NCBI RefSeq assembly: GCF_000179635.2
Contig: NC_014833.1
Span: 630,001 to 662,000, forward strand
Direction: 5' to 3'
Source: Ruminococcus albus 7 = DSM 20455
GTDB lineage: Bacteria > Bacillota > Clostridia > Oscillospirales > Ruminococcaceae
Length of the DNA: 32,000 nucleotides
Part shown: piece after piece, positions 1 through 32,000 of the stretch
Position numbering within the stretch: the first letter of the stretch is position 1
How the letters are laid out: every line of letters begins with the position of its first letter
Translations under genes and position numbers: made by a program
The notes under the pieces: model-generated
The model's input: only the letters and a program-made list of their open reading frames with translations
Database searches by the model: none
Told to the model about the DNA's origin: nothing

Positions 1-375
1 TTTATTGACATTGAGCTCGATCCTTCCGAGCCCCTGCTTCTTTGCTTCATCCTTCACGTATCCCATCATGCTCCGAGCATAGCCCTTGCCGCGCTCATTT
101 CTGTACAGGTAGAACTTACTGAGATACATACTGTCTTTCTTCGGGTAAAACGCCATGAAGCCCACGTTCCTGCCGCTGTTCCTTACAAAGAAATATCTGT
201 ATCCGCTGTCAAGCTGTTTTTTTATAGCATCCTCCGTCTGGAACATAGCTAACATATAATCGTTCTGTTTTCTGCCTATGATCGGGTCATAGTGCTCCCT
301 GACTATCTCCGATGCCATAGCTGACATTTCCCTTATACCGTCAGCATCATTTTTGTAAAGCTCATCGAATTCCAT
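1..375 (-). CDS. GNAT family N-acetyltransferase (partial; C-terminus lies beyond the left window edge)
   Basis: The minus-strand frame is open to position 1, with ATG as the complement of 373-375. My own translation is MEFDELYKNDADGIREMSAMASEIVREHYDPIIGRKQNDYMLAMFQ...FYLYRNERGKGYARSMMGYVKDEAKKQGLGRIELNVNK. It carries the GNAT acetyl-CoA motif R-x-x-G-x-A (RGKGYA). It is absent from the ORF track because it is truncated. Confidence 0.7.
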   Translation of the reverse strand, partial: MEFDELYKNDADGIREMSAMASEIVREHYDPIIGRKQNDYMLAMFQTEDAIKKQLDSGYRYFFVRNSGRNVGFMAFYPKKDSMYLSKFYLYRNERGKGYARSMMGYVKDEAKKQGLGRIELNVNK

Positions 376-569
376 ATCACGCTCTCCCGAACTGTCACAT
401 CAGCCTCACTGACCCCACGATATATCATCATCTGTCCGCAAAACTGTTCACTTTTCATTATACAACATTTTTCACAAAAAATAAACCCCTTTCACAGAAA
501 AAATTAAAATTATCCGTTTTTTATATTTACGGCTGAATGACCGGTCATCCCTTGACCACACCGCCATAT

Positions 570-603
570 AAAAAATGCGTCCGCAGAAAACTCCGCAGAC
601 GCA
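570..603 (-). terminator. Rho-independent terminator downstream of citrate synthase
   Basis: Imperfect hairpin TGCGTCCGCAG (576-586) / CCGCAGACGCA (593-603). On the minus strand it is followed by a T-run (A-run 570-575 on plus). It lies 9 nt past the stop at 612-614. Confidence 0.6.
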
Positions 604-611
604 TATATCTG

Positions 612-1958
612 TCATCTTTCGTTTATAGGTACATAAGCTCTTTCCTTAGCCACAGCCTTGTAAGCAGGACGGATTATCCTCTTGCCGGTAACAAGCTCTT
701 CAAAACGGTGAGCGCACCAGCCGGGCATTCTCGATACCGCAAACATAGGTGTGAACAGATCCTGAGGTACACCCAGCATTCTGTAAACAAAGCCCGAATA
801 CATATCAACATTCGCACACATAGCCTTTGTGCTGCCCTTTATCTTCAGGAACAGTTCAGGTGTAAGGCGCTCGATAGTTTCCAGCAGGTGGAATTCCTTC
901 TCAAACTCCGTACCCTCAGCCATGCGCTTTGCATTGGCTTTCAGTATCACAGCTCTGGGATCGGAAAGGGTGTATACCGCATGACCCATACCGTATATAA
1001 GACCCGACTGATCGAAAGCCTCTTTCTTCAGTATCTTTGTCAGGAAATCTGCGACTTCGCCTTCGTCGTCCCAGTTTGCAACGTGCTGCTTTACACACTC
1101 CTGCATAGCAGATACTTTGATGTTCGCACCGCCGTGTTTGGGTCCCTTCAGTGAACCGATAGCAGCGGAGTATGCAGAGTAAGGATCGGTGCCCGAAGAT
1201 GTCAGTACGCGGCAGGCAAAGGTGGAGTTGTTTCCGCCGCCGTGTTCAGCGTGAAGCATCATCAGCAGGTCGAGAAGCTTAGCCTCATCGTCCGTGAACT
1301 TCCTGTCGGGACGTATAGCCGCCAGTATCATCTCAGCAGTGCTGTGATTCGGGTCAAGAGGATGCAGGAACATCGTCTGATTGTCAAATGTCCTCTTCTT
1401 AACCTGATAAGCCAGTGTCATTATGTAGGGCAGTTTCGATATTATGGATATCGCTGTTGCCATTTCATATTCGGGGGCGCGGTTCTCGGGATTGTCATCA
1501 TATGAATAAAGCGCCAGTATGGAACGTGACATCTTGTTCATTATGTCCTTAGACGGTGCCTTGAGTATCATATCCGAGAAGAAATCAGCAGGCAGCGGAC
1601 GGTTCTCCGCTATCATGTGCCTGAATGCCTTCAGTTCATCCTTATTGGGCAGTTCACCCAGCAGAAGAAGGTATACTATCTCCTCAAAGCCGAAGCGGTT
1701 TTCCTTAACGGCATTTCCAACCAGATCGTTTATATTGTAGCCGCGATAGATCAGCTGACCTTCGATCGGCATTTTTTCTCCTTCATTCACCACATATCCG
1801 TGAACGTTGCAAATATTGGTAAGACCCGCAGTAACACCTGTGCCGTCGGCATTTCTCAGACCTCTCTTTACGCTGTACCTGTCATAGTACCCGGGGTCTA
1901 TGGTGTTGTTTTTCACAAACTGCTGACAGAGCAGTTTCCTCGCTGTATCATTTACCAT
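612..1958 (-). CDS. gltA: Citrate synthase (Si-type citrate/2-methylcitrate synthase family)
   Basis: 448-aa ORF with the length and motifs of the citrate synthase family: MLHAEHGGGNNSTF (catalytic His region), GPKHGGAN, IYGMGHAVY (second catalytic His) and SRMPGWCAH. It has its own promoter and terminator. Confidence 0.9.
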   Translation of the reverse strand: MVNDTARKLLCQQFVKNNTIDPGYYDRYSVKRGLRNADGTGVTAGLTNICNVHGYVVNEGEKMPIEGQLIYRGYNINDLVGNAVKENRFGFEEIVYLLLLGELPNKDELKAFRHMIAENRPLPADFFSDMILKAPSKDIMNKMSRSILALYSYDDNPENRAPEYEMATAISIISKLPYIMTLAYQVKKRTFDNQTMFLHPLDPNHSTAEMILAAIRPDRKFTDDEAKLLDLLMMLHAEHGGGNNSTFACRVLTSSGTDPYSAYSAAIGSLKGPKHGGANIKVSAMQECVKQHVANWDDEGEVADFLTKILKKEAFDQSGLIYGMGHAVYTLSDPRAVILKANAKRMAEGTEFEKEFHLLETIERLTPELFLKIKGSTKAMCANVDMYSGFVYRMLGVPQDLFTPMFAVSRMPGWCAHRFEELVTGKRIIRPAYKAVAKERAYVPINER

Positions 1959-1992
1959 TCATGTTCATCTCACTTTCCTTGGATATTCTGTA

Positions 1993-2021
1993 ATTATACC
2001 ACATTCCGCCATTTTTGTCAA
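1993..2021 (-). promoter_or_regulatory. SigA-type promoter for citrate synthase
   Basis: On the minus strand: TTGACA (complement of 2016-2021), a 17-nt spacer, then TGTGG-TATAAT (complement of 1993-1998), i.e. an extended -10. Confidence 0.6.
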
Positions 2022-2106
2022 CTGCGGAAAGCTGTAATTCACACATATACTATCGATATTTTACATATGTATCCATACATTCCGCAGCGCATGGTCTTAA
2101 TGAGTC

Positions 2107-2739
2107 TTATTCCTTAACATAGTCTGCCCTCACCAGCGTTTTGCCATTAGGGAGCGCCACCCTGTCATGTAGTACTTCCTTATATCCTGCTTTACCAAGC
2201 GCTGCCGCCAGCCCTTTTTCATCTATGCTGTGATGAACTTCTTCAAGGATGTCAAACACATGGATATACGGCGAATCCGATACCCACTCCCTTTCATCGC
2301 CATTCACCTGTATAACACATGAGACGTATCGGGGCGACACCTTGCTTACAGCCCGCACAAAAGCCTCATACCCTATGTATTCCACCACCAGGTCAGCTAT
2401 CAGCATATCTGCCGTCGGAAGCTTCTCCGCTTCTGTCACAATGTCGGCGCGGATACATTCCAGCATTCCCGAAAGCTGAGGATACCTTTTCTCCACTGCT
2501 TTCAGGTATTCCCTGTTTATATCGACTCCGTATATCTTCTCAAAGTCCCACGCACACACATTGCCGAGCCCGTTACCGCCTGCGATACCGAAGATCATCG
2601 CTGTTTTAGCGGGATATGCGTTAAACTGTTCTTTCATGATGCCGTCAAGCGCCTGTAACTGCCATACCGTGTCAAGACTCATGTGTCTTTCATAATCATC
2701 AAGCCCTATCTTTTCCCAGGGATTACTCATTCCTATCAC
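2107..2739 (-). CDS. Class I SAM-dependent methyltransferase
   Basis: 210-aa ORF with the glycine-rich SAM-binding motif I (MIFGIAGGNGLGN) followed by an acidic residue after beta-2 (YGVDIN). Its start overlaps the stop of the upstream TrmH-like gene, which suggests translational coupling. An alternative ATG lies at 2730. Confidence 0.7.
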   Translation of the reverse strand: MIGMSNPWEKIGLDDYERHMSLDTVWQLQALDGIMKEQFNAYPAKTAMIFGIAGGNGLGNVCAWDFEKIYGVDINREYLKAVEKRYPQLSGMLECIRADIVTEAEKLPTADMLIADLVVEYIGYEAFVRAVSKVSPRYVSCVIQVNGDEREWVSDSPYIHVFDILEEVHHSIDEKGLAAALGKAGYKEVLHDRVALPNGKTLVRADYVKE

Positions 2740-3532
2740 CCCTGTACCTCATCTCCCAGAAAGCCACAGCACCCGCCGCGGCAACGTTCAGCGAATCCAC
2801 TCCGTGTGCCATAGGTATCTTTATCGTCATATCGCAGTCCTCTATGGTGGAAGCTTTCAGCCCGTCGCCCTCGGTGCCAAGGACTATCGCCAGCTTTTCC
2901 GCCCTTTTCAGCCCCTCGTCCTCAATGCTGACAGTGTCCGCCCTAAGCGCCATAGCCGCCGTCAGAAAGCCCTCTTTCTTCAGCCTGTATATGTATCCGC
3001 TGTCCGATTTCCCGATGAACTTCCAAGGCACCTGAAATACCGTACCCATGCTGACACGTATCGTCCGCCTGAACAGAGGATCGCTGCAGCCGTCTGTCAG
3101 AAGCACGGCATCAACGCCAAGCGCCGCTGCCGAACGGAATATAGCACCCATATTGGTCTGATTCATGATATCCTCCAGCACCGCTACCCTGTGTACCTCT
3201 GCAGGAAGTGCCGTGTCTTCGCTTTTTCGCTTCATGGCACAGAGTACTCCCTGTGTCAGCTTGAAACCAGTTATCTTTTCCAGCAGCTTTTTTCCTGCCG
3301 AATATACAGGCACGTCCCCGACTCTTTCAACGATATCCGCCGCCTGCCCCGAGATGTACCTTTCATCCATAAGCAGCGATACAGCCTCATATCCTGCATC
3401 AAGTGCGGTGCGTATCACTTTCGGGCTCTCCGCCACGAAAAGCCCCCGATTTTTCAGCTCAAGCTCTGCAGTATCCCTGTAAGGTGCCAGCTCTTCGCTT
3501 TCGATATCGTCTGCAAGTATTATCCTGCCCAT
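2723..3532 (-). CDS. TrmH/SpoU family RNA 2'-O-methyltransferase
   Basis: 269-aa ORF with the SpoU-type motifs NMGAIFRSAAALG, LGTEGDGL and IPMAHGVDSLNVAAAGAV. There is an N-terminal substrate-binding-like segment. The RBS AAAAGGGGG lies upstream. Confidence 0.85.
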   Translation of the reverse strand: MGRIILADDIESEELAPYRDTAELELKNRGLFVAESPKVIRTALDAGYEAVSLLMDERYISGQAADIVERVGDVPVYSAGKKLLEKITGFKLTQGVLCAMKRKSEDTALPAEVHRVAVLEDIMNQTNMGAIFRSAAALGVDAVLLTDGCSDPLFRRTIRVSMGTVFQVPWKFIGKSDSGYIYRLKKEGFLTAAMALRADTVSIEDEGLKRAEKLAIVLGTEGDGLKASTIEDCDMTIKIPMAHGVDSLNVAAAGAVAFWEMRYRGDRNE

Positions 3533-3568
3533 TTATGTATGCCCCCTTTTTTACTTATATCATATATC

Positions 3569-3597
3569 ATCATACCATAACGGCGGATATTTTTCAA
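3569..3597 (-). promoter_or_regulatory. SigA-type promoter for the trmH-like/methyltransferase pair
   Basis: On the minus strand: TTGAAA (complement of 3592-3597), a 17-nt spacer, then TGG-TATGAT (complement of 3569-3574). Confidence 0.5.
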
Positions 3598-3696
3598 CAC
3601 CTGTCTCACCTCATTTCTTTGTTGTTCTTGTACATATCCCGTATACGAGCATTGTACAAACAAATGATTTTAAATTTAACTCGGACATATTTCTGC

Positions 3697-3724
3697 AAAA
3701 GTTGTACAAAAACGTACAACTTTT
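3697..3724. promoter_or_regulatory. Perfect 11-bp inverted repeat AAAAGTTGTAC-N6-GTACAACTTTT (candidate operator or hairpin)
   Basis: Read directly from the sequence: 3697-3707 is the reverse complement of 3714-3724. It belongs to a cluster of TTGTAC(A) motifs at 3628, 3652, 3702 and 3715 (the last inverted). Confidence 0.4.
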
Positions 3725-4022
3725 GGCAGTTTTTCGCTGTATATAGAAGGGTATAAAAACTCCGGCACCCCAAGTGCCGTTTACATATATAGATTTCTGT
3801 GCGCACGATGGCAGGCTGACGCTGACTATGACTACGAGGATATGAAGCGACGTGTTATACTGTACAGAGGTCATCAGCAGCTTGACAACAGAATAATAAT
3901 ATCTCCGGTCCAAATGAATTTTTATGATCAGGCAAACTCCCATGACCCGATACCGTGTAAATATTATCGCAGATAGTATCAAAAAGATGTCTGTGATTTT
4001 GAATAAAATTATCTGCCGCTTA

Positions 4023-4051
4023 TTGAAAAAAATAACACTTTGTGGTATAAT
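4023..4051 (+). promoter_or_regulatory. SigA-type promoter for the GH5 cellulase
   Basis: TTGAAA (4023-4028), a 17-nt spacer, then TGTGG-TATAAT (4046-4051). The RBS AAAGGAG lies 7 nt before the ATG at 4086. Confidence 0.6.
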
Positions 4052-4085
4052 CATATATATTACATTTTTATGAAAGGAGCTTTTT

Positions 4086-5921
4086 ATGAAAGCATATTTT
4101 AAAAAGATACTTAGCCTTGTAACGGCAGGCATTATAACTGCCTCCGCACTGCCTTTTGTAAGTGCACAGGCTAAGGACGTATCCTCCATGACCGCTGTGG
4201 AGATAGCTAAAGATATGGGTCTTGGCTGGAACCTCGGCAATACACTTGAAGCCCATGACGGTACTAACCACAAAAAGATGGGTCTTGAATCCGAGACCTT
4301 CTGGGGCAATCCCAAAGCTTCAAAGGCACTTTTTGATGCCGTTAAGGCAAAGGGTTTCAGGACTATACGTATACCCGTCACCTGGTATCCCCATGCAGAT
4401 GCAAATTACAATATCGACACCGCATGGATGAACAGAGTAAAACAGGTAGTCGATTGGGCTGTGGATGAGAATACATACGTTATACTCAATATCCATCACG
4501 AGGAATGGAACACCCCCACCAATGCCAACTACGCAGCTGCTTCAAAGGAGCTGAAAGCTTTCTGGAAACAGATAGCCACCGAGTTCAGGGATTATGACCG
4601 TCACCTTATATTTGAGGGCATGAACGAGCCCCGTAATTACGGAGGTGCACATGAGTGGGACGGCGGTACCGATGATATGCGCAAGGTGATAAACAAGCTT
4701 GATAAGGATTTCGTGGATACCGTAAGATCAACGGGCGGAAAAAACAAGACACGCTGCCTGATGATACCTACCTATGCCGCAAGCTCCACTACCGTTGCGA
4801 TGCGTGCACTCAGCATACCCGATGACCCTAATGTCATGGTATCCATACACGCCTATTCACCTTATAATTTCACAATGAATACAGGCAGCGGTGCCACAAG
4901 TGTATTCGGCAGCGCTCAGGAAAATGAGCTCAAACAGCTGTTCAATAATATCAACAGTATCTTCCTCTCCAATGGCAAGGCTGTTGTTATAGGTGAGTTC
5001 AGTTCTTCAAACAAGAACAATACCGATGAGCGCGTCAAGTGGGCTAAAAGCTATGCAACGCTTGCAAAGCAGAAGGGTATACCGATAGTGCTCTGGGATA
5101 ATAACTCTCCCAAGGATAATTACAATAACGGTGAAGGTCATGGTTATATAAACAGAAAGACCCTCGCGTGGTACAGCACCGCTGAACCTGTTGTAGATTC
5201 TCTGGTCAAGAATTATTACGGCAGTTCTGTTTCAAAGACCGACCTCAGCAAATGCAAGGCTGTCCTTTCACAGACTAAGTACTTCTATGACGGCACTCAG
5301 CATAAGCCCTCAGTCACTGTTACCTACAACGGCAAGACCCTGACAAACGGTACCGATTATACCGCAGCTTACAGCGGCGGTAAAGCTATAGGTACGGGTA
5401 CTGTCACCTTGACGGGCAAGGGCAGCTATACCGGCACTGTAAAGCTGACATTCACAGTCGCTGAAAAGACCATAGGTGATTGCAAGATAACTCTTTCGCA
5501 GAATTCATATACATATGACGGCAATGAACACAAGCCTGCCGTTACAGTCACCTTTGAGGGCAAAAGGCTCAATGAGGGCAGCGATTACACTATCGCATAC
5601 GAAAACTGCAGGAATATAGGTGATGCATACGTCACAGTTACCGGTACAGGCTCATTCAAGGGCTCATCTAAAGTCAGATACTGTATTGATCCTGCCGATC
5701 TTTCGGGCTACAAGCTTGGTGATGTCAACTTCGACAGTAAGATAACTGTTACCGATGTCACACTGACCTCAGCACAGGTAAAAGCTAAGATATTCATGTC
5801 GGAAAGCCGCCGCAGAGCAGCAGATATCAACGGGGACGGCAGGGTGAATGTTTCGGATCTATCCCTTATGGCAGCCCATGTAAAGTCCAAAAAGAGCCTT
5901 CCCGACAAGAATATAGCTTGA
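4086..5921 (+). CDS. Glycoside hydrolase family 5 endoglucanase (cellulase) with signal peptide, two Ig-like modules and a C-terminal type I dockerin
   Basis: The signal peptide is MKAYFKKILSLVTAGIITASALPFVSAQA. GH5 signatures are present: GWNLGNTLEA, IRIPVTW, FEGMNEPR (acid/base Glu in NEP) and VVIGEFSS (nucleophile Glu). The C-terminal dockerin has two Ca-binding segments, GDVNFDSKITVTDV and ADINGDGRVNVSDL. Confidence 0.9.
   Translation: MKAYFKKILSLVTAGIITASALPFVSAQAKDVSSMTAVEIAKDMGLGWNLGNTLEAHDGTNHKKMGLESETFWGNPKASKALFDAVKAKGFRTIRIPVTWYPHADANYNIDTAWMNRVKQVVDWAVDENTYVILNIHHEEWNTPTNANYAAASKELKAFWKQIATEFRDYDRHLIFEGMNEPRNYGGAHEWDGGTDDMRKVINKLDKDFVDTVRSTGGKNKTRCLMIPTYAASSTTVAMRALSIPDDPNVMVSIHAYSPYNFTMNTGSGATSVFGSAQENELKQLFNNINSIFLSNGKAVVIGEFSSSNKNNTDERVKWAKSYATLAKQKGIPIVLWDNNSPKDNYNNGEGHGYINRKTLAWYSTAEPVVDSLVKNYYGSSVSKTDLSKCKAVLSQTKYFYDGTQHKPSVTVTYNGKTLTNGTDYTAAYSGGKAIGTGTVTLTGKGSYTGTVKLTFTVAEKTIGDCKITLSQNSYTYDGNEHKPAVTVTFEGKRLNEGSDYTIAYENCRNIGDAYVTVTGTGSFKGSSKVRYCIDPADLSGYKLGDVNFDSKITVTDVTLTSAQVKAKIFMSESRRRAADINGDGRVNVSDLSLMAAHVKSKKSLPDKNIA
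5247..5696 (+). repeat. Two tandem ~75-aa beta-rich modules inside the cellulase (5247-5471 and 5472-5696)
   Basis: The two segments align residue for residue: SKCKAVLSQTKYFYDGTQHKPSVTVTYNGKTLTNGTDYTAAYSGGKAIGTGTVTLTGKGSYTGTVKLTFTV versus IGDCKITLSQNSYTYDGNEHKPAVTVTFEGKRLNEGSDYTIAYENCRNIGDAYVTVTGTGSFKGSSKVRYCI. Confidence 0.8.
5712..5893 (+). other. Type I dockerin module (cellulosome targeting)
   Basis: Duplicated EF-hand-like D-x-N/D-x-D-G-x-(I/V)-x-x-x-D segments, each followed by a helix, at the extreme C-terminus of the GH5 ORF. Confidence 0.85.
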
Positions 5922-5933
5922 TAGATGATCCTG

Positions 5934-5976
5934 TCAGATAAAGCATAACTTGCTTTACGGTCTGATACAGCTTTTT
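5934..5976 (+). terminator. Weak terminator-like hairpin after the cellulase gene
   Basis: TCAGA (5934-5938) pairs with TCTGA (5961-5965). An inner AAGCA (5941-5945) pairs with TGCTT (5951-5955). The sequence TACAGCTTTTT follows. Confidence 0.4.
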
Positions 5977-6176
5977 CTACTATTCACGGACGAACGAATT
6001 GTATAAAGTGTAGAAATTTTAATGAAATATTTTACACTTCGGGTCATCATTATGGGTGATGTGTTTTTTTCAGGATGAGCTATAATGTGTATGTGGAAGA
6101 TATGCAGAAAAACTGGTGAAGACAAAGGAATACTGTATCCCCCTCTCAAGAGAACAGTAAGGCCCAAAAGAAAATG

Positions 6177-6201
6177 CCCCGGCGATGATTGATCGCCGGG
6201 G
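6177..6201. terminator. Strong GC-rich hairpin, terminator-like on both strands
   Basis: Perfect 10-bp stem CCCCGGCGAT (6177-6186) / ATCGCCGGGG (6192-6201) with a 5-nt loop. T-rich sequence follows on the plus strand (TACTTTGTTTAT) and on the minus strand (CATTTTCTTTT). Confidence 0.6.
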
Positions 6202-6330
6202 TACTTTGTTTATATAAAAATATTGCGGTCAAAAAATGTCGCCCGTGAAGCGACCTTATCTCCTTCGGAATGTGGTATCATATAGTCACAGTAAGAAACA
6301 CAGACCACATGACCTGAAGGAGGAACGACT

Positions 6331-6984
6331 ATGAAAAAGAATAACATCATCAGGAAGAACGATATTACCGAACTGGTATTCGTGCTGGACAGAAGCGGTT
6401 CTATGGCAGGGCTGGAGGCGGATACTGTCGGCGGATTCAACTCCCTTATCAAAGAGCAGAAAAAATCAGATGGCAGGGCTTTTGTGACCACTGTGCTGTT
6501 TGATACAGACGTTGTATATGTCCATGACCGCGAAGATATCTCGCAGGTAAAGCCCCTCACCCAAAGGGACTATGTGCCCCGCGGCTGTACCGCACTTCTG
6601 GATGCTGTGGGCATGACGATACAGCATATCGCAGGTATACACAAATATGCACGTCCCGGGGATGTGCCCTCAAAGACCATATTCGTTATAACCACCGACG
6701 GAATGGAAAATGCCAGCCGTGAATTCAGGTACGATACTGTAAAGCGGCTGATAAAAAAGGAGCAGGAAAAGTATGGCTGGGAATTCATATTCCTCGGTGC
6801 GAACATAGATGCGGCGGCGACTGCAGACTCTATGGGTATCGGACACGCTTCAAACTACAAAGCCGACGGCAGAGGTACAAAGCTGATGTACGGTGCAGTC
6901 GGCAGGGCTGTGAGCTGTATGAGAGAATCGGCACCCCTTATGGATGATTGGAATGCGGAGATGGAAGAGGACGCGGCGAGATAA
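6331..6984 (+). CDS. von Willebrand factor type A (vWA) domain protein
   Basis: 217-aa ORF with the MIDAS motif D-x-S-x-S in VFVLDRSGSM. The downstream Thr and Asp positions are also present (GCTALLDAV, VITTDGMEN). The RBS GAAGGAGG lies upstream. Confidence 0.8.
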   Translation: MKKNNIIRKNDITELVFVLDRSGSMAGLEADTVGGFNSLIKEQKKSDGRAFVTTVLFDTDVVYVHDREDISQVKPLTQRDYVPRGCTALLDAVGMTIQHIAGIHKYARPGDVPSKTIFVITTDGMENASREFRYDTVKRLIKKEQEKYGWEFIFLGANIDAAATADSMGIGHASNYKADGRGTKLMYGAVGRAVSCMRESAPLMDDWNAEMEEDAAR

Positions 6985-7029
6985 AAAACAAAACCATCGA
7001 CTATTCAGACAAATCCAGAAAACAAAGAT

Positions 7030-7057
7030 CCCCGAAGTGCCGGTAAACACCTCGGGG
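7030..7057. terminator. Hairpin between convergent genes (vWA plus-strand, metallopeptidase minus-strand)
   Basis: CCCCGAAGTG (7030-7039) pairs with CACCTCGGGG (7048-7057) with one mismatch. The T-rich run is on the minus-strand side (ATCTTTGTTTTCT), so it fits best as the terminator of the minus-strand gene. Confidence 0.6.
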
Positions 7058-7082
7058 AAAATACTCTATAAAAATAAGGGCT

Positions 7083-7790
7083 TCATTCTTCGTCATTATC
7101 CGATCGCATACTGCCGCGTATCTTTTTCCAGTCGGGGCAGTAGCGCTCTACCAGTTTCCAGAAATCGGCACTGTGGTCCATGTGCACCAGATGTGCCAGC
7201 TCGTGTATACATACGTAGTCGATATGGGCTTTTGAATAAGCGGCAACTTTATAGTTTATGGATATGGTCCCGTTGGAACTGCATCTTCCCCAGCTGGCGC
7301 TGAGATCCTTCACAGTGATCTTTTTCGGGAACAGCCCCATAAGTGCCGTGAGCCGCTGCATACTCTCGGTTATTTCGCGGTTTGCAAGCTCAACTATATA
7401 TGTCTGTATCTGACGTACCATATACTCATGGTCAACGCTGCCGCATACGGCTATGAGCAGCTTGCCGTCCTCGAAACGGGGCTTGAAGTATCTGTCTGAG
7501 GGTACGGCCGTGATTATCGCCTTTTGTCCCAGCAGACGTATCTCCTCGCCGTCTTCAAAGGTCACGGGGAGACCTGAATGCTTAGCACTTTTTTCAAGAT
7601 TAAGGTCTATCCATTCTATGTGCTGCTCGATGAATGTGCGTATCTGTGCAGGGTCAAAACGCTCCGGGACGCGGACGGTCAGCCTGCCCTCGTTTATTGC
7701 AAGAACAGCATTCCTGCGTTTTCCTTTGTCGAGTATAAAGTTCAGTTTTCTGCCGCCCGACAGGGTGATGCAGGTGAGGAACTTTGCCAT
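7083..7790 (-). CDS. YgjP-like / SprT-like zinc metallopeptidase (DUF45, M48-related)
   Basis: HExxH zinc site in CIHELAHLVHMDHSADFW near the C-terminus. I chose the start at the internal Met (MAKFLTCITLSGGRKLNF..., ATG as complement of 7788-7790). The longer ORF to 7919 would overlap the upstream gene, whose stop is at 7795-7797. Confidence 0.75.
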   Translation of the reverse strand: MAKFLTCITLSGGRKLNFILDKGKRRNAVLAINEGRLTVRVPERFDPAQIRTFIEQHIEWIDLNLEKSAKHSGLPVTFEDGEEIRLLGQKAIITAVPSDRYFKPRFEDGKLLIAVCGSVDHEYMVRQIQTYIVELANREITESMQRLTALMGLFPKKITVKDLSASWGRCSSNGTISINYKVAAYSKAHIDYVCIHELAHLVHMDHSADFWKLVERYCPDWKKIRGSMRSDNDEE

Positions 7791-7794
7791 GACT

Positions 7795-8322
7795 TTACTG
7801 CTCCCAGGGCGGCAGGACGGTCTGGTAATCAGAGAGGTAGTCACGGTAGATATAACCTGTGAGCTCACCGTCGTTGCCTGTAAATGTGACCTTGACGTAA
7901 CCGTTGTCTTCATAGCCAAGCACTGTCACAGCTACGCCGGGGGTCATGCATACGATATTCTCAGCCTCATTGGAAGGCTGTGTGTGAAGGTATGCATACT
8001 CGGTGATATACTTTGTCTCCGTCTCATTGGGTGCGGATGAGCTTTCCTCGGCAGCTGAAGAAGGGCTGCTCTCGTCGGAAGCTCCGCTCTCTGTTATGTC
8101 AGCGCTGTCAGCCGGAGCGGTGGTGACGGGTTTAGCGTTATTGCTGATCCTGGGTTCGGTGACGTTGGTATTTATAGTGGCAGTGTCGATGCCTGCAGGC
8201 GGATTTTCGGAATTACTTGCGAAAACCACCTTGCCGATGATGAATACCATACATACAAGAAATATCCCGGCGACAATGACAGATGCCACGCCGACAGAAC
8301 GAAAATTTATTTTTTTATTCAT
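7795..8322 (-). CDS. Membrane-anchored SH3b (bacterial SH3) domain protein
   Basis: N-terminal TM helix (VGVASVIVAGIFLVCMVFIIGKVVF), then a Ser/Ala/Glu-rich linker. The C-terminal SH3_3-like segment is YAYLHTQPSNEAENIVCMTPGVAVTVLGYEDNGYVKVTFTGNDGELTGYIYRDYL. The RBS is AAAGGAG. Confidence 0.7.
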   Translation of the reverse strand: MNKKINFRSVGVASVIVAGIFLVCMVFIIGKVVFASNSENPPAGIDTATINTNVTEPRISNNAKPVTTAPADSADITESGASDESSPSSAAEESSSAPNETETKYITEYAYLHTQPSNEAENIVCMTPGVAVTVLGYEDNGYVKVTFTGNDGELTGYIYRDYLSDYQTVLPPWEQ

Positions 8323-8360
8323 CAGAAAATTCTCCTTTGCATATCCGGTGTTTCCAAACT

Positions 8361-8389
8361 ATTATAATCCATTTGGCGAAGATTGTCAA
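8361..8389 (-). promoter_or_regulatory. SigA-type promoter for the SH3b/metallopeptidase pair
   Basis: On the minus strand: TTGACA (complement of 8384-8389), a 17-nt spacer, then TATAAT (complement of 8361-8366). Confidence 0.6.
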
Positions 8390-8461
8390 CACAGGGCGGT
8401 CAATATACTGATGAAATAAAGGGATGGGCGTGTATATTCGTAAAAAAATTATGAATACCCC

Positions 8462-8490
8462 TTGCATTATTCAGAAAAGTGTGCTATAAT
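8462..8490 (+). promoter_or_regulatory. SigA-type promoter for secG
   Basis: TTGCAT (8462-8467), a 17-nt spacer, then TGTGC-TATAAT (8485-8490). Confidence 0.6.
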
Positions 8491-8527
8491 ATGATAAATT
8501 ATGTTATCAGCTACGGAGGAAAGTATT

Positions 8528-8785
8528 ATGAGCTATATTGAAATAGGCGCAGGCGTAGTGCTTGCACTTTGCAGCATTGTTATCATACTGGTAGTTCTGG
8601 TCCAGGATTCCAAGGATGACGGTCTTACTTCCGCTATAGGCGGCGGCTACAATGATTCGTTCTACGGCAAGAATGCGGGCAACACTCGTGATGCCAAGCT
8701 CAACAGACTTACCAGGAACGCAGCGATCGTCATGTTTGTACTGACTATCGCAGTAAGTATTATCCACAAATATCTCAGCAAATAA
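8528..8785 (+). CDS. secG: Preprotein translocase subunit SecG
   Basis: About 85 aa with two TM helices separated by the Gly-rich loop typical of SecG (SKDDGLTSAIGGGYNDSFYGKNAG). I chose the ATG at 8528 (MSYIEIGAG...), which is preceded by GGAGGAAAG, over the 8501 start in the ORF track. Confidence 0.85.
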   Translation: MSYIEIGAGVVLALCSIVIILVVLVQDSKDDGLTSAIGGGYNDSFYGKNAGNTRDAKLNRLTRNAAIVMFVLTIAVSIIHKYLSK

Positions 8786-8848
8786 GCTGTATCAAAAAGC
8801 GGGCGGCTATATCTGTGCTGCTTGCGTAGATCAAGTGGAGAGAACATC

Positions 8849-8874
8849 AGCCCTGCCGCAGCGGGGCTTTTTTT
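8849..8874 (+). terminator. Rho-independent terminator after secG
   Basis: Stem AGCCCTGC (8849-8856) / GCGGGGCT (8861-8868) with a 4-nt loop. The T-run extends to 8874. Confidence 0.75.
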
Positions 8875-8895
8875 CATATGGAGGAAAGTAAGAAT

Positions 8896-9651
8896 ATGGT
8901 AAAAACGGAGAACCGAAAGGCTCTGATGCCGCTGTTTGAGGGCTTTGAGGATTCGGTGCTGATAAGCTGTGCTGAGGGCAGAACGGGTATATGCTGGTGT
9001 GATGATCCCGAGAGACCCGCTGCGGGGGTCATCGAAGCGGGTGATTTTTATTTTACTGCGGGAGACCCTGCATTTGCCCGAGAGGCTTTTGAGATAGCGA
9101 AGAACAACCCCGAGGCGGTGTTCATGCCTGCTTCCGAGGAGTGGACGAAGGCGCTTCTCGCACTTGATAAGGGTCTGGAGAGGACTGTCCGCTACCGCAC
9201 TAAAATGCCAGAAAGCTTCGATACGGACAATCTGAAAAAGTTTGCAGATATGTCCGGATTTACGGACTGCAAACTCGAGCTGATAAGCGAGGATGTCTAT
9301 CGTCAGGCGCTTGCTGAAACATGGTCATGGGCATTTGTGGGAAACTTTTTGGACTACAATGATTTTCATAAGAATGCTTTCGGATGCTGTATAACCCATG
9401 AAGGAAGGCTTATTTGCGCGGCTTCATGCTATTCGGTGTACAGCAGGGGAGTTGAGGTAGAGATAGCTACTCACCCCGACTACCGAAGGAAAGGTCTGGC
9501 AACGATAGCAGGTGCGGCATTCATCGGTGAGTGCGCAAAGAGAGGTCTGAAAGCCCACTGGGACGCGGCAAATACGATGTCGCTGAAGATAGCTTCAAAA
9601 TTCGGGTATACTCTGAAAGAGGAGTATACTGCGCTTCAGTTTGAAAAGTGA
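8896..9651 (+). CDS. GNAT family N-acetyltransferase
   Basis: The C-terminal half carries the GNAT core: VEVEIATHPDYRRKGLATIAGAAFIGECAKRGL, with R-x-x-G-x-A. I prefer the ATG at 8896, 10 nt after GGAGGA. The ORF-track start at 8878 abuts the secG terminator T-run and has no RBS. Confidence 0.75.
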   Translation: MVKTENRKALMPLFEGFEDSVLISCAEGRTGICWCDDPERPAAGVIEAGDFYFTAGDPAFAREAFEIAKNNPEAVFMPASEEWTKALLALDKGLERTVRYRTKMPESFDTDNLKKFADMSGFTDCKLELISEDVYRQALAETWSWAFVGNFLDYNDFHKNAFGCCITHEGRLICAASCYSVYSRGVEVEIATHPDYRRKGLATIAGAAFIGECAKRGLKAHWDAANTMSLKIASKFGYTLKEEYTALQFEK

Positions 9652-9765
9652 GTGTATGAGCTGTTTAGGATAGAACTAATGGATATAATAAACCGTACTG
9701 TATATTTATTCGCAGTGAGAGTATCTCGGGTGAGATAAAGGCAGCAAAACAGCAGGAGGTGCGGC

Positions 9766-9927
9766 ATGAGCAGGAGTTACAAGAGATTTGCGGCTTTCAT
9801 AATAAGTGATAACAAAGGTCCGCACAGATACAAAGCCAAGACACTTGCCAACAGGGCGGTCCGCAGAATCAGTATATGCGGAGGAAAGTCCGCATATAAA
9901 CGGCTTTATGACAGCTGGGAGATATGA
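9766..9927 (+). CDS. Small basic protein (53 aa) ending at a TGA that is in frame with a further 44 codons
   Basis: GGAGG (9755-9759) lies 6 nt before the ATG at 9766. My translation is MSRSYKRFAAFIISDNKGPHRYKAKTLANRAVRRISICGGKSAYKRLYDSWEI-TGA. The same frame continues DVRIPMEDITQLRVAWKRSEDWLHRRFDTLREAERYFKVKYYRK to the TAA at 10060-10062. It falls below the ORF-track length cut-off. Confidence 0.4.
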   Translation: MSRSYKRFAAFIISDNKGPHRYKAKTLANRAVRRISICGGKSAYKRLYDSWEI

Positions 9928-10073
9928 GATGTGCGCATACCGATGGAGGATATTACTCAGCTGAGAGTTGCATGGAAACGCAGTGAAGATTGGCTCCATA
10001 GAAGGTTCGACACCCTGCGTGAAGCCGAACGGTATTTCAAGGTGAAATATTACAGGAAGTAAAAGGAGAATAT

Positions 10074-12182
10074 ATGAAACAGGATTACAGAAAAATGATA
10101 TACAACAAGCTGAAAGCATCGGGCAAGCGCCCTGTGACTTTTAAGGAGCTTGTGAAAAGTTTCCGAAAGGGGAACTTTGATTTTGATAAATTTGCCAAGA
10201 CCGTTGACAAAATGAAGAAAAAAGGCGAGATCATCGAGGGCAAGATGGGATTCACTCTCGGCAAGGGCGGCAAGCTGAAAAAGTGCAAGGTCACAAGACT
10301 GCACAAGAGTTTCGGCTTTGTGAAGAACGTTGACACGGGGGAGGAAGTATTTATTCCCGGAAAGCACCTGCTTGGCGCTATGCCCGGAGATATCGTAATG
10401 GTACAGCTCAGGGAGAGCCGCGGCGACAGCCCCGAGGGTGAAGTGGTATCCATCGAAGAGGAGAATTTCAACAGGTTCAGCGGCGAGATAGTTGACGAAT
10501 TCGGCAAGCTGAAAATAATGCCCGATGTGATATCGAAGTATGCCCTGGATTTCGTCAATCCTTTCGGGCTGGAGCTGCACGAGGGCGACAAGGCTATCGC
10601 TGTGATAACAAGGCGCGGCGAAAAGCACAGCGAGCACCGCTGTGAGATAGTTTCATGTCTGGGAAGTTCGCTGAAAGCGGCGGTATGCGCTCTGGGCATA
10701 GTTGAAGCTGCGGGGCTGACACCTGTATTCCCTGCGGAGGTCATCGATGAGGCAAGGAGAGTATCCTCGGCGGGGATATCCGATGAGGAAAAGGAGGGCA
10801 GGCTCGATCTGAGAGATCTGCCTATATTTACCATCGACGGCGCAGATACCAAGGATATCGACGATGCTATATCGGTGCAGAGGACGGATAACGGATATAT
10901 ACTGGGCGTTCACATCGCAGACGTATCGCACTACGTAACACCAAGGTCGCCGCTGGATAACGAAGCTTTTCAGCGCGGCACCAGTGTATACTACGCAAAC
11001 AGGGTGATACCAATGCTGCCCGCGGAGCTTTCAAACGGTATATGCTCGCTTAATCCTAAGGAGGACAGACTGGCTTTCACCTGCCTGACAGAGCTTGATA
11101 ATGCGGGAAATATAGTCAGCTACAAGTTTGCGAAATCAGTGATAAGGTCTAGGGTAAAGGGCGTATACTCCGAGATAAATGATATCTTTGACGGCTTTGT
11201 GAGCCGTGAGCTTTCGGAGAAATATGCCGAGGTAATGGAACAGCTGCCGCTGATGAAAGAACTGGCGGAGATACTCTGCAAGAAGCGTATCGCCCGCGGT
11301 GCACCACAGATAGAGACCAGCGAAAGTGCCCTGATGATAAACGAGGACAACGTCTGTGTTGGTGTGGGCGAGTACACCCGCGGCTTTGCGCAGGAAATGA
11401 TAGAGGATTTCATGCTGACAGCCAACGAATGTGCGGCGAGATTCGGCAAGGACAACGAACTGCCCTTTGTATACCGTGTTCACGAGCCGCCCTCTGCGGA
11501 GAAGATAGACGGTCTGAAAGAACTGCTTGCAGGACTGGATATCATGTATGTTATGGGTGATGACCCAAAACCGAAACAGCTGGCGGAGATACTTGAAATG
11601 TCCAAAAATACGGACGCTGAAAAAATAGTAAACAATGCAGTGCTGAGGAGTATGTCAAAGGCGAAGTACGATACCGAGCCTATCGGTCACTACGGTCTGG
11701 TGCTGGAGGACTATGCTCATTTCACCTCACCGATACGCCGTTATCCCGACCTTTCCATACACAGGATAATGTCGGCTTTTCTCGGCGGCATGACTGCTGA
11801 GGAATGCCGCAGCAGGTTCAATAAGTTCGTATATGCTTCTGCCGATCGTTCCACCGAAACGGAACTTACTGCTATGCAGACCGAGCGTGCCTGCGATGAC
11901 TGCTACAAGGCTGAGTATATGATGGGTCATATCGGTGAGGAATACGAGGGCGTTATCGTATCGGTTACGGATTTCGGTATGTTCATCGAGCTTGACAACA
12001 CCTGCGAGGGTCTGCTGCACCTTGATAATATGCCTGAGGGCTACTACGAGTGCGACGGCATGATGAAGCTGAAAAATTTCTCAACAGGCGAGGAATACCG
12101 CGTGGGCGAGAGGTTCAGGGTAAAGGTGCTGGGCGCGAATGTGAATTCGGGCAAGGTGGATTTTGTACCTGCGGACAGGTGA
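10074..12182 (+). CDS. rnr: Ribonuclease R (3'-5' exoribonuclease, RNB family)
   Basis: 702 aa with N-terminal cold-shock/OB-like segments. RNB catalytic motifs are present (FTIDGADTKDIDDAISV, HIADVSHYV, YGLVLEDYAHFTSPIRRYPDL). There is a C-terminal S1 domain (YEGVIVSVTDFGMFIEL...RVKVLGANVNSGKVDF). Confidence 0.95.
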   Translation: MKQDYRKMIYNKLKASGKRPVTFKELVKSFRKGNFDFDKFAKTVDKMKKKGEIIEGKMGFTLGKGGKLKKCKVTRLHKSFGFVKNVDTGEEVFIPGKHLLGAMPGDIVMVQLRESRGDSPEGEVVSIEEENFNRFSGEIVDEFGKLKIMPDVISKYALDFVNPFGLELHEGDKAIAVITRRGEKHSEHRCEIVSCLGSSLKAAVCALGIVEAAGLTPVFPAEVIDEARRVSSAGISDEEKEGRLDLRDLPIFTIDGADTKDIDDAISVQRTDNGYILGVHIADVSHYVTPRSPLDNEAFQRGTSVYYANRVIPMLPAELSNGICSLNPKEDRLAFTCLTELDNAGNIVSYKFAKSVIRSRVKGVYSEINDIFDGFVSRELSEKYAEVMEQLPLMKELAEILCKKRIARGAPQIETSESALMINEDNVCVGVGEYTRGFAQEMIEDFMLTANECAARFGKDNELPFVYRVHEPPSAEKIDGLKELLAGLDIMYVMGDDPKPKQLAEILEMSKNTDAEKIVNNAVLRSMSKAKYDTEPIGHYGLVLEDYAHFTSPIRRYPDLSIHRIMSAFLGGMTAEECRSRFNKFVYASADRSTETELTAMQTERACDDCYKAEYMMGHIGEEYEGVIVSVTDFGMFIELDNTCEGLLHLDNMPEGYYECDGMMKLKNFSTGEEYRVGERFRVKVLGANVNSGKVDFVPADR

Positions 12183-12189
12183 CGAAACA

Positions 12190-12855
12190 ATGACTGACGA
12201 TAAAAAACAGAAGCTGAAAAGGCTGCTTACGGGCAAAGGTACACACGGACTTTTTATAGGAAGGATCATGTGCTGTGACGGCGATGATAAAACTGTGATA
12301 GGGCATACAGCACTTTGCCATATCATATTCAGGGCGTTCAGCTGGATAATTTTCGATATCAGCTTTTTACGGATGCTGTTTGTATATCATAAGTTCCCGA
12401 AAAAAACCGGTGTGCATTTCAAGTCGATAAGCGAAATGACGGCAGGTATGTCCGCGGCGGAAAGGCTGCATGAGATACTTCACACTTATCAGCCTTATGA
12501 TGTTACCGGCAACAGAATTCTGGTATTCTATCCGTTTTTTGTATCTGCGGCGGCACTTCTGCTTGGGGGCTGGACGATAGTTCTTCTGCGCAGGATAGTT
12601 AGCCGCAGGGCTTTGGAGAACAGCGGCTTGCAACTCAGGGTGATATCGGGATTGCAGATAGCTTTTGATATATCGGCTTTTATAGTTACGCTGTATTTTT
12701 GCGGCGTGTGGGCTGACCGTGTGATAAGGCAGCTTCCCATGAGGATGCTGTTTACTTATATCTACGGTTTCGGAGTTATTATGATATTTTTTGATCTTAT
12801 CATATTCGCGGTGGATATGAAATTGACGTACAGGAAAAAAGAGGAGGAAAAATAA
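12190..12855 (+). CDS. Hypothetical multi-pass membrane protein
   Basis: Four or five hydrophobic helices (e.g. ILVFYPFFVSAAALLLGGWTIVLL, FIVTLYFCGVWA, IYGFGVIMIFFDLIIFAV). The ATG at 12190 is preceded by AGGTGA. Its stop abuts the next start, and I recognise no family. Confidence 0.55.
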   Translation: MTDDKKQKLKRLLTGKGTHGLFIGRIMCCDGDDKTVIGHTALCHIIFRAFSWIIFDISFLRMLFVYHKFPKKTGVHFKSISEMTAGMSAAERLHEILHTYQPYDVTGNRILVFYPFFVSAAALLLGGWTIVLLRRIVSRRALENSGLQLRVISGLQIAFDISAFIVTLYFCGVWADRVIRQLPMRMLFTYIYGFGVIMIFFDLIIFAVDMKLTYRKKEEEK

Positions 12856-14085
12856 ATGAAGCAGCAGAGGAGCTTTCCTGCTTTCAAAGTCAGCAAAAGG
12901 TGCGAAAACAGGCTGAAAGGCGGACACCCATGGGTGTATGACAACGAGATAGAGGTATCTGACGAGGGTGTGGAGAACGGCTGTATAGCCGATGTTCTGT
13001 CACCTAAGGGGAGCTATCTGGGTTCGGGACTTGTGAGCCTGAACAGCAAGATAAGGGTGAGGATACTCTCGGATAATGCCAATGAAACTTTTGGTGAAAG
13101 CTTCTTCCGCCGCAGGATAAGGTATGCGCTCGACCACAGAAAGACGGTCATGGGCGATGATATCTCTGCGTGTCGTCTGGTACACGGTGAATCCGACGGT
13201 CTGCCGGGACTGACTGTTGACCGCTATAATGACATACTCTCGGTACAGGTGCTGAGCTATGGCATGGAGCAGAGAAAGGATATGCTGTACCGCCTGCTGA
13301 CGGAGGAGCTTGCCGCTGACGGCGTTACACTCCGCGGAATAATGGAGCGCAACGATGTGGCTATACGTGAGCTTGAAGGTCTTGAGCAGGGAAAGGGCTG
13401 GTACAGGGCTGACTTCCTTCCCACACCGCCCGAAACACCTGTTACTGAGATATGCGAGAACGGCATATATTACAAGGTGGATGTTGAGAACGGTCAGAAG
13501 ACAGGATTCTTCCTCGATCAGAAGTACAACCGTCTGGCGGCGGCAAAGCTTGCTAAGGGCAAGAAGGTGCTGGACTGCTTCACACATACGGGTTCATTCG
13601 CGCTGAATGCGGCTTTCGGCGGTGCGGCACACGTCACGGCTGTGGACGTATCTCAGTTTGCGGTGGATACAGCAAAGGCAAATGCCGAGAGGAATGGACT
13701 GTCCGATAAAATGGACTTCGTGTGCGGCGATGTGTTTGATCTTCTTCCCAAGCTGACAGAGGAAAAGGCGGGATACGATTTCATAATCCTCGATCCGCCT
13801 GCATTCACCAAGAGCCGTAAGACCGTGAATTCCGCTGAAAGGGGCTACAAGGAGATAAACTACCGCGCCATGAAGATGCTGCCGCGCGGAGGATATCTCG
13901 CCACCTGTTCGTGCTCGCATTTTATGACGAATGAGCTGTTTGTGAAGATGCTTATGAGCGCTGCCCATGATGCAGGTTTTCAGCTGAAGCTGGTAGAAGC
14001 AAGGCAGCAGGCACCCGACCACCCTATACTCATGAATGTGCCCGAAACTGATTATCTGAAATTCTATCTGTTCCAGGTAGTGTGA
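12856..14085 (+). CDS. rlmI: RlmI-like class I SAM-dependent rRNA (m5C) methyltransferase with PUA-like N-domain
   Basis: 409 aa with an N-terminal RLKGGHPWVYDNEI (PUA/EVE-like start typical of RlmI/RlmK). Other family features are GLPGLTVDRY, SAM motif I VLDCFTHTGSFAL, DVS and the catalytic DPPAF. Confidence 0.8.
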   Translation: MKQQRSFPAFKVSKRCENRLKGGHPWVYDNEIEVSDEGVENGCIADVLSPKGSYLGSGLVSLNSKIRVRILSDNANETFGESFFRRRIRYALDHRKTVMGDDISACRLVHGESDGLPGLTVDRYNDILSVQVLSYGMEQRKDMLYRLLTEELAADGVTLRGIMERNDVAIRELEGLEQGKGWYRADFLPTPPETPVTEICENGIYYKVDVENGQKTGFFLDQKYNRLAAAKLAKGKKVLDCFTHTGSFALNAAFGGAAHVTAVDVSQFAVDTAKANAERNGLSDKMDFVCGDVFDLLPKLTEEKAGYDFIILDPPAFTKSRKTVNSAERGYKEINYRAMKMLPRGGYLATCSCSHFMTNELFVKMLMSAAHDAGFQLKLVEARQQAPDHPILMNVPETDYLKFYLFQVV

Positions 14086-14110
14086 TATAAGGCTATGTTA
14101 ATATTTGCTA

Positions 14111-14140
14111 TTGACAAATAAGGCTGAAATGTGATAAAAT
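14111..14140 (+). promoter_or_regulatory. SigA-type promoter for the 14180 ORF
   Basis: TTGACA (14111-14116), an 18-nt spacer, then TGA-TAAAAT (14135-14140), i.e. an extended -10. Confidence 0.55.
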
Positions 14141-14179
14141 ACTATTGCTGATATCATTCAGGAGGGGGGAGAAAACGCT

Positions 14180-14737
14180 GTGAAAAAATATGCTGTGTAT
14201 CGGTCTGCCAACGGTCTGTACTGCTATGAGTACCATGACAGCCTTGATACACTTAAAGGTACTATGTTTGAGACTGTTATCAAGGAAGAACAGCTCCCCG
14301 TAGTGCTGGACGGAAGCGGCGGTTACTTTTCTTTCAAGAAGGATGACTACAATTTTGTCAAGGTCATCGAATCAGACAAGAAATATCCTCTCCCGCTGGA
14401 GAAGATGTTTTTGAAGAACGATGATAACTTCAAGCTGGGGTGGATGTCACCTCAGGGCGATACCTATTCCTGCGACTATACCAACCACAACAGATGTGCC
14501 ATAATGCTGGCAGATAAGTTCGTACCCGGAGCGAAATTCCCTGAAAGAGCTCTCGGCAAGGCGGGTTGGATAAAAATAATAGACTCTTGGGACGGTACGC
14601 AGCGTCAGCATGGACAGTTCGTATATTCGCTGACGGGCAGGATAACCAAACAGCAGGCAGACAAGCTTTTTGATGTGGGGCTGTACTTTAATGAGGAAGT
14701 TCAGACCCTTATAAAGGATTGCGAGAACGATTGGTAA
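14180..14737 (+). CDS. Hypothetical protein (185 aa)
   Basis: GTG start preceded by GGAGGGGGGA. It has a globular-looking composition and its own promoter and terminator. I recognise no family motif. Confidence 0.55.
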   Translation: MKKYAVYRSANGLYCYEYHDSLDTLKGTMFETVIKEEQLPVVLDGSGGYFSFKKDDYNFVKVIESDKKYPLPLEKMFLKNDDNFKLGWMSPQGDTYSCDYTNHNRCAIMLADKFVPGAKFPERALGKAGWIKIIDSWDGTQRQHGQFVYSLTGRITKQQADKLFDVGLYFNEEVQTLIKDCENDW

Positions 14738-14743
14738 GATATA

Positions 14744-14772
14744 CGCTCACTGGGCGACAGTGGGCGTTTTTT
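14744..14772 (+). terminator. Rho-independent terminator
   Basis: Stem CGCTCACTG (14744-14752) / CAGTGGGCG (14758-14766) with one G-U pair. The T-run is 14767-14772. Confidence 0.75.
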
Positions 14773-14803
14773 GCGCTCTTAGCAATAATATTTTATTTTA
14801 ATA

Positions 14804-14962
14804 TCTGATTATCCCGTTTACACACCAATTAATTTGGTGTAATATCAGAACTAGAAATACTCGGCGGTTATCCTTCCCCCGCCGCAGGCGGGGGAAGGAT
14901 AACATCAACACGATGATTCATTGTTATATAGCATTTTGTAATGGTGTGTTAAAGGGATAACC
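14804..14962. repeat. Nested inverted-repeat element sharing a (G/A)TTATCC core
   Basis: The outer arms GATTATCCCGTTTACACACC (14807-14826) and GGTGTGTTAAAGGGATAACC (14943-14962) match in 17 of 20 positions as reverse complements. The inner hairpin is a perfect 16-bp stem, GTTATCCTTCCCCCGC (14867-14882) / GCGGGGGAAGGATAAC (14888-14903). A further hairpin lies at 14804-14849 (TCTGAT..ACACCAA-loop-TTGGTGT..ATCAGA). Confidence 0.6.
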
Positions 14963-15192
14963 ATGTTTTAATATAAATGAATAAACGCTTTTTTGTAAGA
15001 ACTGCACAAAAAGGCATGGTTAATTTCTGCGTTCAATAAAACTGAACGGTTTTGTGTGAGTTTGATAAAAGTGAATTGCTGAAATTAGGCAAAAAGCCCA
15101 AAGAATCGGTGAAACAGCAGAGAAACATCTTAACTAACTGAACTGTTTTGCATAAAACGTAGAAAAACTTTCTTTATTTGTAAAAAAATCTA

Positions 15193-15221
15193 TTGACAAT
15201 TATGAAAAAAAGCTTTATACT
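15193..15221 (+). promoter_or_regulatory. SigA-type promoter for the DivIVA-like/hydrogenase-like unit
   Basis: TTGACA (15193-15198), a 17-nt spacer, then TATACT (15216-15221). This gives a leader of about 100 nt before the ATG at 15329. Confidence 0.6.
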
Positions 15222-15328
15222 ATTAATGTGAATTATTATGAACTGTGCCAAGTGTACAGTTTACGGGTATAATAATGAAAAGCTTGCCGCAGCCGTGAAG
15301 TACGGTACGGCATCAGGAGGATGATACA

Positions 15329-16396
15329 ATGGCGGAAACCAGATTTATCAAGACGGTAGAGTTCGGCGGCTATGACAGAGATGACGTTATCAAGAGATTT
15401 GAATTTCTGAACTCTCAGCTGTTTGACCTTAAAAATGAACTGCGCGAAACAAAGCTGCTCATGGAGGAATACAAGAAAGGTTCGTCCGAGGAAAAGGCTC
15501 ATGAGGCTGTGCTCGGTCAGGAGAGAGTCAAGCTGACCAGTCTGCAGGTACAGAATGAAACAGCTTCGGCTAAGCTGAAGGCTTCCGAGGAAGATAAAGC
15601 TAAGCTCTCGGAGGAGCTTGTGGCGCTGAAGGCTGCTCACGCAGAGGCAATGAAGGAACTGGAGGATGTCAAGTCAAAGCTGAACGCTTATGAGTCTGAC
15701 AATGAGGCGAATGCGCTCAGCCAGGTGTTTATTGCTGCACAGGCTTCCGCAACAGCAGTAGTTGCAAATGCTAACAAAGAAGCTGATGAGAAGAAGGCAC
15801 AGACAGAAGCGCTCGTTAAAGAGATGATCGACGATGCGAACCACACTGCTGCCGAGATAGTATACGAGGCTGAAAAGAAGGCTGCCGAGACTGATGCTGA
15901 AACAAAGAACGCATCCGAGAAGATGAAGGTGGCTTCCAATAACCTCAGAGCTTCCATGCTCGCAGAGGTAGAGGGTCTTAATGAACAGATGGCTGCACTC
16001 AGCGAAGTGTTCAAACTTATAAAGGAAAAGAGTACCGAGGCTGAGAACATCCTGAAGACCACTGAAGACAAGCTTAACGAGGGCGGTGTGCCTGAATTCA
16101 AGATACCTGAAACTTTTGAAGCTGAACTCCCTGATGCGCCCGAGCCGAGAAAGTCTGCTGAGGAGACCAAGAAGTCCAATGCAAGACTTGAAGAACTGGC
16201 TAAGATGGCAGCATCCATCGGCGGCGACAAGGGCAAGTCCGAAAAGGGTGATGAGGAAAAGTCAGAGGAAGAAGCTTCTGAAAAGACCGATGATAAGTCC
16301 GGTGAGAAGGCTGCCGACAAAAAAGATGACGGCAAAAAATCGGGCGGCGTAGACCTTGCCGATCTTATGAAGCAGGCTAGTGCATTGAAAAAGTAG
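15329..16396 (+). CDS. DivIVA domain-containing coiled-coil protein with acidic/lysine-rich tail
   Basis: The N-terminus FIKTVEFGGYDRDDVIKRFEFLNSQL fits the DivIVA motif F-x5-(R/G)GYD-x-(D/E)-(D/E)V-x2-F. Long heptad-like coiled coil follows. The C-terminus is low complexity (KSEKGDEEKSEEEASEKTDDKSGEKAADKKDDGKK). The RBS is AGGAGG. Confidence 0.7.
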   Translation: MAETRFIKTVEFGGYDRDDVIKRFEFLNSQLFDLKNELRETKLLMEEYKKGSSEEKAHEAVLGQERVKLTSLQVQNETASAKLKASEEDKAKLSEELVALKAAHAEAMKELEDVKSKLNAYESDNEANALSQVFIAAQASATAVVANANKEADEKKAQTEALVKEMIDDANHTAAEIVYEAEKKAAETDAETKNASEKMKVASNNLRASMLAEVEGLNEQMAALSEVFKLIKEKSTEAENILKTTEDKLNEGGVPEFKIPETFEAELPDAPEPRKSAEETKKSNARLEELAKMAASIGGDKGKSEKGDEEKSEEEASEKTDDKSGEKAADKKDDGKKSGGVDLADLMKQASALKK

Positions 16397-16439
16397 TTAT
16401 CGGCTGCTGCGATAATAATTGGTAAGGAGTGTATTCATT

Positions 16440-18125
16440 ATGAGCGAACTGATAATAACCAGACCTGACAAGTGCGTGGGCTGTAATTCATGCGTAAGAT
16501 CATGTCCTGCACCTGAGGCAAATATAACCAAGATGCTGGAGGGCGGCAAGTTTGTAACTACCGTCAATCCTGACCGCTGCATAGGGTGCGGATCATGCGT
16601 AAAAAGCTGTAACCACGGTGCCAGAGATTATATCGACGACACTGAGGAGTGCATGACAAGGATGAAGAGGGAAAAGATAATCATACTGGCTGATCCCTCT
16701 ATCAAGACAGGATTCCCTACGAAGTGGAAGGGTATACTCGACTGGTTCCGTAAGCAGGGCTGCATGATATACGATGCATCCTTCGGTGCGGATATCTGCA
16801 CATGGGCTCACCTGAGAGCAATAGAGCAGAAAAAGGTCGGCAATATAATAACACAGCCCTGTGCTGCCATAGTAAAGTATGTAGAGACATATCAGCCCAA
16901 GCTGCTGGCTAACCTGTCTCCCATACACAGCCCTGTTTCCTGCAGTGCTGTATACATCAAGAAGTATCTGAACAGGAATAACCCCATAGCAGTGCTGTCT
17001 TCCTGCATAGCTAAGAAATTCGAGGCTGAGGAAACAGGTCTTATTGATTTCAATGTAACTTTCAAAAAGCTGAATGATTACTTTGAGAGAAACGGTATAA
17101 CCATACCCGTATCCAGCACTGAGGATTATGAATACAAATTCGATGACCAGCAGGGTCAGGTGGGCGCTATATACTCACGTCCCGGCGGACTGAGAGATAA
17201 TATCTGGCTGCACAACCAGGATATAAACATCACAACATCCGAGGGTGCACAGAAGGTGTTCCCCGAGCTTGATATGTATGCTGAGATGCCTGACTTCAAG
17301 CACCCTGAGATATTTGATGTGCTTTCATGTGAATTCGGCTGCAACCTGGGACCCGGCGCAAGCACGAACCAGACAATGTTCGATGTTATGCTGACCATGA
17401 AGGAAGTTGAGAATGAGGCTAAGAGCCGCCGTAAATCAGGATTTATGGGCAGAGGCGACGACAAGATGCTCAAGAAGTTCGATGATGAACTGAAGCTCAA
17501 TGACTTCCTCAGAAACTACAAGCCCGTTACTCCTACACCCGTACCTACGGAAAGACAGCTGGATCCTATATACGAAAGCATGGGCAAGCATACCGAGGAT
17601 GACAAGAAGTACGATTGTCATGCCTGCGGACACAGATCATGCCGCGATATGGCTATAGCTATATACAGAGGTCTGAATACACCTGATAACTGCGTGGTAC
17701 ACGCAAAGACTGTCATGGTGGCAAGACACAGCGAACTGGCTGAACAGCATGAGAAGCTGGCAGAGATCACCTATGAATGTCTGGAACTTTCGGATAAGCT
17801 GAAAGCGGATGTTGACAATATACTCAAGAATATGGAGACTATCGGTGATTCTACTGCGAAGACCAGTGAGAGAGCCGATGTTGTAAGGAATCTGCTCACC
17901 AATGTAGTTGCATTCTGCAACGATAATCCTACTATGGATTCGGGCAGTGTCAGCCAGCTGATAAACATACTCGAAACTACCATAGATGCTTTCAGCGCAC
18001 TTGATGACAATGTTAATGTGACTAATGAGAGTTCGGGACTTATCAATAACTCCATCGGTGAGATAACCAGGCTTGTTGAGGAGATAAACAATACTCTCCA
18101 CAAGGCGAGCGAAAAGAAATCATAA
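16440..18125 (+). CDS. [FeFe]-hydrogenase-like protein, sensory (group C/HydS-like) type, with C-terminal coiled coil
   Basis: Two ferredoxin motifs are present, CVGCNSCVRSCP and CIGCGSCVKSCN. H-cluster-like motifs are ITQPCAA (versus TSCCP), SSCIAKKFE (versus MPCxxKxxE) and SCEFGCNLGPG (versus CxxGCxxGGG). There is an exact Cx2Cx4Cx16C motif (CHACGHRSCRDMAIAIYRGLNTPDNC), followed by about 130 aa of coiled coil. I chose the ATG at 16440, 10 nt after AAGGAG, over the TTG at 16419. Confidence 0.7.
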   Translation: MSELIITRPDKCVGCNSCVRSCPAPEANITKMLEGGKFVTTVNPDRCIGCGSCVKSCNHGARDYIDDTEECMTRMKREKIIILADPSIKTGFPTKWKGILDWFRKQGCMIYDASFGADICTWAHLRAIEQKKVGNIITQPCAAIVKYVETYQPKLLANLSPIHSPVSCSAVYIKKYLNRNNPIAVLSSCIAKKFEAEETGLIDFNVTFKKLNDYFERNGITIPVSSTEDYEYKFDDQQGQVGAIYSRPGGLRDNIWLHNQDINITTSEGAQKVFPELDMYAEMPDFKHPEIFDVLSCEFGCNLGPGASTNQTMFDVMLTMKEVENEAKSRRKSGFMGRGDDKMLKKFDDELKLNDFLRNYKPVTPTPVPTERQLDPIYESMGKHTEDDKKYDCHACGHRSCRDMAIAIYRGLNTPDNCVVHAKTVMVARHSELAEQHEKLAEITYECLELSDKLKADVDNILKNMETIGDSTAKTSERADVVRNLLTNVVAFCNDNPTMDSGSVSQLINILETTIDAFSALDDNVNVTNESSGLINNSIGEITRLVEEINNTLHKASEKKS

Positions 18126-18165
18126 AATACAGCCCGTACTTCAGGGCGGAAAGGCAAGGTGAGTC

Positions 18166-18411
18166 ATGGCTTCAAAGGTCGCGGTCATAGCGATAATCAT
18201 TGAAAGAGGTTCTTCCGTGGAAGGCATAAACGGTCTTCTGCATGAGTACAGCGAATACGTTGTGGGAAGAATGGGTGTTCCTTACAGGAACAAGGGTATA
18301 AACATAATCAGCGTTGCTGTCGATGCTCCCGAGGAGACGATTGACGAACTTGCACGAAAAATAAACGCACTGGAGGGCATTTCGTCGAACACGGTCTGTT
18401 CGGTAGGATGA
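18166..18411 (+). CDS. TM1266-family putative iron-only hydrogenase system regulator (small ACT/NikR-C-like protein)
   Basis: 81 aa. The pattern VAVIAIIIERGSSVEGINGLLHEYSEYVVGRMGVPYRNKGINIISVAVDAPEETIDELARKINALEGI matches, from my memory of the TM1266/TIGR03959 family, its length and beta-alpha-beta layout. It sits directly after a hydrogenase-like gene. Confidence 0.65.
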   Translation: MASKVAVIAIIIERGSSVEGINGLLHEYSEYVVGRMGVPYRNKGINIISVAVDAPEETIDELARKINALEGISSNTVCSVG

Positions 18412-18421
18412 CACCGATAAC

Positions 18422-18466
18422 GGGCGGCTAAGACCTGCAATACTGCGGGACTTGCCGCCCATTTTT
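18422..18466 (+). terminator. Rho-independent terminator ending the DivIVA/hydrogenase-like/TM1266 unit
   Basis: GGGCGGC (18422-18428) pairs with GCCGCCC (18454-18460), with partial inner pairing. ATTTTTA follows. Confidence 0.6.
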
Positions 18467-18549
18467 ACGAAATGGATGTTTGAGGCGATTTCGAAAACGT
18501 TATCTTTGTGTATCTTACGTAAATTTTGGCTTAAAGATATCATTTTTAC

Positions 18550-18578
18550 TTGACATTATTATCAAATAGTGGTATACT
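18550..18578 (+). promoter_or_regulatory. SigA-type promoter of the six-gene kinase/vWA/PP2C/GGDEF operon
   Basis: TTGACA (18550-18555), a 17-nt spacer, then TGG-TATACT (18573-18578). A leader of about 135 nt follows. Confidence 0.65.
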
Positions 18579-18717
18579 GAAATAAATGTAATTGGCTTAG
18601 TTTATAATTGAAATTTCCTTTTCGGACTGTCCTGAAGTCAACGATGTGACAGGAGATCTCGGGTATATTGCTGAGATGAAGGCGGTCAACAAATAATTAT
18701 GACAGGAGAGAAGTTAA

Positions 18718-19773
18718 ATGCAATGTGAAAGATGTAATGCCGAGCTGCCCCCGAATGCCATTGAATGCCCCGAATGCGGCGCGCCTGCTCCGCAGAATAT
18801 CGAAGGCTTTGATAATACCATTGAGATACAGCATATACTCAAGACAATAATGGAAAAACATGGCAGCATACTTATCAATGATCCGACACAGTTCGTTTCT
18901 ACACTTAACGATTACCTTAACGGCTACGAAAAGGAACGCAGGCTCCTAGTGAATGCCATGAGGGCAGGCGTACTGAAAAATATGGTCAAGGAAGAAAAGA
19001 CCAACAGGGAATACGCTCTGCTGAGTGCTAAGAGCTATATGATAAATGAACTTTTCGTATCGGAAAATGCCGCTGAGTTCGTACTTGCTTGCTTTACCTA
19101 CACTCTGGGCTGGCCCTATCAGTCTTCCATGACCAAGAAAGAGGAAGAAAAGAAGGAAGATGAGCCCAAGGATGAGGAGCCTGATGAGCCCAAGCTGAAG
19201 ATCGACAGCAAGATCTACAGGACATCGGATGCAGGCAGACACAGACTTGCAAGAAATATAGTTATCCCTGAGGGATTCACCAAGATAGACAGCTTCTGCT
19301 TTGACAGGTTCGGCTTTATGAGATCCATAACACTGCCTTCTACCATGATGGCGATAGGCGATTATGCTTTTGCTGAATGCAAGAACCTGAAAGGTATAGA
19401 GCTGCCGGCAGGACTTAAAGTCATAGAGCAGGGTGCTTTCAGCCAGTGCGGAAAGCTCGCTATGATAAAGATACCAAAGGGTATCCTTGAAATACCGGAT
19501 AATACCTTTGAGTTCTGCTCGAACCTTACTGTTGTAGATGTGCCTAATACTGTAAGCAGTATAGGCGTTGAGGCGTTCTCGGGATGTGAAAAGCTGGAAA
19601 AGCTGTTTTTGCCTGACAGCGTCAAGTTCATTGATAAAAACGCTTTCTCGTATTGTCCGCAGCTTACGATACGCTGCTATGTCAATTCATACGTTCATAA
19701 GTATTGCCTTACTTATAATATCGACTATGAGACAGTTGCGCAGGGCGTAGGTCTGAAGCAGAAACCAATATAA
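18718..19773 (+). CDS. Zinc-ribbon protein with helical middle domain and C-terminal BspA-type leucine-rich repeats (no signal peptide)
   Basis: N-terminal CxxC-x10-CxxC ribbon (MQCERCNAELPPNAIECPECGAP), then an acidic/lysine linker (KKEEEKKEDEPKDEEPDEPK). About six ~23-aa LRR_5-type repeats follow (e.g. SITLPSTMMAIGDYAFAECKNLKGIELPAGLKVIEQGAFSQCGKLAMIKIPKGILEIPDNTFEFCSNLTVVDVPNTVSSIGVEAFSGCEKLEKLFLPDSVKFIDKNAFSYC). Confidence 0.8.
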   Translation: MQCERCNAELPPNAIECPECGAPAPQNIEGFDNTIEIQHILKTIMEKHGSILINDPTQFVSTLNDYLNGYEKERRLLVNAMRAGVLKNMVKEEKTNREYALLSAKSYMINELFVSENAAEFVLACFTYTLGWPYQSSMTKKEEEKKEDEPKDEEPDEPKLKIDSKIYRTSDAGRHRLARNIVIPEGFTKIDSFCFDRFGFMRSITLPSTMMAIGDYAFAECKNLKGIELPAGLKVIEQGAFSQCGKLAMIKIPKGILEIPDNTFEFCSNLTVVDVPNTVSSIGVEAFSGCEKLEKLFLPDSVKFIDKNAFSYCPQLTIRCYVNSYVHKYCLTYNIDYETVAQGVGLKQKPI

Positions 19774-19797
19774 GGATGAAATCGGAGGAAATATCAG

Positions 19798-21141
19798 ATG
19801 GTTGAATTGAAGATCGGCCAGGAGGTCGAGATGGAATTCGGAGGCAGAGCAAAAGTCCTCAAGGTCATCGGCAGCGGTGGTCAGGGTATTGTTTACCTCG
19901 TGGAATTCAACTCCCAGAAATGGGCGCTCAAATGGTATGATGTTGATAAGATCAAGCGCCCCAAGGAGTTCAGACAGAACATCAAGAACAATATACAGGA
20001 CGGTGCTCCCAGCAATAAGTTCCTGTGGCCAAAGTATCTGACCAAGGAGAACGACCAGGGGACCTTCGGTTATATCATGGAGCTGAAGCCCGAAAGCTTC
20101 GATTCCTTCGTGGATATACTCAATACCTATAAGCTGGTCATCGATCCGCTGACAGGCAGAGCTGCAAAGCAGCCCGTAAGGTTCACCAGCCTTTATGCCA
20201 TGGTAACAGCTGTTATCAATATCGCGAATGCGTTCAGACAGCTCCACCGTGTTGGTAAGAGCTATCAGGACCTTAACGACGGTGGTTTCTTTATCAATGT
20301 CAATACCGGTGCAGTGCTCGTCTGCGACTGCGATAATATCGCACCTGACGGAAGCAACTTCGGTATAGGCGGTAAGCCGGGATATATGGCTCCCGAAGTA
20401 GTAAGAGGTATCGCTAAGCCTGATGTACAGACCGATAAGTATTCACTTGCTGTGGTACTTTTCAAGCTGCTGTTCAGAGGTGATCCTATGGAGGGTGAAA
20501 AGGTTGTCAAGGATGTATGCCTGACAGAATCCTCCGAGCTCAGACACTACGGACAGGATGCTGTGTTCGTATATGATCCCGACAATGCTACCAACAGACC
20601 TGTAAGAGGTATACATGACAATGTCATCAAGTTCTGGAGAATATACCCCAAGTACATAAGAGAAGCTTTCATACTCTCATTCACACAGGGTATAACCGAT
20701 CCGAACAAGCGTATAATCGAGAATGAATGGCAGAAGCTGTTTATTCGCCTGAGAAGTGAGATAATCATGTGCGTATGCGGCAGGACGAATTTCACTTCCA
20801 TGTTCTCAAAAGTTGATGAAAAGACTTTCCGCTGCCCCAAGTGCGGTGCTGAGTTCCTGACACTCGGTTTTGACAACAGGGATAACAGGATGCCTTTGTA
20901 TGTCGGATGCAGATTCTACAAGTGTGAGATCGATCCTGACTGCGATGATTTCCTGACCGTGGCGGGTGAACTGGTGGAGAACAAGCTGAAACCCGGTGTG
21001 CTCGGTATAAAGAACTGTACCGAGGATACATGGCAGGCTAAGCTCCCTGACGGAAAGTACTATCCCATACAGCCCGGTAAGGGCTTCCCGATCTGGAAGG
21101 ATCTTGAAGTCGACTTCGGTAAGGTCAAAGCCGGTATGTAA
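19798..21141 (+). CDS. Hanks-type Ser/Thr protein kinase-like protein with atypical catalytic loop and C-terminal zinc ribbon
   Basis: Kinase subdomains are recognisable: G-loop GSGGQGIVY, WALKW (A-x-K), HRVGKSYQDLNDGGFFIN (catalytic-loop equivalent), CDCDN (DFG equivalent), GKPGYMAPEV (APE) and DKYSLAVVLFKLL. The C-terminal part has CVCG-x19-CPKCG and an extra ~90-aa domain. Confidence 0.75.
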   Translation: MVELKIGQEVEMEFGGRAKVLKVIGSGGQGIVYLVEFNSQKWALKWYDVDKIKRPKEFRQNIKNNIQDGAPSNKFLWPKYLTKENDQGTFGYIMELKPESFDSFVDILNTYKLVIDPLTGRAAKQPVRFTSLYAMVTAVINIANAFRQLHRVGKSYQDLNDGGFFINVNTGAVLVCDCDNIAPDGSNFGIGGKPGYMAPEVVRGIAKPDVQTDKYSLAVVLFKLLFRGDPMEGEKVVKDVCLTESSELRHYGQDAVFVYDPDNATNRPVRGIHDNVIKFWRIYPKYIREAFILSFTQGITDPNKRIIENEWQKLFIRLRSEIIMCVCGRTNFTSMFSKVDEKTFRCPKCGAEFLTLGFDNRDNRMPLYVGCRFYKCEIDPDCDDFLTVAGELVENKLKPGVLGIKNCTEDTWQAKLPDGKYYPIQPGKGFPIWKDLEVDFGKVKAGM

Positions 21142-21173
21142 CAAAATTTAAAGGAAAGGGCGTATAAAGATCT

Positions 21174-21989
21174 ATGAATAATAATCTGAATTCTGATGTT
21201 AAGGAAAACACCACAGTCGACGATCTGCTGGATTTCGATGACGATGATCCCCTGGGTGCGACTGCGGTATCTAAAAAGAGCCTCGTAATATTCTTCCTGA
21301 TCGATACTTCAGGAAGCATGAAGGGCAAGAAGATGGGTCAGCTCAATACCGTTATGGAGGAGCTTATACCCGAGATAAGAAAAGTCGGTGAGGCTGATAC
21401 CGATGTTAAGGTAGCAGTACTGACTTTTGACACTGATGTAAAGTGGATGTACTCCGCTCCTATCTCCATTGAGGATTTTGAGTGGGCAAGACTTGGTGCA
21501 CAGGGCGTTACAAGCATGGGTGCTGCATTTACCGAGCTGGCAGCCAGAATGTCAAGAAACAGCTTCCTGAATTCGCCTTCGCTGTCATTCGCACCTGTAA
21601 TGTTCCTGATGACAGACGGTTATCCTTCGGATGACTACAAGTCGGGTCTGAAGGCACTGCAGACCAACAGCTGGTACAAGTTCGGTCTGAAGGCTGCACT
21701 GGGTATCGGTGATGAGGCTAACGATGAGATGCTGGCTGAATTCACAGGTTCCAAGGAAACTGTTGTTCATGCTTACACAGGCGGACAGCTGGCTTCGATG
21801 ATCAAGATCATCGCGGTAACAGCTTCGCAGATAGGAAGTAAGTCGATGACGCTTTCCGATGAAACTAATGAGGAGCTCAGTGAGGAGGATGTATACGCTG
21901 CAAAGCAGAAGATGCTCGGTCAGCAGATACAGGAACTGGTAGGCGATCAGACGGACGGCAGTGACGTTCCTTACGATACGGGCTGGTAA
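21174..21989 (+). CDS. vWA domain protein (TerY-like) with acidic C-terminal tail
   Basis: MIDAS D-x-S-x-S in FFLIDTSGSMKGKKM. Further elements are TFDTDV, GVTSMGAAF and FLMTDGYPSDD. The tail SDETNEELSEEDVY...DGSDVPYDTGW is acidic. Confidence 0.85.
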   Translation: MNNNLNSDVKENTTVDDLLDFDDDDPLGATAVSKKSLVIFFLIDTSGSMKGKKMGQLNTVMEELIPEIRKVGEADTDVKVAVLTFDTDVKWMYSAPISIEDFEWARLGAQGVTSMGAAFTELAARMSRNSFLNSPSLSFAPVMFLMTDGYPSDDYKSGLKALQTNSWYKFGLKAALGIGDEANDEMLAEFTGSKETVVHAYTGGQLASMIKIIAVTASQIGSKSMTLSDETNEELSEEDVYAAKQKMLGQQIQELVGDQTDGSDVPYDTGW

Positions 21990-22022
21990 AGCGACGGTCA
22001 TCGGAAGGAGTGTAGTTTAGAA

Positions 22023-22928
22023 ATGTCTTTTAATGGCTTTAGCCAATCTGTTATGGGTGCCAGCCATGTGGCAAAGGGTATAGTTTGCCAGGACAGCTCG
22101 GCACACAAGATAACAGACCGTTACGCTATAGCTGTGGTGGCTGACGGTCACGGAAGCAAGAAACACTTTCGCAGCAACATAGGCTCGCAGTGCGCTGTTG
22201 AGGCTACTATCGAGACTATTGAAAGGTTCTATGAGAAAGCGGACGAGTTTGAAGCTAATATGCCAAAGAACCACAAGATGATAATCAGAAATATCGAAAG
22301 GCAGATAATCGCAACATGGAACAACAAGGTGATGAAGCATCTTGAGGAACATCCTGTTACGGCTGTTGAAAAGAAGCCCTTTACTCCCGAAGAGTTTGAA
22401 AACATCAATCCCGAGCAGTACTACGGTACTACGCTTATCGCTGCTGTTGCGGGTGTGGATTTCACTTTCGGTGTACAGATAGGCGACGGCAGCTTTGTTG
22501 CGATATTTGAGGACGGCGAGGCTATAATGCCCATGGAGTATGAGGAAGCGAATCCCGCCAACATAACATCCTCTATGTGCAACGCCAATGCAGCTTCGAT
22601 GTTTGAAAGTTTCTATGTAGACGACAAGCGTCTTATAGCGATGTTCTCATCTACCGACGGACTTTATACCTCCTTCGGAAGTGAGTACGACTTCAGGGAT
22701 TATCATGTGATACTGGCATCTCAGCTCAGCTCGCCTGTGCTCGAGGCATCGGTAGTAAAGAATATAACAAAAAGGTCTCATTTCGGTACAGAGGATGATA
22801 TATCCCTGGCTTGCGTATATGATGTTGAATTCGCGGCTGAGAAGGAACCTCTGCTGAAGGAAATGATAGACAGAAATAAGAGGCTTGCGGCTGAAAGAAA
22901 AGCAAAGCTTCATACCGCAAACTTTTGA
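22023..22928 (+). CDS. PP2C-family protein Ser/Thr phosphatase
   Basis: Metal-binding PP2C motifs are present: QDSS, AVVADGHGSKKH, QIGDGS, SSTDGLY and GTEDDISLACV. Confidence 0.8.
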   Translation: MSFNGFSQSVMGASHVAKGIVCQDSSAHKITDRYAIAVVADGHGSKKHFRSNIGSQCAVEATIETIERFYEKADEFEANMPKNHKMIIRNIERQIIATWNNKVMKHLEEHPVTAVEKKPFTPEEFENINPEQYYGTTLIAAVAGVDFTFGVQIGDGSFVAIFEDGEAIMPMEYEEANPANITSSMCNANAASMFESFYVDDKRLIAMFSSTDGLYTSFGSEYDFRDYHVILASQLSSPVLEASVVKNITKRSHFGTEDDISLACVYDVEFAAEKEPLLKEMIDRNKRLAAERKAKLHTANF

Positions 22929-22977
22929 CCGGGATATCGGTTAACTAAATTATAGGTGGATACAGGAGTAATTTGAA

Positions 22978-23964
22978 ATGGATAAGAAAAAAGAAACCAA
23001 AAATTGGATAATTGTGATCGTAGGTATAGTAGCATATCTGTTATGCAGTGTATTACAGGCAATGCTGAGCCGTAAAGGTGCGATGGCAGCACAGGAAGCT
23101 GCTAAGAAAGCAGGCGAGGCAGCAAAGGCCGCTGTACAGAGCGGAAATAACCCGATAGCCGGTGTTATATCACAGATACAGGTCGTTGTAACAGTAGTTC
23201 TCGTACTGTTTGCTCAGAAGAAGGGCTTCATAACAGCTTTGGTACTGAATTCTATAAATACATTGTACACACTGATATTCCAGATGATCATTCCTGGCAG
23301 CACAAAAGCAATGCCCGGTGTTGTAGTAACACTGATCTCTATCGGTATCGCTTCGGTCATCTATTTTTACACAAGCAAGACAGAGAACATGAACGAGGAG
23401 CTCCAGAAGAGCTATCACGAGGCTATTGAACAGAATCGTATCATAGAGGAGCAGGGCGAGACCCTCAAGCACATGGCTTACTATGACAAGCTGACAGGTA
23501 TGCCCAACAGAGAGAGCTTCATGGAGAATCTTGAAAGACAGATCAGAAACAGCGGCGACTGTGTTATGATCTATATTGATCTGGACGATTTCAGACGTAT
23601 AAACGATAACTTCGGTCATGCAATAGGTGATGAACTGCTGAAGCAGTATTCCGAAAAGATCAAGAACTACTGCGGCGACAAGGCATTTGCAGCAAAGATC
23701 GGCGGCGATGAGTATGGTATCGTTCTCGGCAGCGGAATGACCAATGAGGCTATATACCAGTACGCTGCAGGTATAAGTGGTATCTTCGGCGATCCTATCA
23801 CTATGGGCGGTAATGTTTATACAGTTGCAGCAAGCTACGGTGTAGCAAGCTTCCCCGAGAGCGCTATGACAGCAGACGATGTATTCAGATGCGCTGAAAC
23901 TGCAATGTTCAACGCTAAGGAAAGCGGTAAGAACCAGCTTTGCTTCTACACTAACCGCGGTTGA
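22978..23964 (+). CDS. Membrane-bound diguanylate cyclase (GGDEF domain; motif GGDEY)
   Basis: About four N-terminal TM helices. The GGDEF domain has YYDKLTGMPNR, IYIDLDDFRRINDNFGHAIGDELL and the active-site loop AKIGGDEYGIVL. There is no RxxD I-site five residues upstream of the loop. Confidence 0.85.
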   Translation: MDKKKETKNWIIVIVGIVAYLLCSVLQAMLSRKGAMAAQEAAKKAGEAAKAAVQSGNNPIAGVISQIQVVVTVVLVLFAQKKGFITALVLNSINTLYTLIFQMIIPGSTKAMPGVVVTLISIGIASVIYFYTSKTENMNEELQKSYHEAIEQNRIIEEQGETLKHMAYYDKLTGMPNRESFMENLERQIRNSGDCVMIYIDLDDFRRINDNFGHAIGDELLKQYSEKIKNYCGDKAFAAKIGGDEYGIVLGSGMTNEAIYQYAAGISGIFGDPITMGGNVYTVAASYGVASFPESAMTADDVFRCAETAMFNAKESGKNQLCFYTNRG

Positions 23965-24004
23965 TTTTTAGGCAAGTTCACAGGAAAGGCAGTTGAATAC
24001 GATT

Positions 24005-25465
24005 ATGGAAATCAAGGAGCTTTACGATCTTGCGAAACAGTATGCTGAGCTTATAACAAATAATAAGCCCAATTATGTTTCGGAAAATGAGTCGGCTATA
24101 TGCGTTATAGTTGACAATAACGACCAGCCAATCACAGGTATCACCACTGTTACCGTAAGAGGCGGCATGGTCGAGGTTATCCCCGCAGAGACAGTTGCAG
24201 TAAAGAGATTTATCGATCACTGTGGTGATGCGCCTGCAAAATACATTGTTACAATGCTCTTCAAGAACTACGAGGTCATTGAGACAGGAAAGGTCAGCCT
24301 GCTTATGCTTGGACAGACCAATGCTGCCAACGGTGAATGCGTTGTTATGACCTCAGCTGAAGACAGTGTTAAACTGAAGGAAGTAGTACTTGTTTCGGCT
24401 GTAGATAAGTCATCTTCTTCCGAAGGTTCTCTTGTTGCAGAAGCTACTGCGGCAGCAGAAGAAGCACTTGCGGCTGGTGAAGCTCCTTCCGTTGAAAATG
24501 CGGCTGAACCCAGCATGGAAGACCTGATGAACGGCTTTGATGTTGATACTACTTCGACAGAACAGGCTGCATCTGAGCCAATGGGCGCACCTGCAGAATT
24601 TGCTGACGGATTCAGCGTAGATTCAAGTAATCCTTTCTTCGAGGAAGCAGCTACTGCTCCCGATTCTGAAGTTAAAACTATCGACAGCGGTGTTAAGTCA
24701 ATGTTTGACCAGCCCGAGGATGCTACAAGACAGGGCGCTGCAGGCTTCAATATCCCTCAGGGAGGTTATCCTCAGCAGGGAATGACAATGCAGGGCGGCT
24801 ATCCTCAGCAGGGCATGGGCTTCCCTCAGCAGGGTATGCAGCAGAGCGGCTATCCTCAGCAGGGCATGGGCTATCCTCAGCAGGGTATGCAGCAGAGCGG
24901 TTATCCTCAGCAGGGAATGCAGGCAGGCTATCCCCAGCAGGGTATGGGTTATCCTCAGCAGGGAATGCAGGCAGGCTATCCCCAGCAGGGTATGGGTTAC
25001 CCCCAGCAGGGAATGCAGGGCGGCTATCCCCAGCAGGGTATGGGCTATCCCCAGCAGGGAATGCAGCAGGGCGGCTATCCTCAGCAGGGCGCAGGTTATC
25101 CCCAGCAGGGAATGCAGGGTGGTTATCCTCAGCAGGGTACAATGTTTAATACCGGTACAACTACCACAGGCGGATTTCCTCAGGCAGGCGTAATGCAGTC
25201 CATGATGAAGATGCCCGGTGTAGGACAGACTTCGATACAGGTATCTGAGTCTGCAACATCTATTCCTGTAAGCCAGAACATCAAGTCTTTGAACACTGAT
25301 GAAATCTCAAAGTATTCATCAAGTGCAGCTGAGCCTGATGATGACGAAGATGAGGATGACGGCACTATGAGCAGAGAAGATATGCTCAAGGCTGCCAAGC
25401 AGAAAAAGAAGAATGCCAAGCTAAATGCCAACTTCAAAAAGAAGATGAGAGATTCAGGATTCTGA
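24005..25465 (+). CDS. Hypothetical protein: globular N-domain, acidic linker, 15 GYPQQGM repeats, acidic patch and basic tail
   Basis: A long ORF in the operon frame. The ATG is at 24005 (MEIKELYDL...), and an alternative TTG lies at 23993 as in the ORF track. I recognise no family. Composition changes sharply along the protein: an Ala/Glu/Ser linker, then a Q/G/P/Y/M repeat block, then [11 protein letters not shown], then [18 protein letters not shown]. Confidence 0.7.
24761..25141 (+). repeat. In-frame tandem repeat encoding 15 copies of G(Y/F)PQQG(M/A/T) with 0-3-residue spacers
   Basis: Read directly from the sequence: [127 protein letters not shown]. The copies differ at synonymous sites (tatcct/tatccc/tacccc; cagggc/caggga/cagggt). 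Confidence 0.95.
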
Positions 25466-25479
25466 TACCAAAAATATAA

Positions 25480-25526
25480 AGCCATAGTATTTCCGATGTT
25501 TGGTCGGAAATACTATGGCTTTTTTG
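25480..25526 (+). terminator. Strong Rho-independent terminator closing the six-gene operon
   Basis: Perfect 17-bp stem AGCCATAGTATTTCCGA (25480-25496) / TCGGAAATACTATGGCT (25504-25520) with a 7-nt loop. The T-run is 25520-25526. Confidence 0.9.
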
Positions 25527-25555
25527 TTGACAATACATGAATAATGTGATATAAT
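25527..25555 (+). promoter_or_regulatory. SigA-type promoter for the 25701 ORF
   Basis: TTGACA (25527-25532), a 17-nt spacer, then TGA-TATAAT (25550-25555), i.e. an extended -10. It starts immediately after the preceding terminator. Confidence 0.65.
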
Positions 25556-25700
25556 CATATTCGGCTGTCCTGACGGCACTCCTTTTTATTAGCTATACGA
25601 TAATAAATGTATATCGTTATACCGGCATAAGAAGTGATGTTCTATATGGATGACCATAATTATTAATACAGTCGGAATACATTACACGGAGGAGATCGTT

Positions 25701-26168
25701 ATGCCACAGATGAACAAAGGTGGAAAGTTTATATTCGGAAAATCGTTGATAAGGGAAGATGGTGTTATCAGGCTTCCGGAACAGGCAATAAGTGAATACG
25801 ACATAACTTCGGAAGGAAGGGTCTATCTGTTTACCGGCAGCAAGAGCACAGGCGGATTTTGTGTGACACGAAAGGGTCTGCTTGAACCGTCTTTGCTTGG
25901 ACACATACTGAGAGAAACTGACGGACTGAAGGATTATACAGCTGAACAGGGTAAATTCATCAAGTATAAAGGACGTTCATATTCATGGACGAATATCACT
26001 GATGACGGAAAGATCATTTTGTCAAAAGAGATGATGTCATTTCTGAAGATCGAACCGGGTATGAAACTACTATCTATACGCAGCAGTGACATAGCTTTCA
26101 CGATGGGTGCATATGGTCGGCTTTTAGAGGAATCCATGAAACACGAGGATGAGATACCGGTGTTCTGA
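25701..26168 (+). CDS. Hypothetical protein with two SpoVT/AbrB-like (swapped-hairpin) segments
   Basis: The ATG at 25701 is preceded by GGAGGAG (MPQMNKGGKF...). Two segments resemble the AbrB-type motif G-hydrophobic-I-x-(L/I)-(P/S)-x-E: DGVIRLPEQAISEYDITSEGRVYLF and DGKIILSKEMMSFLKIEPGMKLLSI. The assignment rests on pattern only. Confidence 0.45.
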   Translation: MPQMNKGGKFIFGKSLIREDGVIRLPEQAISEYDITSEGRVYLFTGSKSTGGFCVTRKGLLEPSLLGHILRETDGLKDYTAEQGKFIKYKGRSYSWTNITDDGKIILSKEMMSFLKIEPGMKLLSIRSSDIAFTMGAYGRLLEESMKHEDEIPVF

Positions 26169-26285
26169 GCAAGATGTACTTATGTTTTGAAGCTGATCTG
26201 ACACAGTATGATCTTTTATTGTAACTGATCGTTGAACGTTAACAGACTTTATAGTGCGGTGTTAGTGGGAATATTCAAACAGGCA

Positions 26286-26318
26286 TAAAAAAGCCATGCA
26301 GCATATATCTGCATGGCT
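26286..26318. terminator. Hairpin terminator between convergent genes (better T-run on the minus strand)
   Basis: Perfect 10-bp stem AGCCATGCAG (26292-26301) / CTGCATGGCT (26309-26318). The A-run 26287-26292 gives TTTTTT after the stem on the minus strand. Confidence 0.75.
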
Positions 26319-26324
26319 TTAAGT

Positions 26325-26858
26325 TTACTTGAATTGTACGCCCCAGTCGGAACTGATCTTGCTGTAAAGATTCAGCTTAACGCGGCTCTTCTGCCAACGG
26401 AAGAAGTAGGATACACCGCAGAATACGATAACAGTACCGATAGCTGCAATGACGATACCCAGTACAGGCTTGATAACGAATATACCAAGACCCCACAGTG
26501 CCAGTGTCAGTACTACGATTATAGGCAGAGCAGAAGTGATAAAGCTTCTGTCAGTTACCTTGATGTAATTCTGTATCTCCTTGAGATCGAAAGCCTCATA
26601 GTGTCTTGCTATGAAATTGTCAGGTCTTGCCCAGGTGCAGAATTCCTTGACGTTATTGAACTTTGCAGCGTAATCTCTGAAAGAGTAACCCTTACCAACG
26701 TCGGTAACACGGTATTCTACCAGATAACCATCCTTCTTACGATCCTTAACATCAAGAACGTGAATAATACTTCCCGGCTCAGCCTGAGCTTTCATGGGTT
26801 TAGTCACAAGAAACTTTCTGTCAACAGCTTCATCCAGATTGTTGAGCATATATGTCAT
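26325..26858 (-). CDS. Hypothetical protein with soluble N-domain and two C-terminal TM helices
   Basis: 177 aa with the RBS GGGAAGGAAG, its own promoter and its own terminator. The TM segments are ALPIIVVLTLALWGLGIFVI and VLGIVIAAIGTVIVFCGVSYFF. I preferred it over the overlapping plus-strand ORF 26313-26894. Confidence 0.6.
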   Translation of the reverse strand: MTYMLNNLDEAVDRKFLVTKPMKAQAEPGSIIHVLDVKDRKKDGYLVEYRVTDVGKGYSFRDYAAKFNNVKEFCTWARPDNFIARHYEAFDLKEIQNYIKVTDRSFITSALPIIVVLTLALWGLGIFVIKPVLGIVIAAIGTVIVFCGVSYFFRWQKSRVKLNLYSKISSDWGVQFK

Positions 26859-26941
26859 AACTATCTTCCTTCCCTGATCATATACTTGCTATAATTCACA
26901 TGGTCTGAGCCACGATAAATTCTATATATATCCGTATATAT

Positions 26942-26970
26942 ATTATAGCACATTATTTTCTAAATTGCAA
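26942..26970 (-). promoter_or_regulatory. SigA-type promoter for the 26858 ORF
   Basis: On the minus strand: TTGCAA (26965-26970), a 17-nt spacer, then TGTGC-TATAAT (complement of 26942-26947). Confidence 0.6.
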
Positions 26971-27094
26971 GTAATTTTGAAAATTTTTCACAATTATTAT
27001 TATAAAGAAACGTCGTTTAAAAGACCCGCGGTATATGTGCAATTTGATTGCATATATACAGCAGAGTGAATACTGTGATTTGATCTGTGATCAT

Positions 27095-28561
27095 TTATTT
27101 TTTACGCTTTGATGCTATAACAGCGCCTCCCATCAATGCGATCATAGCCATTCCTCCTGCCATGCCTGTGGTGGGGTTATCTTCGGATTGAATCGGGTTC
27201 GTGGTTGTTCTGAAGCTTGAAGTACTTTCAGAAACTGACGAAGCTGAAGATGTGGAACTCACAGCAGATGAAGTACTGCTTTCGGATACATCGCTCTCAG
27301 GATCACTACTCTCGCTCTGATCGGAAACATTATCTGCGGGCTGTTCATGATACTCACCTACCGTAAGATCATCCGGGGTATGTGTAAGTGTGCCGTCATC
27401 GGGCATAGGACCCAGATCCCAGCCCATGATACCGGCGATGAACGGCCCGAGTTCGTTTTCTGCAACGCGGGTATTGCTTGCCGCCAAAGGGTGATAGTCA
27501 ACACCATAGCCTTCCTGTGCAGGATCTATCTGCCCAAGCTTTAAGGTATATACCTCCTTATCACCTGTATCCGACTTATACTCATCTACAGCATTTTTGA
27601 TCTGTGGGTAGAGTTCAGCACCCATCATGCCAAGTGTACATACGATCTTCGCATCGGGAGAACATTCTCTTACAAGCTTCAGAAGATCGGTATAGCTGTC
27701 TTCAAATTTCTCCTTCTCATTTTCGTGGCTGTCAAAATATGTCCAGTCGTTAGTACCCAGATCTATAACGATACAATCGGGCTGATACTGTGAATGATCC
27801 CAGTCAAAATCCTGTATGGGCACATAATCCTGTGAGGATATACTGTTCCAGGTATTAAGGCTGGTCTTTCTGTAGTACTTTTCCATGGTATGATCCCTGC
27901 TGCCGCCGTAGTTGCACCATACTCCGCAGCCGCTCATTGAGAACAGATCAACATCGGAATCAAACATCGATGCGATCTGATAAGCATAGGTCTTTGAAGC
28001 ATCCTCGCTGAGGGTGGAGAACTTGTTGTTCTCACCTGTTGAGGGATCCTTCAGGGGAAGATCTATACCGTATCCGCAGGTTATGGAATCACCGATAAAT
28101 TCAAGCTTACGCTCTTTGGCGGAAGTGGGTTTTATGGTGGATCCGGCATCAGTTTCGATACTGTCTATACCCAGTTCGGATTGCATGGATTCGGATAGTT
28201 TTATCAGCCTGACTGTATTCTCACCCTCTGCAAGAGGCACAGTCACGCTGCCCTTTTTGGAGGATCCCCCTATAAGACCTCTCTGATAAAGCTGACCGTT
28301 CAGGTAAACACCGATACGTGTAGGGTCACCCGAAACATTCAGGTTGAAAGTTACCTGAGTGCCTGTGACGGTAAATTCAACACCTGAAACAGAATTTGCC
28401 AGCCACAGTGAGTCATCATTATAAACTGTTCTGCCCAGTATCCTTACATTATCCGGCACTGCCTCACAGAATGCTGTCTTGCTTTCTTCGGCAGATACGG
28501 GGAGGATGCTTGCTGCAAGTGCTGCAGAGCATAGTCCTGCGAAAAATCTGCTTATTTTCAT
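27095..28561 (-). CDS. Secreted SGNH/GDSL hydrolase, CE2-like carbohydrate (acetyl) esterase, with Ser-rich linker and LPXTG-like C-terminal anchor
   Basis: Signal peptide MKISRFFAGLCSAALAASILPVSA, from the internal ATG at 28561. An N-terminal beta-sandwich-like region of about 125 aa precedes the SGNH blocks: block I FIGDSITCGYG, block III IDLGTNDW, and a block V-like VDYHP. The Ser-rich linker (SESSDPESDVSESSTSSAVSSTSSASSVSESTSS) leads to NPTTG plus a hydrophobic helix plus KRKK. Confidence 0.75.
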   Translation of the reverse strand: MKISRFFAGLCSAALAASILPVSAEESKTAFCEAVPDNVRILGRTVYNDDSLWLANSVSGVEFTVTGTQVTFNLNVSGDPTRIGVYLNGQLYQRGLIGGSSKKGSVTVPLAEGENTVRLIKLSESMQSELGIDSIETDAGSTIKPTSAKERKLEFIGDSITCGYGIDLPLKDPSTGENNKFSTLSEDASKTYAYQIASMFDSDVDLFSMSGCGVWCNYGGSRDHTMEKYYRKTSLNTWNSISSQDYVPIQDFDWDHSQYQPDCIVIDLGTNDWTYFDSHENEKEKFEDSYTDLLKLVRECSPDAKIVCTLGMMGAELYPQIKNAVDEYKSDTGDKEVYTLKLGQIDPAQEGYGVDYHPLAASNTRVAENELGPFIAGIMGWDLGPMPDDGTLTHTPDDLTVGEYHEQPADNVSDQSESSDPESDVSESSTSSAVSSTSSASSVSESTSSFRTTTNPIQSEDNPTTGMAGGMAMIALMGGAVIASKRKK

Positions 28562-28673
28562 ATCCTTATTTCCTTTCTTGAAGTGCCTGACAGCGGGACT
28601 TCCGGTACCCGCAGCCGAACACACTGCACATCATACAAATGCTACGATAACAAGGGTATATCTTTCTATTTCA

Positions 28674-28701
28674 TATTATACCATACTCCACAGAATAATC
28701 A
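28674..28701 (-). promoter_or_regulatory. SigA-type promoter for the esterase gene
   Basis: On the minus strand: TTGATT (complement of 28696-28701), a 16-nt spacer, then TGG-TATAAT (complement of 28674-28679). Confidence 0.5.
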
Positions 28702-28906
28702 AGAGGTTTTAATTAGATTTGGTTAATTTCACATCATTCTTGTGCACATCTTACAAATTCAAAGCCTGACTTTTATCAAATAAATATTTAAATGATCAAA
28801 CTAATATCGGCTTGAAGAATAGCTTGAAAGCAGACAGATACTGCGTATAAGTAAAGATATCAGCTGCCCATATTCCTATATTATTACCAGAGCGGATAAA
28901 ATAATA

Positions 28907-28939
28907 CTGCCTGCTCTATACTCAGTATAAAGCAGGCAG
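28907..28939 (-). terminator. Terminator after the 28968-29924 gene
   Basis: CTGCCTGCT (28907-28915) pairs with AGCAGGCAG (28931-28939), with an inner TATAC/GTATA pairing. On the minus strand TATTATTTTAT follows. Confidence 0.6.
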
Positions 28940-28967
28940 AAAAGAATCGACTATGCTGTACAGACCT

Positions 28968-29924
28968 TTATTCGCTGAGGTTTATAACACCGTTGGCGCG
29001 AAGCTGTCTGAGGAAGGTCAATCTTGCGATATCCTTACATTCGGGTCTTATCATATAATACATATAGTGTTCAAGAAGATTGAAGGTCTCATATGTTCTG
29101 CCCTCTATCTTGAACTGGGTGAATCCCATGGGAACGTATTTGTTCCATATATCATCGGGGGTGATATGGGTGCTGAGGTCTTGTATATCAAAAACAGTCC
29201 TGCTAACGCTGGGACATTTATCGAAGCGCTTTATTTCGGGGTGCTGCTTATAGAAGCTGTCGGGGGAATAAGCGGCATTCGGGTGCTTTTTAACATGGTT
29301 AGCGTAATCTATCTGCTGCAGACCGATAGCCCTGTAATGTTCGGAACGATTGACACAGCCCGGGTCACAGCAGGCATTGACGAGTATCTCGCACTTATCC
29401 TTATCGGGTATCTTTTCAAGCACATCGAATTTATTGTTAAGGTCATAGTCTATAACGACTATATGATAATCCTTTTCAACTTCGGAATAAAGTGTGTCGG
29501 GGTCGGTTATACGCTTGCAGGTGGAGCTTGTCAGCTTGTATTTGGGATACTGTTTTCTTATATACTCCTCAAGTATCGGAGAAAAAACGATAGCCTCATT
29601 AAGTCCGTTGTTGGCAACGTTCATCACCATATTGCAGAAATCATCGCTGAGGTGTTTTTTCTCGATCATAGGATTTGTAAAAGTGAATCTGAGAGGGATG
29701 CCCCTGTCATTGAAAGCACTGAGAACAGTTTTGACATAATCCTTGTCACAGTAGCCGCCGCAGAACCTGCCGCCGTTCCAGAGGGAGGGTGGGAAACATC
29801 CGTATACAGAAGCTATCTCCACGCCATCACGGAAATACTGCGGACATCGTTTTAGCATCTCCGCAAAGATAAGATTGAATCTGAAATGACCGGCAAAATC
29901 AGGTAAATGGAATCGTACTCTCAT
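28968..29924 (-). CDS. Conserved-looking hypothetical protein (318 aa, Cys-rich segments)
   Basis: The RBS AAAGGAA precedes the ATG (complement of 29922-29924) and a terminator lies downstream. The composition looks globular (MRVRFHLPDFAGHFRFNLIFAEML...NACCDPGCVNRSEHY...). I recognise no family. I preferred it over the antisense ORF 28953-29855. Confidence 0.55.
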   Translation of the reverse strand: MRVRFHLPDFAGHFRFNLIFAEMLKRCPQYFRDGVEIASVYGCFPPSLWNGGRFCGGYCDKDYVKTVLSAFNDRGIPLRFTFTNPMIEKKHLSDDFCNMVMNVANNGLNEAIVFSPILEEYIRKQYPKYKLTSSTCKRITDPDTLYSEVEKDYHIVVIDYDLNNKFDVLEKIPDKDKCEILVNACCDPGCVNRSEHYRAIGLQQIDYANHVKKHPNAAYSPDSFYKQHPEIKRFDKCPSVSRTVFDIQDLSTHITPDDIWNKYVPMGFTQFKIEGRTYETFNLLEHYMYYMIRPECKDIARLTFLRQLRANGVINLSE

Positions 29925-30030
29925 AATAATTTCCTTTCATACTTTTTTTGATATGGCTATCCCACGCTTTGAATAACATTATACCATATCTCAAAGGAAA
30001 AGTAAAGACATCTGCGGTAAAGGATCACTA

Positions 30031-30064
30031 TGCAAAAAGCGCTCACGAACGGGCGTGAGCGCTT
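30031..30064 (-). terminator. Rho-independent terminator after glmU
   Basis: AAGCGCTCACG (30037-30047) pairs with CGTGAGCGCTT (30054-30064). On the minus strand the stem runs into TTTTTGCA. Confidence 0.8.
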
Positions 30065-30088
30065 AGGATATGCATTTTACCGCATTTA

Positions 30089-31504
30089 TCAGTCTTTATG
30101 AGCATCCTCGAATTTCTTGGTGCGGGCTGCCAGCTTTTTCTTGGCATAGTCTTCTTTAATGACAGCCTGACCGCGTTCGATAGCAAGTGCATCTGCCGGG
30201 ACATCGCCTGTAATGGTTGAACCTGCAGCTGTATACGCACCTTTGCCGATGCATACGGGCGCAACCAGATTGGTATTGCAGCCGATGAATGCATTGTCCT
30301 CAACTACTGTGCGGAATTTTTTCTCGCCGTCATAATTGGCTGTAGCCACACCGCAGCCGAAGTTAACGTTGCTGCCCACATCGGAATCGCCTACATAAGT
30401 AAGGTGGGATACTGCAGTGCCTTCACCGATAGTGGAATTTTTGATCTCCACAAAATCGCCTATCTTTACGCCCTTGCATATATGAGAATCGGGGCGCAGC
30501 TGAACGAAGGGACCTATCTTGGCATTGTCATCAACTATGGCATCGTAAGCCTGAACATTGTTGAGTACCACGCCGTTGCCGATCGTTGTGTTTTCAAGTA
30601 TACAGTTCCTGCCGATAATGCAGTCTTCACCGATGACGGTATTGCCGCGAAGTTCAGTACCGGAGTCTATGCGGGTGCCTCTGCCGATGGTAACGTTCCT
30701 TCCGACGGATACACCGTCAAGACAGGTAAATTCTATGCCGTCATCGAGCCACCTGTTGATGATCTCCATCCTTGCGATATCGTTCAGTTTCAGCAGACCG
30801 CGTCTGTCATTAGCACCGAGAGCCACGTTGGGATTGAGGGATATGAAGGCATCAGCTGCCTTGCCCTTGTTTATCATAAGCTCAACGCAGTCTGTCAGGT
30901 AGTACTCGCCCTGGGAATTATTGGGCTTGATCTCGAACAGCACTTCCAGCAGATCTGAGGTCTTGAACCAGTAGCAGCCCGAATTGATCTCCTTTACAGA
31001 GAGCTGGTCGGCGTTGCAGTCCTTATGTTCAACTATACCCGATATCCCGTGTTTGGTGCGGATAACCCTGCCATAGCCTGTTGCATCTTCTACTACGGAA
31101 GTAACTACAGTAACACCGCAGTTATTCTGGATATGAAGCTTGAGAGCGCCCTCGATGGTAGCTGCATCGACAAAGGGAGCATCACCGCAGAGAACAAGGG
31201 TATTTCCGTCATAATTAGCACGAAGGAATTCCTCAGCCATCATAACGGCATGACCTGTACCAAGTCTTTCAGACTGTAGTACGGTGCACACCTTTGCTTT
31301 TGATGATCTGTTTTCAACAAAAGCATCTATCTGCTCGCCTGCAAATCCTTTGACTATACATATCTCATCGAGTCCTGCTTTTTCGCAGGCGCTCATTACC
31401 CATTCTATCATGGGCTCGCCAAGCACACTGCAGAGTGCTTTGGGCGAATTTATCTTCATGCGCTTGCCCTGGCCGCCTGCCAGTATGATAACGTTATTTG
31501 ACAT
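30089..31504 (-). CDS. glmU: Bifunctional UDP-N-acetylglucosamine diphosphorylase / glucosamine-1-phosphate N-acetyltransferase GlmU
   Basis: N-terminal nucleotidyltransferase motif ILAGGQGKRMKINSPKAL, plus GTGHAV. The C-terminal left-handed beta-helix has hexapeptide repeats (IGDFVEIKNSTIGEGTAVSHLTYVGDSDVGSNVNFGCG). I chose the ATG at 31504 (MSNNVIILAGG), 6 nt after GGAGAAGGTGA, over the TTG at 31510. Confidence 0.95.
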   Translation of the reverse strand: MSNNVIILAGGQGKRMKINSPKALCSVLGEPMIEWVMSACEKAGLDEICIVKGFAGEQIDAFVENRSSKAKVCTVLQSERLGTGHAVMMAEEFLRANYDGNTLVLCGDAPFVDAATIEGALKLHIQNNCGVTVVTSVVEDATGYGRVIRTKHGISGIVEHKDCNADQLSVKEINSGCYWFKTSDLLEVLFEIKPNNSQGEYYLTDCVELMINKGKAADAFISLNPNVALGANDRRGLLKLNDIARMEIINRWLDDGIEFTCLDGVSVGRNVTIGRGTRIDSGTELRGNTVIGEDCIIGRNCILENTTIGNGVVLNNVQAYDAIVDDNAKIGPFVQLRPDSHICKGVKIGDFVEIKNSTIGEGTAVSHLTYVGDSDVGSNVNFGCGVATANYDGEKKFRTVVEDNAFIGCNTNLVAPVCIGKGAYTAAGSTITGDVPADALAIERGQAVIKEDYAKKKLAARTKKFEDAHKD

Positions 31505-31569
31505 ATTCAATCACCTTCTCCTGATTTTTGCCGTCAACCACCCTTTCACGGACGGCATATCACACATCT

Positions 31570-31598
31570 ATTATAATACTTTCAAACTGTGAAGTCAA
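31570..31598 (-). promoter_or_regulatory. SigA-type promoter for glmU
   Basis: On the minus strand: TTGACT (complement of 31593-31598), a 17-nt spacer, then TATAAT (complement of 31570-31575). Confidence 0.6.
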
Positions 31599-31662
31599 TA
31601 TTAAATTTTATCGAATTTTGTGCCTTATAAGCCCATGTTTCCGTTATAATAATGCTTTGGTA

Positions 31663-31733
31663 CAGTACACTGCAGGGTGGTGTACTGTGGGTGTACTACA
31701 TGGTGTACTATGCTGTGGGCGGTGCAGTACACC
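31663..31733. promoter_or_regulatory. Array of five GTGTACT/AGTACAC motifs (three direct copies at 11-12 bp phasing, flanked by inverted copies)
   Basis: AGTACAC lies at 31664-31670 and 31726-31732. GTGTACT lies at 31680-31686, 31691-31697 and 31703-31709. CAGTACAC (31663-31670) is the exact reverse complement of GTGTACTG (31680-31687). Confidence 0.6.
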
Positions 31734-31846
31734 TGTGATGAGGCAGAAATGTTTGATACGAGGTATAACTTTTGTGCGATGTGCTGTATTGTTCAAAGTT
31801 TACAACATTGTCGATTGTGTGTAGTGCTGAAAATGCATGAAGGGTA

Positions 31847-31875
31847 TTGACAAATTGAGGCAGTGGTGGTAAACT
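31847..31875 (+). promoter_or_regulatory. SigA-type promoter for the gene starting at the right window edge
   Basis: TTGACA (31847-31852), a 17-nt spacer, then TGG-TAAACT (31870-31875). Confidence 0.55.
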
Positions 31876-31879
31876 CTAA

Positions 31880-31911
31880 GTGTACTACTACAGATAATAC
31901 ACCTAGTACAC
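31880..31911. promoter_or_regulatory. Inverted GTGTACTA / TAGTACAC pair at the predicted transcription start (candidate operator)
   Basis: GTGTACTA (31880-31887) and TAGTACAC (31904-31911) are exact reverse complements separated by 16 nt. The pair begins 5 nt after the -10 box. The motif is the same as in the upstream array. Confidence 0.5.
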
Positions 31912-31984
31912 GCAGGACAAATGAAACGAAACAACAAGACAGCGCCCTCTATAAAAAGATGACAGGGCAGAAAGGCAGGACAAC

Positions 31985-32000
31985 ATGAGAGAACTTATGA
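31985..32000 (+). CDS. Possible start of an unidentified gene (only 5 codons in the window)
   Basis: The ATG at 31985 (MRELM...) lies about 100 nt downstream of the predicted promoter, with a weak purine-rich RBS (AAAGGCAGGA). The fragment is too short to assess. Confidence 0.2.

Follow-up and report, generated by a model that had tools for sequence, protein, structure and literature searches.

How does a hydrogenase-like protein without an output domain of its own pass on what it perceives, and to which partner? A locus of Ruminococcus albus 7 raises this question, and we analysed it in a window of 32,000 nt (NC_014833.1, positions 630,001-662,000, forward strand; all coordinates refer to this window, and all features given lie on the + strand). 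The locus comprises Rumal_0576 (15329..16396; 355 aa, coiled coil), Rumal_0577 (16440..18125; 561 aa, an [FeFe]-hydrogenase-like putative sensor of HydDB group C2 without an output domain) and Rumal_0578 (18166..18411; 81 aa, a small TM1266-family protein). The Rumal_0577 reading frame has alternative starts at 16419 and 16440; AAGGAG precedes the ATG at 16440, which gives a 561-aa product identical to a 561-aa database protein.

The original prediction had placed one promoter and one terminator around the three reading frames, and both could be reproduced. The promoter-like site (TTGACA-17-TATACT, 15193..15221) matches the consensus at 11 of 12 positions, was among the two best in a 5-kb scan, and is unchanged across six R. 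albus-group genomes in which the flanking sequence diverges. The intrinsic terminator (~18424-18464) combines a GC-rich hairpin with a downstream AUUUUU; its dG is -29.2 kcal/mol (z = -5.2), and none of 200 shuffled sequences folded equally well; a simple terminator scan missed this hairpin because its loop is long and structured. The 43-nt spacer between Rumal_0576 and Rumal_0577 (16397-16439), described earlier as free of a convincing terminator, showed no significant structure (z = 0.19). In published RNA-seq data of R. albus 7 all three genes were expressed (normalised means 195, 293 and 1263), with similar, H2-independent transcript levels of the unit genes. No transcript from Rumal_0575 to Rumal_0584 changed between the high-H2 pure culture and the low-H2 co-culture, which is compatible with a constitutive sensor and gives no positive support for H2 sensing.

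We examined the cofactor motifs of Rumal_0577 across 47 family members. Two ferredoxin-type [4Fe-4S] motifs (C12, C15, C18, C22 and C47, C50, C53, C57; 16473..16610; Pfam Fer4 families) have all eight cysteines invariant. They are followed by the H-domain (16734..17354), which matches Fe_hyd_lg_C at 84.9 bits (Pfam cut-off 22.1), has a pLDDT of 80-96 in the AF2 model, and gives a Foldseek probability of 1.0 to TmHydA, CbA5H and CpI. Alignment to Thermotoga maritima HydA confirmed that the four cluster-ligating cysteine positions are kept. L1, the TSCCP equivalent, is T138-Q-P-C141 (16851..16862), with a proline in place of the proton-relay cysteine and the ligand C141 retained. L2, S187-S-C189-I-A-K192 (16998..17015), aligns with MPCTAKK (MPCxxK equivalent) and carries a serine at the Met353 position; C189 is invariant and K192 nearly so. 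L3, S296-C297-E-F-G-C301 (17325..17342), aligns with MACNYGC (MxCxxGC equivalent) and has a leucine at the Met497 position. Beyond the H-domain lies a putative extra [4Fe-4S] site (C393, C396, C401, C418; 17616..17693), where the predicted Cx2Cx4Cx16C pattern is exact, matches PF04060 (28.7 bits, cut-off 23) and has four cysteines that are invariant in the family. Thus the four H-cluster cysteines, the lysine, the eight ferredoxin cysteines and the four C-terminal cysteines are all invariant or nearly so. The same C-terminal motif is found in TamHydS and TmHydS (PMC8163306). As predicted, no PAS, kinase, phosphatase or MCP domain in Rumal_0577 reached threshold in profile searches.

Published supplementary data of a HydDB-based screening list Rumal_0577 as [FeFe] group C2 ("chemotactic"); the family is therefore already in HydDB, and the protein class itself is not new. 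Our own comparisons agreed with this placement. Over the L1-L3 fragment, identity reaches 70% with a C2 reference; it falls to 48-51% with MCP fusions, to 42-47% with kinase/GGDEF fusions, and to only 26-30% with groups A3, B, C3 and C1/D. An exhaustive HMMER search returned 614 clusters at E ≤ 1e-30, in which the nearest matches outside the family carry MCPsignal, HisKA+HATPase+RR or GGDEF/EAL domains. In a neighbour-joining tree the ~560-aa proteins without an output domain form a clade of their own. The closest relatives outside this clade are MCP fusions of ~640 aa, followed by histidine-kinase and GGDEF fusions. These sequence comparisons support the assignment of Rumal_0577 to the putative sensory (group C) radiation, as had been proposed. 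Two parts of the proposal have to be corrected. The cysteine-to-proline change in L1 is present but is not peculiar to this protein, since ISQPCP is the L1 consensus of the clade including its MCP-, kinase- and GGDEF-fused relatives; and PAS, thought to be the usual fusion partner, is not the norm in this clade, where in most relatives the output domain is joined directly to the Fe-S module.

Rumal_0577 could also be viewed as a group D (M2e, HydDB C1) sensory hydrogenase with a longer C-terminal helix. TamHydS of Thermoanaerobacter mathranii, which belongs to that group, has the same domain order of two N-terminal [4Fe-4S] sites, H-domain, C-terminal Cx2Cx4Cx16C site and C-terminal helix; it also lacks PAS, has lost the relay cysteine, and shows the same Ser and Leu at the two Met positions, and output is presumed to run through neighbouring genes in both. 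However, TamHydS is shorter (435 aa, of which only ~30 follow the last cysteine), its L1 reads SAC rather than QPC, and it represents a separate lineage (~24-26% identity; only ~24% over the first 170 residues). The HydDB C1/group D reference reached 26% over 42 residues (29 bits), as against 42-51% for the fused clade, and no Ruminococcus is among the 70 listed group D members. We consider this assignment very improbable.

Whether the module responds to H2 is a separate matter. Its Fe-S clusters may instead serve to sense O2, CO or the redox state of the ferredoxin pool, or the protein may be a slow catalytic hydrogenase; the H-domain fold may have been retained solely to bind clusters, or there may be no 2Fe subcluster, as in Nar1-like proteins. 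The relay cysteine is replaced by proline throughout the clade, and the H-domain is very divergent, with 18-22% identity to enzymes of proven H-cluster in structural alignments and about 50 bits or less against A, B and C3 references. In addition, the C-terminal cluster of TamHydS was unresponsive to H2 (PMC13104023), and the transcription of Rumal_0577 does not respond to H2 either. No hydE/F/G maturase genes were found in the window, and none were recognisable in the published annotation table. Against this, the four H-cluster cysteines and the equivalent of the CN-binding lysine are conserved over hundreds of diverged clusters. The host itself makes active [FeFe] hydrogenases, and maturases must therefore exist. 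TmHydS and TamHydS, which are more distant and also lack the relay cysteine, bind an H-cluster and react with H2. As these characterised sensors are only ~24-26% identical, H-cluster binding and H2 sensing of the 'QPC' clade are extrapolations. We regard the alternatives to H2 sensing as unlikely.

A second question is what the C-terminus does. The coiled coil expected there appeared in the AF2 model as a helical hairpin of ~143 aa (17694..18122; helices 419-495 and 501-558, low pLDDT). Tail residues 1-78 aligned with the linker helix of MCP-fused relatives at an hhalign probability of 96% (E 2.3e-9), and the return helix aligned with the MCP hairpin at only 45%; the alignments thus show homology of the first tail helix to the MCP-fusion linker, and the return helix aligns weakly. 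About 65 residues, including the conserved MCP tip (QTNLLSLNASIEAARAGE...), are absent. Pfam MCPsignal scored only 12-13 bits on the tails (cut-off 34.6), no better than generic coiled-coil matches. The best-conserved part of the tail is a family-specific turn, F492-C-N-D-N-P-T-M-D500 (17913..17939), in which F492 and C493 are invariant and N496, M499 and D500 are at least 90% conserved among the 47 family members; the turn is kept down to 39-51% tail identity.

The C2 MCP fusions (~640 aa; e.g. Treponema bryantii WP_022931679, P0128 and P0130) are the closest point of comparison. They have a sensor module like that of Rumal_0577, sharing the L1/L2/L3 consensus ISQPCP, LSPCIAKK and DVLNCxxGCN and the Cx2Cx4Cx16C site, and the ~78-residue helix after their last cysteine is homologous to that of Rumal_0577; identity is 35-51%. 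Rumal_0577 differs in lacking the MCPsignal domain, the family-specific turn replacing the tip region. In addition, a coiled-coil partner gene is dedicated to the tail-only form, and a kinase/PP2C cluster is linked to it. Neither of these was seen near three MCP-fused relatives.

We evaluated the partner gene from flanks fetched around each locus in about 50 species. In 47 of 49 loci the gene immediately upstream of the hydrogenase-like one, and on its strand, is the DivIVA-like gene; the pairing holds down to 53% hydrogenase identity, and the pair is still adjacent with the partner protein at a median identity of 43%. One metagenomic homologue (L056, 56% identical to Rumal_0577) lacks the partner upstream. 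These neighbourhoods support the view that the coiled-coil gene is a real, conserved partner of the Rumal_0577 family. Its DivIVA likeness holds at the family level: 24 of 37 orthologues match Pfam DivIVA and 31 of 37 match NF050102 DivIVA/Wag31 (best E 6.4e-11). The matches are near threshold (28-31 bits, cut-off 28) and lie in the central region; the N-terminal lipid-binding domain is not covered. The window copy, Rumal_0576, matches neither of these models nor any other Pfam or NCBIfam family, and Foldseek gave no structural match for it. Its AF2 model shows long helices (17-49, 53-123 and 127-251), then a K/E-rich tail that is disordered, and a terminal helix at 343-354. Like DivIVA/Wag31, the family (164 proteins, found only in Ruminococcus/Oscillospiraceae) has a long coiled coil after a short conserved N-terminal motif, F-x-x-x-x-F-G-G-Y-D. 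Its proteins are, however, twice as long as DivIVA and carry further elements: a conserved GGVPxF motif, a disordered linker rich in K/E and, at the C-terminus, a conserved helix ('DLxxLxKQAxxL') that is repeated in some cases. Phosphorylation by bacterial Ser/Thr kinases is a classical feature of DivIVA/Wag31 proteins.

The third gene did not prove to be part of the conserved unit. The TM1266 identity of Rumal_0578 was borne out (PF21699, 83.9 bits, cut-off 27; TIGR03959, 88.7 bits, cut-off 60.8), but the gene occurs in only 4 of 47 loci; it is absent from R. albus 8, which has unrelated sequence in its place, and from all R. flavefaciens. Relatives without it still keep the hairpin and T-tract at the end of the unit. 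By this comparison a few R. albus strains carry TM1266 as an accessory gene, and of the proposed three-gene arrangement the two-gene core is what remains. On the other side, Rumal_0575 (14180..14737; 185 aa, no family match) forms a separate transcription unit with its own terminator (14743-14767); a homologue is a frequent upstream neighbour (37 of 46 loci, median identity 64%).

Downstream, a second promoter-like site (TTGACA-17-TG-TATACT, 18550..18578; 11 of 12 consensus matches, kept in four genomes) precedes an operon. Its first gene, Rumal_0579 (18718..19773), encodes a zinc-ribbon and BspA-type LRR protein (LRR_5, 125.9 bits). It is followed by the Ser/Thr protein kinase Rumal_0580 (19798..21141; Pkinase 40.9 bits, cut-off 31.7; median identity across loci 81%), in which a C-terminal CxC...CxxC zinc-ribbon-like motif can be read. 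Next come the VWA-domain protein Rumal_0581 (21174..21989; VWA 39.9 bits, median identity 84%), the PP2C phosphatase Rumal_0582 (22023..22928; PP2C_2 119.1 bits, median identity 65%) and the membrane GGDEF diguanylate cyclase Rumal_0583 (22978..23964; GGDEF 113.3 bits in Pfam, 109 bits with TIGR00254). The TerY-P triad consists of VWA, PP2C and a Ser/Thr kinase with a zinc ribbon (Anantharaman et al. 2012, summarised in PMC11090510), and the operon resembles it by domains, with adjacent genes for a kinase with a C-terminal Cys4 motif, VWA and PP2C. It differs in being preceded by the zinc-ribbon/LRR protein and followed by the GGDEF cyclase and a PQ-rich protein, and in being linked to a hydrogenase-like sensor, not to Ter or restriction genes.

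The adjacency to this operon, pointed out earlier as a speculative link, turned out to be conserved. In 37 of 54 loci an LRR-kinase-VWA-PP2C cluster is found no more than 10 kb away; four arrangements occur (downstream same strand, 12; upstream opposite, 23; upstream same, 1; downstream opposite, 1), and an LRR gene accompanies the kinase gene in 40 loci. The kinase/VWA/PP2C cluster is missing from only three of the loci covered by at least 5 kb on either side. Judged from gene order, this adjacency is the best-conserved feature of the wider neighbourhood and survives four rearrangements; as all linked loci come from one family-level lineage (Ruminococcus/Oscillospiraceae), inherited synteny adds to the counts.

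That shared ancestry could in fact account for the linkage, if the tail were a decayed, non-signalling chemoreceptor remnant, if the coiled-coil gene had a general role in the cytoskeleton or in cell division, and if the kinase cluster were an unrelated TerY-P stress or defence module. TerY-P triads are described as stand-alone switches tied to defence systems (PMC11090510), and the three loci without the triad and the homologue without the partner would fit. Yet the tail is as strongly conserved as the catalytic core, with an invariant F-C-N-x-N-x-T-M-D turn; the pair stays adjacent although the partner has diverged so far; the triad stays within 10 kb through at least four rearrangements; and all the genes are expressed. 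We find this explanation rather improbable, somewhat more so than a signal other than H2.

A precedent is the regulatory [NiFe] hydrogenase HoxBC-HoxJ, in which a hydrogenase scaffold has taken on H2 sensing and signals through a separate partner protein, as we propose for Rumal_0577; HoxBC is an unrelated metalloenzyme family, however, and its partner is a PAS histidine kinase. Closer at hand are the HydS proteins (C3/M2f: T. maritima HydS and R. albus Rumal_3405), which are putative H2 sensors with the same Cx2Cx4Cx16C site. The partner of Rumal_3405 is a Ser/Thr phosphatase subunit, a parallel to the PP2C linkage described here. In contrast to Rumal_0577, HydS carries PAS, Rumal_3405 keeps the CC of L1, and identity is only 26%; in low-H2 co-culture, expression of the Rumal_3405 cluster falls more than 100-fold, whereas that of Rumal_0577 is constitutive.

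Together, these comparisons lead us to favour, with a probability of roughly 0.55, a distinct C2 sensor-module lineage whose tail signals to separate partners, including Rumal_0576, the kinase/PP2C cluster and the GGDEF cyclase. The module combines two [4Fe-4S] sites and the Cx2Cx4Cx16C site with an H-domain whose proton relay is disabled. In most bacteria it is joined to a histidine kinase, to GGDEF/EAL or to the signalling hairpin of an MCP; in Ruminococcus and related Oscillospiraceae it ends in a ~140-residue hairpin that keeps the linker helix and has its own invariant turn. We infer that an H-cluster is incorporated and that H2, or a redox state set by H2, would act there. The change would travel through the C-terminal Fe-S domain to the hairpin, probably a four-helix bundle in a dimer, and would alter its physical interaction with a separately encoded partner, for which the co-transcribed Rumal_0576 is the first candidate. 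The likely downstream output would be the GGDEF cyclase and the adjacent TerY-P-like cluster (LRR/Ser-Thr kinase/VWA/PP2C), which may link the signal to phosphorylation or c-di-GMP. This points to a way of relaying an H2 signal, so far undescribed, in major hydrogen producers of the rumen.

An ORF scan of the window showed three genes on the forward strand, at 15329-16396, 16440-18125 and 18166-18411. They encode the 355-aa DivIVA-like coiled-coil protein Rumal_0576, the 561-aa hydrogenase-like putative sensor Rumal_0577 (whose ATG at 16440 is preceded by the ribosome-binding site AAGGAG) and the 81-aa TM1266-like protein Rumal_0578, respectively. Rumal_0577 is identical in sequence to a 561-aa database entry. 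A promoter-like site on the same strand (15193-15221) matches the consensus at 11 of 12 positions and does not vary among six R. albus-group genomes, whose flanking sequence diverges. The 43-nt spacer between Rumal_0576 and Rumal_0577 folds like shuffled sequence (z = 0.19), and the unit is closed by a -29 kcal/mol hairpin followed by AUUUUU (z = -5.2). The ORFs, promoter, terminator and 43-nt gap lacking a convincing terminator, as given in the original prediction, were thus reproduced. We observed a further promoter-like site, TTGACA-17-TG-TATACT (18550-18578, forward strand), ahead of the downstream operon that encodes LRR, Ser/Thr kinase, VWA, PP2C and GGDEF proteins (Rumal_0579 to Rumal_0583). 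As four R. albus-group genomes have this site unchanged, the sensor unit and the LRR/kinase operon are likely to be separate transcripts.

To collect orthologous loci, we took a single genome for each species (50 loci) and added two further assemblies and two metagenomic contigs; every locus was searched with the window proteins. The DivIVA-like gene was directly upstream of the hydrogenase-like gene, on the same strand, in 47 of the 49 loci with enough upstream sequence (down to 53% hydrogenase identity), and one of the two loci apparently without it, L053, was an alignment artefact. The TM1266 gene was present in 4 of 47 loci, each a close R. albus relative. Since the upstream pairing is conserved and the TM1266 gene is rare, the conserved core is a two-gene unit, and of the proposed three-gene arrangement it is the pair that stands. 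A metagenome scan with distant tail-only relatives, which ran on a ferredoxin-motif pattern, returned mostly unrelated Fe-S proteins; the useful loci were L055 and L056.

Rumal_0578 itself is a clear TM1266-family member (PF21699, 83.9 bits, cut-off 27; TIGR03959, 88.7 bits, cut-off 60.8). No obvious promoter was seen in the 40-nt spacer before its gene, and in published RNA-seq its transcript is about four times that of Rumal_0577 (1263 vs 293). With the gene in so few loci, the role of signalling partner suggested for this protein was not supported. In R. albus 8, unrelated sequence stands in the place of the TM1266 gene, with the terminator hairpin and downstream promoter both retained. Something like the ribosome-binding site and start codon of the TM1266 gene persists there with no ORF, which hints at loss of the gene and not gain.

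We further examined the hydrogenase-like module. In the alignment to T. maritima HydA, the three H-cluster motifs (L1, L2 and L3) of Rumal_0577 paired as TQPC with TSCCP, SSCIAKK with MPCTAKK and SCEFGC with MACNYGC, and residues C141, C189, C297, C301 and K192 matched the H-cluster cysteine ligands and the MPCxxK lysine. The four cysteines are invariant in the family alignment and K192 is nearly so. The Cx2Cx4Cx16C motif is an exact match, so that both motif claims of the original prediction were borne out. Pfam identified two ferredoxin-type sites, Fe_hyd_lg_C (PF02906, 84.9 bits, cut-off 22.1) and PF04060; there were no further domains, in agreement with the proposed lack of a PAS or enzymatic output domain. 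The H-domain was modelled by AlphaFold2 with a pLDDT of 80-96, and Foldseek matched the model to the solved [FeFe] hydrogenases TmHydA, CbA5H and CpI with probability 1.0. The input alignment for this model was shallow (≥69% identity), and the tail (the ~143 C-terminal residues) was modelled at low confidence.

The proton-relay cysteine (C299 of CpI) is needed for fast catalysis by [FeFe] hydrogenases. In Rumal_0577 its position is occupied by Pro140. The replacement had been predicted and is present, but it is not special to this protein, as proline is the consensus throughout the lineage (the QPC clade), where L1 reads ISQPCP and the other motifs LSPCIAKK and DVLNCxxGCN. The change is therefore uninformative on Rumal_0577 specifically. 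By these residues, Rumal_0577 has a hydrogenase-like sensor module whose cluster ligands are intact and whose proton relay is disabled. In the literature that we searched on sensory [FeFe] hydrogenases, no characterized member of the QPC clade was found. The hydE/F/G maturase genes, whose presence was to be checked, were located neither in the window nor, in recognizable form, in the published R. albus 7 annotation table.

The assignment to group C holds for the broad class. Published HydDB-based screening placed Rumal_0577 in group C2 (best hit at 84%), along with its R. flavefaciens orthologue, and its L1-L3 fragment is printed letter for letter in the supplement of Greening et al. This fragment was 70% identical to an R. 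flavefaciens C2 reference of HydDB, 48-51% to MCP fusions, 42-47% to kinase/GGDEF fusions and only 26-30% to the A3, B, C3 (R. albus HydS) and C1/D references. An exhaustive HMMER search gave 614 clusters at E ≤ 1e-30. The nearest relatives outside the ~560-aa family were MCP-signalling fusions of ~640 aa, followed by HisKA/HATPase/receiver and GGDEF/EAL fusions, and PAS is absent from most of these MCP-, kinase- and GGDEF/EAL-fused relatives. Thus Rumal_0577 is, by clustering of its H-domain, a HydDB C2 protein, a class already catalogued. In a neighbour-joining tree, we also noticed a second clade of ~530-585 aa proteins with no recognizable output domain (P0131, P0143, P0153, P0160, P0167 and P0256) beside the Ruminococcus-type clade.

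PAS, the hallmark of HydS (C3/M2f), had no match on the whole of Rumal_0577 at E ≤ 0.01, nor on its tail at E ≤ 10. The R. albus HydS of this type, Rumal_3405, carries PAS after the Cx2Cx4Cx16C motif and is 26% identical to Rumal_0577, which does not. We also considered group D/M2e, a described class of PAS-less putative sensors represented by TamHydS of Thermoanaerobacter mathranii, since this was suggested by the PAS-less architecture and by Ser/Leu at two active-site Met positions. Rumal_0577 indeed has the group D architecture (as defined in PMC8163306), with two [4Fe-4S] sites, an H-domain, Cx2Cx4Cx16C, no PAS and Met353 replaced by Ser/Thr. However, it shares with TamHydS the domain order and not the sequence clustering. 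TamHydS, whose L1 reads SAC, was ~24% identical over the first ~170 residues (169); its sequence came from a coding sequence in a paper supplement with OCR errors, of which segments alone could be aligned. The HydDB C1 reference from E. callanderi, which is also in the published group D list, scored 29 bits against Rumal_0577, and Rumal_0577 is absent from the published 70-member list (PMC13104023). This comparison led us to reject group D. HydDB C1 and group D/M2e appear to be one set, since WP_013379176.1 is 'FeFe Group C1' in the supplement of PMC6776011 and is listed under 'group D' in PMC13104023. The histidine-kinase-fused relatives were nearer to C2 than to this set.

The C2-type lineage of Rumal_0577 is well separated from the sole characterized sensory enzymes. 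In the main alternative, the module would respond to redox state, or to a gas other than H2. Binding of an H-cluster and a response to H2, which we favour, would follow by analogy with TmHydS (a PAS-type HydS) and TamHydS, both of them distant.

The tail of Rumal_0577 was predicted by AlphaFold2 (at low confidence) to form two long helical arms, 419-495 and 501-558, with a short turn between them. A test of this region for an MCP-signal or HAMP-like fold had been proposed. In profile alignment, its first 78 residues aligned with the post-Fe-S helix of the MCP fusions (probability 96%, E 2e-9), while the return helix aligned weakly (probability 45%). The MCP fusions have ~65 more residues, including the canonical tip (QTNLLSLNASIEAARAGE...GFAVVA.EVR.LA), where the Ruminococcus family has nothing. 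The Pfam MCPsignal model matched 5 of 22 family tails at E ≤ 1, with scores well under threshold, and generic coiled-coil families did at least as well. As these matches are too weak, homology to the MCP fusions is limited to the first helix, by way of the profile alignment. The tail would then be a linker helix and a return helix without the MCP tip. The neighbour-joining tree did not discriminate between an ancestral tail-only form and a deletion derivative of a chemoreceptor fusion.

The HydDB definition of C2 is 'chemotactic (putative)... via methyl-accepting chemotaxis proteins'. This typical MCP coupling was not seen in Rumal_0577 (MCPsignal 12-13 bits, cut-off 34.6). R. albus 7 encodes CheA, CheW, CheB, CheR and an MCP according to its published annotation table, and Rumal_0577, lacking the MCP tip, has no evident way into a chemoreceptor array. 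As there is no chemoreceptor domain, hydrogenase censuses that count this large and abundant clade of the rumen as 'chemotactic' probably mislabel its function.

The tail does not appear to be decaying, since ~30 of its positions are invariant among 47 family members and the turn is conserved. This turn, F492-C-N-x-N-x-T-M-D500, is the best-conserved stretch, and it is kept in homologues at 39-51% tail identity. Such a pattern is what would be expected of a docking surface. The hairpin tip is both conserved and private to the Rumal_0577 family, and the hairpin stands where relatives carry their output domains.

When we examined the DivIVA-like partner, the window copy of Rumal_0576 had no Pfam or NCBIfam match, and no DivIVA match even at E-value cut-offs as loose as 1-10. 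Among 37 orthologues, 24 matched PF05103 DivIVA (best 31.2 bits, cut-off 28) and 31 matched NF050102 DivIVA/Wag31 (best E 6.4e-11). These matches span model positions 32-120 only, i.e. the central region and not the N-terminal domain, and FIKTVEFGGYD in the partner resembles the N-terminus of DivIVA on visual inspection only. The partner family is thus probably DivIVA-related at the family level. It comprises 164 proteins, all from Ruminococcus/Oscillospiraceae and mostly named 'plectin'. Searches of the PDB by sequence and profile gave generic coiled coils alone, and Foldseek with the AlphaFold2 model of Rumal_0576 gave no structural match. The family alignment shows a near-invariant N-terminus (MAETRFIKTVxFGGYD), a long coiled coil, GGVPxF, a K/E-rich disordered linker and a C-terminal helix (DLxxLxKQAxxL). 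This helix, in the C-terminal part of the protein (16240-16396 in the window) and conserved as GG(V/I)DL(A)xL(M/A)KQAxxL, is duplicated two or three times in some orthologues, and it looks like a short docking or membrane-binding peptide.

A functional link to the adjacent kinase/PP2C operon had earlier been called speculation. We observed that 37 of 54 loci had LRR/kinase/VWA/PP2C genes inside their fetched flanks, and that these genes were missing from just three loci having ≥5 kb on both sides. In 12 loci the cluster came directly downstream in the same orientation; in 23 it lay on the opposite strand, ~5 kb upstream, and each of two further arrangements occurred once. The kinase and VWA proteins (median identity across loci 81% and 84%) exceed the sensor (69%) and the partner (43%) in conservation. 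The three MCP-fused relatives that we examined were surrounded by unrelated housekeeping genes. The linkage is thus conserved and is the strongest contextual signal of the two-gene unit, although all the genomes come from one lineage. This last fact would fit the second alternative, that the linkage is inherited synteny with no functional connection.

In the published table, Rumal_0580 is a Ser/Thr kinase, Rumal_0581 VWA and Rumal_0583 a diguanylate cyclase, while Rumal_0576 is named 'plectin' and Rumal_0575, 0578, 0579, 0582 and 0584 are hypothetical. Pfam scores in the downstream operon were 40.9 bits for Pkinase, 39.9 for VWA and 119.1 for PP2C_2, and we read a CxC...CxxC (Cys4) motif at the kinase C-terminus. 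In gene content and in the kinase Cys4 motif, Rumal_0580-0582 fit the published TerY-P triad (PMC11090510), which likewise has adjacent genes for VWA, PP2C and a Ser/Thr kinase that ends in a zinc ribbon. The literature that we searched held no description of a link between a DivIVA-like protein or TerY-P-like triad and a hydrogenase-like sensor.

Two other genes accompany these units. Rumal_0575 (185 aa; 14180-14737, forward strand) has no Pfam or NCBIfam match, and in 37 of 46 loci it precedes the pair. Its median identity is 64%, above that of the DivIVA-like partner, and it has its own terminator (14743-14767). Rumal_0584 (23993-25465), a 490-aa protein with GYPQQGM-type repeats, follows the GGDEF gene, is found with the kinase cluster at many loci and shows good expression (~1200 normalized units in published RNA-seq). 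Farther upstream (4086-5921), ~10 kb from the pair, the window encodes a cellulosome component, a GH5 cellulase bearing a type I dockerin, which is ordinary for R. albus.

In Ruminococcaceae bacterium FB2012 (L001, 1-6595), nitrogenase-like genes and HypF/C/D/E are directly upstream of the pair. The same set is found in R. albus 7 outside the window (Rumal_0543-0556), 20-35 genes upstream of the pair, and the published table lists no [NiFe] hydrogenase for this strain. Among the window and loci L002-L056, only L002, from the same organism as L001, has this adjacency, and we treated it as coincidental.

In published RNA-seq of R. albus 7, Rumal_0575-0584 were all expressed, at essentially the same level in pure culture (high H2) and in co-culture with an H2 consumer. 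The Rumal_0577 transcript went from 293 to 271, and within the region a significant if small change was seen for Rumal_0575 alone (1.34-fold, q = 0.0015). The PAS-type HydS cluster, Rumal_3404-3407, fell ~100-fold in co-culture. A constitutive level of Rumal_0577 fits a sensor role but is no proof of one.

Together, these observations describe an operon in which a putative sensor is paired with a DivIVA-like protein and is persistently linked to a kinase/phosphatase/VWA triad and a diguanylate cyclase. What appears unusual is a protein counted as 'chemotactic' with no MCP module, its private conserved hairpin tip and the DivIVA-like/TerY-P-like link. DivIVA/Wag31 proteins are well-known kinase substrates, which makes an arrangement of kinase, scaffold and sensor plausible. 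The hairpin may pass on the state of Rumal_0577 by binding a separate protein, and this protein could be the DivIVA-like partner, a component of the triad, or both. It is possible, at odds that we put at roughly one in five, that a single H2-responsive pathway is built from the tail-only C2 sensor, its partner and the LRR/kinase/VWA/PP2C/GGDEF cluster, with the sensor docking by its private hairpin tip on a coiled-coil scaffold whose phosphorylation state is set by the kinase and PP2C.

Ruminococci are among the main producers of H2 in the rumen, and this H2 feeds methanogens. To our knowledge, H2 sensing in ruminococci is known by inference alone, from one PAS-type HydS. Rumal_0577 would be a second, constitutively expressed sensor-like protein of R. 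albus, and the QPC clade is an obvious target for spectroscopy. The strict DivIVA-like pairing and the rearrangement-resistant linkage to the triad and the diguanylate cyclase offer concrete candidate partners, which bear on how the signal exits from every PAS-less 'sensory' [FeFe] hydrogenase. If they do form one pathway, it would be a third mode of H2 transduction, beside PAS-kinase/phosphatase sensors and chemoreceptor fusions. Through it, the rumen's main cellulolytic H2 producers would tie c-di-GMP, adhesion or the behaviour of their cell envelope to ambient H2.

Follow-up and report, generated by a model that had tools for sequence, protein, structure and literature searches.

The window, the whole stretch of 32,000 nucleotides that we analysed, contains a six-gene operon from a rumen Ruminococcus. 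Homology places the kinase, vWA and PP2C genes at its core among triads of the TerY-P type, and we regard the locus as a chromosomally fixed, Ruminococcus-specific elaboration of such a triad. The best explanation of the operon, to which we assign a probability of about one half, is that the triad would form a switch that works together with the gene 1 adaptor and gene 6, with a link to c-di-GMP that is specific to some lineages. The triad itself is already known; what our analysis adds is a putative adaptor module that recurs beside the triad, the deaminase fold of gene 6, and the FHA-like C-terminus of the kinase.

Operon Layout and Transcription Signals

Six ORFs lie on the + strand between 18718 and 25465: gene 1 (18718-19773), the kinase gene 2 (19798-21141), the vWA gene 3 (21174-21989), the phosphatase gene 4 (22023-22928), the GGDEF gene 5 (22978-23964) and gene 6 (23993 with a TTG start, or 24005 with an ATG start, to 25465). 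They are separated by gaps of 24, 32, 33, 49 and 28 nt, and an SD-like purine-rich stretch is found 5' of every one. A sigma-70-type promoter on the same strand (18550..18578; TTGACA, 17 nt, TG-n-TATACT) matches the consensus at 11/12 positions and carries an extended -10 TG. Consensus promoter matches are not enriched as a class in the window (18 found vs 18.3 expected from shuffled sequence); the position and sequence of this one (cTTGACA...gTGnTATACT) are kept 5' of gene 1 in about 10 Ruminococcus loci. The leader of ~135 nt that follows (18579..18717, + strand) differs in sequence and length between loci and is not conserved up to the SD, and an Rfam search of the whole window, leader included, matched no family. 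An intrinsic terminator (25478..25522, + strand) has a 5-nt loop, a T run and a stem of 20 pairs, which the initial annotation had given as 17; the same site also scores as a terminator on the - strand.

Our ORF, promoter and terminator scans otherwise recovered the layout that had been annotated, including the absence of an internal terminator: between the promoter and the terminator at 25478, zero terminator-like sites were found on the + strand. Because the gaps are short and internal terminators are absent, we infer that the six genes form a single transcript. The domain calls (Zn ribbon and LRR_5, Pkinase, VWA, PP2C_2 and GGDEF) likewise agree with Pfam.

A TerY-P-Type Triad

Gene 2 encodes a Ser/Thr kinase of 447 aa (Pfam Pkinase, 2.1e-10) with a C4 Zn ribbon and an FHA-like beta domain, gene 3 a vWA protein of 271 aa (Pfam VWA, 6.8e-10), and gene 4 a PP2C-type phosphatase of 301 aa (Pfam PP2C_2, 2.6e-34). 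Pairwise BLASTP against E. coli relates them to YegI (E 1e-8), YegL (E 8e-11, with 31% identity to the vWA protein) and PphC (E 1e-7). Because of this homology, and because the kinase carries a C-terminal zinc ribbon, which belongs to the definition of TerY-P in the CoCoNuT paper (PMC11090510), we assign the trio to the TerY-P type, as the initial annotation had proposed; the example given there, E. coli yegI/yegK(pphC)/yegL, is correct according to bioRxiv 10.1101/303594.

On inspection of the sequences, the MIDAS, PP2C and kinase catalytic motifs are all intact. The DxSxS motif of the vWA MIDAS reads DTSGS (nt 21303-21317), the phosphatase has the metal-binding motif ADGHG (nt 22140-22154), and in the kinase K45 in ALKWY, D158 in YQDLND, D177/D179 in CDCDN and the APE at 198-200 fall in invariant columns. 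The kinase had been called atypical, but it is not strikingly so; in this copy, Gly stands in place of Asn at position +5 of the catalytic loop. The kinase family is large (671 clusters of 50% identity at E<1e-30), and the triad is nearly invariant across it. The vWA protein has an acidic 'LDFDDDDPL' stretch at its N-terminus and an acidic C-terminal tail whose last residues are DTGW (nt 21975-21986); this tail, with its C-terminal Trp, is kept throughout the vWA family.

The Zn ribbon of the kinase (aa 325-349, nt 20770-20847; CxC...CxxC) has cysteines C325, C327, C346 and C349, which are invariant in the family alignment. It is followed by a beta domain (~aa 352-447, nt 20851-21138) that is likely FHA-like by its predicted fold. 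AF2 models aa 315-447 with a pLDDT of 90.7, and nearly all Foldseek matches of this domain in the PDB are FHA domains (prob 0.9-1.0, E 0.03-0.4). The kinase C-terminus has no FHA match in Pfam, and the canonical phosphothreonine-binding residues of FHA domains were not found in it.

The Putative Adaptor Module of Gene 1

The product of gene 1 (351 aa) consists of a Zn ribbon (aa 3-23, nt 18724-18786; Pfam Zn_Ribbon_1 at 1.7e-4, under the curated cut-off), a helical adaptor module (~aa 30-155, nt 18805-19182, from an orthologue alignment and HMM), a charged linker, and a BspA-type LRR_5 domain (aa 188-316, nt 19279-19665). BspA-like proteins are mostly surface or secreted proteins. Gene 1 shares with them its strong LRR_5 match (Pfam 1.2e-36) but differs in that no signal peptide was found and in that it opens with the Zn ribbon, followed by a cytoplasmic adaptor module. 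The helical part matched no Pfam family, and its single-sequence AF2 model (pLDDT 54) shows nothing beyond an all-helical fold.

The notion that the Zn-ribbon/LRR protein is a partner of the triad is borne out: the gene is conserved, and its N-terminal Zn-ribbon and helical module (~110 aa) recurs beside the triad in distant relatives as well. The module HMM matches all six distant genome or metagenome loci (6/6, E 1e-7 to 1e-20), four of the six usable IMG/VR loci, and 27 of the 41 metagenome loci with room for it; no match was obtained in 14/41 metagenome loci or in L093 and L098 from IMG/VR. The matched metagenome modules are N-terminal without exception, and the gene is mostly located directly 3' of the PP2C or directly 5' of the kinase. 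What varies is the C-terminal partner, which is LRR_5 here and elsewhere RCC1, KWG, Sel1/TPR, FGE-sulfatase, FtsK, SF1 and DEAD helicases, or none. This recurrence beside the triad, in fusion with diverse C-terminal domains, suggests that the module is an adaptor; it would be a constant extra partner of the triad across relatives, although it is not detected in every distant locus. In two loci (L087 and L092) the Zn ribbon is found on the C-terminus of the PP2C and the next LRR protein has none, a swap that, as a Rosetta-stone sign, hints at a link between module and triad.

A Deaminase Fold in Gene 6

Gene 6 encodes 490 aa from the TTG or 486 aa from the ATG, and had been presented as a prion-like repeat protein. 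The GYPQQGM block is real (24770-25139; TRF, period 21/48), but the protein also has an N-terminal cytidine-deaminase fold (nt 24005-24391) and, at its C-terminus, a basic helix that is conserved (25367-25462). The PQQG repeats form a variable linker, which is derived and missing from basal lineages. A linker motif, GFxVDxxNPFF (24608-24640), and an acidic patch (25331-25360) complete the protein. The fold emerges from orthologue alignments: gene 6 itself has no match in Pfam, five of 24 orthologues match PF00383 (best 8.9e-8), and a profile of the orthologues that keep the motifs retrieves blasticidin-S and cytidine deaminases from the PDB and nothing else. The zinc-ligand motifs are intact in 12 of 67 orthologues by our motif census; the ligands are missing from the window copy and from 54/67 orthologues. 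In the window PAE (24182-24190) marks one lost site, and 'ETGKVS' (24281-24298) stands in place of PCxxC. By these alignments gene 6 is a deaminase-like protein, with the catalytic motifs lost in the window copy. As in the CDA family (cytidine/blasticidin-S deaminase), its N-terminus aligns to the [HC]xE ... PCxxC core; unlike members of that family, it continues from this domain into a long disordered linker and a conserved basic helix, and it belongs to a kinase operon.

Conservation and Genomic Setting

Among species-representative Ruminococcus genomes, the operon block is present in the best 80 genome loci (80/80), and it remains intact while the flanking genes vary from genome to genome. 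Of the 56 Ruminococcus loci with sufficient flank, 54 have genes 1-4 in order, and 51 of these 54 also have gene 6; all six genes are present in 11/56, whereas 40 have the arrangement LRR-kinase-vWA-PP2C-gene 6 without the GGDEF gene. The initial annotation's view of the six genes as one self-contained module does not survive these counts. The comparison of loci shows a conserved unit of five genes within Ruminococcus, encoding the adaptor-LRR protein, the kinase, the vWA protein, the PP2C, and the protein with deaminase fold, disordered linker and basic helix. No GGDEF gene and no gene-6 relative was found in ~95 distant loci. The scenario in which the trio is kept and the three flanking genes are replaced thus describes the GGDEF gene and gene 6 at long range, but neither the adaptor module of gene 1 nor, within the genus, genes 1 and 6.

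Next to the distant relatives of the kinase lie genes for TerD, for FtsK/HerA/TrwB ATPases, for DUF4011-SF1 and DEAD helicases, and for integrases or resolvases. Some of these relatives are located on IMG/VR contigs. Such a setting speaks for conflict systems more than for housekeeping signalling. The operon could be an anti-phage or conflict system, in which the LRR protein would sense a phage product, the triad would relay the signal, and growth would be arrested, either through c-di-GMP or through sequestration by gene 6. Such a role would resemble that of the TerY-P defence system (Gao et al. 2020); TerY-P-like triads guard against T7-like phages (PMC7699616) and co-occur with restriction systems (PMC11090510; PMC4978471). 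A constant adaptor with variable C-terminal domains is typical of immune sensors, and gene 1 (~50% identity across Ruminococcus) and gene 6 (~28%) have diverged far more quickly than the kinase and the vWA protein (~80% each). However, defence genes are usually patchy, whereas this block is present in all of the best 80 loci and has a fixed order and a very conserved kinase and vWA protein. In addition, the neighbours of the operon in the window are housekeeping genes, with neither a composition shift nor mobile-element genes found there, and a nuclease or other obvious effector is absent. Neither the vWA protein nor the PP2C is recognised by any PADLOC model at thresholds up to E<=10; for the kinase, only generic kinase models score. 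We consider an anti-phage role possible but rather unlikely.

An Optional Diguanylate Cyclase

Gene 5 encodes a predicted membrane-anchored GGDEF diguanylate cyclase of 328 aa (Pfam GGDEF 1.2e-32, also NCBIfam), with hydrophobic segments within aa 7-133 by hydropathy and a GGDEF domain at aa 167-320, whose signature motif reads GGDEY (nt 23701-23715). A motif comparison found no RxxD I-site. The in-line gene occurs in 11-13 of the 56 Ruminococcus loci and is limited to three neighbouring clades. Because it is in line in a minority of the Ruminococcus loci and absent from the distant loci, c-di-GMP synthesis, the output that had been proposed, cannot hold for the system in general, and the cyclase is best described, from its distribution, as an optional, lineage-specific accessory to the operon.

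One could go further and assume that the cyclase is a passenger without mechanistic link, and that the functional unit is the five-gene core or the triad only. Its absence from so many loci would fit, as would the degenerate motifs of some in-line copies in one clade (SGDEF, and GL or GM instead of GH) and the abundance of GGDEF genes in these genomes, with another one 3-5 kb upstream in 45/61 loci. However, the in-line copies form one set of orthologues (39-74% identity among themselves vs 22-27% to other GGDEF genes), and in all three clades they are invariably found at one position, between PP2C and gene 6 and at short spacing. Moreover, they have a membrane anchor only and no sensory domain of their own, and therefore require outside input. 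An unlinked passenger is improbable. The coupling of the cyclase may still be opportunistic, as some in-line copies read SGDEF with further changes and the window copy reads GGDEY.

Proposed Mechanism

The operon could instead be a module of the Ter type for metal or xenobiotic stress, with the vWA MIDAS as metal sensor and the triad as relay, the role suggested for TerY-P in tellurite-resistance clusters. This is very unlikely: kinase relatives of ~41-46% identity do lie directly 3' of a cation P-type ATPase and 2-3 TerD (L087, L092, L156, L158, L161, L165, L167), but TerD, TerB, TerC and a metal transporter were not found in the window or the Ruminococcus loci, and neither the LRR nor the deaminase-like partner is evidently linked to metal.

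We infer the function of the operon as follows, preferring the triad switch with its adaptor and gene 6. The kinase would autophosphorylate and/or act on the vWA protein or gene 6, with the PP2C resetting the phospho-state. The FHA-like domain of the kinase and the MIDAS site of the vWA protein could read this state or the acidic tails, and through this reading a complex would be assembled or dissolved. The N-terminal module of gene 1 would dock the LRR domain, as a recognition or scaffolding surface, onto the switch. Gene 6, with its deaminase motifs lost, may serve as a ligand-binding or tethering subunit via its conserved C-terminal helix. In the lineage of the window the complex would be placed beside the membrane diguanylate cyclase, and the switch could also set c-di-GMP.

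Comparison with Known Systems

As summarized in PMC11090510, the TerY-P triad of Anantharaman, Iyer & Aravind (2012) combines a TerY-like vWA protein, a PP2C and a kinase with a C-terminal zinc ribbon in adjacent, co-directional genes, as is the case here, and distant relatives of the window kinase are found in Ter clusters and beside FtsK-type ATPases. In contrast to the triads of that summary, the window is without Ter genes and DNA-processing genes, and adds the LRR-fused adaptor, the deaminase-fold protein, the optional GGDEF protein and the FHA-like domain 3' of the kinase Zn ribbon.

The E. coli genes yegL-pphC(yegK)-yegI belong to the same three families, with significant pairwise similarity for all, and PphC dephosphorylates autophosphorylated YegI (10.1101/303594). 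However, the order in E. coli is vWA-PP2C-kinase, YegI has 648 aa and a different C-terminal half, and the LRR adaptor, the deaminase-like protein and an in-operon GGDEF gene are absent, dgcE being separate and a few kb off. The TerY-P anti-phage system (Gao et al. 2020) is a similar three-gene cassette of vWA protein, phosphatase and kinase; its kinase, as portrayed in PMC11090510, is fused to an OB fold, whereas the window kinase has a Zn ribbon and an FHA-like domain. The vWA protein and the PP2C of the window also escape the PADLOC models.

Among the structures that resemble the C-terminal domain of the window kinase is the FHA domain of DgcB, an FHA-GGDEF diguanylate cyclase from Bdellovibrio. 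In the crystal structures 6hbz, 6hc0 and 6hc1 (PDB) this FHA domain binds the phosphorylated N-terminal peptide of DgcB itself. Whereas DgcB has FHA and GGDEF in one protein, the window splits them between the kinase and a membrane protein, and their coupling is hypothetical. DgcB nevertheless illustrates that the reading of a phospho-peptide and the synthesis of c-di-GMP can be joined within one protein.

A conserved five-gene unit and an accessory cyclase

The unit that is conserved across the genus comprises five genes, namely those for the LRR protein (gene 1), the kinase, the vWA protein, the PP2C phosphatase and gene 6. A scan of species-representative genomes gave as its best 80 loci close relatives only, all from Ruminococcus/Oscillospiraceae and with 76-98% kinase identity. 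The six window proteins were mapped onto these loci, and the counts refer to the 56 loci with room on both sides. The five genes without a GGDEF gene make up the block in 40 of these, all six genes are present in 11, and five loci are partial; the view of the initial annotation that the six genes form one module thus does not hold for the genus. The order of the block is kept although its flanks vary among genomes. The kinase and vWA proteins of these loci are about 80% identical to those of the window, the PP2C proteins about 60%, the LRR proteins about 50%, and the gene 6 proteins about 28%.

The GGDEF cyclase is an accessory gene. The loci that bear it form three neighboring clades of the kinase tree, and their in-line cyclases are mutually orthologous (39-74% identity, versus 22-27% to other GGDEF genes). 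The window copy, a putative diguanylate cyclase, reads GGDEY (F to Y), a change seen in this copy alone, and retains the metal/GTP-binding segment (DLDDFRRIND..GH); its closest orthologues read GGDEF, and one cyclase clade reads SGDEF and carries further changes. The part of the protein before the GGDEF domain holds hydrophobic segments only, with no sensory domain. The proposal of a module with c-di-GMP as its output may stand for the lineage of the window, but it fails as a general description, with the cyclase gene mostly absent. A separate GGDEF gene lies 3-5 kb upstream of gene 1 in 45 of 61 Ruminococcus loci (L003, L005, and 43 others), mostly divergently oriented and behind a gene for a periplasmic binding protein; the lineage of the window has the in-line cyclase only.

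A second, partial copy of the operon was seen in loci L079 (1060-5587) and L081, where a gene-6-like gene and a reversed GGDEF gene (FGEEEF) are followed by a kinase and a vWA gene, with neither an LRR nor a PP2C gene. The MAG record of L079 (JAMPGO01) also contains contig L031, which bears the start of the canonical operon. The next gene in the partial copy resembles the 177-aa membrane ORF of the window (26325-26858, - strand).

Operon layout and surroundings

All six ORFs lie on the + strand: gene 1 at 18718-19773, the kinase gene at 19798-21141, the vWA gene at 21174-21989, the PP2C gene at 22023-22928, the GGDEF gene at 22978-23964, and gene 6 from either of two alternative starts (23993 or 24005) to 25465. 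The intergenic gaps of 24, 32, 33, 49, and 28 nt, and the purine-rich, Shine-Dalgarno-like stretch upstream of each ORF, agree with the original description. So do the bracketing signals: a promoter-like site (18550-18578, + strand; TTGACA-17-TATACT with an extended -10 TG) and a terminator (25478-25522, + strand), a stem-loop measured as 20 pairs and followed by a T run, with no terminator-like site found on the + strand between the two. The profile search likewise bore out the domain calls, Pfam returning LRR_5, Pkinase, VWA, PP2C_2, and GGDEF, with the Zn ribbon of gene 1 below the curated cut-off. Matches to the consensus promoter are not more frequent in the region than in shuffled sequence; about ten related loci nevertheless preserve the site at 18550-18578 ahead of gene 1, in both position and sequence. 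No such conservation is seen in the roughly 135-nt leader that follows this promoter, and no Rfam family was found across the whole window; we therefore reject a riboswitch, for example of the c-di-GMP type, in the leader.

The contig belongs to a rumen Ruminococcus, and the neighbors of the operon are housekeeping genes, among them RNase R, an rRNA methyltransferase-like gene, and a hydrogenase-like gene. A horizontally acquired island was considered and dismissed, the window having neither a shift in GC content nor a tRNA or mobile-element gene. Just upstream of the operon are the hydrogenase-like gene (16419-18125), whose product has Fer4 and Fe_hyd_lg_C domains followed by a long extension, and a small TM1266-like gene (18166-18411). 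Many Ruminococcus loci have the former close to their operon, on one strand or the other (46-86% identity, in most cases 57-72%), and synteny around the operon is therefore partly conserved. Further upstream, 15329-16396 encodes a Lys/Glu/Ala-rich protein of 355 aa, probably a coiled coil, which has no Pfam match in the stored contig annotation. Directly after the operon terminator we observed a sigma-70 promoter that matches the consensus at every position (12/12) and has an extended -10 element (25527-25555); it presumably serves an ORF of 172 aa (25650-26168) that has no Pfam match.

A TerY-P-type triad forms the core

The core of the locus is a TerY-P-type triad. The vWA protein (Pfam VWA, 6.8e-10) has an intact MIDAS motif (DTSGS, corresponding to DxSxS, at aa 44-48) and is 31% identical to Escherichia coli YegL (E 8e-11). 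The PP2C protein, whose gene follows after a gap of 33 nt, matches PP2C_2 (2.6e-34) with intact metal-binding motifs and E. coli PphC/YegK with E 1e-7. The kinase matches Pkinase (2.1e-10) and E. coli YegI (E 1e-8); the catalytic Lys K45, the catalytic-loop D158, D177/D179, and the APE motif are conserved, and loop position +5 is Gly in the window copy and Asn in the family consensus. Zn-ribbon families match the C-terminal ribbon of the kinase weakly, and its cysteines C325, C327, C346, and C349 vary little or not at all among 48 diverse homologues. The family comprises 671 clusters at 50% identity (E<1e-30), mostly of full-length proteins of about 430-450 aa. The identification of the trio as a TerY-P triad in the initial annotation is confirmed by these similarities and by the Zn ribbon of the kinase. 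The E. coli example given there agrees with the literature, in which yegL codes for a vWA protein, pphC for a PP2C, and yegI for a Ser/Thr kinase that PphC dephosphorylates (10.1101/303594).

Across the family, the last part of the vWA proteins is an acidic tail in which a Trp is the final residue or lies within two residues of it (21975-21986 in the window; loci L003-L182). In 68 of the 77 Ruminococcus copies this tail reads DTGW; the distant loci have DDWD, DEWD, GIQW, or TNW, and the final residues of E. coli YegL are KGWTSV. The tail looks like a conserved docking motif.

The C-terminal domain of the kinase

An AF2 model of window residues 315-447, aligned with full-length homologues, reached a pLDDT of 90.7. 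In a Foldseek search of this model against the PDB, 43 of the top 50 matches were FHA domains or FHA proteins (probability 0.9-1.0, target-normalised TM up to 0.59, E 0.03-0.4), among them TIFA, APLF, MDC1, Rv0020c, OdhI, GarA, and the Bdellovibrio cyclase DgcB. The C-terminal domain is thus, according to the model, an FHA-like fold. Canonical FHA domains bind phosphothreonine through GR, SxxH, and NG residues. Pfam FHA did not match any of 21 members of the kinase family at E<=0.1, and the conserved GIKNxS...W pattern of the family does not map plainly onto the canonical motifs. Because the family has neither a sequence-level FHA match nor phosphothreonine-binding residues that can be placed, we assign an FHA-like fold only and put forward its role as a phosphopeptide reader as a hypothesis. 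An OB fold at this position seems less likely: matches of the kinase profile to OB folds were limited to weak ones to S17 (E 0.13-0.6), and the structure search favors FHA.

Gene 6 carries a deaminase-like domain

The 68 gene 6 orthologues share an N-domain (about 128 aa), a linker that varies in length from 62 to 324 aa, and, behind an acidic patch, a basic helix that is conserved (consensus LSKEE(M/L)LKQAKERKKVAKANFNFKKK). Pfam found no match in the window protein. Among 24 diverse N-domains, five matched PF00383, the zinc-binding region of cytidine/dCMP deaminases (best E 8.9e-8). A profile of the orthologues that keep the motif, searched against the PDB, gave five matches at E<=1, all to blasticidin-S deaminases (BSD) or cytidine deaminases (CDA) (E 0.0045-0.09), and the alignment brings the [HC]xE and PCxxC motifs into register. 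Over its full length the window domain is 24-31% identical to the more distant of the matching orthologues and 60-75% identical to its two closest relatives, and these genes are syntenic. We conclude that the N-domain is homologous to the cytidine deaminase (CDA/BSD) fold. The full signature [HC]xE ... PCxxC is found in 12 of 67 orthologues; because PAE and ETGKVS replace it in the window copy, the zinc ligands have been lost there, and we term this copy deaminase-like, with no deaminase activity expected. Across its orthologues gene 6 encodes a mostly inactivated deaminase-fold protein.

The GYPQQGM repeats on which the description of gene 6 as a prion-like repeat protein was based are real, but they belong to the linker of a protein with a deaminase-fold N-domain. 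At least three [YF]PQQ repeats are found in 46 of 67 orthologues; they are missing in basal lineages with short linkers, which makes them a derived feature. Most orthologues retain a GFxVDxxNPF(F) motif (24608-24640 in the window) in this otherwise variable linker. HMMs of the domain and of the C-terminal helix found nothing outside Ruminococcus. A protein-database search with the domain profile returned two fragments only, gene 6 proteins apparently not being indexed there.

An adaptor-like module shared with distant relatives

Distant contexts were sampled from six contigs found through kinase homologues (41-53% identity), nine IMG/VR contigs, and 80 metagenome contigs (42-80% identity to the distant kinase from L096, the first sequence of the query alignment). 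The kinase-vWA-PP2C trio is almost always intact in these loci; it is whole in 56 of the 80 metagenome loci, most of the others being incomplete contigs. Neither a GGDEF gene nor a relative of gene 6 was found in any distant locus of the three sets. What the window and the distant systems do have in common, besides the triad, is an adaptor-like module, the Zn ribbon and helical part that form the N-terminus of gene 1. An HMM of this module matches a gene adjoining the triad in all six contigs of the first set (E 1e-7 to 1e-20), in four further IMG/VR loci after one iteration, and in 27 of the 41 metagenome loci that extend 1.5 kb or more to both sides. The module is always N-terminal, and its gene usually lies directly after PP2C or directly before the kinase. 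Its C-terminal partners are highly diverse; among them are LRR_5, RCC1 or KWG/WG repeats, Sel1/TPR, FGE-sulfatase, FtsK, DUF4011 together with an SF1 helicase, a DEAD-box helicase, and coiled-coil membrane proteins, and in some cases no further domain follows. Some loci encode two or three adaptor-type proteins. In loci L087 and L092 the Zn ribbon is on the C-terminus of PP2C and the next LRR protein starts with the helical part, an arrangement which links PP2C to the adaptor protein by fusion or fission. No Pfam family matches the helical part; a single-sequence AF2 model of the gene 1 module (pLDDT 54) is to be read for secondary structure only and has five or six helices.

The distant loci often contain TerD genes and a cation ATPase, FtsK/HerA/TrwB ATPases, and integrases or resolvases, in agreement with published TerY-P contexts (PMC4978471; PMC11090510). 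No Ter genes (TerD etc.) or DNA-processing genes were found in the window or in the Ruminococcus loci; they do accompany relatives at 41-46% kinase identity, and the literature describes them as a common TerY-P context, not a strict requirement. In many of the metagenome loci L103-L135 the kinase gene is directly preceded by a conserved ORF of about 119-121 aa that lacks a functional assignment, and a group of genes for proteins of about 366, 355, and 1260 aa often recurs downstream.

A possible mechanism and its main rival

The kinase and PP2C would set a phospho-state, which would be read by the FHA-like domain of the kinase and the MIDAS site of the vWA protein. The adaptor module would dock the LRR surface onto this switch, and the cyclase, where present, and gene 6 may act as lineage-specific outputs or subunits. 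The broadest reading joins two propositions, and we give it, as a whole, about one chance in four. The Zn-ribbon/helical adaptor may be a universal, as yet unnamed fourth TerY-P component that plugs swappable sensor/effector domains (LRR, RCC1, KWG, Sel1, FGE-sulfatase, FtsK, helicases) into the phospho-switch; and Ruminococcus may have domesticated a conflict-type system into a core-genome pathway that runs from Ser/Thr phosphorylation, with the FHA-like reader on the kinase, to c-di-GMP synthesis and a pseudo-deaminase whose low-complexity linker could form assemblies.

The main rival explanation, favored by the contexts in which its distant relatives occur and by the rapid divergence of genes 1 and 6, is that the operon itself has a role in defense or conflict. 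However, the block is highly conserved, its arrangement is fixed across the 80 sampled genomes of the Ruminococcus group, and it encodes no effector nuclease. The search for curated defense systems also counts against this role: PADLOC 2.0, whose coverage of TerY-P may be incomplete, gave no match to the vWA protein or PP2C at E<=10, and for the kinase the only matches were two kinase models, PD-T4-6 and mad6, within the region of the activation segment.

The main value of the locus lies in the partners that can be tested, and the output that can be measured, for a switch that is widespread and poorly understood. In hundreds of loci the constant adaptor domain points to proteins that may be partners of the triad, and the FHA-like module on the kinase suggests phospho-dependent assembly. 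In a lineage where the switch shares one operon with a membrane diguanylate cyclase that has no sensor, c-di-GMP would be an easily measured output. Gene 6 also documents a deaminase fold caught while losing catalysis, 12 of the 67 orthologues still being intact. The Ruminococcus flavefaciens group includes major degraders of fiber in the rumen, and the conserved operon may therefore bear on adhesion or lifestyle control.

Comparison with known systems

The triad is already known. We found no description of the Ruminococcus arrangement or of the adaptor module in the literature; the source paper on TerY-P (2012) may describe the adaptor. TerY-P triads are widespread, occurring as E. coli yegL-pphC-yegI, in Ter clusters, in CoCoNuT and other restriction loci, and in a validated anti-phage system, and their role is still treated as a hypothesis in the literature. 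Gene 1 shares its LRR_5 repeats (PF13306, 1.2e-36, aa 188-316) with BspA-type surface proteins, but it has no export signal or surface anchor, its N-terminus being the Zn ribbon (MQCERCNAEL...) with no hydrophobic leader. In the TerY-P anti-phage system (Gao 2020) the kinase is described as carrying an OB fold (PMC11090510). The model of the window kinase matches FHA, and its profile gives weak S17 (OB-fold) matches. TerY-P systems are defined by a TerY-like vWA protein, a PP2C, and a kinase fused to a C-terminal zinc ribbon (PMC11090510), and all three parts, the MIDAS vWA, the adjacent PP2C, and the Zn-ribbon kinase, are found in the window.
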